This document shows, piece after piece, positions 1 to 64,000 of a DNA stretch of 64,000 nt. Made by a program: the position numbers and the translations under genes. Numbering within the stretch: position 1 is the first letter of the stretch; each line of letters starts with the position of its first letter. This stretch comes from Firmicutes bacterium UBA3570. Its GTDB lineage: Bacteria; Bacillota; Sulfobacillia; UBA3561. The stretch covers positions 16,026 through 80,025 of the forward strand of contig DFNJ01000033.1 of assembly GCA_002376005.1 (NCBI GenBank). Reading direction: 5' to 3'. Under the pieces are notes generated by a model, which saw nothing but the letters and a program-made list of their open reading frames with translations, had not been told where the DNA came from and did no database searches.

Positions 1-12
1 CACTGCACGGGG

Positions 13-954
13 ATGGGATTGTTTACCGTGGCCGCCAATGTGCTCCGTCGCGGGCGAAACGCTGCCTGGTTCTGCCTGGCGGTATCCTTGGCTGCTGCCC
101 TGGTGGGCGCTCACGGGATCTACCAGGTGGCTTCCGGTGCCCCCATTGAGTCGGGTTGGGTGGATCGAGTTCATAACCCGTGGCTGGTAGCCCGTGCCTA
201 TTCCGTTTTCGGCAACCCCAACGTACTGGCTGCCTACCTGCTGATGGTTTTGCCGCTGGCGGCGACGGCGGGATGGATCAGCAGCGGTGGTTGGCGGGTA
301 CTGCTGGGCATCTGCTGGATCTGCGCCATGCTCTGCCTGGTGTTGACCTTCTCCCGGGGAGCGTGGGTGGCCATGGCCGCGTCCGGTCTCGCGCTGAGCG
401 TGCTGCTCGAGCGGAAGCTGCTGCCGTGGTTGCTGGTGGTGTGCCTGCTGGCCCTCCTCATCAGCCCCAGTGCGCGCGCATTGCGACAGAGAGTGCACAC
501 CATGTTCACCCTGCAGGACAGCTCAACGCGTTACCGGGTCACTGTGTGGCGAGAGTCGTTGCGGATGCTATCCGATTACTGGATGTCCGGTGTCGGCCTG
601 GGGTACCAGTCGTTTCGGCGCGTCTACCCTGCGTACATGCTCGATCGCACCAAAGACCCCTACCATGCCCACAGCCTGTACTTGGAGCTGGCGGTGGAGC
701 TGGGGCTGTTCGGCCTGCTGGCCTTCCTGTGGTTCTGTGGGGATCTCGGTCTGCGCTTGCTTCGCAAGCTGAAGGGGGCCGGCCGGCGGCACCGGGGAAT
801 GTTGGCCGCTGCTGTGGCCTTTCTGGTGGCGGTGGCCTGTTACGGAATCGTGGAGAACGTACTGTACATGCCGAAAATCACTTTGAGCTTCTGGATCTTC
901 TGCGGGTACGCCGCTGCGACGGTCAGCCGGAGAACGGAGAAGGCGAGGGGTTAG
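13..954 (+). CDS. O-antigen ligase (WaaL/Wzy_C) family membrane protein; frame is open to the window edge, so possibly 5'-partial
   Basis: Multi-TM protein with family motifs FGNPNVLAAYL, TFSRGAW, SSTRYR..W, G.GLG, HAHSLYL; abuts csaB. Confidence 0.85.
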   Translation: MGLFTVAANVLRRGRNAAWFCLAVSLAAALVGAHGIYQVASGAPIESGWVDRVHNPWLVARAYSVFGNPNVLAAYLLMVLPLAATAGWISSGGWRVLLGICWICAMLCLVLTFSRGAWVAMAASGLALSVLLERKLLPWLLVVCLLALLISPSARALRQRVHTMFTLQDSSTRYRVTVWRESLRMLSDYWMSGVGLGYQSFRRVYPAYMLDRTKDPYHAHSLYLELAVELGLFGLLAFLWFCGDLGLRLLRKLKGAGRRHRGMLAAAVAFLVAVACYGIVENVLYMPKITLSFWIFCGYAAATVSRRTEKARG

Positions 955-2043
955 ATGCCGCGGGCGGTGATTTCTGGTTATTACGGGTTCGGGAACTGCG
1001 GCGATGACGCCATCCTGCGGGGCATCATCTCCGGTCTGCGCCAGCAGGATGCGGACCTGGAGGTCGTGGTTCTGTCTGCCAACCCGGCGGAGACCAGGAA
1101 TCGGCTGGGGGTGGCGGCGGTCAATCGGTACAACCCGGTGGCAGTGGCACGCGCCATCGCCGGCGCGGATCTTCTCATCAGCGGTGGGGGCAGCCTGCTT
1201 CAGGATATCACCAGCACGCGGTCGCTGCTGTACTACCTTTCGGTTATCCAGATGGCGCTCAGCATGGGAAAGAGGGTAATGCTGTACGCCAACGGCATCG
1301 GGCCCATCACCCGTGCGACCAACCGCCAGTTGTGTCGGAGGGTTTTGTGCCGGGTACACCTCATCACCGTGCGCGATGATTCCTCGCGGGAGGAGCTGGA
1401 ATCCCTCGGGGTGCGCGGGCCGTTGATCGAGGTGACTGCCGACCCGGTATTCGCGCTGGATGAGCTGGGGACCCAGGAACCCCCCGAGACGGAGGTGACG
1501 GTGGGAGCGGCCTTTCGTCCGTGGGGACCCCCTGATCGACTGCAGTGGGTATTCTCGGTCTTGGCCAGTACCCTGACCCGCCGTGGGTGGAGGATCCGGC
1601 TCATCCCCATGCACTGGAAAGAGGATCATCCCCTGGCTGCCCGGCTGCGGACGGCGGCACCAGGTGGAGTGGAGGTGTGGACGGGTCCGCTGGCCGAACC
1701 CGCCGATCTCAGGGCGGCCTTCTCCGGACTGTCGGTGATGGTGGGTATGCGACTGCACGCTCTGATGTTCGCGGTGAAAATGGGGATACCGGTGGTGGGC
1801 CTGGCTTACGATCCGAAAGTAACGGCGTTTTTGCGTTCAGTGGGGCAGGAACAGCTGGCGGAGTCCCTCGATTCGGTGGACCCGCAACGTCTGTGCGAAG
1901 CGGTGAGCGGCGCGGTGAGAAGTGGGCCGGAGCTGCGTGCCCGCGTCAGGGAACACGCCGCCCAGCTGGCCGCACGTGCCCGACGAAACGCGGAGCTGGC
2001 GGTGGCGCTCCTCCGGGGGGAGATGGTCGGTGACCCGCGCTGA
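955..2043 (+). CDS. csaB: Polysaccharide pyruvyl transferase CsaB
   Basis: SGYYGFGNCGDDAI, GGGSLLQDITSTRSLLYY, VRD, ADPV, GMRLHAL, YDPKV motifs. Confidence 0.92.
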   Translation: MPRAVISGYYGFGNCGDDAILRGIISGLRQQDADLEVVVLSANPAETRNRLGVAAVNRYNPVAVARAIAGADLLISGGGSLLQDITSTRSLLYYLSVIQMALSMGKRVMLYANGIGPITRATNRQLCRRVLCRVHLITVRDDSSREELESLGVRGPLIEVTADPVFALDELGTQEPPETEVTVGAAFRPWGPPDRLQWVFSVLASTLTRRGWRIRLIPMHWKEDHPLAARLRTAAPGGVEVWTGPLAEPADLRAAFSGLSVMVGMRLHALMFAVKMGIPVVGLAYDPKVTAFLRSVGQEQLAESLDSVDPQRLCEAVSGAVRSGPELRARVREHAAQLAARARRNAELAVALLRGEMVGDPR

Positions 2044-2779
2044 CCAGCGGTGGCACCTCATGGGGGTACCGGTGGACCCGGTGACCATGTCGCAGGCGGT
2101 GGCGAGATGCCTCCATCTGGTCCGGGAGGCGGGGAGGCCCCGGCTGGTGATGACGCCGAACCCGGAGATCGTGGTCATGGCCCAGCGCGATGGTGAGCTG
2201 ATGGACGCCCTGCGGCAGGCGGATCTGTTGGCTCCTGATGGGGTGGGGCTCCTGTGGGCGTCCAGGAAGCTGGGCTGCCCTTTACCGGAACGGGTGGCGG
2301 GCATCGATCTGGCGGGGAGAGTGCTGGCATGGGCGGCGGCCAACGACGTGCCGGTATACCTGCTTGGAGGACGGGCGGGAGTGGCGCGGGATGCGGCGGC
2401 CAGGCTGCAGCAGCGATACCGTGGGCTGAGGATCGTTGGTTGGCATCACGGTTATTTCTCTCACCGGGAATCAGAGGAGATTTGCCGCCAGGTAGTGCGG
2501 TCGGGGGCCAAAATACTCCTGGTGGGCATGGGTGCTCCCCGACAGGAAAAATGGATGGTGCGGCACCGCCGGCAGCTGCAGGGCGTGGGCCTGATCATGG
2601 CAGTGGGGGGCAGCTTAGATGTGTTCGCGGGGCGGTTCCGTCGCGCTCCCGCCTTGGTGCGGGCGGTGGGGTTGGAGTGGCTTTTCCGGCTACTGCAACA
2701 ACCGTGGCGGTGGCGCAGGATGCTGGCACTGGTGAGGTTCGCCAGGCTGGTGTGGGGGAGGAGGGTGGCCAAATGCTGA
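2030..2779 (+). CDS. tagA: WecB/TagA/CpsF family glycosyltransferase (ManNAc transferase)
   Basis: TPNPEIV, PDGVG, ERVAGIDL, GMGAPRQEKW, GGSLDV, LEWLFRL; GTG start at 2030 overlaps csaB end. Confidence 0.9.
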   Translation: MTRADQRWHLMGVPVDPVTMSQAVARCLHLVREAGRPRLVMTPNPEIVVMAQRDGELMDALRQADLLAPDGVGLLWASRKLGCPLPERVAGIDLAGRVLAWAAANDVPVYLLGGRAGVARDAAARLQQRYRGLRIVGWHHGYFSHRESEEICRQVVRSGAKILLVGMGAPRQEKWMVRHRRQLQGVGLIMAVGGSLDVFAGRFRRAPALVRAVGLEWLFRLLQQPWRWRRMLALVRFARLVWGRRVAKC

Positions 2780-3597
2780 AGGATGGTCAGCTACAGTTCC
2801 TGCAAGAAAAGGCGCGGGTGGTCCGCCGACACGTCCTTCGCATGATCGGGCTGGCGGGATCGGGGCATCCCGGTGGTTCGCTGTCCTGCGTCGAGGTGCT
2901 GGTGACCTTGTACTTCACGGTGATGCGCATACGACCGGAAGACCCTGGGTGGCCGGAACGCGACCGACTCGTGCTATCCAAAGGTCACGCGGCGCCCGCG
3001 CTTTATGCCGTGTTGGCGGAAAGAGGATACTTTCCCGTTGAGGAGTTGTGGACCCTCAGGAAGCTGGGCTCGAGGCTACAGGGGCACCCCGACATGCGCA
3101 AGACCCCGGGCGTTGAGGTCTGCACGGGTTCGTTGGGGCAGGGCCTGTCGCAGGCGGTGGGAATGGCACTGGCGGGCAGGATGGACGGTGCCGACTTCCA
3201 CGTCTACTGCCTGGTGGGCGATGGGGAGTGCGAGGAGGGGCAGATTTGGGAGGCGGTGATGGCGGCGGCGCACTACCGCCTGGGCAATCTCACCGTCATC
3301 CTCGACCACAACGGCCTGCAGATAGATGGGCCGATTCGACAAGTGCTGTGTCCGGAGCCATTTCCCGAGAAGTGGCGGGCCTTCGGATGGGAATGCGTGG
3401 AAGTGGACGGACACGACTTCGGGCAGCTGTACGATAGCTTGCTGCGCCCAGAGAGGCCTTCCTCCGTTCCCCGCGTGGTGGTTGCCCACACGGTCAAAGG
3501 CAAAGGAGTATCCTACATGGAAAACCGCGTGGAGTGGCACGGGAAGGCCCCCGGGCCGGAGCTGCTGAGGATCGCATTAGAGGAGCTGGAGCGATGA
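2773..3597 (+). CDS. Transketolase, N-terminal (TPP-binding) subunit
   Basis: SGHPGGSLS, LSKGHAAPALY, LQGHP, GSLGQGLS, GDGE..EGQIWEA TPP motif, WHGKAP. Confidence 0.93.
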   Translation: MLKDGQLQFLQEKARVVRRHVLRMIGLAGSGHPGGSLSCVEVLVTLYFTVMRIRPEDPGWPERDRLVLSKGHAAPALYAVLAERGYFPVEELWTLRKLGSRLQGHPDMRKTPGVEVCTGSLGQGLSQAVGMALAGRMDGADFHVYCLVGDGECEEGQIWEAVMAAAHYRLGNLTVILDHNGLQIDGPIRQVLCPEPFPEKWRAFGWECVEVDGHDFGQLYDSLLRPERPSSVPRVVVAHTVKGKGVSYMENRVEWHGKAPGPELLRIALEELER

Positions 3598-4532
3598 AGA
3601 GACACACCCGCGATGCTTACGCCGAGGCACTGGTGGAGTTGGGGAGGAAGAGGCCGGAAGTGGTGGTGCTGGATGCGGACCTGTCGGTGTCCACTCGCAC
3701 CGCCAGGTTCGCGGAGGCCTTCCCGGACCGGTTCTTCAACTGCGGAATAGCCGAGCAGAATATGCTGGGCATTGCCGCCGGACTTGCGGCCAGCGGCAAA
3801 ATACCCTTCGTCAGCACGTTTGCCGTGTTCGCCAGCATGAGGGCGTGCGAACAGATACGACAGTCCATCGCCTATCCCCGTCTCAAGGTAAGGGTGGTGG
3901 CCAGTCACGGTGGCATCACGGTGGGCGCCGACGGTGCTTCCCATCAGTGTACGGAGGACGCGGGGGTCATGAGGGCCATCCCCAACATGACGGTGGTGAT
4001 ACCCGCCGACGCCACAGAAACCGCCTGGGCGGTACACCAGATTGTGGACATACCCGGTCCCGTGTACATGCGTTTGGGGCGGCCGGCGGCGCCGGTGGTC
4101 TACCCGGACGCAAGCAGGCTGCGCTGGGGCAAGGTCACGCTCCTGCGGGAGGGCAGTGACGTGGTACTGCTGGGGACCGGTATCATGGTGTCCAGATGCC
4201 TCGAGGCGTCTGCGATCCTGGAGGCGGAAGGTGTGGAGGCCGCGGTGGGCGCAGTATCGGTCCTGAAACCGCTGGACGAGGAGTCGGTGGTCGCGTTGGC
4301 CCGGCGATGCGGCGCGGTGGTCACCGCGGAGGAACACAGCGTGATAGGCGGTCTCGGGTCGGCAGTGTGCGAATGTCTGGCCGAACGGTACCCGGTTCCG
4401 GTTCGCAGGGTGGGGATTGGTGATGTGTTCGGACAGTCCGGAGAACCCGACCAACTACTGGCTCACTACGGTCTGACGCCGGAGGCTATAGCCGAGGCTG
4501 CCCTGGAGGTGATAAGGCGGAAACAGTCTTGA
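3594..4532 (+). CDS. Transketolase, C-terminal subunit
   Basis: DADLSVST, GIAEQNM, GADGASHQ, GPVYMRLGR, EEHSVIGGLGS, FGQSG; ATGA overlap with N subunit. Confidence 0.93.
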   Translation: MKRHTRDAYAEALVELGRKRPEVVVLDADLSVSTRTARFAEAFPDRFFNCGIAEQNMLGIAAGLAASGKIPFVSTFAVFASMRACEQIRQSIAYPRLKVRVVASHGGITVGADGASHQCTEDAGVMRAIPNMTVVIPADATETAWAVHQIVDIPGPVYMRLGRPAAPVVYPDASRLRWGKVTLLREGSDVVLLGTGIMVSRCLEASAILEAEGVEAAVGAVSVLKPLDEESVVALARRCGAVVTAEEHSVIGGLGSAVCECLAERYPVPVRRVGIGDVFGQSGEPDQLLAHYGLTPEAIAEAALEVIRRKQS

Positions 4533-4555
4533 CCCTAAGGAGGCGCACTCCCTTA

Positions 4556-4600
4556 GGGGTCGGTCGCGGGAAATGTTGGCGGCCGACCCCATATTTTTCT
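4556..4600 (+). terminator. Intrinsic terminator after transketolase
   Basis: 12-bp stem GGGGTCGGTCGC (4556-4567) / GCGGCCGACCCC (4579-4590), one G-U pair, followed by ATATTTTTCT. Confidence 0.75.
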
Positions 4601-4651
4601 TCCAGCGCCGTACAGCCTTCCCTGTTTTTGGAGGATTCTGCTGCATTATGT

Positions 4652-4673
4652 CGAATTGGCATACCGCAATTCG
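4652..4673. promoter_or_regulatory. Palindrome CGAATTG-N8-CAATTCG upstream of ftsE, candidate operator
   Basis: Perfect 7-bp inverted repeat in the intergenic region; cognate regulator unknown. Confidence 0.35.
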
Positions 4674-4694
4674 CATCACGGTGCGCGGGGCGAT

Positions 4695-5423
4695 ATGGTG
4701 CTGTCACGTTATGTTGACGAGGGCGCGGCTGGCCCGGTGATCAGGCTCGAACGGGTAACCAAGGTCTACGACGGGCGGGTGGTGGCCTTGGAAGACATCA
4801 CGCTGTCCATCCACAAGGGCGAATTCGTCTTCGTGGTGGGACCTTCCGGGGCGGGAAAATCCACCTTCGTCAAGCTCATCTACCGGGAGGAGCTGCCCAC
4901 GTCCGGGCGGGTCTGGGTGGAGGGCCGGGAACTGGGCCGGATGCCGCGCTGGCAGGTGCCGCATTTGCGGCGGCGAATCGGGGTGGTATTTCAAGACTTC
5001 AAGCTGCTGCCCGACCGCACCGTGTACGAGAACGTGGCCTTCGCCCTGCGGGTGACGGAGGCTTCCCCGCGAGAGATACGAAGGCGCGTGCCCGCGGTGC
5101 TGGAGCTGGTGGGCCTGAAAGACCGGGCGCGCGCCTTTCCCAATCAGCTGTCGGGAGGGGAGCAGCAACGGGTTGCCCTCGCCCGAGCGGTGGTGAACAA
5201 CCCGGCCATAGTGATTGCCGACGAGCCCACCGGCAATCTGGATCCGGACACCGCCTGGGACATCATGCGGCTGCTGGTGGACATCAACCGTCTGGGGACT
5301 ACGGTGATCGTCGCCACCCATGCCCGCTACATAGTGAACGCCTTGCGCAGACGGGTGGTGGCAATGGAACGCGGACGACTGATACGGGACGTACCCAGGG
5401 GCACTTACGATCATGAGAGTTAG
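4695..5423 (+). CDS. ftsE: Cell division ATP-binding protein FtsE (alternative start GTG 4737)
   Basis: Walker A GPSGAGKST, GVVFQDFKLL, LSGGEQQRV, ADEPTGNLD; adjacent to ftsX. Confidence 0.95.
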   Translation: MVLSRYVDEGAAGPVIRLERVTKVYDGRVVALEDITLSIHKGEFVFVVGPSGAGKSTFVKLIYREELPTSGRVWVEGRELGRMPRWQVPHLRRRIGVVFQDFKLLPDRTVYENVAFALRVTEASPREIRRRVPAVLELVGLKDRARAFPNQLSGGEQQRVALARAVVNNPAIVIADEPTGNLDPDTAWDIMRLLVDINRLGTTVIVATHARYIVNALRRRVVAMERGRLIRDVPRGTYDHES

Positions 5424-6300
5424 GACGCTGGGGTTTCTCTTCGGCGAGGCCTGGCGCAACGTTCTCCGGAATGGTCTCATGAGCCTGGCTTCCATATCCA
5501 CCGTGGCGGTCTCGCTCTGCATAGCGGCGTCCATGGCCATTTGTGCTGCCAACCTGGATCATGTGGCCTCCACTTTGGAGTCGCAGCTGGAGGTCAAGGT
5601 ATTCTTGGCCCCGGGCCTCACCGAAGAGGCCCGCCAGGCCCTGATACAGCAGGTAACCGCGATGGACGGAGTACAGGAAGTCCGGTTCGTGAGCCGGGAG
5701 GAGGCACTGCAGCGACTTCGGGATCGATTTGGCGAGGACAGCATCCTGCTGGATGCGGTGGGGGATTCCAACCCCCTTCCTGATTCGCTGGAGATACGGG
5801 CGACGGGCCTGCAGGCGGTCAAGCTGGTGGCACTGCGAGTGGGGGAGCTGGAGGGAGTGGAAGAGGTACTCTTCCACCGCGAGGTGGCGGACAAGCTGTC
5901 CAGAATCACCAGGGGGTTGCGGATCGTGGGCGTCCTCGTGGTCTCACTGTTGCTGGTGGGAATGCTGCTGATCATCTACAACACCATCCGGCTCACCGTG
6001 TTCGCGCGCCGGCGGGAGGTGGCCATCATGAAGCTGGTCGGGGCCACCGACTGGTTCATTCGCTTGCCCTTCTTTCTGGAAGGAGTATTGCTGGGGACCG
6101 TGGGAGCTGGACTGGCTGCGCTGGTGATCCGAAGTGGGTATGTCTGGGTGGCGGCCTCGGTACGGGGCTCCCTGCCGTTCCTGCCGCTGCTGCCTCCTTA
6201 TCCCCTGGTCAATTACGCAACTGCTCTCCTCCTCTGCCTGGGCGCTGTGGTGGGGGGACTGGGTAGCAGCTGGTCGCTGCGGCGGTACCTCGAGGTGTGA
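5413..6300 (+). CDS. ftsX: Cell division permease FtsX
   Basis: [11 protein letters not shown]1, NPLPDS loop, [35 protein letters not shown]. Confidence 0.95.
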
Positions 6301-6311
6301 GGGACGGTGTC

Positions 6312-7451
6312 ATGATCACGTTACGGCGAGCCAATACAGTGATAGCGGCGTTGCTGATAGTTCTGCTGGTGCCCGGCCTGGTCCTTTCTTCCACTGAGTC
6401 AGAGTTGGAGCGGATGAAGGAGCAGCTGGAGCGGGTCCGGGAGGAAATCGAAGAGTACAAGCGGAGCCTCCAGCGCACCGAAAGCAACGAGCGAAGTCTC
6501 CTCCAAGAACTGGAGCGGATGGATCGGGCCCTGGAACGGGCTGAGTCAGAGCTACGTTTCCTGCAGGGGCAGCTGGAAATCACCAAACGCCGCATTGCCG
6601 CCGTGGAAGCCGAGCTGGCGCAGGCGGAGGCAGCGCTGCAGGAGCGCCTCAGGTTACTCAACGAACGGGTGCGCTTCATTTACATCCACGGGGTGGTGGG
6701 GTACCTGGAGGTGTTGCTCGAGGCGGAGAGCTTTGCCGACTTCTTGAGCCGCTTTGAGCTCATCAAGCGCATCATCCGGCAGGACGTTTCTCTCCTCAGG
6801 GAAGCCCAGCAGCAGCGGGAATTGATTCGGGCCAAGAGAGAACAGCTGGAAGAGCAAAAGAACAACCTGGTCAGGTTGCAGCAGCAGACCGAGCAGCAGA
6901 AGGTGCGGATCGCCGCGCAGGCCCGCCAGCGGCGGCAGTATCTGTCCAAGTTGCAGAGCGAAAAGCGGCAATACGAACGGGCGCTGGACGAGCTGGAGGC
7001 CCTGTCGAACAAGCTGGTCAAGGTGATCCAGGAGCTGCAGGCCAGGCAGCGGATGACCGTTCGCGGCAACCTCGAGTTCATCTGGCCCACCGCCGGCCCC
7101 ATCACTTCTCCCTTCGGCCCCCGTTACCATCCCATCCTGGGGACGCGACGCATGCATACCGGCATAGACATTGGTGCTCCCTACGGACAGCGGATAGTGG
7201 CGGCAGAAAGCGGGGTGGTGATATACAGTGGCTGGCTGGGCGGTTATGGCAAGACGGTCATCATCGATCACGGTGGCGGTATCTCCACTCTCTATGCCCA
7301 TTGCTCGCGCCTGCTGGTGACCTCCGGTCAGAAGGTGGCCAAAGGCCAGGTCATTGCGCTGGTGGGGAGCACCGGCCTGAGCACCGGTCCGCACCTGCAC
7401 TTCGAGCTCCGCGTGGACGGCACCCCGGTCAATCCCCTGGCACGCATGTAG
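6312..7451 (+). CDS. Coiled-coil + M23 peptidase (EnvC/CwlO-like FtsEX partner)
   Basis: Signal peptide, long heptad region, M23 domain with intact HTGID and HLH zinc motifs. Confidence 0.9.
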
Positions 7452-7539
7452 TCGTTGTCGGGCCCTCACGTAATGTGTTACACTCAAGTAGGCCCTTTAG
7501 TGGCAGTATTTTCACTTTGCGATCCCCGAGGAGCGTGTA

Positions 7540-8775
7540 ATGGAAATGCCTCGAAAGATGTATTCGGCTTCCATGGTGCGGAAAGTGATCCAGCGGCGCC
7601 GCCGCCGGGAGAGGTGGCGCACCGCCCTGACCGTAGCGGGCCTGGTATTCCTCATGGCCATGGTCGCCTATGCCGCCGCCAGCCCGCGAGGGCAGGCGAT
7701 GCAGGACCCGCGGCTGCAGAAGCTGCTGACGATCATCGATCTGGTGAAGGACAGATACGTCGAAGAGGTGGATGACTCCCGCCTCCTCGAGGGTGCGGTG
7801 CGAGGCGCGGTGGAGGCCCTCGATGATCCTTACTCGTATTATCTGGATCCCCAGCAGTACCGGAATTTGATGATAAGGGCCACCGGCGAATATCAGGGGA
7901 TCGGGATCATCGTGGGAATCAAAGACGGATATGTAACGGTCATTGCCCCCATAAAAGGGACTCCCGCGGAGCGCGCGGGAATGCAGGGGGGGGACCGGAT
8001 CCTGCGGGTGGACGGCCGGGACATCACCAACCTCACGCTGGACGAGGTGGCGCAGCTCATCAGGGGCCCCGCCGGGACCAAAGTCACCCTGACCATTTCC
8101 CGGCCGGGCCGCGAGGAGTTGCTGACCTTCGAGATAACCAGGGCCAGGGTGAAGATCGTCAGCGTGGAACACGAGATGGTCGCCCCCGGCATCGGGTACC
8201 TCAGGATCACCACCTTCAACGAGAATACGCCGGCCGAGGTGCGCGAGGCCCTGGATGATCTCCGAGCTTGCGACATGAAGGGACTGATACTGGATCTCCG
8301 ACATAACCCCGGGGGGTTGCTCTCCCAGTGCGTGGAAGTGGCCGATCACTTCGTCCCGCCGGGACCGGTGACGGAGATCATCAGCCGGGAAGGGAAATCG
8401 GAAGTACTGAAGGCTGATTCGCCCCCCCTGGGGGTTCCGTTGGTGGTGCTGGTGGATCGGGGTACCGCCAGCGCTTCCGAGATCCTGGCCGGCGCCATAC
8501 AGGACACCGGGACCGGGATCCTGGTGGGCACCAGGACTTTCGGGAAGGGTACCATGCAGCATCTCATCAACATGCCCGATGGTTCGGGTTTGAAACTCAC
8601 CACCGCCCGGTTCTATACCCCCGAGGGAAGGAAGATCGACGGCGTGGGCCTTGAGCCAGACGTGGCAGTGCCGGTGCCCGAGGACTTCAACCCGTTTGCC
8701 GTTCCGCGCGAGGAGGATCCGCAGTTTCAGAAAGCGCTCCAGATAATCACGGAAAAGGTGGCCGGCGAAGGCTGA
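7540..8775 (+). CDS. S41 carboxy-terminal processing protease (CtpA/CtpB)
   Basis: N-terminal TM, DPYS, PDZ (GIG..V, GTPAERAG), DLRHNPGG, TASASEI (Ser), TFGKG (Lys). Confidence 0.93.
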   Translation: MEMPRKMYSASMVRKVIQRRRRRERWRTALTVAGLVFLMAMVAYAAASPRGQAMQDPRLQKLLTIIDLVKDRYVEEVDDSRLLEGAVRGAVEALDDPYSYYLDPQQYRNLMIRATGEYQGIGIIVGIKDGYVTVIAPIKGTPAERAGMQGGDRILRVDGRDITNLTLDEVAQLIRGPAGTKVTLTISRPGREELLTFEITRARVKIVSVEHEMVAPGIGYLRITTFNENTPAEVREALDDLRACDMKGLILDLRHNPGGLLSQCVEVADHFVPPGPVTEIISREGKSEVLKADSPPLGVPLVVLVDRGTASASEILAGAIQDTGTGILVGTRTFGKGTMQHLINMPDGSGLKLTTARFYTPEGRKIDGVGLEPDVAVPVPEDFNPFAVPREEDPQFQKALQIITEKVAGEG

Positions 8776-8791
8776 TACCGTCGCGGGGAGA

Positions 8792-10063
8792 GTGACGCCC
8801 TTGCTATGGGGCTTTCCGGCAGGCAGGGTGCTCGTGGCCATACTGCGTCTTTTGCCCCAGGTGATGCTGCACCCTTCTTACACCCTCATCTTCATGGTGG
8901 TGCTTGGTCTGGTGGCCATGCAGTACCGGCGCATCGCCCTGACGGAGGAGAAACTGTACGGGCGGGTGAAGAACCCGCCCTTGAGGCAGACCCTCCTCGG
9001 TCTGGGTTTTGGCTTCCTGGGTGGCATCTTTGCCTCCTTCCTGCTGGCGCTGATCGGGGTTCCTTTACGGGGGTCGGGGCTAATATACCTGTGGCCGGTG
9101 GCGGTGCTGTTGTTCCTGATCAATCCCCGACTGATGTGCTTCTCCTACGCCGGGGGTCTACTGTCCATCGCCAGTTTGGCTTTGGGGTTCCCCGACATAA
9201 ACGTTCCTGCCCTCATGGGGCTGGTGGGCGTGCTGCACGTGACCGAAAGCCTGTTGATCGCAGCCACCGGAGCCACCTGCGTCACCCCGCTTTATCTACG
9301 TAACCGCCGGGGAAAAACGGTGGGCGGCCTCAGCCTCCAGCGCTTCTGGCTGGTTCCTCTGGTGGTGATCGTGGTGGTGTTCATACCCCAGGGGACCAGG
9401 CTGCACGGTGCCCTGGAGATGCCCGACTGGTGGCCCTTGCTGGGGGGCACCGAGGGGCTGCAGGTTCCCCCGGGGCGAATACCGGCCTATACCATGTTGC
9501 CGGTGCTGGCCGCTCTGGGATATTCAGACGTGGCAGTGATTTCCGATCCCCGCCGCAAGGCCCAACGGAGTGCCACCAACCTGGCCTTTTACAGCCTGTC
9601 CCTGCTGGCGCTGGCCATTCTGTCCGCCCGCCACCCCTGGGTGCGGTGGCTGGCGGCCGCGTACGCTGCACTGGGACACGAGATGGTGGTGCTGCTGGGC
9701 AGTTACTGGGAGCTCCGCAGCGATCCCCGCAGACCCGTGGGGCCGGGAGTACTCATCCTGGACGTCTTCCCGGACACGCCCGCCGCGCGATCAGGGCTGC
9801 GGCCCGGCGACCAGGTGGTGGCGGTGGACGGGCACATCACCAGCACCCGGGAAGAGCTCAGGGCACTGCTCGCCACCACCCACCCACCCTACACCCTGGC
9901 TGTGCTCTCGCCCGGTGACCAGGAGCCCAGGGAAATCGTCATCTCGGAGCCGGGCCGGTTGGGCGTAGTTCCCTTCCCTGACGCCGATGACCGGGCTCAG
10001 GTGCAGCTCCGCACCGGCGGGATTCTGGTCCGGTGGTGGAGGAAGTGGAGGAGACGCCGTTGA
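8792..10063 (+). CDS. Polytopic membrane protein with C-terminal PDZ, MinJ/SwrAB-like
   Basis: Many TMs, RLMCFSYAGG, LVGVLHVTESLL, C-terminal PDZ (TPAARSGLRPGD); same position as Bacillus ftsEX-ctpB-minJ. Confidence 0.8.
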   Translation: MTPLLWGFPAGRVLVAILRLLPQVMLHPSYTLIFMVVLGLVAMQYRRIALTEEKLYGRVKNPPLRQTLLGLGFGFLGGIFASFLLALIGVPLRGSGLIYLWPVAVLLFLINPRLMCFSYAGGLLSIASLALGFPDINVPALMGLVGVLHVTESLLIAATGATCVTPLYLRNRRGKTVGGLSLQRFWLVPLVVIVVVFIPQGTRLHGALEMPDWWPLLGGTEGLQVPPGRIPAYTMLPVLAALGYSDVAVISDPRRKAQRSATNLAFYSLSLLALAILSARHPWVRWLAAAYAALGHEMVVLLGSYWELRSDPRRPVGPGVLILDVFPDTPAARSGLRPGDQVVAVDGHITSTREELRALLATTHPPYTLAVLSPGDQEPREIVISEPGRLGVVPFPDADDRAQVQLRTGGILVRWWRKWRRRR

Positions 10064-10941
10064 ACGCTCACCGCCACCCATCGGTCGTCCTGGTGGTAGT
10101 GGTCATCCTTCTCGCGGCCGGTGGGTTTTCCGAATGGTACCATCAGGCAGTGGATCAGCCCGACCCACCAGCTGACGGAGCCGCAACCGTCCCGGAGCCT
10201 CGAGATCCGTCGCCGGCCTACCTGGATGCGGACGTTCTTTTCTCCGCCGGACTGCATCCCCACCGCCTGGAAAACCCCTCGCCCTTGCTGGCGGTGGTCA
10301 TCGACGATCTGGGCTGGGGTGCGGCAGTGATTCGAGACCTGCTGGAGGCAGGGATTCCCCTCACCTGCACGGTGCTTCCCGATGGACCGTTCACTGCCCG
10401 CGACGCGCAGCTGGTACTGCGGGCGGGTCACGACCTGTTTCTGCACGTCCCCATGGAACCGCTGCAACCGCGACCCCATGCGGGACGCATAATAACCTGC
10501 GGGGCCGATCCCCACAAGGTGCGCCAGCTACTGGAGGACTGGCTGGCGCAGGTCCCGGGGGCGGTGGGGATCAGCAATCACATGGGCTCGCGGGCCTGTG
10601 CCGATCCGGGCATCGTGGACGTCCTGCTGGACGTGGCCGCCGAGCACGGTTTGCTGGTGTTGGATTCCCGCACCAGTCCCCGTTCTCTCATAGCAGCGCG
10701 GGCGCGGGAACGGGGTCTGATTGCCTTTGAGAACTGTCTCTTTCTGGACAACCAGCGGGATTTTGAGGCCATCAAGCGCCAGCTGCGTAAGGCGGTGGAG
10801 TGGGCACGGCGCCATGGTCACGCGGTGGTGATCGGGCATCCCCACGAGAGCATGCTCAGGGCGTTGCGATGGCTGGTGACCGAGCTGCCCGCCCTGGGTG
10901 TCCGACCGGTGAAGCTCTCCGAAATCGCCACTGGCCGATGA
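10060..10941 (+). CDS. Divergent polysaccharide deacetylase family protein (YibQ-like)
   Basis: N-terminal TM, AVVIDDLG, LHVPMEP, GISNHMGS, LDSRTS, FLDN, VIGHPH. Confidence 0.9.
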   Translation: MNAHRHPSVVLVVVVILLAAGGFSEWYHQAVDQPDPPADGAATVPEPRDPSPAYLDADVLFSAGLHPHRLENPSPLLAVVIDDLGWGAAVIRDLLEAGIPLTCTVLPDGPFTARDAQLVLRAGHDLFLHVPMEPLQPRPHAGRIITCGADPHKVRQLLEDWLAQVPGAVGISNHMGSRACADPGIVDVLLDVAAEHGLLVLDSRTSPRSLIAARARERGLIAFENCLFLDNQRDFEAIKRQLRKAVEWARRHGHAVVIGHPHESMLRALRWLVTELPALGVRPVKLSEIATGR

Positions 10942-10951
10942 GCCCGGTGCC

Positions 10952-10980
10952 TTGACATGGGCCCAGAGGAAAATTATAAT
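10952..10980 (+). promoter_or_regulatory. Consensus sigma-A promoter
   Basis: TTGACA (10952-10957), 17-bp spacer, TATAAT (10975-10980). Confidence 0.9.
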
Positions 10981-10984
10981 GAAA

Positions 10985-11090
10985 GTCAGGGCTTGTATGG
11001 CGGCAGGAGCAGAGGAAGTTTGCGCCTAGATCGTAAATCTCTTGCACCCATCTGACCCGACCCGCTGATCGTGGGACGGGTCAGGTTTTC
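10985..11090 (+). ncRNA. Candidate structured leader RNA or sRNA (unassigned)
   Basis: Lies between consensus promoter and terminator hairpin; stems ATGG/CCAT and GCAGGAG/CTCTTGC; I could not match it to a known riboswitch family. Confidence 0.45.
11052..11089 (+). terminator. Intrinsic terminator-like hairpin upstream of PGM operon
   Basis: CTGACCCG/CGGGTCAG (8 bp) + CCCGC/GTGGG (5 bp), loop TGATC, followed by GTTTT (short T tract). Confidence 0.65.
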
Positions 11091-11124
11091 CCGGGTATAT
11101 AACTGGCCGAGGAGGCGGGATGAG

Positions 11125-12594
11125 TTGCGCAGCAGTGCTGGACGCAGGTGGTTGCTGCCGGAGGGATACCAGGTCAAGTTCGGAACCGATGGATGGCGCG
11201 GCATCATTGCCGATGATTTCACCTTTGGGATGGTCAGACTGGTGGCCCGGGCCATCGCCGAGTACGTGGTCAGCCGCGGGGGTCCGGGCCAGGCGGTGGC
11301 CGTCGGCTACGACACCCGATTCATGGGGGCGGAGTTTGCGCTCCAGGTGGCCTCTAGCCTGCGGGACGCCGGGCTGAAGGCTCTGTTGTCGGAAGGATGG
11401 ATCCCCACTCCCGCGCTGTCGTGTGCGGTGATCGATGGGGGACTGGCGGGAGGCGTGATGGTCACGGCGAGCCACAACCCCGCCCGATACAACGGGATAA
11501 AGTTCAAGCCTCCTTACGGCGGTTCGGCCACCCGGGAAGTTACTGATGAAATCGAACGCATCGCCAACGCCCTGCTGGAGAGGGGCTTGCCCCCGTCGCG
11601 CCATGGGGGTACCATCCAGCGGGTATCCATGGCCGAGGGATACTTCCGCCGTCTGGCCCGGGTGGTGGATTTCCAGCTGTTACGCTCTGCACCCTTACGG
11701 GTGGCAGTGGATCCCATGCACGGTGCCACCATGGGATACCTGCAGGAGGCGTTTCACAGAGCGGGCTGCGAGGTCCTGGCGGTGGGCGATCAGCCCAACC
11801 CGGCCTTCGGCGGCCGTCACCCTGAGCCCATTGCTGAGCACCTCAAGCAGCTGATGGAGCTGGTGCCCCGGGAGGGGGTCGATCTGGGGGTGGCCTGTGA
11901 CGGCGACGGTGACCGGGTTGGCCTGGTGGATGAGCAGGGCAATTTCGTCAACTCCCACCAGATATTCGCCATCCTGCTGATTCATCTGGTAAAGAACCGT
12001 GATTGGCGGGGTGGAGTGGTGAAGACCATTTCCACTACCTCCATGATTGACATACTGGCGCGGCAATACCAGCTGCCACTGTTCGAGACCCCGGTGGGGT
12101 TCAAGCACATATGCCGCCTCATGTTGGAGAAAGATATACTCATGGGTGGCGAGGAGAGTGGGGGGTTGGGCTTCAAGGGGCACATTCCGGAGCGCGACGG
12201 GATCCTCTCCGCTCTGCTGGTGGCGGAGCGGATGGTGGCAGAACAGAAGTCCCTCGCCCAGCTGATCGAGGATCTGGAGGCTCGGGTGGGACCTCACCAT
12301 TATCGCCGGCGCGATGTTCACGTCCCGGCCAGCGCGCGGGAGGCCATCCTGGAGGAGCTTCGTCTTCGTCCGCCGCGGGAGGTAGCGGGCAGGACCGTGG
12401 ATCGATTGCAGTGCACGGACGGATTCAAGTTCCACTTCACGGACAGCAGTTGGCTACTGGTCCGACCTTCGGGGACCGAGCCGCTGGTGCGGCTGTACGC
12501 GGAAGCGGCCGATCCCCGTCAAGTAGAGGCGTACCTCGATGCTGCGTACGGCTGGCTGCGAGAACGGGCGCATGCGGCTGATGAAGGAATCTGA
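11125..12594 (+). CDS. Phosphoglucomutase/phosphomannomutase family protein (start uncertain, 11071-11152)
   Basis: KFGTDGWRG, TASHNP catalytic Ser, DGDGDR metal loop, GGEESGG, VRPSGTEPLVRLYAE. Confidence 0.92.
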   Translation: MRSSAGRRWLLPEGYQVKFGTDGWRGIIADDFTFGMVRLVARAIAEYVVSRGGPGQAVAVGYDTRFMGAEFALQVASSLRDAGLKALLSEGWIPTPALSCAVIDGGLAGGVMVTASHNPARYNGIKFKPPYGGSATREVTDEIERIANALLERGLPPSRHGGTIQRVSMAEGYFRRLARVVDFQLLRSAPLRVAVDPMHGATMGYLQEAFHRAGCEVLAVGDQPNPAFGGRHPEPIAEHLKQLMELVPREGVDLGVACDGDGDRVGLVDEQGNFVNSHQIFAILLIHLVKNRDWRGGVVKTISTTSMIDILARQYQLPLFETPVGFKHICRLMLEKDILMGGEESGGLGFKGHIPERDGILSALLVAERMVAEQKSLAQLIEDLEARVGPHHYRRRDVHVPASAREAILEELRLRPPREVAGRTVDRLQCTDGFKFHFTDSSWLLVRPSGTEPLVRLYAEAADPRQVEAYLDAAYGWLRERAHAADEGI

Positions 12595-12617
12595 AGTTGG
12601 ATGGGAGGTGAAGCACC

Positions 12618-13784
12618 GTGGTCAAGAACATGAGGCTGCGGGTTGCCTACCTGAGCACGTTCCCGCCGCGGCAGTGTGGTCTTGCCACCTTCACGCAGGA
12701 CCTCACGGCGGCGATCAACGACCACGGGCTGTTCGAGCCCGCCAGGATCATCGCCATGATCAATGGCGATGCGCGACAATATCCCGCCAACGTCCGATTC
12801 CTGATCCGCGAAGATGACCCTGATGATTACGTCAAGGCAGCGGAATACGTGCACAAGGCAGGCATCGATCTGGTCAGTCTTCAACATGAGTTCGGCATCT
12901 TCGGTGGCGAAGATGGGGAGTACATTCTGCGTTTCCTGCGCGCGTGTCGGGTGCCCGTCATCGCCACCATGCACACCATCTTGCAGAGGCCGTCGCCCCG
13001 GCAGCGCCGGATTGTCAGAGAAATTGCCAAACATAGCCAGGTGCTGGTGTCGTTGTGCCGCAAGGGGGTGGACTTCCTGACTCAGATTTATGGAGTGCCC
13101 CGGGATAGGCTGGTCCACATCCCCCACGGCGTGCCGGTACCGCCCAATAGCTGTCCCGATGAGGCGAAACGGAAGCTGGGGCTGGAAGGCCGTCAGCTGA
13201 TCACCAGCTTCGGGCTCATCGGGCCGGGCAAGGGCATCGAGGTGATGCTGAAGGCCATGCGCGACGTGGTGCGGGCCTGCCCCCGGGCACTGTACCTGGT
13301 GCTGGGTAGAACCCACCCCAGGGTGCAGCGGCAGTGGAAAGAATCCTATCGGGAATGGCTGGTCGACCTGGCGCGACAGCTGGGGATTTCAGACTACGTC
13401 CGCTTCGTCAATCGCTACCTGACCAGGTCGGAGTTGCTGGAGTATCTGGTGGCCAGCGACGTGGTGGTGACTCCGCACCTGAGTAGGGAACAGGTGTCCA
13501 GCGGTACGCTGACCTACGCCCTCGCCTTGGGAAAGGCCATCGTGTCCACTCCCTTTCACTACGCGGTGGAAATGCTGGCCGGACGCAAGGGATTGCTGGC
13601 CCGGTTCGCGGACCCGAGGTCACTGGCCGAATGCGTCAGGAGGATCCTCACCGACTCTGAGTTGAGGCGTTCGCTGGAGCAGGGGGCAGCGAGGACAGGA
13701 CGGCGGCTGTTCTGGCCATCTGTGGCCTGGGACTACTGCCGGCTGTTCTCCCAGGTGATGGCCATGACTGCGTCTGCCAGCTGA
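12618..13784 (+). CDS. GT4 glycosyltransferase
   Basis: STFPPRQCGLATFT, QHEFGIFGG, FGLIGPGKGIE, SSGTLTYA; GGAGGTG RBS. Confidence 0.88.
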   Translation: MVKNMRLRVAYLSTFPPRQCGLATFTQDLTAAINDHGLFEPARIIAMINGDARQYPANVRFLIREDDPDDYVKAAEYVHKAGIDLVSLQHEFGIFGGEDGEYILRFLRACRVPVIATMHTILQRPSPRQRRIVREIAKHSQVLVSLCRKGVDFLTQIYGVPRDRLVHIPHGVPVPPNSCPDEAKRKLGLEGRQLITSFGLIGPGKGIEVMLKAMRDVVRACPRALYLVLGRTHPRVQRQWKESYREWLVDLARQLGISDYVRFVNRYLTRSELLEYLVASDVVVTPHLSREQVSSGTLTYALALGKAIVSTPFHYAVEMLAGRKGLLARFADPRSLAECVRRILTDSELRRSLEQGAARTGRRLFWPSVAWDYCRLFSQVMAMTASAS

Positions 13785-13795
13785 ATGGAGGGGAG

Positions 13796-14155
13796 ATGAA
13801 TGCCATGAAGCGGGTGGAGAAGCCGTGGGGATGGGAGCTGTGGTGGGCGGTCACTGATCGATACGTGGGCAAGGTGATTCACGTCCGGGCCGGCGAGGCC
13901 CTCAGCCTGCAGTACCATCAGAGGAAGAAAGAGAGCATGCTGTTTTGGGAAGGCGAGGGCGTACTCACCCTGGGTGATGCTGAGCGACGGGTGCGGCCCA
14001 TGGAAGCTGTAACCATCGAGCCTGGCACCGTTCACCGCATCAGGGCGATCACCGACCTGACCTTCATGGAGGTATCCACACCCGAAGTCGACGATGTGGT
14101 GCGATTGGCCGATGATTACGGTCGTGCCGCATCATCCCCTACGGAAACCTCATAG
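13796..14155 (+). CDS. Stand-alone cupin resembling type II mannose-6-phosphate isomerase domain
   Basis: EKPWG, LSLQYH...K.E, PGTVHRI, DDVVRLADDYGR. Confidence 0.75.
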   Translation: MNAMKRVEKPWGWELWWAVTDRYVGKVIHVRAGEALSLQYHQRKKESMLFWEGEGVLTLGDAERRVRPMEAVTIEPGTVHRIRAITDLTFMEVSTPEVDDVVRLADDYGRAASSPTETS

Positions 14156-14158
14156 GAG

Positions 14159-15235
14159 GTGTTCCTCATGCCCAAGCTCCCTGAGCTGGACCTCTCTCAC
14201 CTGGATCGCATGACCGATGACACTGGAATTATCCAGCATGCTTTCTACGGGATCCCGGACCGGCGCACCGGCTACACCACCGACGACAACGCCCGGGCGT
14301 TCCTGGTGGCCCTCAAGCTGCACGAGCTGTACGGCAGCCGGCGGGCCGAGGAGCTCGCTGCCGTGTACCTGGCGTTCCTGTGCCACGCTCAGCGCGAGGA
14401 CGGGCGCTTTCACAACTTCATGGATTATGAGCGCCGGTTCGTGGATGAGGTGGGGTCGGAAGACTGTTTCGGCAGGTGCCTGTGGGCCCTGGGTTACTGC
14501 ATCGCCTGCCGCGGCAGAGACCTCTTCGGTGTTGCTGCGGCGGAGATGTTCAGGCGGGCGTTACCGTGGGTGGAGCGTTTGAGGGCACCTCGGGGTAAGG
14601 CATTTTCCCTGCGGGGGCTGTACCATTACTGGCAGGCCCACCCGGATAGCGAAGCGATACGGCGAATGTGCACCCACCTGGCCAACGACCTGGTGATGAG
14701 TTTCAGGCGCAACAGCGGACCCGAGTGGCAGTGGTTTGAGCGGCAGTTGACCTATGACAACGGCATACTACCCAGCGCCCTGATGGTCGCCTATCGTGTC
14801 ACCGGGAAGGCCACTTTTCTGGAAGTGGGACGGAAGGCCCTGGAATTTCTCCACCGGATGGTGATGCCCAGCGGGATCCTAGAACCCATAGGCAACCGCG
14901 GTTGGGCCACCGCCGACGGCTACCGGGCGGAGTTCGATCAGCAGCCGCTGGAGGCGGGCTCCATGGTGGATGCCTATCTGTGCGCTTGGAACGTCACCAA
15001 GGACACTCGGTACTTGAAATACGCCACCCAGGCCTTCGGGTGGTTCCTCGGCCGCAACCGCCACGGGATCTGGATTTACGACTCGGAAACTGGTGGATGC
15101 CGGGATGGACTGACGCCCACCGGGCTAAACTTAAACCAGGGAGCGGAGTCGCTCCTCACCTACTTGTGGGCGTGGGTCAGCCTGCAGGAAGTGCAGCGGG
15201 ACCGCCGCAGCCGCGTGGCCGGCGAGGGGAGGTGA
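14159..15235 (+). CDS. Uncharacterised (alpha/alpha)6-barrel-like protein usually paired or fused with this GT4 subfamily
   Basis: HLDRMTDDTGIIQHA, GYTTDDNARA, EDCFGR, FDQQPLE, WFLGRN, CRDGL, NQGAES. Confidence 0.7.
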   Translation: MFLMPKLPELDLSHLDRMTDDTGIIQHAFYGIPDRRTGYTTDDNARAFLVALKLHELYGSRRAEELAAVYLAFLCHAQREDGRFHNFMDYERRFVDEVGSEDCFGRCLWALGYCIACRGRDLFGVAAAEMFRRALPWVERLRAPRGKAFSLRGLYHYWQAHPDSEAIRRMCTHLANDLVMSFRRNSGPEWQWFERQLTYDNGILPSALMVAYRVTGKATFLEVGRKALEFLHRMVMPSGILEPIGNRGWATADGYRAEFDQQPLEAGSMVDAYLCAWNVTKDTRYLKYATQAFGWFLGRNRHGIWIYDSETGGCRDGLTPTGLNLNQGAESLLTYLWAWVSLQEVQRDRRSRVAGEGR

Positions 15236-15242
15236 ACGGGTA

Positions 15243-15461
15243 TTGTCCGGGCCCAAGGATGTGGTCCTGGCGCAAACTGTACGCTCGTTGCTCGATGCCA
15301 ATCGCCAGCTGGGTGCTTGCATGATAAAGGTCAAGGCACAGGACGGGGCCATCTGGTTGAGTGGCCGGGTCAACACCCCGGGGGAGCGCGCGGTGGCGGA
15401 ACAGATCGCCCGCAGCGTGGTGGGTGTGCGCAACGTCATCAATGAACTAACGGTTAGCTGA
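15243..15461 (+). CDS. Single BON domain protein
   Basis: I.V...DG.V.LSG.V.......AE.IARSV.GV..V.N.L pattern; GGAGGTG RBS 8 nt before TTG. Confidence 0.8.
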   Translation: MSGPKDVVLAQTVRSLLDANRQLGACMIKVKAQDGAIWLSGRVNTPGERAVAEQIARSVVGVRNVINELTVS

Positions 15462-15499
15462 ACGGAGCAACCTGGCGGAAAGCAGGTGAGGAAGCAACA

Positions 15500-17863
15500 G
15501 TGGAGTACGGTCGCTTCAGCGATGACGGCAGGGAGTACATCATCTTTCGTCCGGACACACCAAGACCGTGGATCAACTATCTGACCAACGGCAGATACTG
15601 CGCGCTGATTTCCCACACCGGGGGCGGGTACTCATTTCACCAAAGCTCGGGATACAACCGCCTCACCAGGGCTCACCCGGCCCAGATGAACGTGACGGAT
15701 CAGCCGGGCCGTTACCTGTACCTGCGGGATGGAGAGACCGACGAGTTCTGGACGGTGAACTGGCAACCGGTACGCCGCGCCCTGACGCGCTGGGAGGCCA
15801 GGCATGCTCCAGGGTGGACTCGGATTTCTTGTTCCCACCGCGACGTCGAGGCGGTGGTCACTTACTTCGTACCCCTGGACGATGACGTGGAGCTGTGGCG
15901 AGTTACCCTGCGTAATCACAGCGACCAGCGGCGGCGTCTGGGGATATTCGGTTTCGTGGAATGGTGCCTCGGCTCATACGCCTTCGATTTGCTGGAGAAC
16001 AGCTTCGCCAATCTGTTCAATGAACTTGCCTTCAGAGACGAGGTGATCCTGGCCACCAAGCGGCTGTGGGAAGCAGGGCGGCGACCCAGCAAGCCGCTGG
16101 CAGGGTGGGATCGCTGGACATTCTTCGCCATGAGCGAGCCGGTGACCAGCTACGATGTCCTGAGGGACCATTTCCTGGGAGGCGGCGGGCTGGAGGCGCC
16201 GGCTGCCGTGGTCAGAGGACGTTGCAGTAACGTGGTGGCATCGGGCCGCGACGCGGTGGCCGTCCTGCACGCGGAGCTGGAAATGGACCCCGCCCAGGAT
16301 CGGGAAGTAACCTTCGTCCTGGGGGTGGCCCCCGACCCCGAGGAGGCCATCAGCAGGGCGGCTCGGTACCGCGATCGCGGGGAGGTGGAGCGGGCCTGGC
16401 AGCACCTGTGCTCGTACTGGGACCGGTATCTGGGGCGACTGTGGGTGCAGACCCCCGACGAGGATATGAACCTGGCGGTGAACATATGGAACAAGTATCA
16501 GGCTTGGGTCACCGCCTGGTGGGCGCGGATGGCCTCGTATTATGTGGGCGGCGGTTCCATTGCCGGATTCCGCGATACCTGCCAGGACATCCTGGGGATC
16601 CTGCCCCTGGAGCCTGACCGCGCCCGCCGGACGTTGCTGGAGTTACACCGGCACCAGTTCGCCGACGGAGGGTGCCTTCACAACTGGGACCCGGTTACCG
16701 ACCGGGGCCCCCGCACCGGGCATTCCGATGACCCCCTGTGGCTGGTCCTGGGCACTGTTGCCTATCTCAACGAGACCGGCGACATGACGCTGCTGGACGA
16801 ACGGGTTCCCTTCTACGACCAGGGGGATGGCTCCGTATGGGAGCACCTGATGAGGGCAGTGGACTTCACCCTCTCGCGGTTCAGCGCGCGGGGGCTGCCG
16901 CTGATGGGGGCGGGCGACTGGAACGACGGATTGAACTGCGTGGGCGAAGCCGGCCGGGGAGAGAGCATCATGGTGGCGGCGCATCTCTGCTGGACGCTCA
17001 GGGACCTGGCACCGCTGGCCCAGCTGCGCGGGGATGACCGCACGGCACACAGGTGCCGGCGGATGGCCGCCGACATCGCGAAGAAGGTGAACGAGCTCTG
17101 CTGGACCGGCGAGTGGTACCTGCGGGCCTTCACCGATGATGGCGAGCCGGTGGGGCATCCTTCCTGCCGGGAGGGCAAGATCTACCTCAACGCTCAGACC
17201 TGGGCAGTTCTCTCCGGCATAGCGACCAGGGAGCGGGCATTGGCCGCCATGGACAGCTGCCACCGCCACCTGGATACACCGTATGGTCCCGCGCTGTTTC
17301 TTCCCGCCTACCGCCAGCCCGATGACCGTTTGGGGATCATCAGCCGATTTGCTCCCGGGTGCAAGGAAAACGGGACCATTTTCAACCACACAGTGGCCTG
17401 GGCGGTGATCGCCGAATGCACGTTGAAGCGGCCGGAGCACGCCTATAAGTGGTGGCGGAACAGCTCCTTCGTGGTGCGGGGCCGTGATGTGGCATCCTAC
17501 CAGGCGGAGCCCTATGTGTACGCGGAGTACGTGCACGGTCCCGACTCGCCATTTTTCGGGCGGGGGGAATTTACCTGGACTACCGGTACCGCTGCCTGGA
17601 TGTGGCGGGCGTGCCTGGACTGGATCCTGGGCGTCAGGCCAGAACTGGAGGGGTTGAGGATTGCCCCCTGCATACCTCCCAGCTGGGCCGGATACGAGAT
17701 GACCCGACCCTTCCGCGGGGCGGACTACCTCATCAGGGTGAAAAACCAGGGCAGCGGTTGTTCGGTGAGAGAGGTGAAGGTGAACGGCAAATCTCTGTCC
17801 GACAATTTGGTGCCCCCACAACCGGGGGCTGGCCCCCATCTGGTGGAGGTGGTGCTCGCGTAG
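15500..17863 (+). CDS. GH94 glycoside phosphorylase (cellobiose/chitobiose phosphorylase-like; substrate unknown)
   Basis: TPRPWINYL, GFRDTCQD, SDDPLWL, GDWND catalytic Asp, GESIMVA, NAQTWAV, KENG..F.H, WTTGTAAW. Confidence 0.9.
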   Translation: MEYGRFSDDGREYIIFRPDTPRPWINYLTNGRYCALISHTGGGYSFHQSSGYNRLTRAHPAQMNVTDQPGRYLYLRDGETDEFWTVNWQPVRRALTRWEARHAPGWTRISCSHRDVEAVVTYFVPLDDDVELWRVTLRNHSDQRRRLGIFGFVEWCLGSYAFDLLENSFANLFNELAFRDEVILATKRLWEAGRRPSKPLAGWDRWTFFAMSEPVTSYDVLRDHFLGGGGLEAPAAVVRGRCSNVVASGRDAVAVLHAELEMDPAQDREVTFVLGVAPDPEEAISRAARYRDRGEVERAWQHLCSYWDRYLGRLWVQTPDEDMNLAVNIWNKYQAWVTAWWARMASYYVGGGSIAGFRDTCQDILGILPLEPDRARRTLLELHRHQFADGGCLHNWDPVTDRGPRTGHSDDPLWLVLGTVAYLNETGDMTLLDERVPFYDQGDGSVWEHLMRAVDFTLSRFSARGLPLMGAGDWNDGLNCVGEAGRGESIMVAAHLCWTLRDLAPLAQLRGDDRTAHRCRRMAADIAKKVNELCWTGEWYLRAFTDDGEPVGHPSCREGKIYLNAQTWAVLSGIATRERALAAMDSCHRHLDTPYGPALFLPAYRQPDDRLGIISRFAPGCKENGTIFNHTVAWAVIAECTLKRPEHAYKWWRNSSFVVRGRDVASYQAEPYVYAEYVHGPDSPFFGRGEFTWTTGTAAWMWRACLDWILGVRPELEGLRIAPCIPPSWAGYEMTRPFRGADYLIRVKNQGSGCSVREVKVNGKSLSDNLVPPQPGAGPHLVEVVLA

Positions 17864-17877
17864 CCGGGGCTGATTTA

Positions 17878-17886
17878 TGGTATAAT
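17878..17886 (+). promoter_or_regulatory. Extended -10 promoter for uvrB
   Basis: TGG-TATAAT about 70 nt upstream of uvrB start; no clear -35. Confidence 0.6.
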
Positions 17887-17956
17887 TGTATCCCGAGGGC
17901 TGGGGAGCGTCCTCGCTCTCCGGCCTTTTGACGCCGTCGCGAAGGTGTGCTTTGCT

Positions 17957-19957
17957 ATGGACGGGTTCCGTCTGGTCACTGATTTTGTGCCGCGGGGAGA
18001 CCAGCCTAAAGCCATCGAGGAGCTGGTGGCCGGGCTGAAGGCCGGGCTCCGGGACCAGGTTCTGCTGGGCGTTACCGGGAGCGGGAAGACTTACGTGATG
18101 GCCGAAGTGATCGCGCGGGTGCAGCGCCCCACCCTGGTGATCGCTCCCAACAAGACCCTGGCCGCCCAGCTGTGCAGTGAGTTCAAGGAGTTCTTCCCTC
18201 ACAATGCGGTGGAGTACTTCGTCAGCTATTACGATTACTACCAGCCCGAAGCATACATCCCGCAAACTGACACCTACATCGAAAAGGATGCGCTGATCAA
18301 CGAGGAGATCGACAAACTGCGCCATTCGGCCACCAGTGCCCTGTTCGAACGCCGCGACGTGATCATCGTGGCCAGCGTGTCTTGCATCTACGGTCTGGGG
18401 TCTCCTGAGGACTACCGCGATCTGGTGGTGTCGCTGCGTACCGGCATGGTCAACGATCGGGATGAGGTGCTGCGGCGTCTGGTGGAGATCCAGTACGAGC
18501 GCAATGACGTCAATTTCACCCGCGGCACCTTCCGAGTACGGGGTGACGTGGTGGAGATATTCCCGGCTTCCTTCGGGGAGCGGGCCATCCGCGTGGAGTT
18601 CTTCGGGGATGAGATCGAGCGCATCACGGAAATCGACGTCCTCACCGGCGAGGTGCTGGCCGAACGGCAGCACGCGGCCATCTACCCTGCCAGCCATTAC
18701 GTGACCAGGGAAGAGAAGATGCGGCGGGCCATATCCAGCATCGAGGAAGAGCTGGAGGCGAGGTTGAAGGAGCTCCGCTCCCGCGGAAAGCTGCTGGAAG
18801 CGCAGCGGCTGGAACAGCGAACCCGCTACGACCTGGAGATGCTGCGGGAGGTGGGGTACTGCCCCGGCATCGAGAACTACTCCCGGCATCTCACCGGCCG
18901 GCGACCGGGAGAGCCCCCCTACACCCTGCTGGACTTCTTCCCTCCCGATTACCTGATGTTCATCGACGAATCCCACGTCACCGTGCCCCAGCTGGGAGGA
19001 ATGTACGAGGGGGACAAGACCCGCAAGGATGCTTTGGTGGAACACGGCTTCCGCCTCCCGTCGGCCTACGACAACCGACCCCTGACCTTTGAGGAGTTTG
19101 AGCGGCGCATCAATCAGGTCATATATGTTTCCGCCACCCCCGGGCCATACGAGCTCAGGCGCGCCCAGAAGGTGGTGGAACTCATCGTGCGCCCCACGGG
19201 ACTGGTGGACCCGGAGGTGGAGATTCGGCCCACGGCGGGACAGATCGACGATCTGCTGAGCGAGATAAAAAAGAGGGTTCAAAAGAACCAGCGGGTCCTG
19301 ATCACCACCCTGACCAAGAGGATGGCGGAGGATCTGTGCGACTACTTAAGGGAGGCCGGGATTCGCGTGCGGTATCTGCACTCGGAAATCGATACCCTGG
19401 AGCGCATGCAGATCATCCGCGACCTCCGATTGGGCGCCTTCGACGTGCTGGTGGGGATCAACCTCCTCAGGGAGGGCTTGGACCTCCCGGAGGTGTCTCT
19501 CGTGGCCATCCTGGATGCCGACAAGGAGGGTTTCCTTCGCTCGGAGACCTCCCTCATTCAGACCATCGGCCGCGCCGCCCGCAATGTGGAGGGAAAGGTG
19601 ATCATGTACGCGGACCAGGTCACCGGTTCCATGCGCAGGGCGGTGGAGGAGACCAACCGGAGGCGGCGCCTGCAGCAGGAGTTCAACCGCCGCCACGGCA
19701 TCACCCCGGAGACGGTCAGGAAGGCGGTACGGGAGGTAATCGAAGCTACCAGGGCGGTGCGGCGCCCGGAGGGTTACTGGCTTGAGCACGACGTGGCCGA
19801 CATTCCCCGCCGTCAGCTACCAGCCATGATAAAGAAGCTCAGGCGCGAGATGAAGGAAGCCGCCCGCAGGCTGGAGTTCGAGCGGGCGGCCAGCCTGCGA
19901 GACCTGATCCTGGAGCTGGAAGCCAGGATGGACGGCAAGCGAGCGGGTGGTGCTTGA
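17957..19957 (+). CDS. uvrB: Excinuclease ABC subunit B
   Basis: [21 protein letters not shown] beta-hairpin, [17 protein letters not shown]-terminal UVR domain. Confidence 0.98.
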
Positions 19958-22812
19958 TGGCCAGGGATAGCATCTGCATCCGAGGGGCGCGCCAGCACAA
20001 CTTGAAGAACATCGATCTGGAGATCCCCCGCGGTCAGCTGGTGGTGATTACCGGCCTCAGCGGTTCCGGAAAATCATCGCTGGCCTTTGACACCATATAT
20101 GCGGAAGGACAGCGCCGATACGTGGAGTCGCTCTCGGCCTACGCCCGCCAGTTCCTGGGACGGATGGACAAACCGGATGTGGATTACATCGAAGGCCTGT
20201 CTCCGGCCATATCCATCGATCAGAAGGGTCCCAGCAGCAACCCTCGTTCCACTGTGGGCACGGTCACCGAGATATATGATTACCTGCGTCTGTTGTACGC
20301 CAGGATCGGCAAGCCACACTGTTATCGTTGCGGCCGCCCCATAAGTCGCCAGACCGTGGATCAGATGGTGGACCAGCTGATGGCCATGCCTGCAGGCACT
20401 AAGTTCCTGGTTCTGGCCCCGCTCATTCGCGGCAGGAAGGGGGAGCACGGACGGGTTCTGTCGCAGATCGCCAGTGCCGGCTTCGTCCGGGTTCGGGTGG
20501 ACGGGGAGATCTACGAGGTCGATGAGGTGCCCCCGCTGGATCGCAACAAGAAACACACCATTGAGGCGGTGGTGGACCGGCTGGTGATGCGCCCGGGCAT
20601 CCGCAAGCGCCTGGCCGATTCCCTGGAGACGGCCCTGGAGATGTCCGGCGGGCTGGTGGTGGTCAACTCTCTTGAGGGAGAGGAAATGGTGTTCAGCCAG
20701 CACCTGGCCTGCGCGGACTGCGGGGTGAGCATGGAGGAGCTGTCACCTCGAATGTTTTCCTTCAACAGTCCCTACGGGGCCTGTCCGGACTGCGACGGTC
20801 TCGGCACCAGGATGGAGATCGACCCCGAGCTGGTCATCCCCGACAAGACCAGGACTCTGGCGGAGGGGGCGGTGGTGCCCTGGAGCAGGGGCAATTCCCG
20901 GTATTACCCCCAGCTGCTGCGGGCGGTGTGCGAGCACTTCGGGATACCCATGGACGTGCCCGTGTCTCAGCTGGACCCCCGGCACCTGAAGCTCTTGCTT
21001 TACGGGGCGCCACACGAGGTCATCAGGTTCCGTTACCGCAACGCCTATGGCCGGGTGAGGGTCTACCATACGAGATTCCGGGGTATCCTGGAAAACCTGG
21101 AACGCCGGTACAGAGAGAGCACCAGCGACAGCGTGCGCGAGGAAATAGAACAGTACATGACCAGCGCCCCATGTCCGTCATGTGGAGGCGCCCGTCTGAA
21201 GCCCCAGAGCCTGGCGGTCACGGTGGGCGGCAAGTCCATTGCCCAGGTGACGGCCATGTCGGTGAAGGAATGTCTTGCGTTCTTCCGCCAGCTCCAGCTG
21301 GGCGAGCGCGACCGCATCATCGCCGCTCAGGTGCTGAAGGAGATAACCGCCCGGCTTCAGTTCCTGGTAGATGTGGGGCTCGATTATCTCACCTTAGACC
21401 GACCGGCAGGTACCCTGGCGGGGGGAGAGGCCCAGCGCATCCGGCTGGCCACCCAGATCGGATCCGGCCTGGTGGGGGTGCTGTACGTCCTGGACGAGCC
21501 CAGCATCGGGCTGCACCAGCGAGACCAGCGGCGCCTGCTGGACACCCTCAAGCAGCTACGGGACCTCGGCAACACGGTGCTGGTGGTGGAGCACGACGAG
21601 AGTACCATCCGGGAGGCTGACTTCATCATCGACATCGGCCCGGGGGCGGGAGCCCAGGGTGGGCGGGTGGTGGCGACGGGTACCGTCGCCGACGTGTGCG
21701 CGGTGCCCGAATCCATCACCGGCCAGTACCTCAGCGGGGCCCGCCGCATACCGGTGCCCCGCAGCCGCCGCCGACCGGACGGGCGCTGGCTGGTGGTGCG
21801 TGGGGCCCGTCATCACAACCTGAAGAACATAGAGGTGGCCTTTCCGCTGGGGCTGTTCATTTGCGTAACCGGGGTGTCTGGTTCCGGAAAATCCAGCCTG
21901 GTCAACGAAGTGCTTTACCGCCGTCTGGCCCAGGAGCTGTACGGGGCCAGGGTTCGCCCCGGTGAGCACGACGCAGTGGAGGGGATGGAGTACATCGACC
22001 GGGTGGTGGAGATCGACCAGTCCCCCATCGGACGTACTCCGCGTTCAAACCCCGCCACTTACACCGGTGTCTTCGACCACATCCGCCAGGTGTTTGCCCG
22101 CACCCCGGAGGCCAGGATGAGGGGCTACCGGCCGGGGAGATTCAGCTTCAATGTCCCCGGTGGGCGCTGCGAGGCCTGCCGGGGAGCGGGGATCATCCGC
22201 ATCGAGATGCATTTCTTGCCCGACGTGTACGTACCTTGCGAGGTGTGCAATGGGCGCCGGTACAACCGGGAGACCCTCGAGGTGCGGTACAAGGGCAAGA
22301 ATATCGCCGACGTGCTGGAGATGACCGTCGATGAGGCGCTGGAATTCTTCTCCGCCGTTCCTTCGGTGAGGCGACGCTTGCAGACGCTGCGCGATATCGG
22401 TCTCGGTTACATTCGGCTGGGACAGCCCGCCACCACGCTCTCCGGCGGCGAGGCGCAGAGGGTGAAGCTGGCGGCGGAGCTGGGGTCGCGAAGCACCGGC
22501 CACACTCTGTACGTGCTGGATGAGCCCACCACCGGTCTGCACGTGGCGGATATCCACAAGCTGCTGCGGGTGCTGGGCGAACTGGTGGATGCCGGGAATA
22601 CGGTGATAGTGATCGAGCACAATCTGGATGTGATCAAGTGCGCCGACTACATCATCGACCTGGGTCCGGAGGGCGGAGCTGAAGGCGGCTACGTGGTGGC
22701 CACCGGCACTCCCGAGGAGGTGGCGGGGGTTTCCGAGTCCTGGACGGGGCGGTATCTGGGTCCGGTGCTGGAGCGGGATCGACAGCTGCAGGAGGCCAGG
22801 GCGGGGGGCTGA
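19954..22812 (+). CDS. uvrA: Excinuclease ABC subunit A
   Basis: Two ABC modules ([10 protein letters not shown]; [10 protein letters not shown]), zinc fingers, LSGGEAQR. Confidence 0.98.
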
Positions 22813-22818
22813 TGGCCG

Positions 22819-24672
22819 GTGGGTGCCTGGCGGGAGAAGGTGGAGTTGGCTCCCGAGCAACCCGGCGTTTACCTTTTCCGCGACCAGCAAGGCCGGGTGC
22901 TGTATGTGGGAAAGGCGCGCCATCTCCGTCACCGACTGCGCTCATATCTGCAGGGGGGCGGACGGCTGCCTCCGCGCATTCAGGTCATGCTGTCCCACGC
23001 CGCCGATGTGGAATTGCTCACCACCGACTCCGAGCTGGAAGCATTGCTGCTGGAGTGCAACCTCATCAAGAAATACTCCCCCCGTTACAACATCATGCTC
23101 CGCGATGACAAGCATTACCCCTACCTGCGGGTCAGCGTCCAGGAAGAATGGCCCCGGGTCACCATTGCCAGGCGCATCCGGGACGACGGGGCCCGGTATT
23201 TCGGCCCCTATTACCCCGCCCAGGCGGTGTGGGAGACCCTTCGTCTGGTCCGGCACTTGTTCCCCCTGCGCATATGTTCGGAGCGGACCCTGCGCCACGC
23301 GAGCCGGCCCTGCCTGCACTATCACATCAAGCGGTGCCCTGCTCCCTGCTGTCGGAAGGTCTCCCGGGAAGAATACCAGAGGACGGTGGAGGACCTGTGT
23401 CTATTCCTGTCGGGGCGTAGCGAGGAAATCGTCCAGCGGCTCCGGCGCCGCATGGAGCAGGCCGCCGAGAACATGGAGTTCGAGCGGGCGGCCCGCCTGC
23501 GCGATCAGCTGAGAGCGGTGGAGCGGATCACCGAAGAACAGAAGGTGATCTCGGAGCGGGCCGAGGATCTCGATGCCATCGGCATTGCCCGGCGAGGTGC
23601 GGTTGCCGCCTTTCAGGTATTCCGCATCCGGCGGGGGAAACTGGTGGGGTATCACCACTGGGTGATGGAAGGGACGGAGGAGGTGGACCGCGAGGAGCTG
23701 CTGCTGGCCGGCCTGGAGCAGTATTACGCCGTGTGTGAGGATCTCCCCCGCCAGGTGCTCCTCCCATGGGAGGTGGGGGAGGCGGTGGGCGTGCTGGAGG
23801 CGCTGCTGAGCAGCCGGGCGGGCCATCGGGTGGCATTTCCGGTTCCCAAGCGGGGTCGGAAGCGACAGCTGGTGAAGATGGCCGCTGCCAATGCTGCCGC
23901 CATGCTGGAGCAAGCCTGGGCCCAGTCGTCTCGAAGGCAGTGGGAGCGGGAGGCCACTGCCCTGCGAGAGGCCCTGGCGCTCCCCCGTGCTCCGGTGCGG
24001 GTGGAGGCATTCGATGTTTCCAACGTACAGGGGAAGCAGCCGGTGGGGGTGATGGTGGTATTCGAAAAGGGCCAGGCCCAGCCCTCGCAGTACCGGCGGT
24101 TCCGCCTTACGGGAGCGAGTCCCGATGACGTGGGGATGATGCGCCAGCTGCTCACCAGGAGGCTCAAGTACCTGCTGCCGGAGGTTCCCGCCCCCGCCAC
24201 CCGGGCGGCGTTCCGCCGAACGCCTGACCTGCTCCTGGTGGACGGAGGACTGCCCCAGGCGAACGCGGCGGCGAACATCTTACGGGATCTGGGGCTGGAG
24301 GGGATTCCGGTGGTGGCGCTGGCCAAGCGCCGCGAAGAACTCTATCTGCCTGGCAATCCCCACCCGGTGGCACTGCCTGACGACTCGCCTGCCCTGAAGT
24401 TCTTGCAGCGGGTGAGAGACGAGGCACATCGCTTCGCCGTGGAGTATCACCGCCGGCTGCGCCGAAAGCGCGCCCTGCAATCCCTGCTAGATGAGGTGGA
24501 GGGAATCGGGCCCCGGCGCCGTAAGGCTCTCTTGAGCCGCTATGCGGACTGGAGGCAGATGGCGAAAGCGACGGTGGAGGAACTGGCCCAGGTGCCGGGC
24601 ATGAATACGGCGGTTGCCCGTCGCCTGAAGGAGACCCTACAACGCCTGGCGGAGGAGGGAGAGGGAGGTTGA
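22819..24672 (+). CDS. uvrC: Excinuclease ABC subunit C
   Basis: GIY-YIG (GVY..YVGKA), DDKHYPY, EAFDVSN, DLLLVDGG, RDEAHRFA, HhH. Confidence 0.97.
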   Translation: MGAWREKVELAPEQPGVYLFRDQQGRVLYVGKARHLRHRLRSYLQGGGRLPPRIQVMLSHAADVELLTTDSELEALLLECNLIKKYSPRYNIMLRDDKHYPYLRVSVQEEWPRVTIARRIRDDGARYFGPYYPAQAVWETLRLVRHLFPLRICSERTLRHASRPCLHYHIKRCPAPCCRKVSREEYQRTVEDLCLFLSGRSEEIVQRLRRRMEQAAENMEFERAARLRDQLRAVERITEEQKVISERAEDLDAIGIARRGAVAAFQVFRIRRGKLVGYHHWVMEGTEEVDREELLLAGLEQYYAVCEDLPRQVLLPWEVGEAVGVLEALLSSRAGHRVAFPVPKRGRKRQLVKMAAANAAAMLEQAWAQSSRRQWEREATALREALALPRAPVRVEAFDVSNVQGKQPVGVMVVFEKGQAQPSQYRRFRLTGASPDDVGMMRQLLTRRLKYLLPEVPAPATRAAFRRTPDLLLVDGGLPQANAAANILRDLGLEGIPVVALAKRREELYLPGNPHPVALPDDSPALKFLQRVRDEAHRFAVEYHRRLRRKRALQSLLDEVEGIGPRRRKALLSRYADWRQMAKATVEELAQVPGMNTAVARRLKETLQRLAEEGEGG

Positions 24673-25226
24673 CGTGCTATTGGGACGGTCGAGGGCGAGA
24701 GTACACCGAGCGGACGGTAAAAGCGGCAGTCAATCGGGCTCACCAGCTGGGGATCCAGCATCTGGTGGTGGCCTCCAACACCGGTTACACCGCGCTGAAA
24801 TGCCTTAATGAGGGCCTGGAAGTGGTGGTGGTGACCCACCACGTGGGCTTCCGCAATCCAGGCGAGGACGAAATGCCTCCCGAAGTGCGGCAGCAGCTGC
24901 TCCAGGCAGGTGCCCGCCTGCTGACCACCACTCATCTGTTCGCCAACGTGGAACGGGCGGTGACCAGCCAGTGGGGCGGACTCTACCCGGGAGGTATCAT
25001 CTCCCACACGCTCCGGATGTTCGGCCAGGGGACGAAGGTCTGTCTGGAGATAGCCACCATGGCCCTCGATGCGGGCCTGATCCCCTACGGGCGCGAAATC
25101 GTGGCCATCGGTGGCTCGGGTCGCGGGGCGGACACCGCGCTGGTCCTGCTGCCCGAGCACGCCAAGAACTTTTTCGCCGGACAGGTCCTGGAGATCATAT
25201 GCAAACCGAGGTTCCCGCGGGGATGA
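24669..25226 (+). CDS. Stand-alone pyruvate kinase C-terminal (alpha/beta) domain-like protein
   Basis: VVASNTG.TA, VVVTHHVGF, TLRMFGQGTKVC.EIATMA.DAG, GADTA; TTGA overlap with uvrC. Confidence 0.8.
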   Translation: MTCYWDGRGREYTERTVKAAVNRAHQLGIQHLVVASNTGYTALKCLNEGLEVVVVTHHVGFRNPGEDEMPPEVRQQLLQAGARLLTTTHLFANVERAVTSQWGGLYPGGIISHTLRMFGQGTKVCLEIATMALDAGLIPYGREIVAIGGSGRGADTALVLLPEHAKNFFAGQVLEIICKPRFPRG

Positions 25227-26131
25227 AAGGGCCGACGGCCATCGGGGTGGACGTGGGGGCAAGTCACGTCCTGGCCGTGCTGGTGGATTCTGACGGTGAG
25301 GTTCTGCGGGTGGCCTCCGGTCCCGCCCCATCTGCCTCGGCAGCGGATACCGCTGCGGCTATTGGCGCATTGGTGCGCGAGCTGATCCCGGATGAGGTGG
25401 TGGGCGTGGGGGTGGGAGTGGCCGGGCAGGTGGATTTCCAGACCGGGTCGGTGTGCATCTCGCCCAACATTGGCTGGCGCGACGTCCCGCTGCGAAGGTT
25501 GATCGAGCGGGAAGTTGGGTTGCCAGTCATTCTGGACAACGATGCCCATGCGGCGGCGCTGGGGGAGGTCAGGTGGGGAGCGGGTGCAGGGCACGACCCG
25601 GTGCTGGTGGTGACCTGGGGTACCGGCATCGGGGGCGGCCTGGTCGCTGGGGGGAGGATATACCGCGGTCGTTGGGGCGGCGGGCTGGAAATCGGCCACA
25701 TCATGGTCATGCCCCGGGGGCCCCGGTGCGGGTGCGGGAATCGAGGATGTCTGGAAGCCCTGGCCGGTGGCCGCAGCATCGAGGCGGAGTACGAACGCCG
25801 CGCCGGAAGGAGGGCGTCGGTGAGGGAAATCGCCGCCCTGGCCAGGCAGGGCCAGCGGGAGGCGCGGGCGGTGTTGCGCCGCGCAGCGCGGTTCCTGGGC
25901 CGGGCTTTGGGGGGATTGGTGAACCTGTTTCAGCCGGAGATGATCATCCTGGTCGGGGGGATAGCGGGTGCCGCGGACCTGGTCCTTGACGTGGTGCGGG
26001 AGGGATTGCGCACCCAGGCGCTCCCCGGGGTGAACCGGGAGATCGTGACGGTGGTGGGCGAGCTGGGGGAAATGGCGGGGCCGCTGGGGGCGGCCTGCCT
26101 GGCGTTGGAGAGATGGGGAGGTGCTTCTTGA
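25223..26131 (+). CDS. ROK family sugar kinase
   Basis: GVDVGAS, DNDAHAAALGE, GTGIGGG, EIGH, CGCGNRGCLE zinc motif; no HTH. Confidence 0.92.
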   Translation: MKGPTAIGVDVGASHVLAVLVDSDGEVLRVASGPAPSASAADTAAAIGALVRELIPDEVVGVGVGVAGQVDFQTGSVCISPNIGWRDVPLRRLIEREVGLPVILDNDAHAAALGEVRWGAGAGHDPVLVVTWGTGIGGGLVAGGRIYRGRWGGGLEIGHIMVMPRGPRCGCGNRGCLEALAGGRSIEAEYERRAGRRASVREIAALARQGQREARAVLRRAARFLGRALGGLVNLFQPEMIILVGGIAGAADLVLDVVREGLRTQALPGVNREIVTVVGELGEMAGPLGAACLALERWGGAS

Positions 26132-27299
26132 CACGGTACGGCCCGGCATCGCAGTAATGCTTGAGCGGCGCCCTGTCCTGCCGGAGCGCCTGGCCCTGCT
26201 CTGCAACGCCTCATCGCTGACTCCGGACTGGGAGCCTGTCCAGGTGGCCCTGCTGAAGGCCGGTTATGATGTGGTGCGGCTGCTGGCTCCTGAGCACGGG
26301 CTGCAGGGTGCCCTGGCCGCGGGAGCTGAAGTGGCCCGAGGGCGGGATCTCTTCACGGGGCTGCCGGTGGAGCCGGCCTACGGTCCTGGTTGCGATTTTG
26401 ACCGTGCCCTGGAGGGCGTGTGTGGCCTGCTGGTGGATCTCCAGGACATCGGCGCCCGGTATTACACGTACGTGGCCACTGCGCTGCGGGTGATCGATGC
26501 CTGCTGGCAACGGGACATCCCGGTTTGGATTCTGGATCGGCCCAACCCGCTGGGAGGCAGAGTGCGGACGGGCCCGGTGTGGATCCGGGCTGACCACCGA
26601 TCTCTGGTGGCTGCCATGGAGGTGCCCATCCGGCATGGTCTCACCATGGGAGAACTGGTCCGGCTGCAGGTGGCCCGTCGGGGCGACCAGGTCCCCCTGC
26701 AGGTGATACCGTGCTCCGGCTGGGATCGCCGGCATCGCTGGCATGCCACGGGACTGCCCTGGGTTCCGCCTTCTCCCGCCGCCACCGATGAGATCATGAT
26801 GGCCCTGTATCCCGGCACCTGCCTCCTGGAGGGGCTGAACGTGTCTTTTGGCCGGGGTACCGCGCTCCCCTTCCGGGTAGTGGGGGCGCCGTGGATGGAA
26901 GCGCCGGTTCTCTGGCGGCGCCTGAAGGAGTCGGTGCCCGCGGGCGTGCGGGTACGGCCTCATTCCTTCGTCCCCGCCTGCCACCCCTACCGGGACCAGT
27001 TATGCCGGGGTGTGGCCCTGGACGTGGAGTCGGGGGCGGAGTTCGACGCCGTGGCCTTGGGTCTGGAGATCATCGCCGCCGTCCGCCAGCTGTTCCCGGA
27101 CCGGGTGCGATGGCGGAAAGCCGACGGTCGGCCCTGGATCGATCGGCTCCTGGGAAGGCCAGACGAGCGGCTGTTGCTGGAGCAGGGACTGTCGGTGGAG
27201 CGCATCGCTGAGGGCTGGCGCCGTGAGGTTGAGCAGTTCGAGGCCGAGTTGGCCACGGCTGATTGTTTGCTGCCCGAGTACGGGGAGGAGTGGCGCTGA
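26121..27299 (+). CDS. namZ: Exo-beta-N-acetylmuramidase NamZ (DUF1343/YbbC) family
   Basis: PEHG, DLQDIGARYYTY, DRPNP, RHGLTMGE, YPGTCLLEG, GRGT..PF. Confidence 0.85.
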   Translation: MLLDTVRPGIAVMLERRPVLPERLALLCNASSLTPDWEPVQVALLKAGYDVVRLLAPEHGLQGALAAGAEVARGRDLFTGLPVEPAYGPGCDFDRALEGVCGLLVDLQDIGARYYTYVATALRVIDACWQRDIPVWILDRPNPLGGRVRTGPVWIRADHRSLVAAMEVPIRHGLTMGELVRLQVARRGDQVPLQVIPCSGWDRRHRWHATGLPWVPPSPAATDEIMMALYPGTCLLEGLNVSFGRGTALPFRVVGAPWMEAPVLWRRLKESVPAGVRVRPHSFVPACHPYRDQLCRGVALDVESGAEFDAVALGLEIIAAVRQLFPDRVRWRKADGRPWIDRLLGRPDERLLLEQGLSVERIAEGWRREVEQFEAELATADCLLPEYGEEWR

Positions 27300-28822
27300 T
27301 GCACCGAGGGTCCGATGCGGGCAAGGCGGCTGCCGAGATGGTGCTGGTGGGGTTCGTGGGGACGGAGCCCCACGAGGCGATGAGGGCCCTGGGCGAGGTT
27401 GCCTGGGGTGGGGTGATTCTGTTTTCCCGGAACGTGAGGAACCCCCGGCAGCTTCGTCGGCTCACACAGGGACTGCGGAGGCGGTGGAGGGAGCTGGGCG
27501 CCCAGTTGCCCCCGCTGATTGCGGTGGACCAGGAAGGGGGTCGGGTGGCCCGGTTGCGGACCGGTGCCACCCGGTTCCCCGGCGCCATGGCTCTGGGTGC
27601 TACCGCCGACGACTGCCTGGCCCGGGCCCAGGGCAGGGCCACCGCCCGGGAGCTGCGGGCGGTGGGCGCTAATCTCAACCTGGCCCCGGTGCTGGACGTG
27701 AACAGCATGCTCAGCAACCCGGTGATCGGAACTCGCTCCTTGGGGGCGGATCCGGAATCGGTGGCCCGTCTGGGGGTGGCTTTCATCCGCGGTCATCAGG
27801 AGCAAGGTGTGGCGGCTACCGCCAAGCATTTCCCGGGGCATGGAGATACCGACCGGGACTCCCACCGGGAGCTGCCGGTGGTGGAAGCGGATGAGCCCAC
27901 TCTGTGGAAGCGGGAGCTGTTGCCCTTCCGCCGGGCGGTGGCGGAAGGGGTGGCGGTGGTGATGACTGCCCACGTGGTGTTCAAGGCCTTGGACCCGGTG
28001 CTGCCCGCCACTCTGTCCCCCCGGGTCATCGACGGCCTGTTGAGGGACCGCCTGGGATACCACGGAGTGGTGGTCACCGACTGCATGGAAATGAGGGCGA
28101 TAGCCGACCGTTACGACCCGGAGGAGGCGGCGGTGCTGGCCATTGAGGCGGGATGTGATGCGGTTCTGGTGTCCCATTCGCCCCAGTTTCAGCACCGCAG
28201 CTGGCGGGGGCTGGTCCGAGCCATCAACGAAGGAAGGCTGACCGAACGCCGGGTTGCGCAGTCGCTGGACCGCCTGCGCCGCCTGAGGAGACTTTGGGGC
28301 GAACCCGCTCCCCTGCCCATGGCGGTGGTGGGGTGCGATGAACATCAGCAGCTGGCCCTGGAGATCGCCCGGGCGTCCCTCACGGTGGTGAGGGATCCCC
28401 GCGGACTCATACCCCTGCAGCCCGCCACCGTCCTCCTGGCGTGGGTTGACCTGGACTCGGGGGCGGCGGACGGCGGTCGCGATCTTTCCTTCTGGTTGCG
28501 GGAGGCGGGCTTTCAGGTGACCGGTCCTTCTCGGGACCAGCCCACTCTTCCCCCGGCCCGCCAGGTGGTGGTGCTGGTGACGGTGGACGGCCCGTTGGTA
28601 TCCGAAAGGCACGGCCATGAATGGTCGCGGATCCAGCGGTGGCAGCTGCCCACCATAGTGATCTCCACCGGTGTACCGTTCGGTCTTGGAGAGGTACCCG
28701 GCCACTGGTCGGTGGTGGCCGCATACGGAGCAGAACCGTGTACCCTGATGGCCCTGGCGGAGCTGTTGGCGGGGAGGGTGTCACACCGCGGCCGGCTTCC
28801 CGTTCCCATCCCGCGGGAGTGA
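27299..28822 (+). CDS. nagZ: Beta-N-acetylhexosaminidase (GH3)
   Basis: DQEGGRVARL, APVLDVN, KHFPGHG.T.RDSH, TDCMEM nucleophile. Confidence 0.92.
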   Translation: MHRGSDAGKAAAEMVLVGFVGTEPHEAMRALGEVAWGGVILFSRNVRNPRQLRRLTQGLRRRWRELGAQLPPLIAVDQEGGRVARLRTGATRFPGAMALGATADDCLARAQGRATARELRAVGANLNLAPVLDVNSMLSNPVIGTRSLGADPESVARLGVAFIRGHQEQGVAATAKHFPGHGDTDRDSHRELPVVEADEPTLWKRELLPFRRAVAEGVAVVMTAHVVFKALDPVLPATLSPRVIDGLLRDRLGYHGVVVTDCMEMRAIADRYDPEEAAVLAIEAGCDAVLVSHSPQFQHRSWRGLVRAINEGRLTERRVAQSLDRLRRLRRLWGEPAPLPMAVVGCDEHQQLALEIARASLTVVRDPRGLIPLQPATVLLAWVDLDSGAADGGRDLSFWLREAGFQVTGPSRDQPTLPPARQVVVLVTVDGPLVSERHGHEWSRIQRWQLPTIVISTGVPFGLGEVPGHWSVVAAYGAEPCTLMALAELLAGRVSHRGRLPVPIPRE

Positions 28823-28828
28823 GGGGAG

Positions 28829-30019
28829 TTGTATCCTGAGCGGTGGGCGGAGCTGTCCGTGCAAACGGAGCTGACGGTCATCGGCCTGATGTCCGGAACC
28901 TCGGCGGACGGGGTGGACGCGGCGTGCGTTCGCATTCGGAGGAGCCAGGAGCACCTGGAGGTGGAGCTGCTGGCCCACCTGACCCGGCCCCTTCCCGACT
29001 GGTGGCGGGCCCTGGTGTGTCGGGCGGCGCGGTCGGAGCTGGGGGTTGCCGAGGTCTGCCTGGCCAATCAGGTGGGAGGGGAACTCTTCGCCGAGGCCGC
29101 CCTGTCGGTGGCGGAGGCGGCGGGGATGGCGGCCAGCGAAATCCACCTGGTGGGATCTCACGGTCAGACCGTTTTTCACTGTCCCGCTCCCCGGTCCCTG
29201 GGTGACCGCCGGGTCCGCTGCACCCTGCAGGTGGGGGACATCAGCGTCATCGCCGCGCGTACCGGTATCATCACCGTGGGGGACTTCCGGCAGGCGGACG
29301 TGGCGGCGGGCGGTCAGGGGGCACCCCTGGTGCCCCTGGTGGACTACCTCCTTTTCCGGAGCGACCACCGCGACCGGATCATCCAGAACATCGGCGGCAT
29401 CGCCAACCTCACCTGGCTCCCGGCGGGCGGCAGTCGACACCAGGTGCTGGCTTTCGACACCGGGCCGGGGAACGTCCTGATCGATGCGGTCACCAGGCGG
29501 CTGGCCGGTCGGGCCTATGACGTGGGCGGCGCGATGGCTCGGAGGGGGCGTCCGTGCCCGGAGCTGCTGGCCTGGCTGCTGCAGCACCCGTACTACCGAA
29601 AGTCCCCGCCCAAGTCCACCGGGCGCGAGGAGTTCGGCGACCAGTACGTGACCCAGCTCCTGGAGCGGGCCCGCGGGTTGAGTCCCGAAGACGTGGTGGC
29701 CACGGTGACTCAACTCACCGCCTTGACCATCGCCGATGCTTACCGGCGCTTCCTGCCGCCGCCGCGCAGCGGCGTGGCCGAGGTCTACGTGTCCGGGGGT
29801 GGTGCCCAGAACCCCACATTGATGGAGTGGCTGACGCGGCTTCTGCGGCCCTGGCCGGTCCGGCCTCACGAGGAACTGGGCATTCCGGGAGCGGCGAAGG
29901 AGGCGGTGGCTTTCGCCGTGCTGGCTGCCCTGGCGGCGTGGAGGGTTCCCGGTAGCCTGCCCCAGGTCACCGGTGCCTCCCGCCCGGTGGTGCTGGGCAA
30001 GGTGGCATTTCCACCCTGA
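28829..30019 (+). CDS. anmK: Anhydro-N-acetylmuramic acid kinase
   Basis: GLMSGTSADGVDAA, GSHGQT, GGQGAPLVP, NIGGIAN, FDTGPGN, PKSTGRE, KEA.AFA. Confidence 0.95.
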   Translation: MYPERWAELSVQTELTVIGLMSGTSADGVDAACVRIRRSQEHLEVELLAHLTRPLPDWWRALVCRAARSELGVAEVCLANQVGGELFAEAALSVAEAAGMAASEIHLVGSHGQTVFHCPAPRSLGDRRVRCTLQVGDISVIAARTGIITVGDFRQADVAAGGQGAPLVPLVDYLLFRSDHRDRIIQNIGGIANLTWLPAGGSRHQVLAFDTGPGNVLIDAVTRRLAGRAYDVGGAMARRGRPCPELLAWLLQHPYYRKSPPKSTGREEFGDQYVTQLLERARGLSPEDVVATVTQLTALTIADAYRRFLPPPRSGVAEVYVSGGGAQNPTLMEWLTRLLRPWPVRPHEELGIPGAAKEAVAFAVLAALAAWRVPGSLPQVTGASRPVVLGKVAFPP

Positions 30020-30075
30020 GGTAGCATTCCTTCCCTGCAGGGGGGTGCACTGCCGGTGGAGAAGGCTTCTGTGGT

Positions 30076-30912
30076 ATGGGCCGGCGGATGTGGGTGGGAT
30101 GGGTGGTGGTCATCGCCCTCTTCGCCTCCGTGGGGATACAGGCCCGCTGGATGGCGGGGTCGGAGAGATGTTTCGTGACCGGCGGTAACCCGGACCCCAA
30201 CCGGGCAGTGCTGCGAGTCCTCACCCTCAATATGCGACATGCCCGCGGTCCCGATGGCGTGGTTTCGCTCGAGAGGGTGGCCCGGGCCATCGAGGCGTAC
30301 CAACCCGACCTGGTAGCCCTGCAGGAGGTGGACCGGTGGCTGTCCCGCAGCGGATGGGTTCATCAAGCCACGTGGCTGGGGGAGCGCCTGGGCATGTACT
30401 GGGTGTTTGGGGAAAACCTGCGGGTGGGACTGGGTGGCTACGGCAACGCCCTGCTCAGCCGGTATCCCATCGTGGATTTTGACAATCACCGGCTCAGCAG
30501 CTCGTCAGAACCGCGTGGGTGCCTGGAGGTCACCGTGAGGTGGGGGGAACAGCTGGTGACGGTGTTCGTCGTGCACCTGGGGGTGGACGAGGAGGAGCGA
30601 CGCCGGCAGCTGGCCACGCTGGAGACGGTAACGCTGGGTCAGGGACCGGTCATCCTGTGTGGCGACTTCAACGATGAGGACCTCCCGGAGCTGGACGCGG
30701 GATGGCGCTGGCTGCGGACGAGCGCGACCTTTCCCGCCTGGGGGCCGGTTGCCACCATCGATCGTGTCTACGTGTCGGAGGCGTGGAGACGGGCCGAGGC
30801 CCAGGTGGTGGAAGTGGGGGTATCCGATCACCACGCGGTGCTGGCCACCATGGGTCTGGGGGACTGGGGTGAGCGCAGCCGCCAGGATGAGGCACCGGGT
30901 CGCGGTGGGTGA
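30076..30912 (+). CDS. Endonuclease/exonuclease/phosphatase (EEP) family protein with N-terminal anchor
   Basis: LTLN, LQEVD, GNALLSRYPI, GDFN, ID.VY, SDH; hydrophobic N-terminus. Confidence 0.85.
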   Translation: MGRRMWVGWVVVIALFASVGIQARWMAGSERCFVTGGNPDPNRAVLRVLTLNMRHARGPDGVVSLERVARAIEAYQPDLVALQEVDRWLSRSGWVHQATWLGERLGMYWVFGENLRVGLGGYGNALLSRYPIVDFDNHRLSSSSEPRGCLEVTVRWGEQLVTVFVVHLGVDEEERRRQLATLETVTLGQGPVILCGDFNDEDLPELDAGWRWLRTSATFPAWGPVATIDRVYVSEAWRRAEAQVVEVGVSDHHAVLATMGLGDWGERSRQDEAPGRGG

Positions 30913-30924
30913 GGGTGGTTGCTG

Positions 30925-31824
30925 ATGGCGCATGGCGTGGATCGCGACGACCGGATCCGGCTGGTCATCGTTACCGGTCTCTCCGGCGCCGGTAAAACTC
31001 AGGCGTTGAGGGCCCTGGAGGACATGGGTTTTTTTTGCGTGGACAACCTACCTCCCAGCTTGCTCCCTAAATTCGGGCAACTATGCGTGGAATCGGGGGG
31101 AGAGATCCGGGACATCGCCCTGGTCATCGACATACGCGGGGGCCAGTTTTTCGATTCCCTGGCCGATGCCCTCGCCGAGGTGGAGCGCATGGGGTTGCAG
31201 CCCCGCATTTTGTTCCTGGAGGCCACCGACGAGGTCCTGGTGAGGCGTTTCAAGGAGACCCGTCGGCGTCATCCCCTGGCGCCGCAGGCGCGGGTGCTGG
31301 AGGGCCTGCGCATGGAGCGGGCCCGGCTCGAGCTCCTCAAGGAGAGGGCGCAGTTCATCATCGACACCACCGACCTGACTCCCGCTCAGCTGCGCCGCGA
31401 GGTGGAGGAGATTTTCGCCGGCGGGGCCAGGGAGGGGCGGCTGGTCATCACCGTGGTCAGCTTCGGGTTCAAGTACGGCCTCCCCCTGGATGCGGACCTG
31501 GTCTTCGACGTTCGGTTTCTGCCCAATCCTCATTACGTGGAAGAATTGCGGGAGCTTCCGGGCACTGATGAGGCGGTGGCGAAATACGTCATGAGCAGGG
31601 GCATCTCCCGGGCTTTCATCAGGAGGCTCCAGCGCTTCACCGAGTTCCTGCTGCCTCATTACCTCAACGAGGGGAAGACCCAGCTCACCATCGCGGTGGG
31701 CTGCACCGGGGGCAGACATCGCTCGGTGGTGGTGGCGGAGAGGCTTGGCGAGCAGCTACGCCGCACCAAGCATACAGTGCTGATAGAACACCGGGACCTC
31801 GATAAACGGAGTGGCGAGGGCTGA
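30925..31824 (+). CDS. rapZ: RNase adapter RapZ (YvcJ)
   Basis: TGLSGAGKT, VDNLPP, DIRGG, SFGFKYGLPLDAD, DVRFLPNP, GCTGGRHRSV. Confidence 0.96.
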   Translation: MAHGVDRDDRIRLVIVTGLSGAGKTQALRALEDMGFFCVDNLPPSLLPKFGQLCVESGGEIRDIALVIDIRGGQFFDSLADALAEVERMGLQPRILFLEATDEVLVRRFKETRRRHPLAPQARVLEGLRMERARLELLKERAQFIIDTTDLTPAQLRREVEEIFAGGAREGRLVITVVSFGFKYGLPLDADLVFDVRFLPNPHYVEELRELPGTDEAVAKYVMSRGISRAFIRRLQRFTEFLLPHYLNEGKTQLTIAVGCTGGRHRSVVVAERLGEQLRRTKHTVLIEHRDLDKRSGEG

Positions 31825-31889
31825 CGCGCCGGGGCAAGAGGAATAGCAGGCGCCGTGGGCGGGCAGCCCCCAGGCAGGGAGGTCGTTTC

Positions 31890-32901
31890 ATGGACGCGGG
31901 GGGATGCGTTGAAGGACTCCCCCTCCAGCGCCGTCCGCGCGTGGTGGCGGTGGGCGGTGGCACCGGGCTGGCGGTGCTCCTCAGAGGACTGAAGGAGCAC
32001 ACCGACGCTATCACCGCCGTGGTGGCGGTATCGGACGACGGGGGGAGCTCGGGAAGGCTGCGGGGCGATCTGGGGATCCTTCCTCCCGGGGACATCCGCA
32101 ACTGCCTGGTGGCCCTGGCGGAGGCAGAGCCCCTGATGAGGAGACTTTTTCAGCACCGTTTCAGCGGCAACCACCAGCTAGCCGGGCATAGCTTCGGGAA
32201 TCTGTTCATAGCGGCGTTGACCGAGGTGACCGGGGATTTCGAGGAGGCGATACGCCAGTCCAGCCGCGTGCTGGCCACCCGCGGCCGGGTGCTCCCCTGC
32301 ACCCTGGCTCACGTGACCTTGTGCGCGGAGTTCTCCGATGGCCGGGTGATCCGGGGAGAGAGCAGCATAGCTGCGACCAGAGGCCGCATCCTGCGGGTAT
32401 TCCTGGAGCCGCCCGATCCCCCGGCACTACCGGAGGTCCTGGAGGCAGTTCGGGAGGCGGACCTGGTGGTGCTGGGTCCGGGGAGTCTGTACACCAGCGT
32501 GATCCCTCCCCTGCTGGTGAGGGGAGTGAGGGAAGCGCTCCAGGAGACGAGGGCATGGCGGGTGTACGTGTGCAACATCATGACGCAGCCGGGTGAGACC
32601 GACGGTTACTCGGCATCCGACCACGTCAGGGAACTGTTGTGGCATCTCGAGGGAGCGGTGGTGGATGCAGTGGTGGTCAACGAGCAGCAACCTTCTCCCC
32701 CCATGCGGGCGAAATACCGCGCGGAAGGAGCGGAGCCGGTGCGGGTGGACCGGGAGGCGCTCTCGCAGCTGAATGTGGAGATAGTTGCGGGAATGCTACT
32801 GGCCGAGGGGGGGGCTGGCGCGGCACGATTCCAGCTCGCTGGCGTCGGTGATTCTCAGGCGACTGCGCGCCAGCGGCAGGCGGGGGGTATGCGACCGTTG
32901 A
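31890..32901 (+). CDS. yvcK: YvcK (GlmR)/CofD-family protein, with +1 frameshift at G8 run 32807-32814
   Basis: GGGTGL, DDGGSSG, PPGDIRN, GHSFGNL, GPGSLYTS, NIMTQPGET; conserved RHD C-terminus (LARHDSSSLASVI) lies in the +1 frame ending TGA 32899-32901. Confidence 0.88.
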
Positions 32902-34289
32902 GAAGGGCAAGCTTTCTTCCCGAACCCTACCGGATCAAGATGGTGGAGAGGATCCAGCTACCGGAACGCGACCGCCGTCTCCGCCTGATCCAGGAGGCAA
33001 AGTACAACCCTTTTTGTTTGAGATCCCAGGACGTGTACATTGATCTGCTCACCGACAGCGGGACGGGAGCCATGAGCGACGAACAGTGGGCGGCGCTCAT
33101 GCGCGGTGACGAGGCGTACGCGGGGAGTCGCAGCTACTACCTGCTGGCGGAGGTGGTGAGGGATCTTTTCGGATTCCGCTACGTCATCCCCACTCACCAG
33201 GGTCGCGGAGCGGAGAACCTGCTGATGGGAGCTCTGGTGACTGCCGGGCAGTACGTGATCAACAACATGCATTTTGATACCACCAAGGCTCACGTCCGTC
33301 ATCGGGGCGCAGTACCTCTGGATCTGGTCTGCCGGGAGGGCCGCGACCCGGCCTGCGACGCCCCCTTCAAGGGCAACATGGACCTGGACAAGCTGGAGCG
33401 GGCGCTGGATGAACTCGGCCCCCGGGTGGCGCTGGTCATGATCACGGTGACCTGCAATTCCAACGGGGGACAGCCGGTCTCCCTGGCCAACATCCGGGCG
33501 GTGAGTCGCATTGCTCGCCAGCGCGGCGTTCCGCTGTACATCGACGCCTGCCGCTTCGCGGAGAACGCCTACTTCATAAAGATGCGCGAGCCGGGGCAGG
33601 CCGACCGGTCGGTGGCCGATATTGCCCGGGAAATGATGTCGTACGCCGACGGCTGCACCATGAGCGCGAAGAAGGATGGTCTGGCCAACATCGGGGGGTT
33701 CCTGGCCACCAACTGCGAGGAGGTCTACCGGAAGGCGCGGTCGCTGGCCGTCCTCTTCGAGGGATTCCCCACCTATGGTGGGCTGGCCGGTCGGGACATG
33801 CAGGTCATCGCCCAGGGACTGCGGGAGGTGTTGGACGACGAATACCTCCGGGCCCGGTTGCAGCAGGTGGAGTACCTGGCCCGTTGCCTGGAGGAGGAAG
33901 GAGTTCCCATCGTGCGGCCGCCGGGTGGCCATGCCGTGTACCTGGACGCGGGGCGCTTCGTGCCCCACATACCGCCCGATCAGTTCCCGGCGTGGTCGCT
34001 GTCGGTGGGGGTGTACGCGGAGGGGGGAATCCGGGGCGCGGAGATCGGCACCGTCCTGGCGGGACGCAAGCCGGATGGGCAGCACGATCATCCGCCCATG
34101 GAGTTGTTGCGTCTGGCCATCCCCCGCAGAACGTACACCCGGTCGCACCTGGACTGGGTATGCGAGAGCGTGGTGCGACTGTACCGGAAGCGCGAACAGC
34201 TGGGGGGCTACCGGTTTACCTATGAGCCCCCGACGCTGCGGCATTTCCTGGGGGAATTTGCCCCGGTGAAGGACCAACAATGGCCGTGA
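32889..34289 (+). CDS. tnaA: Tryptophanase (PLP-dependent beta-eliminating lyase)
   Basis: EPYRIKMVE, LLTDSGT, HQGRGAE, MSAKKDG PLP-Lys, GGHAV, RLAIPRR; FDTT (Asp) and LRHF (His) indicate tryptophanase rather than tyrosine phenol-lyase (FTTT, LRFF). Confidence 0.88.
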   Translation: MRPLRRASFLPEPYRIKMVERIQLPERDRRLRLIQEAKYNPFCLRSQDVYIDLLTDSGTGAMSDEQWAALMRGDEAYAGSRSYYLLAEVVRDLFGFRYVIPTHQGRGAENLLMGALVTAGQYVINNMHFDTTKAHVRHRGAVPLDLVCREGRDPACDAPFKGNMDLDKLERALDELGPRVALVMITVTCNSNGGQPVSLANIRAVSRIARQRGVPLYIDACRFAENAYFIKMREPGQADRSVADIAREMMSYADGCTMSAKKDGLANIGGFLATNCEEVYRKARSLAVLFEGFPTYGGLAGRDMQVIAQGLREVLDDEYLRARLQQVEYLARCLEEEGVPIVRPPGGHAVYLDAGRFVPHIPPDQFPAWSLSVGVYAEGGIRGAEIGTVLAGRKPDGQHDHPPMELLRLAIPRRTYTRSHLDWVCESVVRLYRKREQLGGYRFTYEPPTLRHFLGEFAPVKDQQWP

Positions 34290-35182
34290 GGTCATTCTGC
34301 GAGGACGTCAAAGAGGAGCTGCTGCACCTGGCGCTGGGCTCATGCTGCTGCATTCGGGCGGAGTTGGCCGCCTGGGTGATGGTGCTGGGCAGGGGCTCGG
34401 CCCTCCGCGCCAGCCAGCCCGCGGTGGCCCGGCGGCTGTTCGGCCTCATCAAGGAGTGCACAGGAAGGCGGCCCCGGGTCATCCTGCGTCGGGACAAGTA
34501 CGCTGCTAACCGGAGGACGTATGCCATCCGGCTGGCGGGAGCCAGCAACGGTCAGCTGCCGGGGGTGGGAGAGGTGTTGCAGGCGCTTGAGGGTGAGGGG
34601 CTGGCGCGCTGTTGCCTGCAGGCCTACCTGCGGGGCGCTTTCCTCGCCGCCGGTTCGGTGACCAGTCCGGATGGGGCTCACCACCTGGAAATGGTATTGC
34701 CCACTCGTTCGGCGGCGGAAGGGGTGGTGAGGGCGCTGGCGCGGCTTGGGCTGCGGGGGCGGTGCCGCTGCCGAAGGGGCCGCTGGGTGGTGTATCTCAA
34801 GGGAGCGGAGGAGATTGGCCATTTCCTGGCCTTGGTAGGGGCCCATCGTTCGCTGCTGGAGTATGAGAACGTACGCGTGGTCCGCCACCTGCGGGGCCAG
34901 GTTAACCGGGTGGTCAACTGTGAGACGGCCAACCTGGGCAAGGCCATCGAGGCTTCTCTCAGGCAGGTGCAGGACATAAGGGTCATTGCTCAACGGGTGG
35001 GGCTGTCCAGCCTGCCGCCCCATCTGGAGCAGACCGCCCGCGCCCGCCTGGCCCACCCCGAGATGACCATGAGGGAGCTGGGCCAGCTGCTGGATCCCCC
35101 GGTGGGCAAGTCGGGGGTGAGGTACCGCCTGGAGAGGTTGCGCCGGCTGGCGCGACGGCTGTCCGCCAAAACAGCACCGTGA
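34280..35182 (+). CDS. whiA: DNA-binding protein WhiA
   Basis: VKEEL, LRGAFLAAGSV, HLE, VYLK, VNRVVNCETAN, GKSGV..RL. Confidence 0.95.
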   Translation: MAVRSFCEDVKEELLHLALGSCCCIRAELAAWVMVLGRGSALRASQPAVARRLFGLIKECTGRRPRVILRRDKYAANRRTYAIRLAGASNGQLPGVGEVLQALEGEGLARCCLQAYLRGAFLAAGSVTSPDGAHHLEMVLPTRSAAEGVVRALARLGLRGRCRCRRGRWVVYLKGAEEIGHFLALVGAHRSLLEYENVRVVRHLRGQVNRVVNCETANLGKAIEASLRQVQDIRVIAQRVGLSSLPPHLEQTARARLAHPEMTMRELGQLLDPPVGKSGVRYRLERLRRLARRLSAKTAP

Positions 35183-35201
35183 CGCAGGAGATCGGGGATG
35201 T

Positions 35202-35219
35202 TTGTGGAAAAATTCACAG
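35202..35219. promoter_or_regulatory. Rex operator upstream of hdrC
   Basis: TTGTGGA-AAAA-TTCACAG vs Rex consensus TTGTGAA-N4-TTCACAA (16/18 match counting the 4-nt spacer); rex gene in the same cluster. Confidence 0.8.
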
Positions 35220-35250
35220 GCGTGTCCCGCCGGGGAGGACGGGAGGAAGC

Positions 35251-35832
35251 ATGGTTGGCAGCCGCTTGATGAGGCCGGATCTGCAGAAGTCTGAGCGCTT
35301 GAGGCAGCGAATCCAGGAGCTGGCAGGTACCGATGTCGGGCGATGCTATCAGTGCGGCAAGTGCACCGGTGGCTGCCCACTGGTGGAGGCCATGGATTTC
35401 ACCCCTCGCCAGATCATGCGTCTGGTGAACTGGGGTGCGGAGGACGAGGTTCTGCGCTGCCAGACCATATGGGTCTGCGCTACTTGTTTTACCTGCACTG
35501 TCCGTTGCCCCCGCCAAATCAAGGTTGCCGAGGTCATGGAGGCCCTCCGCTCGCTGGCCCGAAGGGAGGGCGTCCGGTCCCCGGCCAGGGACATCCTGCG
35601 GTTTCACCGTCTCTTCCTGGCCATTGTTGGCCGCTTCGGGAGGTTGCACGAGCTGTCCCTGGTGATGGGCTACAAGGTGTTCACCGGGCGCCTGTTTCAG
35701 GACCTGGGGCTGGGCCTGCAAATGTTCCTGCGGGGAAAGCTCTCGCCGGTTCCCGAACGTCCTGGGGGGGCGCGACAACTGGCCAGGATAGTGTCCTGGT
35801 GGGCTGAGCGCGAAAGGAAGGGTGGGCGATGA
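35251..35832 (+). CDS. hdrC: Heterodisulfide reductase subunit C-like 4Fe-4S protein
   Basis: CYQCGKCTGGCP and WVCATCFTCTVRCP; GGGAGG RBS. Confidence 0.9.
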   Translation: MVGSRLMRPDLQKSERLRQRIQELAGTDVGRCYQCGKCTGGCPLVEAMDFTPRQIMRLVNWGAEDEVLRCQTIWVCATCFTCTVRCPRQIKVAEVMEALRSLARREGVRSPARDILRFHRLFLAIVGRFGRLHELSLVMGYKVFTGRLFQDLGLGLQMFLRGKLSPVPERPGGARQLARIVSWWAERERKGGR

Positions 35833-36716
35833 ACTCTTACCTCTACTACCCCGGCTGTTCCCTGGCGGGCACGGCGAGAGAATACGGGCAGTCCACCCTT
35901 GCGGTGCTGAGGCGCCTGGGCTGCGAGATTCCCGAGCTGGATGACTGGACCTGTTGCGGAGCCTCGTCTGCGCACTCACTCGATCACCGACTGGGTCTGG
36001 CACTGGCCGCCCGCAATCTGGCGCTGGCCGAAGCACAGGGGCGGGGGCTGTTGACGCCGTGTGCCGCCTGTTACAGCCGCCTGGCCGCCGCCTGGCACGG
36101 GGTGCGGCAGGGCGGCGAGGTGGCGGAGTGGCTGCGTGAGATCCTGGGCCGGCCCCTCGAGGGAACCTTCCGTCCTCGCTCATTGCTGGAGTTCCTGGTG
36201 GTGGAGATCGGTTCCCATGAGATCGCCCGGCAGGCGGGCGTACCGCTGGACGGCCTGAAAGTTGCCTGCTACTACGGCTGTCTGCTCAGCCGCCCGGCGG
36301 AGTGGGCGATTGACGATGCGGACAACCCCCAGCTCATGGATGGCTTGCTGGAAGAGCTGGGAGCCAGGGCGGTGCCCTGGGCTTACAAGACCGAATGCTG
36401 CGGCAGCTTCCTGGCCCTGGCCCGCACCGCAGTCGTCTTCGGGCTGGTGGAACGGATCGTGGAGGCAGCCCGGGAGGCGGGTGCCGACTGCCTGGTCACC
36501 GCCTGCCCCATGTGCCAGGCCAATCTGGACATGCGACAGAGGCGCGGCCGGCCACCCCTGCCCATCTTTTACTTCACCCAGCTGGTGGGGGTGAGCCTGG
36601 GACTGGCCCCGGAGGTGCTGGGCCTGGACCGGCACATCATCCCCGGGCTGCCGCTGCTGCGGGAGCGAAATCTGGTGTCTGGTCCGGTGGGTCTGAGGGA
36701 GAGGTTGCTCCGATGA
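35829..36716 (+). CDS. hdrB: Heterodisulfide reductase subunit B-like (two CCG domains)
   Basis: YYPGCS, WTCCGA, TPCAACY, YYGCL, ECCG, TACPMCQ. Confidence 0.92.
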   Translation: MNSYLYYPGCSLAGTAREYGQSTLAVLRRLGCEIPELDDWTCCGASSAHSLDHRLGLALAARNLALAEAQGRGLLTPCAACYSRLAAAWHGVRQGGEVAEWLREILGRPLEGTFRPRSLLEFLVVEIGSHEIARQAGVPLDGLKVACYYGCLLSRPAEWAIDDADNPQLMDGLLEELGARAVPWAYKTECCGSFLALARTAVVFGLVERIVEAAREAGADCLVTACPMCQANLDMRQRRGRPPLPIFYFTQLVGVSLGLAPEVLGLDRHIIPGLPLLRERNLVSGPVGLRERLLR

Positions 36717-38689
36717 AGCGGGTGGGCGTGTTCCTGTGCTGGTGCGGATCGAACATCGCGGGCGTGGTGGATATGGATCGACTGCAGGCGGAAGTGGAGC
36801 GGATGCCCGGAGTGGTCCACGTGGAGCAGAACAAGTACACCTGCTCCGACCCGGGCCAGGAGTCCATCCGCCGGGCCATCCGGGAACACCGTCTTCAGCG
36901 GGTGGTGGTGGCGGCGTGCTCGCCACGCATGCACGAACGGACCTTCCGGGCCATGATGCGCACTGCCGGACTCAATCCCTACCTGCTGGAGATGGCCAAC
37001 CTGCGGGAGCACTGCTCCTGGGTCCACCGCGACATCGACGAGGCTACCGCCAAGGCGGTGGACCTGGTGCGGCGGGCGGTGTTCAAGGTGCGGCTGGCTC
37101 GTCCTTTGCAGTCCGGGAAGGTGCCCATCACCCGGAGGGCCCTGGTGCTGGGAGGGGGGATTGCCGGCATACAGGCGGCGCTGGACCTGGCCGACTTCGG
37201 GATACCGGTCGTGCTGGTGGAATCCAGCCCCAGCTTGGGCGGCAGGATGGCCCAGCTGGACAAGACCTTTCCCACCCTGGATTGTTCTTCCTGCATCCTG
37301 ACGCCCAAGATGGTGGAGGTCGCCACCCATCCCTCCATCCGGCTGCTCACCTATTCCGAGGTGGAATCGGTGGAGGGCTACGTGGGCAACTTCAAGGTCC
37401 TGGTGCGCAGGAAGGCCCGGTCGGTGGACGAGCAAAGGTGCACGGGCTGTGGCGAATGCCTGAGCAAGTGCCCGGCCAAGGTGCCCAGCGAGTTCGACCT
37501 GGGGCTGGGCACCCGCGGGGCGATCTACGTGCCCTTCCCTCAGGCGGTGCCCAACGTGCCGGTGATCGACCGCCAGAGCTGCCTCTACTTCACCCGGGGC
37601 CGATGCCGGATCTGCCAGCGCGCATGCCCGGCGGGAGCCATCGACTACCAGCAAGAGGATCGACTGGAGAGCTATGAAGTAGGGGCCATAGTGGTGGCCA
37701 CGGGATACGACCAGTTCGATCCGGCAGCTTACGGTGAGTATGCCTATCGTGCCTCCCCCAACGTGATCACCGGGTTGGAGTTCGAACGCTTGGTCAGTTC
37801 CACCGGTCCCACCGGTGGCCGCATCCTCACGCCGGGGGGCGGGCGAGAGCCCCAGCGGGTGGTGTTCATCAAGTGCGTGGGGTCGCGGGACGAGCAACGG
37901 GGGGCCAGCTACTGTTCCAAGACCTGTTGCATGTACGTCGCCAAACAGGCCATCTTGCTGAAGGAGAAGCTCCCCCGCTGCGAGGTGTACGTGTTTTACA
38001 TGGACGTGCGCGCGGCCGGCAAGGATTACGAGGAGTTCTACCTCCGCGCCCGGGAGATGGGAGTCCAGTACGTGAGGGGTCGGGTGGCGCGGGTGTTCCC
38101 GCACGGCGACCGCCTCCGGATCCGCGCCGAGGATACACTCATAGGCCGACGCCTGGAGCTGGAAGCCGACCTGGTGGTGCTGGCCAGTGCCATGGTGCCG
38201 CGCCCGGACGCCCGCCAGGTGGCGCGGAAGCTGGGCATAGCCGCCAACCAGCACGGTTTCTTCAGCGAAGCCCACCCCAAGCTGCGACCGGTGGAAACGC
38301 ACACCGCGGGGATTTTCCTGGCCGGGGCGGCCCAGGGGCCCAAAGACATACCCGATTCGGTGGCGCAGGCGGGGGCGGCCGCCTCCAAGGCTGCCGCGCT
38401 GCTCAGTCGACAGGAGATGGAGACCGAGCCGGTGGTGGCCGAGGTGAACGAACACTGGTGTTCCGGCTGCCTGCGTTGTGCGCGGGTATGCCCATATAAC
38501 GCCATTTCCGAACGGGAGATCCGGGTGCGGACCGCCGCCGGCGTGCGCACAAAGACGGTGGCCACGGTGAACCCCGGGTTGTGTCAGGGCTGTGGCGCCT
38601 GCGCGGTGGCGTGCCGCGACGGTGCCATGAACCTGGCCGGGTTTGCCGACCAGCAGGTGCTGGCGGAGGTGGATGCCCTTTGTCTGTGA
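36713..38689 (+). CDS. hdrA: Heterodisulfide reductase subunit A (FAD, electron-bifurcating)
   Basis: GVFLCWCG, AACSP..HE, GGGIAG, LDKTFPTLDC, ferredoxin inserts, CVGSRD, CSKTCCMY, GPKDIP. Confidence 0.95.
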   Translation: MKRVGVFLCWCGSNIAGVVDMDRLQAEVERMPGVVHVEQNKYTCSDPGQESIRRAIREHRLQRVVVAACSPRMHERTFRAMMRTAGLNPYLLEMANLREHCSWVHRDIDEATAKAVDLVRRAVFKVRLARPLQSGKVPITRRALVLGGGIAGIQAALDLADFGIPVVLVESSPSLGGRMAQLDKTFPTLDCSSCILTPKMVEVATHPSIRLLTYSEVESVEGYVGNFKVLVRRKARSVDEQRCTGCGECLSKCPAKVPSEFDLGLGTRGAIYVPFPQAVPNVPVIDRQSCLYFTRGRCRICQRACPAGAIDYQQEDRLESYEVGAIVVATGYDQFDPAAYGEYAYRASPNVITGLEFERLVSSTGPTGGRILTPGGGREPQRVVFIKCVGSRDEQRGASYCSKTCCMYVAKQAILLKEKLPRCEVYVFYMDVRAAGKDYEEFYLRAREMGVQYVRGRVARVFPHGDRLRIRAEDTLIGRRLELEADLVVLASAMVPRPDARQVARKLGIAANQHGFFSEAHPKLRPVETHTAGIFLAGAAQGPKDIPDSVAQAGAAASKAAALLSRQEMETEPVVAEVNEHWCSGCLRCARVCPYNAISEREIRVRTAAGVRTKTVATVNPGLCQGCGACAVACRDGAMNLAGFADQQVLAEVDALCL

Positions 38690-39114
38690 GGGAGGGGTGG
38701 CGCCCGAAGATCGTGGCCTTCTGCTGCAACTGGTGCAGCTACGCGGGGGCGGATCTGGCCGGCACCAGCCGGATACCCTACCCGGCGTCGGTACGCATCA
38801 TCCGGGTTCCCTGTTCGGGGCGGGTCAACCCGGTGTTCGTGGTCCGGGCCCTGCAACGGGGTGCCGACGGCGTCCTGGTGGCGGGGTGTCACCCCGGGGA
38901 CTGTCACTACAGCACGGGGAATCTGTACGCGCGGCGAAGGCTGCTGGTGACGCGGAGGTTGCTGGCTTACATGGGCATTGAACCGGAGCGGTTGCGGCTG
39001 TGCTGGGTGTCGGCGTCGGAGGGGGAGCGTTTCGCCAAAGTGATCGAGGAGATGACCGCCGTACTCGAAAAGCTGGGCCCGGTGCAGCAGCTGAGGGAGG
39101 AGGGACCACCTTGA
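38680..39114 (+). CDS. flxD: MvhD/FlxD 2Fe-2S subunit
   Basis: FCCNWCSYAGAD, RVPCSGRV, GCHPGDCHY, WVSASEG. Confidence 0.88.
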   Translation: MSVREGWRPKIVAFCCNWCSYAGADLAGTSRIPYPASVRIIRVPCSGRVNPVFVVRALQRGADGVLVAGCHPGDCHYSTGNLYARRRLLVTRRLLAYMGIEPERLRLCWVSASEGERFAKVIEEMTAVLEKLGPVQQLREEGPP

Positions 39115-40073
39115 GCTGGGCACTCCCCGCCGTGGATGCCCTGGCGGCCAGGCTGCTGGAGGATCGCCTGGTGGACGCGGTTCTGGGCTGGGCCCGTGAC
39201 CCGGACCTGCCCTGGCAGCGTTACCCTCATCGGGTGGACGAGCCTTCCCGGGTGGGGGAGCTGGTGTGGGATCCTTTCTGCGCTCCCGGGCTGGCCAAGC
39301 TGGTGTTCCGGATGACGGAGGGAGGTCTGAAGCTCGGGGTACTGGCTCGCGGGTGCGACGCCCTGGGGGTGTGGAGGCTGATTCACGACCGCCGCATAGC
39401 CCGCGAGAACGTCTATCTCCTGGGGTTGCCCTGCCCGGGAATGGCGGACGGCGTGCGGGTGTGGGAGGAATGCCCGGAGGCGTTTGACGCCGCCGGCTGG
39501 GAGGATCACGGATCGCACTGGGTGGCGGTCCCCACGGGGATTCGCCTGCCCAAGGAGCGTTTCCTGCTGGACAAATGCTTGCAGTGTCAGGTGAGATGGC
39601 CGCGGCAGTGCGATGAGGTCCTTGCCGTCCAGGGGGGTAGCTGGAATCCGTTCTGCGAGGATCGCTATCGCCAGGTGCGCCAGCTGGAAGAGCTGCCCCT
39701 GCCCCAGCGATTCGATTTCTGGCGGGGCTGGTTCGAGAGGTGCCTCCGCTGCTTTGCCTGCCGCCAGGTCTGCCCTGCCTGCAATTGCGAGTCGTGTTCG
39801 CTGGATCAGTTCGAGCCCAACTGGCTGGAGCGGGAGGTGGGGGTGGCCACCCAGTTCATCTTCCACTTCACCCGGGCGTTGCACGTTGCCGGTCGGTGCG
39901 TGGACTGCGGGGAGTGCCAGCGGGCCTGCCCGGTGGGTTTTCCGCTTGGCGCCCTCAACCGCAAGATGATGAAGGATATGGAGGATCTGTTCGGGGTACG
40001 GGAACCCTTCGTGCCGCAGGAGAGCGAACCCCTGGGCGAGTTCGCGCTGGATGATCCCGACGAGTTCAGGTAG
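39111..40073 (+). CDS. flxC: FlxC-like 4Fe-4S dicluster protein (FdhB/FrhB-like N-terminus)
   Basis: ARGCD, CLRCFACRQVCPACNCESC, HVAGRCVDCGECQRACP. Confidence 0.75.
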   Translation: MSWALPAVDALAARLLEDRLVDAVLGWARDPDLPWQRYPHRVDEPSRVGELVWDPFCAPGLAKLVFRMTEGGLKLGVLARGCDALGVWRLIHDRRIARENVYLLGLPCPGMADGVRVWEECPEAFDAAGWEDHGSHWVAVPTGIRLPKERFLLDKCLQCQVRWPRQCDEVLAVQGGSWNPFCEDRYRQVRQLEELPLPQRFDFWRGWFERCLRCFACRQVCPACNCESCSLDQFEPNWLEREVGVATQFIFHFTRALHVAGRCVDCGECQRACPVGFPLGALNRKMMKDMEDLFGVREPFVPQESEPLGEFALDDPDEFR

Positions 40074-40080
40074 CGAGGCG

Positions 40081-41088
40081 ATGGCAGTGAAGCTGGTCCG
40101 CGGAAGCGACATGCTGCGGTGGCTACGACGTTGCGGGGAGGGAAGGCGGTGGGTGGTGCCCGCGAAGGAGGATCGCCACTGGCTGTTCGCGGAGCGCGAC
40201 GGGCCGGTGGTGTTTCCGCCCGACTACCGCAACGCCACCGTCGGCCCCAAGGGCTGGCTTCTGCCTCGCAGCGAGCCCATACTGTACTACCGGTGGACGG
40301 GCGGGCGGGTGTCAGTCACCCCGGCCCAAGGGTGGCGGCCGCAGGTGATCTACGGGGTGAGACCGTGCGATCTCAAGGCAATAGCCCTCTTGGATTCCAT
40401 CATGGCCTCCGAGCCCTGGCCGGAGACCCAGTACCTGACGCGGAGGGCGCACACCGTGCTGGTGGGAATGGCCTGCACGGCGGCCTCCAGCTGCTGTTTC
40501 TGCACCAGCATGGGAGTGCATCCGGCGGAATCCTACGCCGCCGACCTGATGATCTATCCCCTCCAGGGGGAGGAGTACGGGGTGGCCGCTTTCTCGGAAG
40601 TGGGGCGGGAATGGCTGGCCCAGCTGGAGGGCGAGGAAGCCGATGCTGCTTTCAGCCCCGCCGTCCCTGCCTTAAGTCTGCCGATGCCCACCTCCCTGGA
40701 AGATCTGCCGGGATGGTTGGAGCGGCGGTTCGATGACCCGGGCTGGCAGCGTCTGGCGTGGCGCTGCCTCAGCTGTGGATTGTGCGCCTACTTGTGCCCC
40801 ACCTGTTACTGCTACGGCATCTCAGATGTGGACCGAGGCGGAGCCGGGCGCCGCGTCAGATGGTGGGATGCCTGCACCCTGCCTGATTTCTCGCGGATGG
40901 CGGGAGGCCATGATCCGCGTCCCACCACCACTGAGAGGGTCCGCCAGCGCATTATGCACAAGCTGGCGTACCACCCTGCACGGCAGGGGGAGATCCTCTG
41001 TACTGGTTGCGGGCGCTGCATCGAGTATTGTCCGATGGGCATTCACCTGCCCGCGGCGCTGCGCCTCCTGGGAGGTGACGGAAGATGA
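40081..41088 (+). CDS. flxB: FlxB-like (AsrA-type) 4Fe-4S protein
   Basis: GVRPCD, CCFCTS, CLSCGLCAYLCPTCYC, WDAC, RQRIMHK, CTGCGRCIEYCP. Confidence 0.8.
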   Translation: MAVKLVRGSDMLRWLRRCGEGRRWVVPAKEDRHWLFAERDGPVVFPPDYRNATVGPKGWLLPRSEPILYYRWTGGRVSVTPAQGWRPQVIYGVRPCDLKAIALLDSIMASEPWPETQYLTRRAHTVLVGMACTAASSCCFCTSMGVHPAESYAADLMIYPLQGEEYGVAAFSEVGREWLAQLEGEEADAAFSPAVPALSLPMPTSLEDLPGWLERRFDDPGWQRLAWRCLSCGLCAYLCPTCYCYGISDVDRGGAGRRVRWWDACTLPDFSRMAGGHDPRPTTTERVRQRIMHKLAYHPARQGEILCTGCGRCIEYCPMGIHLPAALRLLGGDGR

Positions 41089-41915
41089 ATCCTGCTCCCC
41101 TGGTCCCGGCGGTGGGGGAAGTGGTGGAGGTGAGACCGGAGACTGCCTCCGGCGACATCAAGACCCTCCGGGTCAGGCTCCCCGAAGAGGATCGCTTTTC
41201 GTTCCGACCTGGGCAGTGCGCCATGCTGTCGGTATTCGGGGTGGGAGAGTGCATGATCTCCATTTCTTCTCCTCCCACCCGCCCTGAGGAGCTGGAGTTC
41301 AGCGTGAAACGGGTGGGTAGGGTGACGGCGGCCCTGCACGAGCTGGAACCCGGAGAGTGCATCGGGATACGCGGCCCCTACGGCAACGGGTTCCCAGTGG
41401 AAGAGCTGCGGGGCAAGGGACTGCTGGTGGTGGCGGGGGGGATCGGCCTGGCTCCGTTGCGTTCCCTGGTGAACTACGTGGTGGACCGCCGGGAGGAGTA
41501 CGGGCCAATGCGGATCGTTTACGGCGCCCGCACCCCCCAGGACCTCTGTTTCAAGGAGGAGATATTTCGGTCCTGGCCTGGTGTGCCGCAGGTGGAGGTT
41601 CACCTGACGGTGGACCAGGGTGACGAGGAATGGACGGGCCCGGTGGGGTTGGTGCCCTCATTTCTGGAGGAGCTGGCACCTTCCCCGGAAGGTGTGGTGG
41701 CGCTGACCTGCGGTCCCCCGATCATGATAAAGTTTGTTTTGGAAGCGCTGCAAAACCTGGGGTTTGACGACCACCAGGTGCTCACCACGCTGGAGCTCAA
41801 GATGCAGTGCGGCATCGGCAAATGCGGACGCTGCAACATCGGTTCACGTTATGTTTGCGTCGACGGTCCGGTTTTCAGCCTGAAGGAGCTGCGGCAGATG
41901 CCCGCCGAGTATTAG
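41085..41915 (+). CDS. flxA: FlxA-like (AsrB/PyrK-type) FAD/NAD(P)H oxidoreductase
   Basis: PGQ, RGPYGNGF, GGIGLAP, CGPPIM, MQCGIGKCGRC...VCVDGPVF. Confidence 0.85.
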   Translation: MNPAPLVPAVGEVVEVRPETASGDIKTLRVRLPEEDRFSFRPGQCAMLSVFGVGECMISISSPPTRPEELEFSVKRVGRVTAALHELEPGECIGIRGPYGNGFPVEELRGKGLLVVAGGIGLAPLRSLVNYVVDRREEYGPMRIVYGARTPQDLCFKEEIFRSWPGVPQVEVHLTVDQGDEEWTGPVGLVPSFLEELAPSPEGVVALTCGPPIMIKFVLEALQNLGFDDHQVLTTLELKMQCGIGKCGRCNIGSRYVCVDGPVFSLKELRQMPAEY

Positions 41916-41954
41916 GAGGGCTGTGGGCTGAAGGAGATATGGCAGCCAGTCGGC

Positions 41955-42881
41955 ATGGAAATGGAGATGGTGGAGGCACTGCTCCGCGGGGTGGCCAGCC
42001 GCCCGGGGCCGGTGGCCCGGCTGGCCAGCTACGTGCTGGAATCGAGGGGAAAGCGCATCCGCCCCGCCCTGGTGCTGCTTTGCGCTTCGCTGGGCGGAGG
42101 CCCGGCGGCTCCCGCGCTTCGCGCGGCGGTGGCCGTGGAGCTGATCCACACCGCCAGCCTGCTGCATGATGATGTCATCGACCGCTCAGACCTGCGCCGG
42201 GGGGTACCCACGGTGTACCACCGCTGGGGGGCGAAAGCCTCGGTTCTGCTGGGCGATTATCTCCTCACCCGGGCCCTGGAGCTCCTGCTGGAATACCAGC
42301 ACCAGGTGCACCTGGGCTGCCTGTTGCGGGCGGTACGGGCCATGACCGAAGGCGAACTGCGGCAGGCAGTGGACGGGAGTCCGACCAGCGAGCGCCAGTA
42401 CCTGCGCATGGTCGCGCAGAAGACCGCCGGGTTCATGGGGGCGTGCTGCCACCTGGGGGCGAGTATCGGGGGGCTGGAGAGTACCGCCTGCCGGGTGCTG
42501 TACCGGTTCGGTTTCCGTCTGGGGGTGGCTTTTCAAATCCGGGACGACCTTCTGGATCTCGAAGGTAATGCTGAAGATCTCGGCAAGCCGGTGGGGGCGG
42601 ACAGCGTGGCGGGTTACTTCACCCTGCCTCTGATATTTGCCCTGCAGCGCCGGCGAGCTCATCCGGTGATTCGCCGGCTGCTCCAGGAGGAGGCACTGAC
42701 CACCTGTCCCCGGGAGGTGCTGCGGAGGGCTCTGACGGAGGTGGGAGCGGTACAGTACGCCAGGAACCGCGCCCTGACCATGGCCAGGAAGGCGGTAAGG
42801 GACTTGCGCCAGTTGCCGCCGGGGCAGGTGAGGCAGACGCTGGAAAAGTTGGCCTGGTTCGCGGTAGAACGCGCTCGGTGA
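41955..42881 (+). CDS. Polyprenyl synthetase (heptaprenyl diphosphate synthase component II-like)
   Basis: GKRIRP, FARM LLHDDVID....RRG, GDYL, KTA, SARM FQIRDDLLD, GKP.G.D. Confidence 0.9.
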   Translation: MEMEMVEALLRGVASRPGPVARLASYVLESRGKRIRPALVLLCASLGGGPAAPALRAAVAVELIHTASLLHDDVIDRSDLRRGVPTVYHRWGAKASVLLGDYLLTRALELLLEYQHQVHLGCLLRAVRAMTEGELRQAVDGSPTSERQYLRMVAQKTAGFMGACCHLGASIGGLESTACRVLYRFGFRLGVAFQIRDDLLDLEGNAEDLGKPVGADSVAGYFTLPLIFALQRRRAHPVIRRLLQEEALTTCPREVLRRALTEVGAVQYARNRALTMARKAVRDLRQLPPGQVRQTLEKLAWFAVERAR

Positions 42882-42891
42882 GGGATGTGGG

Positions 42892-43611
42892 GTGAGGGGG
42901 TCGAGGAGGATACCGGGGGTGGCAGTGCGGCGCCTGCCCATCTACCTCCGGGCGCTTCACGAGCTGCTGGACGAAGACGTCCAGATAGTTTCCTCCCATG
43001 AGCTGGCGGAGCGCACCGGGCTGTCTCCCGAGCAGATCCGCAAGGATCTGGCCTACTTCGGTGCCTTCGGGCGGCGCGGCGTGGGTTACGAGACCAGAAT
43101 CCTGGCCTCCGCCATCAGGGATATCCTGGGATTGAATCGGGAGCTGAGGGTGGCCCTGGTGGGAGCGGGAAACCTGGGGACCGCGCTGGCACGCTACACT
43201 GCCGACCGGCATCACGGGGTCAGGGTGGTGGCCATCTTCGACAGTGACCCCCACAAGGTGGGGACGCGCATCGCCGGGGTTGTGGTGCAGCCCCTGGATC
43301 AGATGGTGGACACCCTGCGACAGCGGCAGATCAGGATGGCCATCGTGGCGGTGCCGGCAACCCAGGCCCGGCGGGTCATAGACATGTTAGCGGAGGCCGG
43401 CGTGCAGGGGGTGCTCAATTTCGCCCCCACCAAGGTGAGGGCACCGCGCGGGATGCGCATTCACCACGTGGACGTGACTCTGGAGCTGCAGAGCCTGGCC
43501 TTCTGGGTGACCGCGGAAGGAGAAGTGAGCGGGAGCAGCTCTGGTGGCGAGCCCTCCTCGTGGCAGGTCCGACAGTGCCGGGCCGAGAAGGAATACCCAC
43601 CCCGGCAGTGA
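42892..43611 (+). CDS. rex: Redox-sensing transcriptional repressor Rex
   Basis: RRLPIY, SSHELA, QIRKDLAYFG.FG.RGVGY, VGAGNLG, LNFAP. Confidence 0.96.
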   Translation: MRGSRRIPGVAVRRLPIYLRALHELLDEDVQIVSSHELAERTGLSPEQIRKDLAYFGAFGRRGVGYETRILASAIRDILGLNRELRVALVGAGNLGTALARYTADRHHGVRVVAIFDSDPHKVGTRIAGVVVQPLDQMVDTLRQRQIRMAIVAVPATQARRVIDMLAEAGVQGVLNFAPTKVRAPRGMRIHHVDVTLELQSLAFWVTAEGEVSGSSSGGEPSSWQVRQCRAEKEYPPRQ

Positions 43612-43639
43612 CCTGACCGGGGATGGCCGGAGGAGATCC

Positions 43640-44452
43640 ATGCTAGATCAGATACGGTACCTGACTCCAATCGAAGCTCTGGTGGCGCTGGTGGACATCG
43701 CCATCGTTTCTTACGTGCTTTATCGCTTCTTCATGCTCATCCGTGGCACCCGCGCCATACAGTTGCTCAAAGGCATAGTGGTGCTGCTCATCGCCACCAC
43801 CGTGAGTGGTTGGCTCCAGCTTTATACCATCCACTGGCTGCTGGAGAAGGTCCAGCTGGCGCTGGTGGTGGCGCTGCCCATAGTATTCCAGCCCGAGCTG
43901 CGTCGGGCCCTGGAGCAGATCGGCAGGGGGGGATTCTTCGTCCGCGGCCTTTCCGCTCTGGGACGGGAGGACGTCAGTCGGCTGATTGGTGAACTCACCC
44001 GGGCGGCGGAGCTGATGTCTCGCCATCGGGTGGGGGCCCTGATGGTGGTGGAGCGGGAGACTGGTCTGTCGGAGTACACCGAGACGGGGATCAAAGTGGA
44101 TGCCCTGGTGTCGGCGGAATTCCTGTACAACGTATTCGTGCCCAACGCACCGTTGCACGACGGGGCGGTCATCATCCGGGGCAACCGGGTGCTGGCGGCG
44201 GCCTGTTTTCTGCCCCTGTCGGAGGCTCCCGACCTGAGCAAGGACCTGGGGGGCAGGCACCGGGCGGCCATCGGGATCACCGAACTGTCGGACGCGGTGG
44301 CGGTGGTAATTTCGGAGGAGACGGGCAGTATCTCGCTGGCCAACGACGGCAAGCTGATACGCAATTTGGATCCCAAGACCCTGCAGGAAATGCTCACCGC
44401 TTTATGTGAACCCAAGGCGCGGGCTTTGCGGCCCTGGTGGGGGCGTGGATGA
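43640..44452 (+). CDS. cdaA: Diadenylate cyclase CdaA
   Basis: Three TMs, FQPELRRALE, PLHDGA, RHRAA.G, SEETG. Confidence 0.96.
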   Translation: MLDQIRYLTPIEALVALVDIAIVSYVLYRFFMLIRGTRAIQLLKGIVVLLIATTVSGWLQLYTIHWLLEKVQLALVVALPIVFQPELRRALEQIGRGGFFVRGLSALGREDVSRLIGELTRAAELMSRHRVGALMVVERETGLSEYTETGIKVDALVSAEFLYNVFVPNAPLHDGAVIIRGNRVLAAACFLPLSEAPDLSKDLGGRHRAAIGITELSDAVAVVISEETGSISLANDGKLIRNLDPKTLQEMLTALCEPKARALRPWWGRG

Positions 44453-45657
44453 GAGCGATGGAGCGTTGGCTGGAGCGCAACCTGGCGGTGAAAGTACTGT
44501 CAGTGTTCCTGGCCCTGGTGCTCTGGTTCCAGGTCATGCGCGAGGAGAATCCGGTGGTGCAGGAGACTTTCGAAGAAGTTCCGCTGCGCCCGGAAGGACT
44601 GGGCGCGGGTTTGGTGATCCTGGACCAGCAGCCACGCCTGGTGAGCCTGAAGGTGCAGGGACAGGCCAGGGTGGTGCGTAAGATGACCACTGCTCAGCTG
44701 AAGGCCACCGTGGAGCTGTCCGAGCTGGGACCAGGCGTACATTGGGTGCCGGTGAAAGTGGAGATGCCCCGGGGGGTTGAGCTGGTACAGGTCTCGCCGG
44801 CGGAGGTCATGTTGCAGATAGACCGCCTGGTGCAGCAGAACCTCCCGGTACAGGTCCGCCTGGAAGGGAAAGTGCACGAAGATTTTCGCCACCAGGACCC
44901 CCGCGTGCATCCGGAAGTGGTGATGATCTCGGGCCCCGCCAGCCTGGTGGAGGCGGTGGCGTCGGTGTGGGTGCGGGTCAGCCTCCAGGGGGCCCGCGAG
45001 GACCTCAGCGTGCAGGTGGAGGTGCGGCCACTGGACGAGACGGGCCGCGAGGTGGCGGGGGTGCACGTGGAACCGAAGGCGGTGACGGTGGAGATCCCGG
45101 TGGTGCCGCTGCCGCCGGCCAAGATGGTCACCGTGCAGCCGGTGCTGGTGGGTCAGCCTGCACCGGGCTATGAAGTGAGCTCGGTGGCGTGTCAACCCGC
45201 GCGGGTGAAAGTGCGGGCGCCGCAAGATCGGTTGGCGAGGATAGGTGCGGCGTATACCGAGGCCATATCCGTGGCCGGCCGGAGCGAGGACCTGGTGCGC
45301 ACGGTGCGGGTGATCATGCCGGAAGGCGCTACCCACCTGGAGCCCACCACGGTGAGGGTGACGGTGCAGATCGCGGAGAAGAGGGAGCGGCTCACCTTCG
45401 AGGACATTCCGGTGAGGCTGCGGAATGTGGCGGCTGGGCTCAGGTGGCAGATCTTGCCGCCGGAGGTTTCGGTGACGGTGGAGGGCAGATCAGCCGCCGT
45501 GCAGGCCATAGATCCCCTGGACGTGGAAGCGTACGTGGACGTGGCCAATCTGGGGCCCGGCCGGTACCAGCTGACGGTCAGCGTCTCCCCCCTGGAAGGG
45601 GTGGAGATCGAGGAAGTGCTGCCCGACCAGGTGACGGTGATCCTGGAGCCTCGTTAG
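44449..45657 (+). CDS. cdaR: CdaR (YbbR-repeat) regulator
   Basis: N-terminal TM (K.LS..LA..LW), repeated YbbR domains, located between cdaA and glmM. Confidence 0.9.
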   Translation: MRAMERWLERNLAVKVLSVFLALVLWFQVMREENPVVQETFEEVPLRPEGLGAGLVILDQQPRLVSLKVQGQARVVRKMTTAQLKATVELSELGPGVHWVPVKVEMPRGVELVQVSPAEVMLQIDRLVQQNLPVQVRLEGKVHEDFRHQDPRVHPEVVMISGPASLVEAVASVWVRVSLQGAREDLSVQVEVRPLDETGREVAGVHVEPKAVTVEIPVVPLPPAKMVTVQPVLVGQPAPGYEVSSVACQPARVKVRAPQDRLARIGAAYTEAISVAGRSEDLVRTVRVIMPEGATHLEPTTVRVTVQIAEKRERLTFEDIPVRLRNVAAGLRWQILPPEVSVTVEGRSAAVQAIDPLDVEAYVDVANLGPGRYQLTVSVSPLEGVEIEEVLPDQVTVILEPR

Positions 45658-45694
45658 GCGTGCTCAATATTACCCGCATAGGCTGGTAGGGGGA

Positions 45695-47044
45695 ATGGAG
45701 AGGCAGATGCGGCTGTTTGGTACCGACGGCGTGCGCGGGGTGGCCAATGGCGAGTTGACGCCGGAGCTGGCCTTGCGGGTGGCCGAGGCGGCGGCCACGG
45801 TACTGGCGCGTGGAGGCAAGAGGCTACAGGTACTGGTGGGGCGGGATACCCGCTGGTCCGGGGGCATGTTGGAGGCGGCGGTCACCGCCGGGTTATGCGC
45901 GGCGGGAGCCCACGTGGTGAAGGTGGGGGTGGTCACCACCCCCGGGGTGGCCTACCTGGTGCGTGCCCTGGGGTTTGACGCCGGGGTGGTAATCTCCGCC
46001 TCCCACAATCCCTCCGAGTACAACGGCATCAAGTTCTTCGATGGCTCGGGGAAGAAGCTTCCCCAGGAGGTCGAGCGGGAAATTGAGGGGATTGCCCTGT
46101 GCCAAGGCTCGGGCCGCCAGCGGCCATGCGGGTCGGGGATAGGCCTGGTGGTCGCCGATGACGCTGTGGCCAGGCGGTACTGGGAGTTCCTGAGGGGCGC
46201 GGTTCCGGTGGATCTCACCGGGGTGAAAATGGTGGTGGACTGTGCGAATGGGGCTTGCAGCCGGTACGCTCCCTCCCTTTTCTCGTCCCTGGGGGCAGAG
46301 GTGGTGGCTACGTCTGACCGGCCGGACGGGCTGAACATCAACCACCGGTGTGGTTCCACCCACCCGGAAGTGGTGGCGCAGCGGGTGATTGAGCACGGTG
46401 CCCACGTGGGTCTGAGCTTCGACGGAGACGGCGACCGGGTCATCCTGGCGGATGAGAAGGGCAATCTCCTGGACGGCGACTGCCTGCTGGGGGTGATGGC
46501 CTGGGCCTGGCGGGAGGAAGGGAAGCTGAGCGCCGACGCGGTGGTGGGCACCGTCATGTCCAACCTGGGGCTGGAAATTTTCCTGCGAGGAATGGGCGTA
46601 ACTTTAGTGCGAAGCGCGGTGGGAGACCGCTACGTGCTGGAAGAAATGGAGAGACGTGGCTGCCCGCTGGGAGGGGAGCAGTCGGGACACGTGATCCTGA
46701 GGCCCCTGATGCCCACGGGTGACGGGATGCTAACCGGCCTGGAGGTCTTGCGCATCTGGCGACAGCGCGGAAGACCCATTTCCGAGCTGGGGCGCATGGT
46801 GCCCCGGCTGCCCCAGGTGCTGGTGAACGTGCCGGTGAACAGGAAGGATGCCTGGCAACAGAGCGACCGGATCATGGCCATGCTGGAGGAGGTGAGGCGG
46901 AAACTCGGTGATGAGGGAAGAGTGCTGGTGAGGGCCTCGGGCACGGAACCAGTGGTGCGAGTGATGGTTGAGGGTCCTGACCGGGAGGAGGTTGCCCGCC
47001 TCGCGCGGGAACTGGCTAGGGTGGTCGGTGAAGAGCTGGCCTGA
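45695..47044 (+). CDS. glmM: Phosphoglucosamine mutase
   Basis: LFGTDGVRG, SASHNP, FDGDGDR, VMSNLG, GGEQSGH, RASGTEP. Confidence 0.96.
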   Translation: MERQMRLFGTDGVRGVANGELTPELALRVAEAAATVLARGGKRLQVLVGRDTRWSGGMLEAAVTAGLCAAGAHVVKVGVVTTPGVAYLVRALGFDAGVVISASHNPSEYNGIKFFDGSGKKLPQEVEREIEGIALCQGSGRQRPCGSGIGLVVADDAVARRYWEFLRGAVPVDLTGVKMVVDCANGACSRYAPSLFSSLGAEVVATSDRPDGLNINHRCGSTHPEVVAQRVIEHGAHVGLSFDGDGDRVILADEKGNLLDGDCLLGVMAWAWREEGKLSADAVVGTVMSNLGLEIFLRGMGVTLVRSAVGDRYVLEEMERRGCPLGGEQSGHVILRPLMPTGDGMLTGLEVLRIWRQRGRPISELGRMVPRLPQVLVNVPVNRKDAWQQSDRIMAMLEEVRRKLGDEGRVLVRASGTEPVVRVMVEGPDREEVARLARELARVVGEELA

Positions 47045-47049
47045 TATCG

Positions 47050-47199
47050 TGCGCTAGCGCCTGAACTCGCCAGGTGGCGAGTTGACGAGGTTGGGGTTCA
47101 TCGAGTTGTTCGGCGGATGCCCCACGGTCTTCCCCACGACCGTCAGCGGCCTGACAAAACCCGGGGGTGACCTCGGGGACAAAGGGGCCAGGTGGGGTT
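47050..47199 (+). ncRNA. glmS ribozyme (GlcN6P-activated self-cleaving riboswitch)
   Basis: A^GCGCCTGAACT core at 47056, P1 AACTCGC/GCGAGTT, GTTGACGAGG, GGGGTTCATCGAG, TTCGGCGGATGCCCC, P3 CGGTC/GACCG, ACAAAAC; directly upstream of glmS. Confidence 0.95.
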
Positions 47200-47264
47200 G
47201 CCTCCCGCACGGGACCGATGAGGGCCCTCATGGTGACAACTTTCGGGAAGGGAGGCTTCTTTTG

Positions 47265-49091
47265 ATGTGCGGCATCGTGGGGTATGTCGGCTCCCGCCCG
47301 GCACTACCCATCATTCTGGATGGCTTAGAACGACTGGAGTATCGCGGGTACGATTCCGCCGGCGTGGCCGTACTGGGGGATGGCCGGATGATGGTGCACA
47401 AGCAGGCGGGTCGGCTGGCCGACCTCAAGAACAGCCTGTGCGAGGGGAGCACCGGGTGCGTGGGGTTGGGGCACACGCGCTGGGCCACCCACGGTCGCCC
47501 CAGCGACGCCAACGCCCACCCCCATCTCGACTGCAGCGGTCAGGTGCTGGTGGTGCATAATGGGATCATCGAGAATCACGCCGAGCTGCGCGCCTGGCTC
47601 GAGAGGCATCATCACCGGTTCCGATCGGAAACCGACACTGAGGTCATCCCCCACCTCATCGAGCACTACTGGGAAGGCGATCTGGAGGGGGCGGTGAGGA
47701 AGGCGGTCCGCCGGCTCGAGGGGTCGTTCGCCCTGGTGGTGGCCTCGACGCGCGAGCCGGACAAACTGGTGGTGGTGCGCCAGGAGAGCCCACTGATCCT
47801 GGGACTGGGTGAGGATGAGTTTTTCGTGGCGTCGGACATACCGGCTATACTTCATCGCACCCGGCGGACCATCGTGCTGGAAAATGGCGAGATGGCGGTC
47901 ATCGATGACCGCGGGCCCCGGGTGACTGACTGGGAAGGAGCCCCGGTGGACAAGCCGATCATCGAGGTGTCGTGGGACCCGGTGACCGCCGAACGAGGCG
48001 GCTACCCGCACTTCATGCTCAAAGAGATCCACGAGCAGCCGGATGCGGTCCGGGAAACACTCCGGGGGAGGATCGCGCCCGCGGGAGGGGTGAACCTGGC
48101 CGAACTGCAACCGCTGGAGGAACTGCTGCGGTCCTGCCGCCGGGTGTACATGACCGCCTGCGGGACCGCTTGCCACGCGGCGATGGTGGGAAAGATGATG
48201 CTGGAAAGCTGGGTCCGCATCCCGGTGGAGGTGGATCTGGCCTCCGAGTTCCGCTACCGCGACCTCCTGTTGGAACCGGAGGATCTGGTGGTGGTGGTCA
48301 GCCAGTCGGGTGAAACCGCCGACACCCTGGCAGCGCTGCGCGAAGCCCAGCACCGTGGGTCTCAAGTGGTGGCGGTGACCAACGTCCTGGGAAGCTCGGT
48401 GGCCAGGGAGGCGGATGCCGTCATCTACACGCGGGCGGGGCCCGAGATAGCGGTGGCTTCCACCAAGGCCTACATGACCCAGCTGGTGGTGCTGGCATTG
48501 CTGGCATTGCACATGGCCCAGCTGCGAGGTACCATGACCCCAGACCGCATCGCCAGGCGGTGCGCGGAACTGGAGTCAGTGCCCGACCGGCTGAAGCTGG
48601 TGCTCCAGCACGAACCGATGCTGGAGCGCCTGGGTGGGCGGCTGCGGGATGAGGAGCACGTGTTCTTCATTGGCCGGGGGGCGGACTACCGCGCGGCGCT
48701 GGAGGGACAGCTCAAGCTGAAAGAGATCTCCTACATCCACGCCGAAGCCTACGCGGCGGGGGAGCTCAAGCACGGCACCCTGGCCCTGATCACTGAGGGA
48801 GTGCCGGTGGTGGCCCTGGCCACCCAGAGGCAGCTTTTGCCCAAGATCGCCAGCAACATCGCGGTGGCAAGGGCGCGGGGAGGATGGATTCTGGCGGTGG
48901 GTCTGCGCGGGGCCACCGAGATCCAGCAGCTGGCCGACGAGTACGTGCCCCTTCCCGAGCTGAGCCCGCTGCTCATGCCCATGCTGGCGGCGGTACCGCT
49001 GCAGCTGCTGGCATATTACGCTGCCCGGGCGCGGGGGTGCGATATCGACAAACCCCGCAACCTGGCCAAGAGCGTCACCGTGGAGGGATGA
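47265..49091 (+). CDS. glmS: Glutamine-fructose-6-phosphate aminotransferase
   Basis: MCGIVGY N-terminal Cys, LEYRGYDS, GHTRWATHG, SQSGETAD, ASTKAY, ELKHG, PRNLAKSVTVE. Confidence 0.98.
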   Translation: MCGIVGYVGSRPALPIILDGLERLEYRGYDSAGVAVLGDGRMMVHKQAGRLADLKNSLCEGSTGCVGLGHTRWATHGRPSDANAHPHLDCSGQVLVVHNGIIENHAELRAWLERHHHRFRSETDTEVIPHLIEHYWEGDLEGAVRKAVRRLEGSFALVVASTREPDKLVVVRQESPLILGLGEDEFFVASDIPAILHRTRRTIVLENGEMAVIDDRGPRVTDWEGAPVDKPIIEVSWDPVTAERGGYPHFMLKEIHEQPDAVRETLRGRIAPAGGVNLAELQPLEELLRSCRRVYMTACGTACHAAMVGKMMLESWVRIPVEVDLASEFRYRDLLLEPEDLVVVVSQSGETADTLAALREAQHRGSQVVAVTNVLGSSVAREADAVIYTRAGPEIAVASTKAYMTQLVVLALLALHMAQLRGTMTPDRIARRCAELESVPDRLKLVLQHEPMLERLGGRLRDEEHVFFIGRGADYRAALEGQLKLKEISYIHAEAYAAGELKHGTLALITEGVPVVALATQRQLLPKIASNIAVARARGGWILAVGLRGATEIQQLADEYVPLPELSPLLMPMLAAVPLQLLAYYAARARGCDIDKPRNLAKSVTVEG

Positions 49092-49459
49092 CCTTGATCC
49101 GGGGAGTGGGCGTGGATATAGTGAGTTTGAACCGGGTGGAGCGGGCGCTTTCCAGGTGGGGGGAGCGCTTCGTTGCCCGGCTGCTCACACCTGAGGAGAG
49201 GAGCCAGTGTCCTCGCCGCCCACGGCGGATGATTGAATACGTGGCGGGCCGCCTGGCGGCCAAGGAGGCGGTGTTCAAGGCGGTGGGCGGGGGTCTGTCC
49301 TGGAAGGACGTGGAGGTACTCGCCGGGTCCGGCGGTCGACCGGTGGCGCGGCTGAGGGAGGGGTTGCGGGTGCCGGGTACCGTACTGGTCAGCATCACCC
49401 ACGACGGGTGGGCAGCGGTGGCCTGCGCCGTACTGGTGGAGGGGGATGGCCGAGGGTGA
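49088..49459 (+). CDS. acpS: Holo-ACP synthase
   Basis: GVDIV, AGR.AAKEAVFKA, GRP, SITH. Confidence 0.9.
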   Translation: MTLIRGVGVDIVSLNRVERALSRWGERFVARLLTPEERSQCPRRPRRMIEYVAGRLAAKEAVFKAVGGGLSWKDVEVLAGSGGRPVARLREGLRVPGTVLVSITHDGWAAVACAVLVEGDGRG

Positions 49460-51024
49460 GGGTGTGTACCGCGGAGGAGATGCGGCGGATAGACTCGGAG
49501 ATGATCCGGGGTCTGGGGCTGAATAGTCTGCTTTTGATGGAGCGGGCCGGACTTGCCGTGGCCCGGGTGGCCGCCCGTCGCTGCCCGGTGGGAACGGAGG
49601 TAGTGGTGGTCTGCGGCAAGGGAAACAACGGAGGCGACGGGGCGGTGGCCGCCCGCCATCTGGCGGCCTGGGGCTACCGGCCGCAAGTGCTGCTGACCGC
49701 TGATCCCGCGGACTGCAGTCCCGATGCCCGATACAACCTGCGTCTGCTGGAGGGTTGGGGAGTGCCGGTGGGTCCGGCCTCCCGCCTGCCGGCCATACTC
49801 TCGCGGGAAGGATCCTCCCCCGGGCTGGTGATCGACGCGCTGCTGGGCACCGGGTTCCGCGGGGAGGTGAGGGGACCGGTGGCCGCGGCGATCCAGACCA
49901 TCAACCAGAGCGGGCTCCCGGTTGTGGCGGTGGACGTTCCCAGCGGGGTGGACGCAGACGCGGGGGCGGCGGACTTGGCGGTGGAGGCGGAGGTGACCGT
50001 GACCCTGGGGCTGCCCAAGTTCGGCCTGTTCTGCTATCCGGGGGCGGCCCGGGCGGGCAAGGTGGTGGTTGCTGATCTGTCCATTCCGCCTTCACTGCAG
50101 GATTTGGCCAGCGGCGAGCTGCTATCTCCCCGGCTGGTGCGCCAGTGGGTGCCCCAGCGGCCGGCGGAGGGGCACAAGGGCACCTTCGGCTACGTGCTGG
50201 TGGTGGCGGGGTCGCCCGGCTACACGGGCGCGGCAGCTCTAACCGCCCTGGGAGCCGCCCGGTCGGGGGCGGGAGTGGTGCTGCTGGCGGTGCCGGAGGC
50301 GGTGCACCAGGTGGTGGAGACCCTGGTCCCGGAGGTGGTCACCCGGGCGCTGCCCTGCGACCGCGACGGCAGGTTGGCACCGGAGGCTTTGGGCGCCATC
50401 ATGGAGCTGGCGGCGCGATGCCGGTCGGTGGCGGCGGGACCCGGTCTTGGGGTCACGGAGGGTACGGCGCAGCTGGTCAGGCAACTGGTCCAGCGCTGTC
50501 CTCTCCCCCTGGTGCTGGATGCCGACGGCCTGAACGCGCTGGCCGGTGACCTAGGTCCCCTGGGGCGGGCAAAGGTGCCCATCATCCTCACCCCCCACCC
50601 GGGGGAAATGGGGCGGCTGCTGGGGGTTTCCGCCTCCCAGGTGCAGGCTGACCGACCGGCGGCCGCGCGGCGGCTGGCGGAGGAGACTGGAGCGGTGGTG
50701 GTGTGCAAAGGGGCGCATTCGCTGGTGGCCGAGGGCGACGGGCTGTTGCGGGTGGGCCTCACCGCTCACCCCGCGCTGGCCACCGCCGGGTCGGGCGATG
50801 TGCTCACCGGGGCCATCGCCGGGCTGCTGGCCCAGGGGGTGAGGCCGGCGCAGGCCGCCGGATTGGGCGTGGCCCTGCATGGCTGGGCGGGGGAGATGGT
50901 GGCCGCCCGGCGGGGGACGGCAGGAGTGCTGGCGGGGGAACTGGCCGACTGGTTGCCGGTGGCCAGAAAGCGGCTGCTTGAGGGCGATGCTCCCGTTCCC
51001 GACTGCGGCCTGGAGGTGGTGTGA
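49456..51024 (+). CDS. nnr: Bifunctional NAD(P)HX epimerase/dehydratase
   Basis: LMERAG, GKGNNGGDG, DALLGTG, HKGTFG, LDADGL, TPHPGE, ATAGSGDVL. Confidence 0.93.
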   Translation: MRVCTAEEMRRIDSEMIRGLGLNSLLLMERAGLAVARVAARRCPVGTEVVVVCGKGNNGGDGAVAARHLAAWGYRPQVLLTADPADCSPDARYNLRLLEGWGVPVGPASRLPAILSREGSSPGLVIDALLGTGFRGEVRGPVAAAIQTINQSGLPVVAVDVPSGVDADAGAADLAVEAEVTVTLGLPKFGLFCYPGAARAGKVVVADLSIPPSLQDLASGELLSPRLVRQWVPQRPAEGHKGTFGYVLVVAGSPGYTGAAALTALGAARSGAGVVLLAVPEAVHQVVETLVPEVVTRALPCDRDGRLAPEALGAIMELAARCRSVAAGPGLGVTEGTAQLVRQLVQRCPLPLVLDADGLNALAGDLGPLGRAKVPIILTPHPGEMGRLLGVSASQVQADRPAAARRLAEETGAVVVCKGAHSLVAEGDGLLRVGLTAHPALATAGSGDVLTGAIAGLLAQGVRPAQAAGLGVALHGWAGEMVAARRGTAGVLAGELADWLPVARKRLLEGDAPVPDCGLEVV

Positions 51025-52046
51025 TGCCGGCGCGCCCCGGGGGGTGGCTGTTGTTGCTCTGGCTGCTTGCTGCCACGGCTTCCTCCTGTATTCGTCCGAT
51101 GACCGCCCGGCAGGTGGTACTGTTCGTTGACCAGCGCCTGGATACGGTTCAGGATTGGGAGGCGGTGGTCCGGGTCCGCAGTGCGGCCACGGCTCCGGAA
51201 GACGAACTGGTGGTGAGGCAGTGGTGGTCGCGCCCCGGTCGTTACCGCTGCCAGTACCTCCACCCTCAAGAGGTGGCGGGGCAGGTCACGGTGTACGATG
51301 GCGAGACGCTGTGGCATTACGATCCGGGAACCGGGCGGGTGGTGTATTTCGCCCCCCACCAGGTGCCCCGGGGGCCGCAAGGAGAGGTGGCTTTTCCCCA
51401 GTGGCTGCTGCGGCGGCTGCAGGAAGGCCGGGTGGAACTGCGGGGCACCGACCGGGTGGAGGAATACGACTGCTACCTCCTGGAATGCCGGTGGGACCAG
51501 GAGCTCTACCGGGTGTGGGTGGATCGCGCCTCGTGGTTCCCGGTGCGCTGGGAGTGTTTCGATGAGGAGGGCATTCTCCTGTTCGCGGTCACCGTCACCC
51601 AGCTCGAGTACAACCTGGAGCTGGAAGGGCGGCTGTTCGTTCCCGAGTTCCCCGCGGCCACCGAGGTGGTGGAGGGGGGGCTGGGTTTCCGTCAGGTGGA
51701 ACTTCACCAGGTGCGGGAATGGGTGGGTTTTGAACCGCGGCTTCCCGCCTTCCTCCCGCCGGGGGTGGAGATGACCGGCGTGTATGTCATGGGGGAAGGT
51801 GAAGACCTGGCAGTGGTCATCAACTACCAGGGCCCGTGGTTGAGCTTCAGTCTCACCGAAAGCAGGAGGAAACCGGGCCCGCTGCCGGAGGGGCTGCGGA
51901 CCGTCGACTATCGGGGCAGGACCTACCGGGTGATCGAGTCGGAGGGAGCGACGGTACTCAGCTGGGTGGGCGGGGAGCTGGAGTTCGCCCTCCTGGGAGA
52001 CGGTGGCCTGCAGGAACTGCTCAGGATAGCAGCCTCCGTGCCGTAG
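51021..52046 (+). CDS. LolA/MucB-RseB-like secreted or lipoprotein (YdcC/SsdC-like, DUF4367 C-terminus)
   Basis: Signal peptide with possible lipobox ASSC, QWWSRPGRYR, TVYDG..LW.YDP, P.FLP.G; position after acpS-nnr. Confidence 0.7.
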   Translation: MMPARPGGWLLLLWLLAATASSCIRPMTARQVVLFVDQRLDTVQDWEAVVRVRSAATAPEDELVVRQWWSRPGRYRCQYLHPQEVAGQVTVYDGETLWHYDPGTGRVVYFAPHQVPRGPQGEVAFPQWLLRRLQEGRVELRGTDRVEEYDCYLLECRWDQELYRVWVDRASWFPVRWECFDEEGILLFAVTVTQLEYNLELEGRLFVPEFPAATEVVEGGLGFRQVELHQVREWVGFEPRLPAFLPPGVEMTGVYVMGEGEDLAVVINYQGPWLSFSLTESRRKPGPLPEGLRTVDYRGRTYRVIESEGATVLSWVGGELEFALLGDGGLQELLRIAASVP

Positions 52047-52132
52047 CGTCCTGGCGGAGGAATAACCAGGGGCAGCTGAGAAGTACACGCTGATGTCGCG
52101 CATGGCGCAATGCAGCAAGGGAGGTGAGGAGG

Positions 52133-53128
52133 ATGATTTTGGGCAAAGTACCCCGGGTCAGGCTGGCTCACCTGCCCACCCCGCTGGAGGAGATGTCCCG
52201 CCTGAAGGAGGCCATGAAGATCGAGCCCGACCTTTACATCAAGCGGGACGACAACACCGGTCTGGCCACGGGCGGCAACAAGGCGCGCAAGCTGGAATTC
52301 AGCCTGGCGCTGGCGTTGAGGCAGGGGGCGGACGTGGTCATCACCACCGGTGGCATCCAGTCCAATCACGCCCGCATGACCGCGGCGGCGGCCAGGAAGC
52401 TGGGTCTTGAATGCGTCCTGGTGCTCCGGGGGGAGGAACCGTCCTGCAAACAGGGCAACCTGCTCCTGGATTCTCTGCTGGGGGCGCGGATAAGGTACGT
52501 GGCGGCGGAAGACGCGGATGCCGTGGAGCAGGAGATGGAACGGGTGGCCATGGAGCTTTCGGCCGCCGGCAAGAAGCCGTACATCCTCCCCGTGGGTGGC
52601 TCGACACCGGCGGGCGCGCTGGGGTATGCCAACGCGTTCCTGGAGCTGCTCGGCCAAACCGTGGAGATGGGACTCAATCTTACCCATCTCTTCCTGGCGT
52701 GCGGCTCCGGAGGCACCCAGGCCGGTCTGGTTCTGGCCAGCAGGCTGGCGGCGCCCCAGGTCAAGGTGGTGGGCATATCGGTTTCCCGGAGCGCCCAGGA
52801 GATGAAGGAACGCATCGCGGAACTGGTGGGGGGTGCCGCTCGCTACCTGGATCTGGAGCTGGAAGTGAGTCCGGAGGAAATTCTGGTGGACGATGGTTAC
52901 ATCGGTGAGGGCTACGGAATTCCCACTGAGGAAGGACTGGAAGCCATCAGGTTGCTGGCGCGAACCGAGGGCATCCTGCTGGATCCGGTGTACACCTCCA
53001 AGGCAATGGCGGGGATGCTGGACTGGATCAAGAAGGGCAAGCTGAAGCGAGACGACGTGGCGGTGTTCATCCATACGGGCGGTGTGCCGGCCCTGTTCGC
53101 GCAGAGCGATACCATAGCCCAGCTTTAA
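52133..53128 (+). CDS. D-cysteine desulfhydrase family PLP enzyme
   Basis: LPTPLE, KRDD, GGNKARKLE, GGIQSNH, GSGGT, LDPVYT (Thr) and HTGG (Thr), unlike ACC deaminase DPVYE/HLGG. Confidence 0.88.
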   Translation: MILGKVPRVRLAHLPTPLEEMSRLKEAMKIEPDLYIKRDDNTGLATGGNKARKLEFSLALALRQGADVVITTGGIQSNHARMTAAAARKLGLECVLVLRGEEPSCKQGNLLLDSLLGARIRYVAAEDADAVEQEMERVAMELSAAGKKPYILPVGGSTPAGALGYANAFLELLGQTVEMGLNLTHLFLACGSGGTQAGLVLASRLAAPQVKVVGISVSRSAQEMKERIAELVGGAARYLDLELEVSPEEILVDDGYIGEGYGIPTEEGLEAIRLLARTEGILLDPVYTSKAMAGMLDWIKKGKLKRDDVAVFIHTGGVPALFAQSDTIAQL

Positions 53129-53138
53129 TGGAGGCGGA

Positions 53139-53867
53139 GTGGTGCCCATGCTGCCCCTCATTGGACTCACCGTTGCTTTGGACTACGAGAGGAACCGTTC
53201 CGTGCTTTCCCTCGATTACTGGCGGGCGGTGGAGCGAGCGGGCGGGATTCCGGTCCTGCTTCCCACCCTGGAGTCGGAGGAACTGGGAAAGGCGGTCCTG
53301 GAGCGCCTGGACGGAATTTTGCTGACCGGTGGCGTGGATGTCGACCCCTGGTACTACGGGCAGCTTCCCATGCGGGGGTTGGGGTCGCTTTCCCCCGAGC
53401 GGGACTGGGTGGAAATCGCCCTGGCCCGGGAAGCCCTGGAGCGAGGGGTGCCCCTCCTGGCCATCTGCCGCGGGATCCAGGTGCTCAACGTGGCCGCCGG
53501 CGGCACCCTGTACCAGGATCTGGCAACCCAGGTTCCGGACTCCCTCAACCACTGGCAGAGAGCTCCGCGCTGGCATCCCACCCACCCGGTGAGGCTGTCC
53601 CGGGGCAGCAGGATACGCGACATCATGGGGGCGGAAGAGGTACGCGTCAACACCTTCCACCACCAGGCGATCAAGGATCTCGCCCCCGGTTTCACGGTGA
53701 CCGGACGGGCGCCCGATGGGGTGATAGAGGCCATCGAGGCGGCCGAGCACCCCTTTGCCTTGGGCATCCAGTGGCATGCTGAGGGCATGTGGGAGAAAGA
53801 CCATACCCAGCTGGGGCCCTTCCGTGCCCTGGTGGAGGCGGCCCGGGAGAGGCGACAAAGAGGATGA
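53139..53867 (+). CDS. Peptidase C26 / gamma-glutamyl-gamma-aminobutyrate hydrolase (PuuD-like)
   Basis: LTGG.DVDP..YG, RD, AICRG.Q..NVA.GGTL.QD, VNTFHHQA, QWHAE. Confidence 0.88.
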   Translation: MVPMLPLIGLTVALDYERNRSVLSLDYWRAVERAGGIPVLLPTLESEELGKAVLERLDGILLTGGVDVDPWYYGQLPMRGLGSLSPERDWVEIALAREALERGVPLLAICRGIQVLNVAAGGTLYQDLATQVPDSLNHWQRAPRWHPTHPVRLSRGSRIRDIMGAEEVRVNTFHHQAIKDLAPGFTVTGRAPDGVIEAIEAAEHPFALGIQWHAEGMWEKDHTQLGPFRALVEAARERRQRG

Positions 53868-54958
53868 CGGTGGTGTATCCGGCCCGTCCCCGGGCCAGGG
53901 AGTTGGGGCTGCGGTTGGGAAGCTTACCCCCCGGTCCTCACAACGCCATCACTGACGTGGCCGGGGTGAGGGTGGGACACCTGACGCTGGTGGAGGGCGA
54001 AGGGGCACTGAGGCCCGGCCGGGGTCCCGTGCGCACCGGGGTGACCGTGATCGTACCTCACCCAGGGAATCTCTTCCGCGAAAAGGTCATCGCGGTGGCG
54101 TACGTCATCAACGGCTTCGGGAAAGCCACCGGCCTGGCCCAGGTGGAGGAGATGGGCACGCTGGAGACGCCCATCGCCCTAACCAATACCCTCAACGTGG
54201 GGATCGTGTGGGATGCCCTGGTCAGCTGGATGCTCGATACCAATCCGGACATCGGGATCGCTCCGGTGGGTACGGTCAATCCGGTGGTGGGGGAATGCAA
54301 CGACGGTTTCCTGAACGACATACAGGGGCGGCACGTGCGCCCGGAACACGTCTTCGCGGCGCTGAGACAGGCTCGGGGCGGTCCCGTTCCCGAGGGGGCG
54401 GTGGGGGCGGGGACCGGCATGTCGGCCTTTGGCTTCAAGGGCGGCATCGGCACCGCATCGCGCGTCCTGCCTCAAGCTGCCGGCGGCGCGACCGTGGGAG
54501 TGCTGGTGCTGGCCAACTTCGGGAGGCGGGATCAGCTGCGCATTGATGGAGTCCCGGTGGGAAGATTGCTCGGTGACCGCGAGGCAGGACCCGACCACCA
54601 GGACGGGTCGGTGATCGTGGTGTTGGCCACCGATGCGCCCCTGAGCTGCCGGCAGCTGCGGCGGGTGTTGCGGCGCACCACCCACGGGCTGGCGCGGACC
54701 GGTTCCATCGCTGCTTCCGGGAGTGGCGATTTTGCCATCGGTTTTTCCACCTGCCGGGGACAGGGCGAACGGGGTCTGCCGGACGAGGCGATCCTGAATC
54801 ACTTCTTCCTGGCCGCCGTGGAGGCCACCGAGGAGGCAGTGATCAACGCGCTTTTCACTGCGCCTACGGTGGTGGGCCGGGACGGCAATGTGCGCTACGG
54901 ATTGCCGGTGGAGCGGGTGCTGCAGTTCATGCAGCGCTACGGTAGGATGGGGGGATGA
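53864..54958 (+). CDS. P1/S58 family aminopeptidase (DmpA-like)
   Basis: NAITDVAGVRVGH, RTGVT, NGFGK, ECND, GAGTGM, autoprocessing G|SVIVV.ATDAPL, GSGD. Confidence 0.9.
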   Translation: MTVVYPARPRARELGLRLGSLPPGPHNAITDVAGVRVGHLTLVEGEGALRPGRGPVRTGVTVIVPHPGNLFREKVIAVAYVINGFGKATGLAQVEEMGTLETPIALTNTLNVGIVWDALVSWMLDTNPDIGIAPVGTVNPVVGECNDGFLNDIQGRHVRPEHVFAALRQARGGPVPEGAVGAGTGMSAFGFKGGIGTASRVLPQAAGGATVGVLVLANFGRRDQLRIDGVPVGRLLGDREAGPDHQDGSVIVVLATDAPLSCRQLRRVLRRTTHGLARTGSIAASGSGDFAIGFSTCRGQGERGLPDEAILNHFFLAAVEATEEAVINALFTAPTVVGRDGNVRYGLPVERVLQFMQRYGRMGG

Positions 54959-55785
54959 GGCAGATGCGAGTCTACATCTCGGCGGATCTTGAAGGTGTGG
55001 CGGGAGTGGTGCACGGCGAACACACCGCCCGGGACGGCCGGGAGCACGAGCGGGCGCGGCGGTTGATGACCGCCGAGGTGAATGCCGCCGTAGAGGGTGC
55101 CTTCGAGGCCGGGGCGGAGGCGGTGGTGGTGAATGACGCGCACGGCAGCATGAGGAATATCCTGCCCGAAGAGCTGGATTCCCGGGCCGAACTGGTAACC
55201 GGGTCGCCCAAGCCCCTGGGCATGCTGGCGGGGGTCGATGATGGTTTCGATGTGGCCATGTTCGTCGGCTATCACAGCCGTATGGGTCATCCTGGGGTGT
55301 TGAACCACACCATCGCGGGCTCGGTGGTGGCGGATGTGCTCTTCAACGGGGTCCCGGTGGGGGAGACGGGCATCAACGCCACCGTGTGCGGGCACTTCGG
55401 GGTGCCGGTGGTGCTGGTCACCGGCGACGACCAGGTAGCCCAGGAGGCTCGAAGGTTCATCGCTGGGGTGCGCACGGCGGTGGTAAAACGAGCCCTCGGC
55501 CGGTACGCGGCCCGGTGTCTGCATCCTGACAGGGCGCGGGAACTCATACGTCAGGAGGCCGCGGCGGCGGTGCGCGGCGCGGTTAACGTGGAGCCAGTTC
55601 GAATTCGCCTGCCGGTGGAGGTGACTCTTCGGCTCCAGAACACCGCCATGGCGGATGCCGCGGAGCTGTTGCCCGGTACTGAGCGCATCGATCCCCTGAC
55701 CGTGAGATGGCAGGGTGGCTCGGCCCTGGAGGCGTACCGGGCCCTGCGGACAATGATTAGCCTGGCCTCCGCGGTCAGGAGATAG
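54955..55785 (+). CDS. dppA: M55 D-aminopeptidase DppA
   Basis: ISADLEG, VNDAHG.MRN, GSPKP..M, GYH, HT, GETGIN, TGDD. Confidence 0.9.
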   Translation: MRQMRVYISADLEGVAGVVHGEHTARDGREHERARRLMTAEVNAAVEGAFEAGAEAVVVNDAHGSMRNILPEELDSRAELVTGSPKPLGMLAGVDDGFDVAMFVGYHSRMGHPGVLNHTIAGSVVADVLFNGVPVGETGINATVCGHFGVPVVLVTGDDQVAQEARRFIAGVRTAVVKRALGRYAARCLHPDRARELIRQEAAAAVRGAVNVEPVRIRLPVEVTLRLQNTAMADAAELLPGTERIDPLTVRWQGGSALEAYRALRTMISLASAVRR

Positions 55786-55805
55786 GTGGAAGGAGGACGA
55801 GTGCA

Positions 55806-56675
55806 GTGGCACTGAAGATCAACCGAGAGCAGCTGGTGATGGTATCGGTGGTTGGCGAGATCTCCTCGCCGCGGGTGCGCTATCCCTATCGGGTCGGTCA
55901 TGATGGCGTTGCCCGGGTGGGCCCGGGCACCGGCGGGATAACCTACAACGTCCGGGTGGGAGACCCTGCCTTGGGCTGGGCGGGTGATCACGTGGAACCG
56001 GGCTGCAGCGTCAAGAATAAGGACGAACTGGAAAACGGAGCTTTGAACGTCCTGGCCTGCGTGGGCAACGTGGCCCGCGTGGTCTCCGGCGAGGCGAAGG
56101 GCAAGACTGGGTACGTGACCGGAAAGCACGGGGGGATCGAACACGTGCTGGTGGACTTTCCCCCTGACGTGCTCGAGCAGCTGTGCATCGGGGACAAGAT
56201 CCTCATTCGCGCCATCGGCCAGGGCATGACCATTGAGGGGTTCCCCGAGGTGAGAGTGATGAACCTGGATCCCGACCTGCTCGAGAAGATGGGGATCGAG
56301 GTGGCGGGTGACCGGCTCCGGGTGCCGGTGGCGGGCATCGTCCCGGCGGAGCTGATGGGTTCAGGCATAGGAGCACCTTCCGCGGAGCGGGGGGATTACG
56401 ACATCACCACCCAGGATGTCCAGGTGCTCAGGGAGCACGGGCTGGAGGGCTTGCGCTTGGGCGACCTGGTGGCGATAAAGGACATGTCGGCGTTCTATGG
56501 CCGCGCCTACCGCCGGGGTGCGGTGATCATCGGGGTGGTGGTGCACAGCGACTCCCAGATCTCCGGTCACGGGCCTGGGGTGACCTGCCTGCTGACTTCC
56601 AACGGCCCACAGATCGAACCGGTGTTGTGCCCTGAGGCCAACATCGCCCGGTATTTGGGGATACGGGAGGGTTGA
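55806..56675 (+). CDS. DUF4438 domain protein
   Basis: SVVGEI, GGITYNV.VGD, GDHVEPG, GKHGG.EH, MGSG.G, DYDI, GHGPG motifs as recalled for DUF4438 (TM1086-like). Confidence 0.75.
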   Translation: MALKINREQLVMVSVVGEISSPRVRYPYRVGHDGVARVGPGTGGITYNVRVGDPALGWAGDHVEPGCSVKNKDELENGALNVLACVGNVARVVSGEAKGKTGYVTGKHGGIEHVLVDFPPDVLEQLCIGDKILIRAIGQGMTIEGFPEVRVMNLDPDLLEKMGIEVAGDRLRVPVAGIVPAELMGSGIGAPSAERGDYDITTQDVQVLREHGLEGLRLGDLVAIKDMSAFYGRAYRRGAVIIGVVVHSDSQISGHGPGVTCLLTSNGPQIEPVLCPEANIARYLGIREG

Positions 56676-56678
56676 TGG

Positions 56679-57860
56679 GTGGACCTCCGGGAGCAAGCGA
56701 GGAAGCTGAGGCAGGAGCTGGTACAGTTCCGGCGAGACCTGCACCGCCACCCGGAGCTGGGGATGCAGGAGGTGCGCACCTCGCGGAAGGTGCGGGAAGC
56801 GCTCCAGGGACTGGGGCTGGAGATCCGCCATCCGGTGGCCAACACGGGGGTGGTGGCCCTGCTCCGGGGGCGATCACCCTCTCCCGTGGTGGCCCTCCGG
56901 GCGGACATGGACGCCCTGCCCATCCAGGACCGAAAGGAGGTGCCTTATGCCTCCCAGGTCCCTGGGGTGATGCACGCTTGTGGCCACGACGGGCACACCA
57001 CCATACTGGTGGGAGTGGCCAGGATCCTGGCCGGGATGCGGGACCGACTCCCCGGATCGGTCAAATTCATCTTTCAGCCGGCGGAGGAGGGACCGGGGGG
57101 CGCACTCCCCATGATCGAGGAAGGGGCGCTGCGCGATCCGGATGTGGACTGGATCGTGGGCCTGCACCTTTCCCCCGAGTTGCCCGTTGGCAAGGTTGCG
57201 GTGCGGTACGGGGTAGCGGGGGCCGCGGCGGATGCATTTCGCCTGGTGGTTACCGGTGCGGGAGGTCACGGAGCAGCACCCCACCGGGCAGTGGACGCCA
57301 TAGCGGTGAGCGCCCAGTGTATCGCCGCCCTGCAGACTCTGGTGAGCCGCGAGGTGAATCCCACCGACCCGGTGGTGATCACCGTGGGCACCATACACGG
57401 CGGGTATCGGCATAATGTGATTGCCGACCGAGTGGTCATGGAGGGGACCATCCGTACCCTGGATCGGTCGGTCCGCGATGGGATTCCCGAACGCATGCGC
57501 CGGTTGCTGGGTGGTGTGGCGGAGGCCATGCGGGCCCGGATCGAGCTCGAGGTGGAGCGGGGGTACCCACCGCTGGTCAACGACGAACGGGTGGCGGCAG
57601 CGGTGCGCCGGTCGGCGGAAAAGATACTGGGGCCGGACAAGGTGGAGGTCCTGGACCGTCCCACCATGGGGGCGGAGGATTTCGCGTATTTCTTGGAGAG
57701 GGTACCGGGCTGTTTCTTCCGGTTGGGGGGCGGGAACGAGGAAAAGGGGATCATACATCCCGGCCACCATCCAGAGTACGATTTTGATGAGGAGGCCCTG
57801 GTGGTGGGAGTGGCGGTGATGAGTCAGGTGGTTCTGGATTTGCTGGGAGAAGGCGTCTGA
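56679..57860 (+). CDS. M20D family amidohydrolase
   Basis: RRDLHRHPEL, LRADMDALP, MHACGHDGH, FQPAEEG, GGHGA.PH, EDFA, HHP.YDFDE. Confidence 0.92.
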   Translation: MDLREQARKLRQELVQFRRDLHRHPELGMQEVRTSRKVREALQGLGLEIRHPVANTGVVALLRGRSPSPVVALRADMDALPIQDRKEVPYASQVPGVMHACGHDGHTTILVGVARILAGMRDRLPGSVKFIFQPAEEGPGGALPMIEEGALRDPDVDWIVGLHLSPELPVGKVAVRYGVAGAAADAFRLVVTGAGGHGAAPHRAVDAIAVSAQCIAALQTLVSREVNPTDPVVITVGTIHGGYRHNVIADRVVMEGTIRTLDRSVRDGIPERMRRLLGGVAEAMRARIELEVERGYPPLVNDERVAAAVRRSAEKILGPDKVEVLDRPTMGAEDFAYFLERVPGCFFRLGGGNEEKGIIHPGHHPEYDFDEEALVVGVAVMSQVVLDLLGEGV

Positions 57861-57929
57861 AGGAGGAAACGGGAGCAATCTGGAGAACTTCAAAGGATAC
57901 GGGTTACGCAGGGGGAAGGAAGGTTCAGG

Positions 57930-58397
57930 GTGACCGCTGGATCCTCGTCAGACGAAGTGTTACTGCGCTGGACGGTGCACCTGTTCAAGAGGCGGAAGCT
58001 GGTCTCCTTGCTGGTGGTGTTGGGAATTGTGGGTTCCACCGCGCTGGTCCACTGGGTTTACCCCTTTGCTCCCTTTACTGCCTTCGCCTTCCTGGTGCTG
58101 GTTTTCTCGGTAGCCACATACCTGTTCCCCGTGCACTACCGGCTGAGCAGCAGCGGGGTGGAGATGCGCACTTTGCTCAATCGCGAGAAGCGTTCGTGGG
58201 CCGACTTCGTCTGTTACGTGCGCTACCCGGATGGCGTGCAGCTGGCCTTCGATGCCCGCAACCTCAGAGGGCGCATTCTCAAAGGGATATTCCTGTTTTA
58301 TGACGAGGGCAAAGAACTTGAGCCGCGGATCATCTCCATTGTGGCGGAGCGCTTGCCGGAGGCGCGCGGGAGGAGTTCGGACCGCGGTGCCGAATAA
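57930..58397 (+). CDS. Hypothetical membrane protein (two TMs plus PH-like beta region)
   Basis: Two hydrophobic segments, then FP..Y.L...G...W pattern; GGAAGG upstream; PH-like fold is inference. Confidence 0.6.
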   Translation: MTAGSSSDEVLLRWTVHLFKRRKLVSLLVVLGIVGSTALVHWVYPFAPFTAFAFLVLVFSVATYLFPVHYRLSSSGVEMRTLLNREKRSWADFVCYVRYPDGVQLAFDARNLRGRILKGIFLFYDEGKELEPRIISIVAERLPEARGRSSDRGAE

Positions 58398-58564
58398 GGG
58401 TTTTTCAGACTAACAAGGGCGATTTATCTCGAAATCCTTCATTTTCGCAACTTCGTGGCCACTGGGGTCAGTTCGAAATGCTGTGAAAGTGACCGGCTCG
58501 TGTATCGTCCATTCGCCGGATGGTGCCGGGTACGGGCACTGCAGCTACGAAGGAGGGGGATAGA

Positions 58565-60472
58565 TTGGGAGATAGGGCTGACGTTAGAACAATCCTGGCC
58601 ACCGACGTGGGCAGCACCACCACCAAAGCCATCCTCATCGAGTGGAAGGATGGGGAATACCGCTTGGTGGGTCGCGGCGAGATGCCCACCACCGTGGAGG
58701 CCCCATGGGAGAACGTCATGATCGGGGTGCGCAAGGCTATTCGCCGCCTGGAGGAGGTGCTGGATCGCCGCTTCCTCGATGAGGGGGGCTTGCTCATCAG
58801 GCCGCGCACTAACGGCGAGGGAGTGGACTATTACGTCTCCACCTCCAGCGCCGGTGGTGGCCTGCAGATGATGGTGGCCGGGCTGGTCTCCAACATCAGT
58901 GCCACGTCCGCCCACCGCGCCGCCCTGGGAGCGGGGGCAGTGGTGCTTGACGTCATCGCCGTGGACGACGGGCGGTCCACGTCGGAGCAGATAACCAGGA
59001 TAACCGAGCTGCGGCCGGATATCATCCTGATGTCCGGAGGGGTGGACGGGGGATCGGTGGCGTACATCGCGGCCATTGCCGAGACCATCGTGCAGGCCAA
59101 TCCCCAGCCCCGGTTCGGCGCCACCTACAAGCTGCCCTTGGTTTACGCGGGCAACAAGGATGCTCAGGACATCGTGGAGTCCATCGCTGGCGGGGAGCTG
59201 GACGTCCACCTGGTGGAGAACCTGCGGCCGCGGCACGATGTAGAGAACCTGGGTCCCGCCCGGGAGGCGATCCACGAGCTGTTCATGAATCACGTGATGG
59301 CCCAGGCACCCGGGTACGCGGAGTTGATGGAATGGGTGGATGTCACCATCATGCCAACCCCCGGTGCCGTGGGACGCATCATCCAGGTGATGGCGGAGGA
59401 ATATGACGCCAACATCATCGGCGTCGACATTGGCGGTGCCACCACCGACGTCTTCTCCAGTTTCAACGGTGCCTTCACCCGTACGGTCAGCGCCAATCTG
59501 GGCATGTCCTACAGCATTTGCAACGTCCTGGAGGAAGCTGGTTTCGAGCGGATCCTCCGGTGGGTGCCCTTCGGGGTGGATGAGGAGCGTCTGGCCAACT
59601 GGATCGCCAACAAGATGATACGTCCCACCACCATTCCCCAGACCATGAAGCACCTGATCCTGGAGCAGGCCATCGCCCGCGAGGCCTTGCGGCTGTCCTT
59701 TGCTCACCACAAGTCGCTGGCCCGCAAGGTGGAGAAGGAGAAGCTCTCGGTGGCCTGGCGCAGCCAGCAGCAGCACCATCGAGTGACGGGCGAGGAAATC
59801 GTCAAGATGATGGAGCTGAACATGCTGGTTGGTTCAGGGGGCGTGCTGTCGCATGCGCCGCGACGGGAACAGGCGGCGGCCATGCTGATTGACGCATTCG
59901 AGCCGGAGGGAATCACCGAGCTGGCCGTGGACAGCATCTTCATGATGCCCCACCTGGGGGTTTTGTCGACCACCCATCCGGAGATCTCCGCCGAGGTCTT
60001 CGACAAGGACTGCCTGGTTCGCCTTGGTACCTGCATCGCGCCGGTGGGCGAGATGCGTCCCGGACGGCAGGCTCTGGACGTGAAGCTGGAGATGCCGGAC
60101 GGGGAGACGGTGGAGATGAAGGTCCAATGCGGACAGCTGGTGCGTGTTCCCCTGGCCGTGGGGCAGACCGCGCGGGCCACGATACAGCCGCTGGGAGGTC
60201 TGGACGTGGGTGCCGGCAGGAACCGGCAGCTGGTGGCGCAGGTACAGGGCGGTCTGGTGGGAGTGATCATTGACTGCCGTGGGCGTCCCCTCCGGTTACC
60301 CGAGGACCCGCAGGAGAGGATTCAGCGGCTGGAGCAGTGGTACAGCGCTCTCGATGTGTATCCCATGGAAAAGATTAAGGAGTATCAGGAGGAACATCCG
60401 ATAGAGGTGACGGTGAAGCGAAAGGAGGGTGAGAAGAAAGGTGGGTTCCTCTCTCGTCTCTTCCGACGGTAA
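58565..60472 (+). CDS. 'Glutamate mutase L' (GlmL/MutL PF13941-like) actin-fold ATPase, paralog 1
   Basis: TDVGSTTTK (phosphate-1), SSAGGGL, SGGVDGG, VDIGGATTDVFS (phosphate-2), GSGG; AGGAGG RBS before TTG 58565. Confidence 0.85.
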   Translation: MGDRADVRTILATDVGSTTTKAILIEWKDGEYRLVGRGEMPTTVEAPWENVMIGVRKAIRRLEEVLDRRFLDEGGLLIRPRTNGEGVDYYVSTSSAGGGLQMMVAGLVSNISATSAHRAALGAGAVVLDVIAVDDGRSTSEQITRITELRPDIILMSGGVDGGSVAYIAAIAETIVQANPQPRFGATYKLPLVYAGNKDAQDIVESIAGGELDVHLVENLRPRHDVENLGPAREAIHELFMNHVMAQAPGYAELMEWVDVTIMPTPGAVGRIIQVMAEEYDANIIGVDIGGATTDVFSSFNGAFTRTVSANLGMSYSICNVLEEAGFERILRWVPFGVDEERLANWIANKMIRPTTIPQTMKHLILEQAIAREALRLSFAHHKSLARKVEKEKLSVAWRSQQQHHRVTGEEIVKMMELNMLVGSGGVLSHAPRREQAAAMLIDAFEPEGITELAVDSIFMMPHLGVLSTTHPEISAEVFDKDCLVRLGTCIAPVGEMRPGRQALDVKLEMPDGETVEMKVQCGQLVRVPLAVGQTARATIQPLGGLDVGAGRNRQLVAQVQGGLVGVIIDCRGRPLRLPEDPQERIQRLEQWYSALDVYPMEKIKEYQEEHPIEVTVKRKEGEKKGGFLSRLFRR

Positions 60473-61793
60473 GTATAAGCTGACGCTCATCAGGAAGACC
60501 CGCAAGCTACCCCTGCCCGGTGAGGTACTGGTCAAGGAGGGGGACCGGGTCAAGCCCGACACTCCCATTGCTCGCATCACCCTGAAACCGGGCATTCCCT
60601 GGGTGGTGCCGGCGGCCCGGCTGTTGGGTATCGAGCCCGAGGATCTTCCCGATGCCATGCTCAAGCAGGTGGGCGATCACGTCAAGACCAAGGAGGTCAT
60701 TGCCCGAGCCAAGGCGGGACTGTACGGCCGAAAGGAGCTGGAGTCGCCCACCGACGGCATCATCGAGGATATCTCCAGCAAATCAGGCCGTATCGTGATA
60801 CGGGAGGAATTCGGCAAAGAAGAACCCCCGGTGAGCGTGGACGTGGCCTTCGAGCTGGGCTGCAGGCCCAAGGACGTACCCAAGTACCTGTTGCGCGGCG
60901 TGGGGCAGGAAGTGAAGCGAGGCCAGATCTTCGCGAAGAAGGGGGAGACGTCCGCGTTTTTCACCAAGACGGTCCGCGCGCCCATCTCGGGGATCATTGC
61001 CGACGTGGATGAAAAGACGGGATACGTGACCATCGCCAGGCCTTTCAAGGAGGTGGTGGTCAACGCGTACATCGACGGCGTGGTGAAGGAGGTCTTGCCC
61101 CGGCGGGGCGCGGTAATTGAGACGCCGGGCGTCCGCCTGACCGGGATCTTCGGGGTGGGGCGCGAGGCGCACGGGGAGATCAAGGTAGTGGTGGATTCTC
61201 CCGACGAAGTGCTCACCGAGGACAAGATCGACGACAGCTGCGCCGGCAAAGTGGTGGTGGGCGGATCGCTGGTCACCAACGAAGCCCTGCAGAAGGCCCT
61301 GCAGGTGGGCGTGAGAGGAGTGGTGGCGGCCACCGCCAGCTACCTCAACATCGTCAAATCCTTGGGGGTCAAGCTGGGGGTGGGCATCACGGGTCAGGAA
61401 GAGATCGACCTCACCCTCATCCTCATAGAAGGCTTCGGTCACCTGACCATGCGCACCTCGGTGTTTGAGGCCCTGAAGGCGCTGGAAGGCAAGTGGGCGT
61501 CCATCAACGGGGCCACCCAGATCCGTGCCGGTGCCATCCGTCCAGAGATCATAGTCACCTTCCCGGAGTATGAGGGGGAGCTGGCCGGGGAGGAGCTGGC
61601 GGACGAAGACCTGCAGGTGGGGCAGCGGGTGCGGGTCATCAACGAGCCCTACTTCGGAATGCTGGGTGAGATCATCGAGATCCCGCGTGAGCCCCAGGTG
61701 GTGCAGACCGAAGCCAAGGTACCGGTGGTGAGAGTGCGGCTGGAGGGTGGCGAGGAGATCCTGGTGCCCAGGGCCAACGTGGAGATCTTCTGA
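60429..61793 (+). CDS. Conserved hypothetical protein: repeated barrel-sandwich-hybrid motifs plus C-terminal KOW-like domain (start 60429 or 60441)
   Basis: GEVLVKEGDRV, KQVGDHV..SPTDGII, GVGQEV..APISGII, EGFG, GATQIRAG..RPE, VGQRVRVI..PYFG..GEI. Confidence 0.75.
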   Translation: MRRKVGSSLVSSDGKYKLTLIRKTRKLPLPGEVLVKEGDRVKPDTPIARITLKPGIPWVVPAARLLGIEPEDLPDAMLKQVGDHVKTKEVIARAKAGLYGRKELESPTDGIIEDISSKSGRIVIREEFGKEEPPVSVDVAFELGCRPKDVPKYLLRGVGQEVKRGQIFAKKGETSAFFTKTVRAPISGIIADVDEKTGYVTIARPFKEVVVNAYIDGVVKEVLPRRGAVIETPGVRLTGIFGVGREAHGEIKVVVDSPDEVLTEDKIDDSCAGKVVVGGSLVTNEALQKALQVGVRGVVAATASYLNIVKSLGVKLGVGITGQEEIDLTLILIEGFGHLTMRTSVFEALKALEGKWASINGATQIRAGAIRPEIIVTFPEYEGELAGEELADEDLQVGQRVRVINEPYFGMLGEIIEIPREPQVVQTEAKVPVVRVRLEGGEEILVPRANVEIF

Positions 61794-61844
61794 GTCCGGT
61801 ATATGGGCGCGGTGACTGGGGAAGACTGCCACCGTGATGGGGGG

Positions 61845-62168
61845 ATGACGGTGAGCACTTCGCCCGACAGGTGGGAACCGTTGAGCCCGCAGCGGCGGGA
61901 CGAAATACTGGAGCGGATAGCGCAACGGATCAAGCAATATGGGCTGATCACCCCGGCTGTGCTGTTCCTGGAGATGAACAAGCCGCTCACGTTCATCGCG
62001 AGCCAGGCTGTGCACTTCTTCTCGCCCATAGTGGGAGTGTTCATAGCCAACGTGGAAGAGTATGCTTACTTGATGGAAGATCGCGAGAACGTAGATCGCC
62101 TGATTCGGCGACTCGAAGAATTGGCGGAGGAAGAGGACAGAGAAAGAAGGCGAAAGCGAACTCGCTAG
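61845..62168 (+). CDS. Small conserved hypothetical helical protein
   Basis: PAVLFLEMNKPL.FIASQ...FFSP, EDRENVDRLI; sits between cluster genes. Confidence 0.65.
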   Translation: MTVSTSPDRWEPLSPQRRDEILERIAQRIKQYGLITPAVLFLEMNKPLTFIASQAVHFFSPIVGVFIANVEEYAYLMEDRENVDRLIRRLEELAEEEDRERRRKRTR

Positions 62169-62220
62169 ATCTGAGGCCTGACCAAGAGGCGGAAGTGCTT
62201 TTGGGAGAGGAGGTATCGGT

Positions 62221-64000
62221 GTGACACACTCTGAGCAGGCGAAGGTTCCTCGCCCCGAGGAGATTCGTTCCATCCTGGCCACCGACTGCGGCAGCACCAC
62301 CACGAAGGCGATACTCATTGAGAAGCGGGGTGACGAGTACCGCCTCATCGTGCGCGGGGAAGCGCCGACTACCGTCGAGGCCCCCTTTGAGGATGTAACC
62401 ATGGGGGCGCGGAACGCCATCCGGGAGGTGGAAGAGCTCACCGGCCGGGTGCTGCTGGACGACAAAGGGGTGATCACTCCTCAACGCGAGGACGGCAGCG
62501 GAGTTGATCTTTTCCTCTCCACCTCCAGCGCTGGCGGCGGCCTGCAGATGATGGTGGCTGGCGTGGTAAAGACCATGACGGCAGAGAGCGCACAGCGGGC
62601 GGCGCTGGGCGCGGGGGCCATAGTCATGGACGTCATCGCGGTGGACGACGGCCGCAGGCCGCATGAGAAGATCCAGCGGATTCGCAACCTCAGGCCCGAC
62701 ATGATCCTGCTTTCAGGGGGTATTGACGGAGGCACTATCACTCACGTGGTGGAGATCGGCGAGCTGATAGCTGCAGCCGAGCCCAAGCCGCGACTGGGCA
62801 TAGGGTTCAGGCTGCCCATCATATACGCTGGCAATCGAGAGGCCAGAAAGCACATTCAAGGTATCTTGGGTGAAAAAACCGATCTTCGCATCGTGGACAA
62901 CATCAGGCCGGTGCTGGAACAGGAAGTCCTTGGGCCGGCGCGCGAGGAAATCCACGAACTGTTCATGGAGCACGTGATGGCGCAGGCTCCCGGGTACAAC
63001 AAACTGATGTCGTGGACCCCCGTTCCCATCATGCCTACGCCGGGGGCAGTGGGCCTGATGATGCAGCAGACCGCCAAGGCCTTCGACATCAGCGTCATCG
63101 GGGTGGACATTGGCGGAGCCACCACCGACGTGTTCTCGGTGTTCGGTGAGTACTTCAACCGCACCGTGAGTGCCAATCTGGGCATGTCCTATAGCATATG
63201 CAACGTGCTGCTGGAGGCTGGCCTTGAGAACATCATGCGCTGGATTCCCTTCGAGATCGACGAGGCCGATCTGCGAAACCGGATTCGCAACAAGATGATT
63301 CGACCCACTACCATACCCCAGACGCTGGAGGAGCTGGTGATCGAACAGGCACTGGCCCGGGAGGCGCTGCGTCTGGCATTCGAGCACCATAAGAGTCTTG
63401 CCGTGGGGTTGCGCGGCGTGCAGCGGGAGCGCACCATCGCGGATACCTTCGAGCAGACTGGTTCCGGTGAGACTTACATCAACATGATGGAGCTGGGAAT
63501 GCTGGTGGGATCGGGGGGCGTTCTGTCGCATGCACCTCGCCGCGTGCAGGCGGCCATGATGCTAATTGACGCCTTCCAGCCCGAGGGCGTGACCATGCTG
63601 GCGGTGGACAGCATCTTCATGATGCCACAGCTGGGCGTTCTCTCCAAGGTGCATCCGCAAGCATCCATCCAGGTGTTCGATCGGGACTGCCTGATACGGC
63701 TCGGCACCTGCATTGCTCCCGCCGGGCAGGGCAAGGAAGGGGACCGGTGTGTGACGGTGGAGGTGGAGCTGCCGGACGGGCGGCGGCTGACGGAGGAAGT
63801 GCCCTACGGTTGCATGAGGCGCCTCCCGCTGGGTGAGGGCGAGGTCGCCCAGGTGGAGATTCACCCCACCCGCCGGTTCGATTGCGGGCGCGGCCCGGGC
63901 CATGTGGTCAAGAGAGAGGTCCAGGGGGGAGTGGTGGGGATAATCATCGATGCTCGCGGGCGTCCTCTGACCCTGCCCGAGAGTCCTGCGGAGCGCTCCG
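62221..64000 (+). CDS. 'Glutamate mutase L' actin-fold ATPase, paralog 2 (3'-partial; absent from ORF track because no stop is in the window)
   Basis: Read by hand: GGAGGT RBS, GTG 62221, MTHSEQ...ILATDCGSTTTKA, STSSAGGGLQMMVAG, VDIGGATTDVFS, DSIFMMPQLG; open to 64000. Confidence 0.85.
   Translation, partial: MTHSEQAKVPRPEEIRSILATDCGSTTTKAILIEKRGDEYRLIVRGEAPTTVEAPFEDVTMGARNAIREVEELTGRVLLDDKGVITPQREDGSGVDLFLSTSSAGGGLQMMVAGVVKTMTAESAQRAALGAGAIVMDVIAVDDGRRPHEKIQRIRNLRPDMILLSGGIDGGTITHVVEIGELIAAAEPKPRLGIGFRLPIIYAGNREARKHIQGILGEKTDLRIVDNIRPVLEQEVLGPAREEIHELFMEHVMAQAPGYNKLMSWTPVPIMPTPGAVGLMMQQTAKAFDISVIGVDIGGATTDVFSVFGEYFNRTVSANLGMSYSICNVLLEAGLENIMRWIPFEIDEADLRNRIRNKMIRPTTIPQTLEELVIEQALAREALRLAFEHHKSLAVGLRGVQRERTIADTFEQTGSGETYINMMELGMLVGSGGVLSHAPRRVQAAMMLIDAFQPEGVTMLAVDSIFMMPQLGVLSKVHPQASIQVFDRDCLIRLGTCIAPAGQGKEGDRCVTVEVELPDGRRLTEEVPYGCMRRLPLGEGEVAQVEIHPTRRFDCGRGPGHVVKREVQGGVVGIIIDARGRPLTLPESPAERS

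Follow-up and report, generated by a model that had tools for sequence, protein, structure and literature searches.

A perfect sigma-A promoter and a strong hairpin of the intrinsic-terminator type stand one after the other ahead of a six-gene sugar-metabolism unit in the 64,000-nt stretch of DNA analysed here (the window). This promoter-leader-terminator architecture holds, whereas the structured sensor that had been suspected in the leader does not. The explanation we favour, with about even confidence, is a leader attenuator in which transcription would be initiated constitutively near 10987, terminated in part at ~11089 and otherwise continued by read-through into pgm, at a level that would depend on the modest U tract and, perhaps, on general elongation factors. 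The elements involved are the following.

10952-10957, + strand: -35 hexamer TTGACA (sequence check and promoter scan)
10975-10980, + strand: -10 hexamer TATAAT, after a spacer of 17 nt (sequence check and promoter scan)
10985-10989, + strand: predicted transcription-start zone (distance from the -10 hexamer); its bases, GUCAG, would form one side of the proposed P1 antiterminator
10997-11029, + strand: uORF of 10 codons, MAAGAEEVCA, with a weak SD-like AGGG 5 nt upstream (sequence reading)
10997-11051, + strand: imperfect leader hairpin with an 8-nt bulge, CAGAGGAA, dG -17.7 (fold)
11052-11089, + strand: intrinsic-terminator-type element made of a stem-loop (11052-11084), G and UUUU (11086-11089) (fold and shuffle test)
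11110-11116, + strand: pgm Shine-Dalgarno GAGGAGG, 8 nt before TTG 11125 (sequence reading)
11125-12594, + strand: PGM/PMM-family gene of 489 aa with a TTG start (Pfam, four PGM_PMM domains)
17895-17929, + strand: terminator ending the pgm-GH94 unit, a hairpin with UUUU used as in-genome yardstick (dG -27.7, z -4.2)

Promoter and transcription start

An earlier note on this DNA had reported a consensus sigma-A promoter, TTGACA-17-TATAAT, and every letter and coordinate of it was confirmed: it matches the consensus at 12/12 positions and is the sole promoter-like site that a promoter scan detects within 10000-12000. Genome-wide (a 97% complete Bacillota assembly of 2.17 Mb with 63% GC), perfect TTGACA-N16-18-TATAAT is found at 12 sites, this one among them, against a chance expectation of ~0.06 by our own estimate from base composition, which argues that the perfect sites are real promoters. 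The other 11 drive a tRNA operon, groES behind a CIRCE operator, a gene behind a LexA box, three T-box leaders, rpmH, an S1-domain gene and a few more. At least five of these 11 directly precede a known control element (the three T-boxes, CIRCE before groES and the LexA box), so that the combination of a strong promoter with a control element immediately behind it is a common design in this organism. Promoter-like sites occur in 1.9% of random 132-nt segments. Another perfect sigma-A promoter, on the minus strand at a contig end (G000 C20:157419, locus L153), is followed by more than 250 nt that hold neither an Rfam match nor an obvious gene.

Judging from the usual distance of 6-8 nt past the -10 hexamer, transcription most likely starts at 10986-10989, with A10988 as the favoured position. 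The caveat had been raised that the start may cut off part of the GTCAG segment proposed as one strand of a P1 helix, and it was apt: a start at 10987-10988, the likely one, would remove 2-3 of its 5 bases.

The pgm operon and its genomic setting

The promoter and the terminator-type hairpin lie, as had been pointed out, just ahead of a sugar operon, whose first gene bears the Pfam PGM_PMM domains. This gene begins at TTG 11125 (the ATG at 11120 is in another frame), in agreement with public gene calls, and is followed in order by genes for a GT4 glycosyltransferase-family protein, a PMI-type cupin, an (alpha/alpha)6-like protein, a BON protein and GH94 (15500-17863). Since its closest homologues (52-53% identical; loci L182-L185) sit in a conserved manC-pgm-GT4 triad, the PGM/PMM gene of the window is probably a phosphomannomutase. 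The window cassette has no manC, and a stand-alone PMI-type cupin comes after GT4 instead.

A look at the relatives places this unit in context. Among the 21 Limnochordia relatives having yibQ, 12 have uvrB directly behind it, and a LexA box separates the two genes (e.g. GCGAACATTTATTCGC). In the window, yibQ and uvrB are instead held apart by the six-gene cassette, promoter and leader included (10941-17957), and a LexA box cannot be seen ahead of uvrB. The direct yibQ-uvrB order in relatives identifies the cassette, together with promoter and leader, as an insertion, and one that needs insulation. Moreover, the succession of a promoter-like site, a strong hairpin with T4 and a gene start is found at two sites genome-wide, which are the two ends of this cassette. 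At the distal end, the spacer between the GH94 stop and the uvrB start (17864-17956; ATG 17957) contains an extended -10, TGGTATAAT, at 17878-17886; the hairpin with UUUU at 17895-17929 begins nine nt after it, so that the uvrB mRNA would open with this hairpin at its very 5' terminus.

A hairpin of the terminator type between promoter and pgm

The 13-bp terminator that had been described behind the leader is a real hairpin, with UUUU at 11086-11089. Its GC-rich stem is made of 8 + 5 bp around one A/A mismatch, and its predicted stability (dG -25.7, z -4.8) was equalled by none of 200 shuffled sequences. The stem is followed by G, UUUU and then CCC, which makes a weak tract; with 4 T it falls below the terminator-calling rule used (at least 5 T in 8), and hence the element was not called. 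That rule seems too strict for this organism. The 11 T-box terminators of the genome have short and interrupted U tracts, three of them with just 4 T in 8, and the terminator at the end of the operon (17895-17929) shows the same build, also with exactly UUUU. On account of its stability and of these equally short tracts we accept 11052-11089 as a plausible intrinsic terminator. A crude genome-wide test of whether such hairpin+T4 elements avoid ORFs had no discriminating power, because 88% of this GC-rich genome is covered by long ORFs that are spurious. A reading of the palindromes as a DNA operator was considered and found unlikely, given that 3 of the 18 hairpin pairs are G-U, which makes the RNA more symmetrical than the DNA.

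From the end of the U tract to the pgm RBS there are 20 nt, and the promoter scan detects no promoter-like site in them (11090-11110). With no promoter between terminator and pgm, the six-gene unit has to be transcribed by read-through, and it is this point that makes the element a leader attenuator in our reading. It also bears on the suggestion that the element could be a stand-alone sRNA, which is unlikely, since those 20 nt leave no room for a separate pgm promoter.

A milder form of that suggestion takes the ~100-nt terminated transcript as a trans-acting sRNA derived from the 5' UTR, possibly besides attenuation. Such an RNA would have a very strong promoter and a terminator to itself, and 15 nt of the leader (11031-11045, UCGUAAAUCUCUUGC) are fully complementary to the acpP mRNA at codons 4-9 (G000 C24:7239-7253). 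However, some 15-mer match to the genome is shown by 42% of shuffled leaders, and although about 0.03 antisense matches in a start region are expected by a rough estimate, the acpP match was noticed post hoc and is only weakly unexpected; moreover, the 15 nt are within the stem of the leader hairpin, and since pgm lacks a separate promoter, a purely stand-alone RNA is not possible. The precedent is found in Listeria, where SreA and SreB are sRNAs produced from SAM riboswitches by premature termination. The window leader shares with them a short terminated transcript (predicted here) and a strong promoter, to which the acpP match is added, and differs in being a candidate only, with a match that carries little surprise. 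Altogether, we regard a trans-acting role as improbable.

The opposite possibility is that the hairpin exerts no useful termination on transcripts of the 10952 promoter, its sole roles being to terminate the yibQ unit and to form a stabilising or processing structure in the pgm 5' UTR. The U tract of just 4 U is in its favour, as is the similar promoter-before-hairpin layout upstream of uvrB, where the predicted mRNA would begin with the hairpin, which suggests a role as 5' stabiliser in this genome. The 11052 hairpin, on the other hand, is ~65 nt from the start rather than at the 5' end, and a hairpin that ends upstream transcripts should also end these, as a terminator cannot distinguish them. 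We give this possibility a low probability, comparable to that of the trans-acting sRNA.

The leader and the question of a sensor

The earlier note had gone further and interpreted the leader as a structured RNA, possibly a novel riboswitch, in which GTCAG (10985-10989) pairs with CTGAC (11052-11056) at the base of the terminator to give an antiterminator/terminator architecture. The letters and coordinates of both segments are correct, and the two inner helices it listed, ATGG/CCAT and GCAGGAG/CTCTTGC, are present in the MFE fold, where the stems of the leader hairpin are AUGG/CCAU, GCAGGAG/CUCUUGC and GUUUGCG/CGUAAAU. The hairpin as a whole is not above chance (z -1.55, equalled by 19 of 200 shuffles), and with the proposed P1 added the score is -0.74, or +0.22 if transcription starts at 10988, in shuffle tests that are weak and that several real small aptamers would fail. 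Forcing P1 gives a structure 8.8 kcal/mol worse than the terminator fold (-36.0 vs -44.8). Complementarity between the leader and the 5' arm of the terminator does not exceed chance either (p about 0.2 against shuffles): the best duplex with the upstream leader reaches -14.1 vs a shuffle mean of -12.2 to -12.4, a value equalled by 21-23% of shuffles, and the gain in MFE from adding the terminator arm has p 0.17-0.37. As a consequence, the antiterminator built on GUCAG/CUGAC is not sustained, nor is the structured RNA; all sensor-type features are at chance level and a structured sensor is unsupported.

Other switching schemes were tried and set aside. In a three-part translational switch, the pyrimidine-rich 3' arm of the leader would form a 13-bp helix with the start-codon region (11115-11129), but this helix is weaker than that of 97% of shuffles, and a hairpin that would sequester the SD (11088-11114) has z -0.39.

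What the earlier reading had right was that the leader belongs to no known RNA family. A search of 10800-11300 with Rfam 15, both at the gathering threshold and at E<=10, returned just one chance match to a snoRNA, and the T-box (RF00230) has no match at the leader, against 11 T-boxes elsewhere in the genome. The sole Rfam match in the window is a canonical, full-length glmS ribozyme at 47045-47201 (102 bits). Literature searches found nothing relevant.

The uORF that had been listed (MAAGAEEVCA, 10997-11029) is present as described. Its end is 23 nt short of the terminator, regulatory codons do not occur in a run, and no competing-hairpin logic for leader-peptide attenuation could be built for it; it is probably incidental. 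A second uORF, starting at TTG 10993 and comprising 20 codons with its stop within the terminator arm, was rejected for having no SD and for lying 5-6 nt from the start site.

Comparative searches

The leader is single-copy, BLAST finding no second one in its own genome, and in two other public assemblies of the organism it is 100% identical. Beyond the organism, relatives are distant: in collections of genomes, metagenomes and 5.8 billion proteins the nearest PGM is 53% identical, the nearest named match coming from Carboxydochorda, by which the genome is assigned to the class Limnochordia. A covariance model of the leader hairpin and terminator (R1), built from this single sequence, gave no credible match in the 210 class genomes searched (Limnochordia, as in all class comparisons here) or in a sample of 401 genomes of the phylum, where matches stay at noise level. 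It likewise found nothing in 525 kb around 100 pgm homologues, nor at the loci of the closest PGM homologues with filters off. R1 matches in seven genomes of family f38, which showed apparent compensatory changes, turned out to lie within the coding region of a TetR-family N-terminal HTH and were discarded.

The pgm orthologues of the class are about 40-51% identical and mostly follow flgL, with unrelated leaders that have no sigma-A promoter. An orthologue immediately after flgL is seen in many Limnochordia families (f18, f24, f44, f9, f50; loci L095-L113), a position that suggests a link to the flagellar regulon, for instance through flagellin glycosylation. The leaders of family f18 (L095-L097) resemble that of the window in layout, as they have a purine-rich, SD-like segment (GGAAGGAGAG), a pyrimidine-rich one (CUCUUCCUG), a GC hairpin with UUU and an RBS; unlike it, they follow flgL and carry no sigma-A promoter. 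The resemblance, GGCAGGAG followed by CUCUU and the GC hairpin, did not survive closer comparison: a MAFFT alignment is unconvincing, R1 does not match the f18 leaders, and a model of the latter (R2) misses the window leader, so that the likeness is architectural at most. As an observation of their own, the three f18 sequences share a 13-bp anti-SD:SD helix (CUCUUCCUGUCUC with GAGACGGGAGGAG) around the GC hairpin, with GGAAGGAGAG as an upstream mimic of the SD, and in these three sequences the arrangement looks like a translational switch.

These searches, together with the folding statistics, bear on the idea of an orphan metabolite-responsive ON riboswitch, in which a ligand would stabilise P1 around the leader hairpin, either as GUCAG/CUGAC or in the alternative register GGG (10989-91)/CCC (11056-58), withhold the base of the terminator 5' arm and so permit read-through. 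In nascent folds to 11056-11072, two registers do join the 5' end to the beginning of the terminator arm, even when starting at 10988, and the layout resembles switches of the type of pbuE, the adenine ON switch of Bacillus subtilis; as no known family matches, such a riboswitch would be new. Against it stand the stability of the aptamer candidate (z -0.74 to +0.22), the chance-level complementarity, the cost of forcing P1 and its likely truncation at the start site. To these is added the lack of any homologue, whether in the 210 class genomes, in the 401-genome phylum sample (~600 genomes altogether), at the 100 pgm loci or ahead of the closest PGM homologues. The orthologues of relatives have unrelated leaders, and the best covariance-model matches are the TetR coding region. 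We consider this mechanism very unlikely, and a similarly small chance is given to its fuller version, a switch private to a so-far unique Limnochordia lineage by which a sugar phosphate or nucleotide sugar would turn on the PMM-GT4-PMI-GH94 pathway.

Attenuation with and without a specific factor

In the leader attenuator that we favour, the promoter at 10952-10980 would be the promoter of the whole six-gene pgm-GT4-cupin-(alpha/alpha)6-BON-GH94 unit. Transcription would begin near 10987 and cross a leader of ~65 nt that is not significantly structured, whereupon the polymerase would meet the intrinsic terminator at 11052-11089, 20 nt before the pgm RBS, and pgm with the five genes behind it would be expressed by read-through alone, the element acting as a transcription attenuator. 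Most initiations would give a short RNA of ~100 nt as a by-product, and the same hairpin would also end the ctpA-minJ-yibQ transcripts arriving from upstream, thereby insulating the cassette. Read-through would be set by the modest tract of 4 U, with tuning, if any, perhaps exerted by NusA/NusG or by a trans-acting factor rather than by an aptamer in the leader that binds a metabolite. The leader terminator thus plausibly has two jobs, ending the upstream transcripts and throttling the strong promoter of the cassette.

Leaky intrinsic terminators are known to serve as constitutive attenuators and insulators, and NusA and NusG stimulate weak terminators in Bacillus subtilis. The window element has in common with such attenuators a strong hairpin, a sub-optimal U tract, downstream genes that need read-through and an upstream operon that it would end, while it departs from them in that the downstream unit's own promoter precedes the terminator, an order seen genome-wide just at the two ends of the cassette. 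A similar balance is obtained with T-box and riboswitch leaders, represented by the 11 T-boxes of this genome and by the pbuE switch. As in these, a strong sigma-A promoter is followed by a leader of ~100-250 nt and by a GC-rich hairpin whose short U tract lies right before the RBS, and three of the perfect promoters of this genome drive T-boxes. Unlike these, the element of the window has no conserved sensor domain, as it shows no Rfam match, no homologue and no antiterminator above chance, and its leader comprises just ~65 nt before the terminator, not significantly folded.

A perfect promoter running straight into a terminator is nevertheless the classic layout of a regulated attenuator, and a specific sensor may exist beyond the reach of one-sequence shuffle statistics. 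In this regard, an RNA-binding protein or a trans RNA could bind the leader, either in the 5' half, which is rich in purines and AGGA motifs (GGCAGGAGCAGAGGAAG), or in the pyrimidine-rich 3' half, and alter termination at 11052-11089, access to the RBS, or both. CsrA is one such candidate, being encoded in the genome, and AGGA occurs at 11005-11008, at 11013-11016 in the predicted 8-nt bulge, and within the SD (11111-11114). The position of pgm orthologues directly after flgL in many class relatives corresponds to a flagellar late-gene neighbourhood, in which CsrA acts in Bacillus subtilis, and the pairing of a strong promoter with a terminator is what regulated attenuators usually show. However, GGA motifs are common in purine-rich leaders, the leader motif has no second copy in the genome and hence no regulon, and the helix that leader and translation start could form instead is weaker than that of 97% of shuffles. 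The genome, 97% complete, gives no match to PF03123, so that no BglG/LicT-type CAT_RBD protein is encoded, and PF02357 finds a single NusG, which leaves no NusG paralogue such as LoaP; antitermination of the LicT (RAT) and LoaP/RfaH types was discarded on these grounds, and sites for ANTAR, TRAP, HutP and PyrR gave no fit by eye. Control by a dedicated factor is in our opinion unlikely, with roughly a one-in-several chance of being the case.

Significance

If the leader attenuator is correct, an ordinary leader terminator would control an inserted sugar-metabolism cassette, and the main use of the analysis would be in the annotation of the transcription unit, with its promoter, start, first gene at TTG 11125 and both terminators. 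For the discovery of RNAs by comparison, the case illustrates a limit, since a lineage without sequenced relatives leaves conservation and covariation inapplicable, and single-sequence statistics give no support here. A specific sensor, if found, would matter more, the candidate ligands being Man1P, Man6P and Glc1P, which are substrates of the operon. To our knowledge, no sugar-phosphate riboswitch exists besides the one for GlcN6P (glmS), and if the leader proved to be a riboswitch it would be the first to sense a sugar phosphate apart from glmS.
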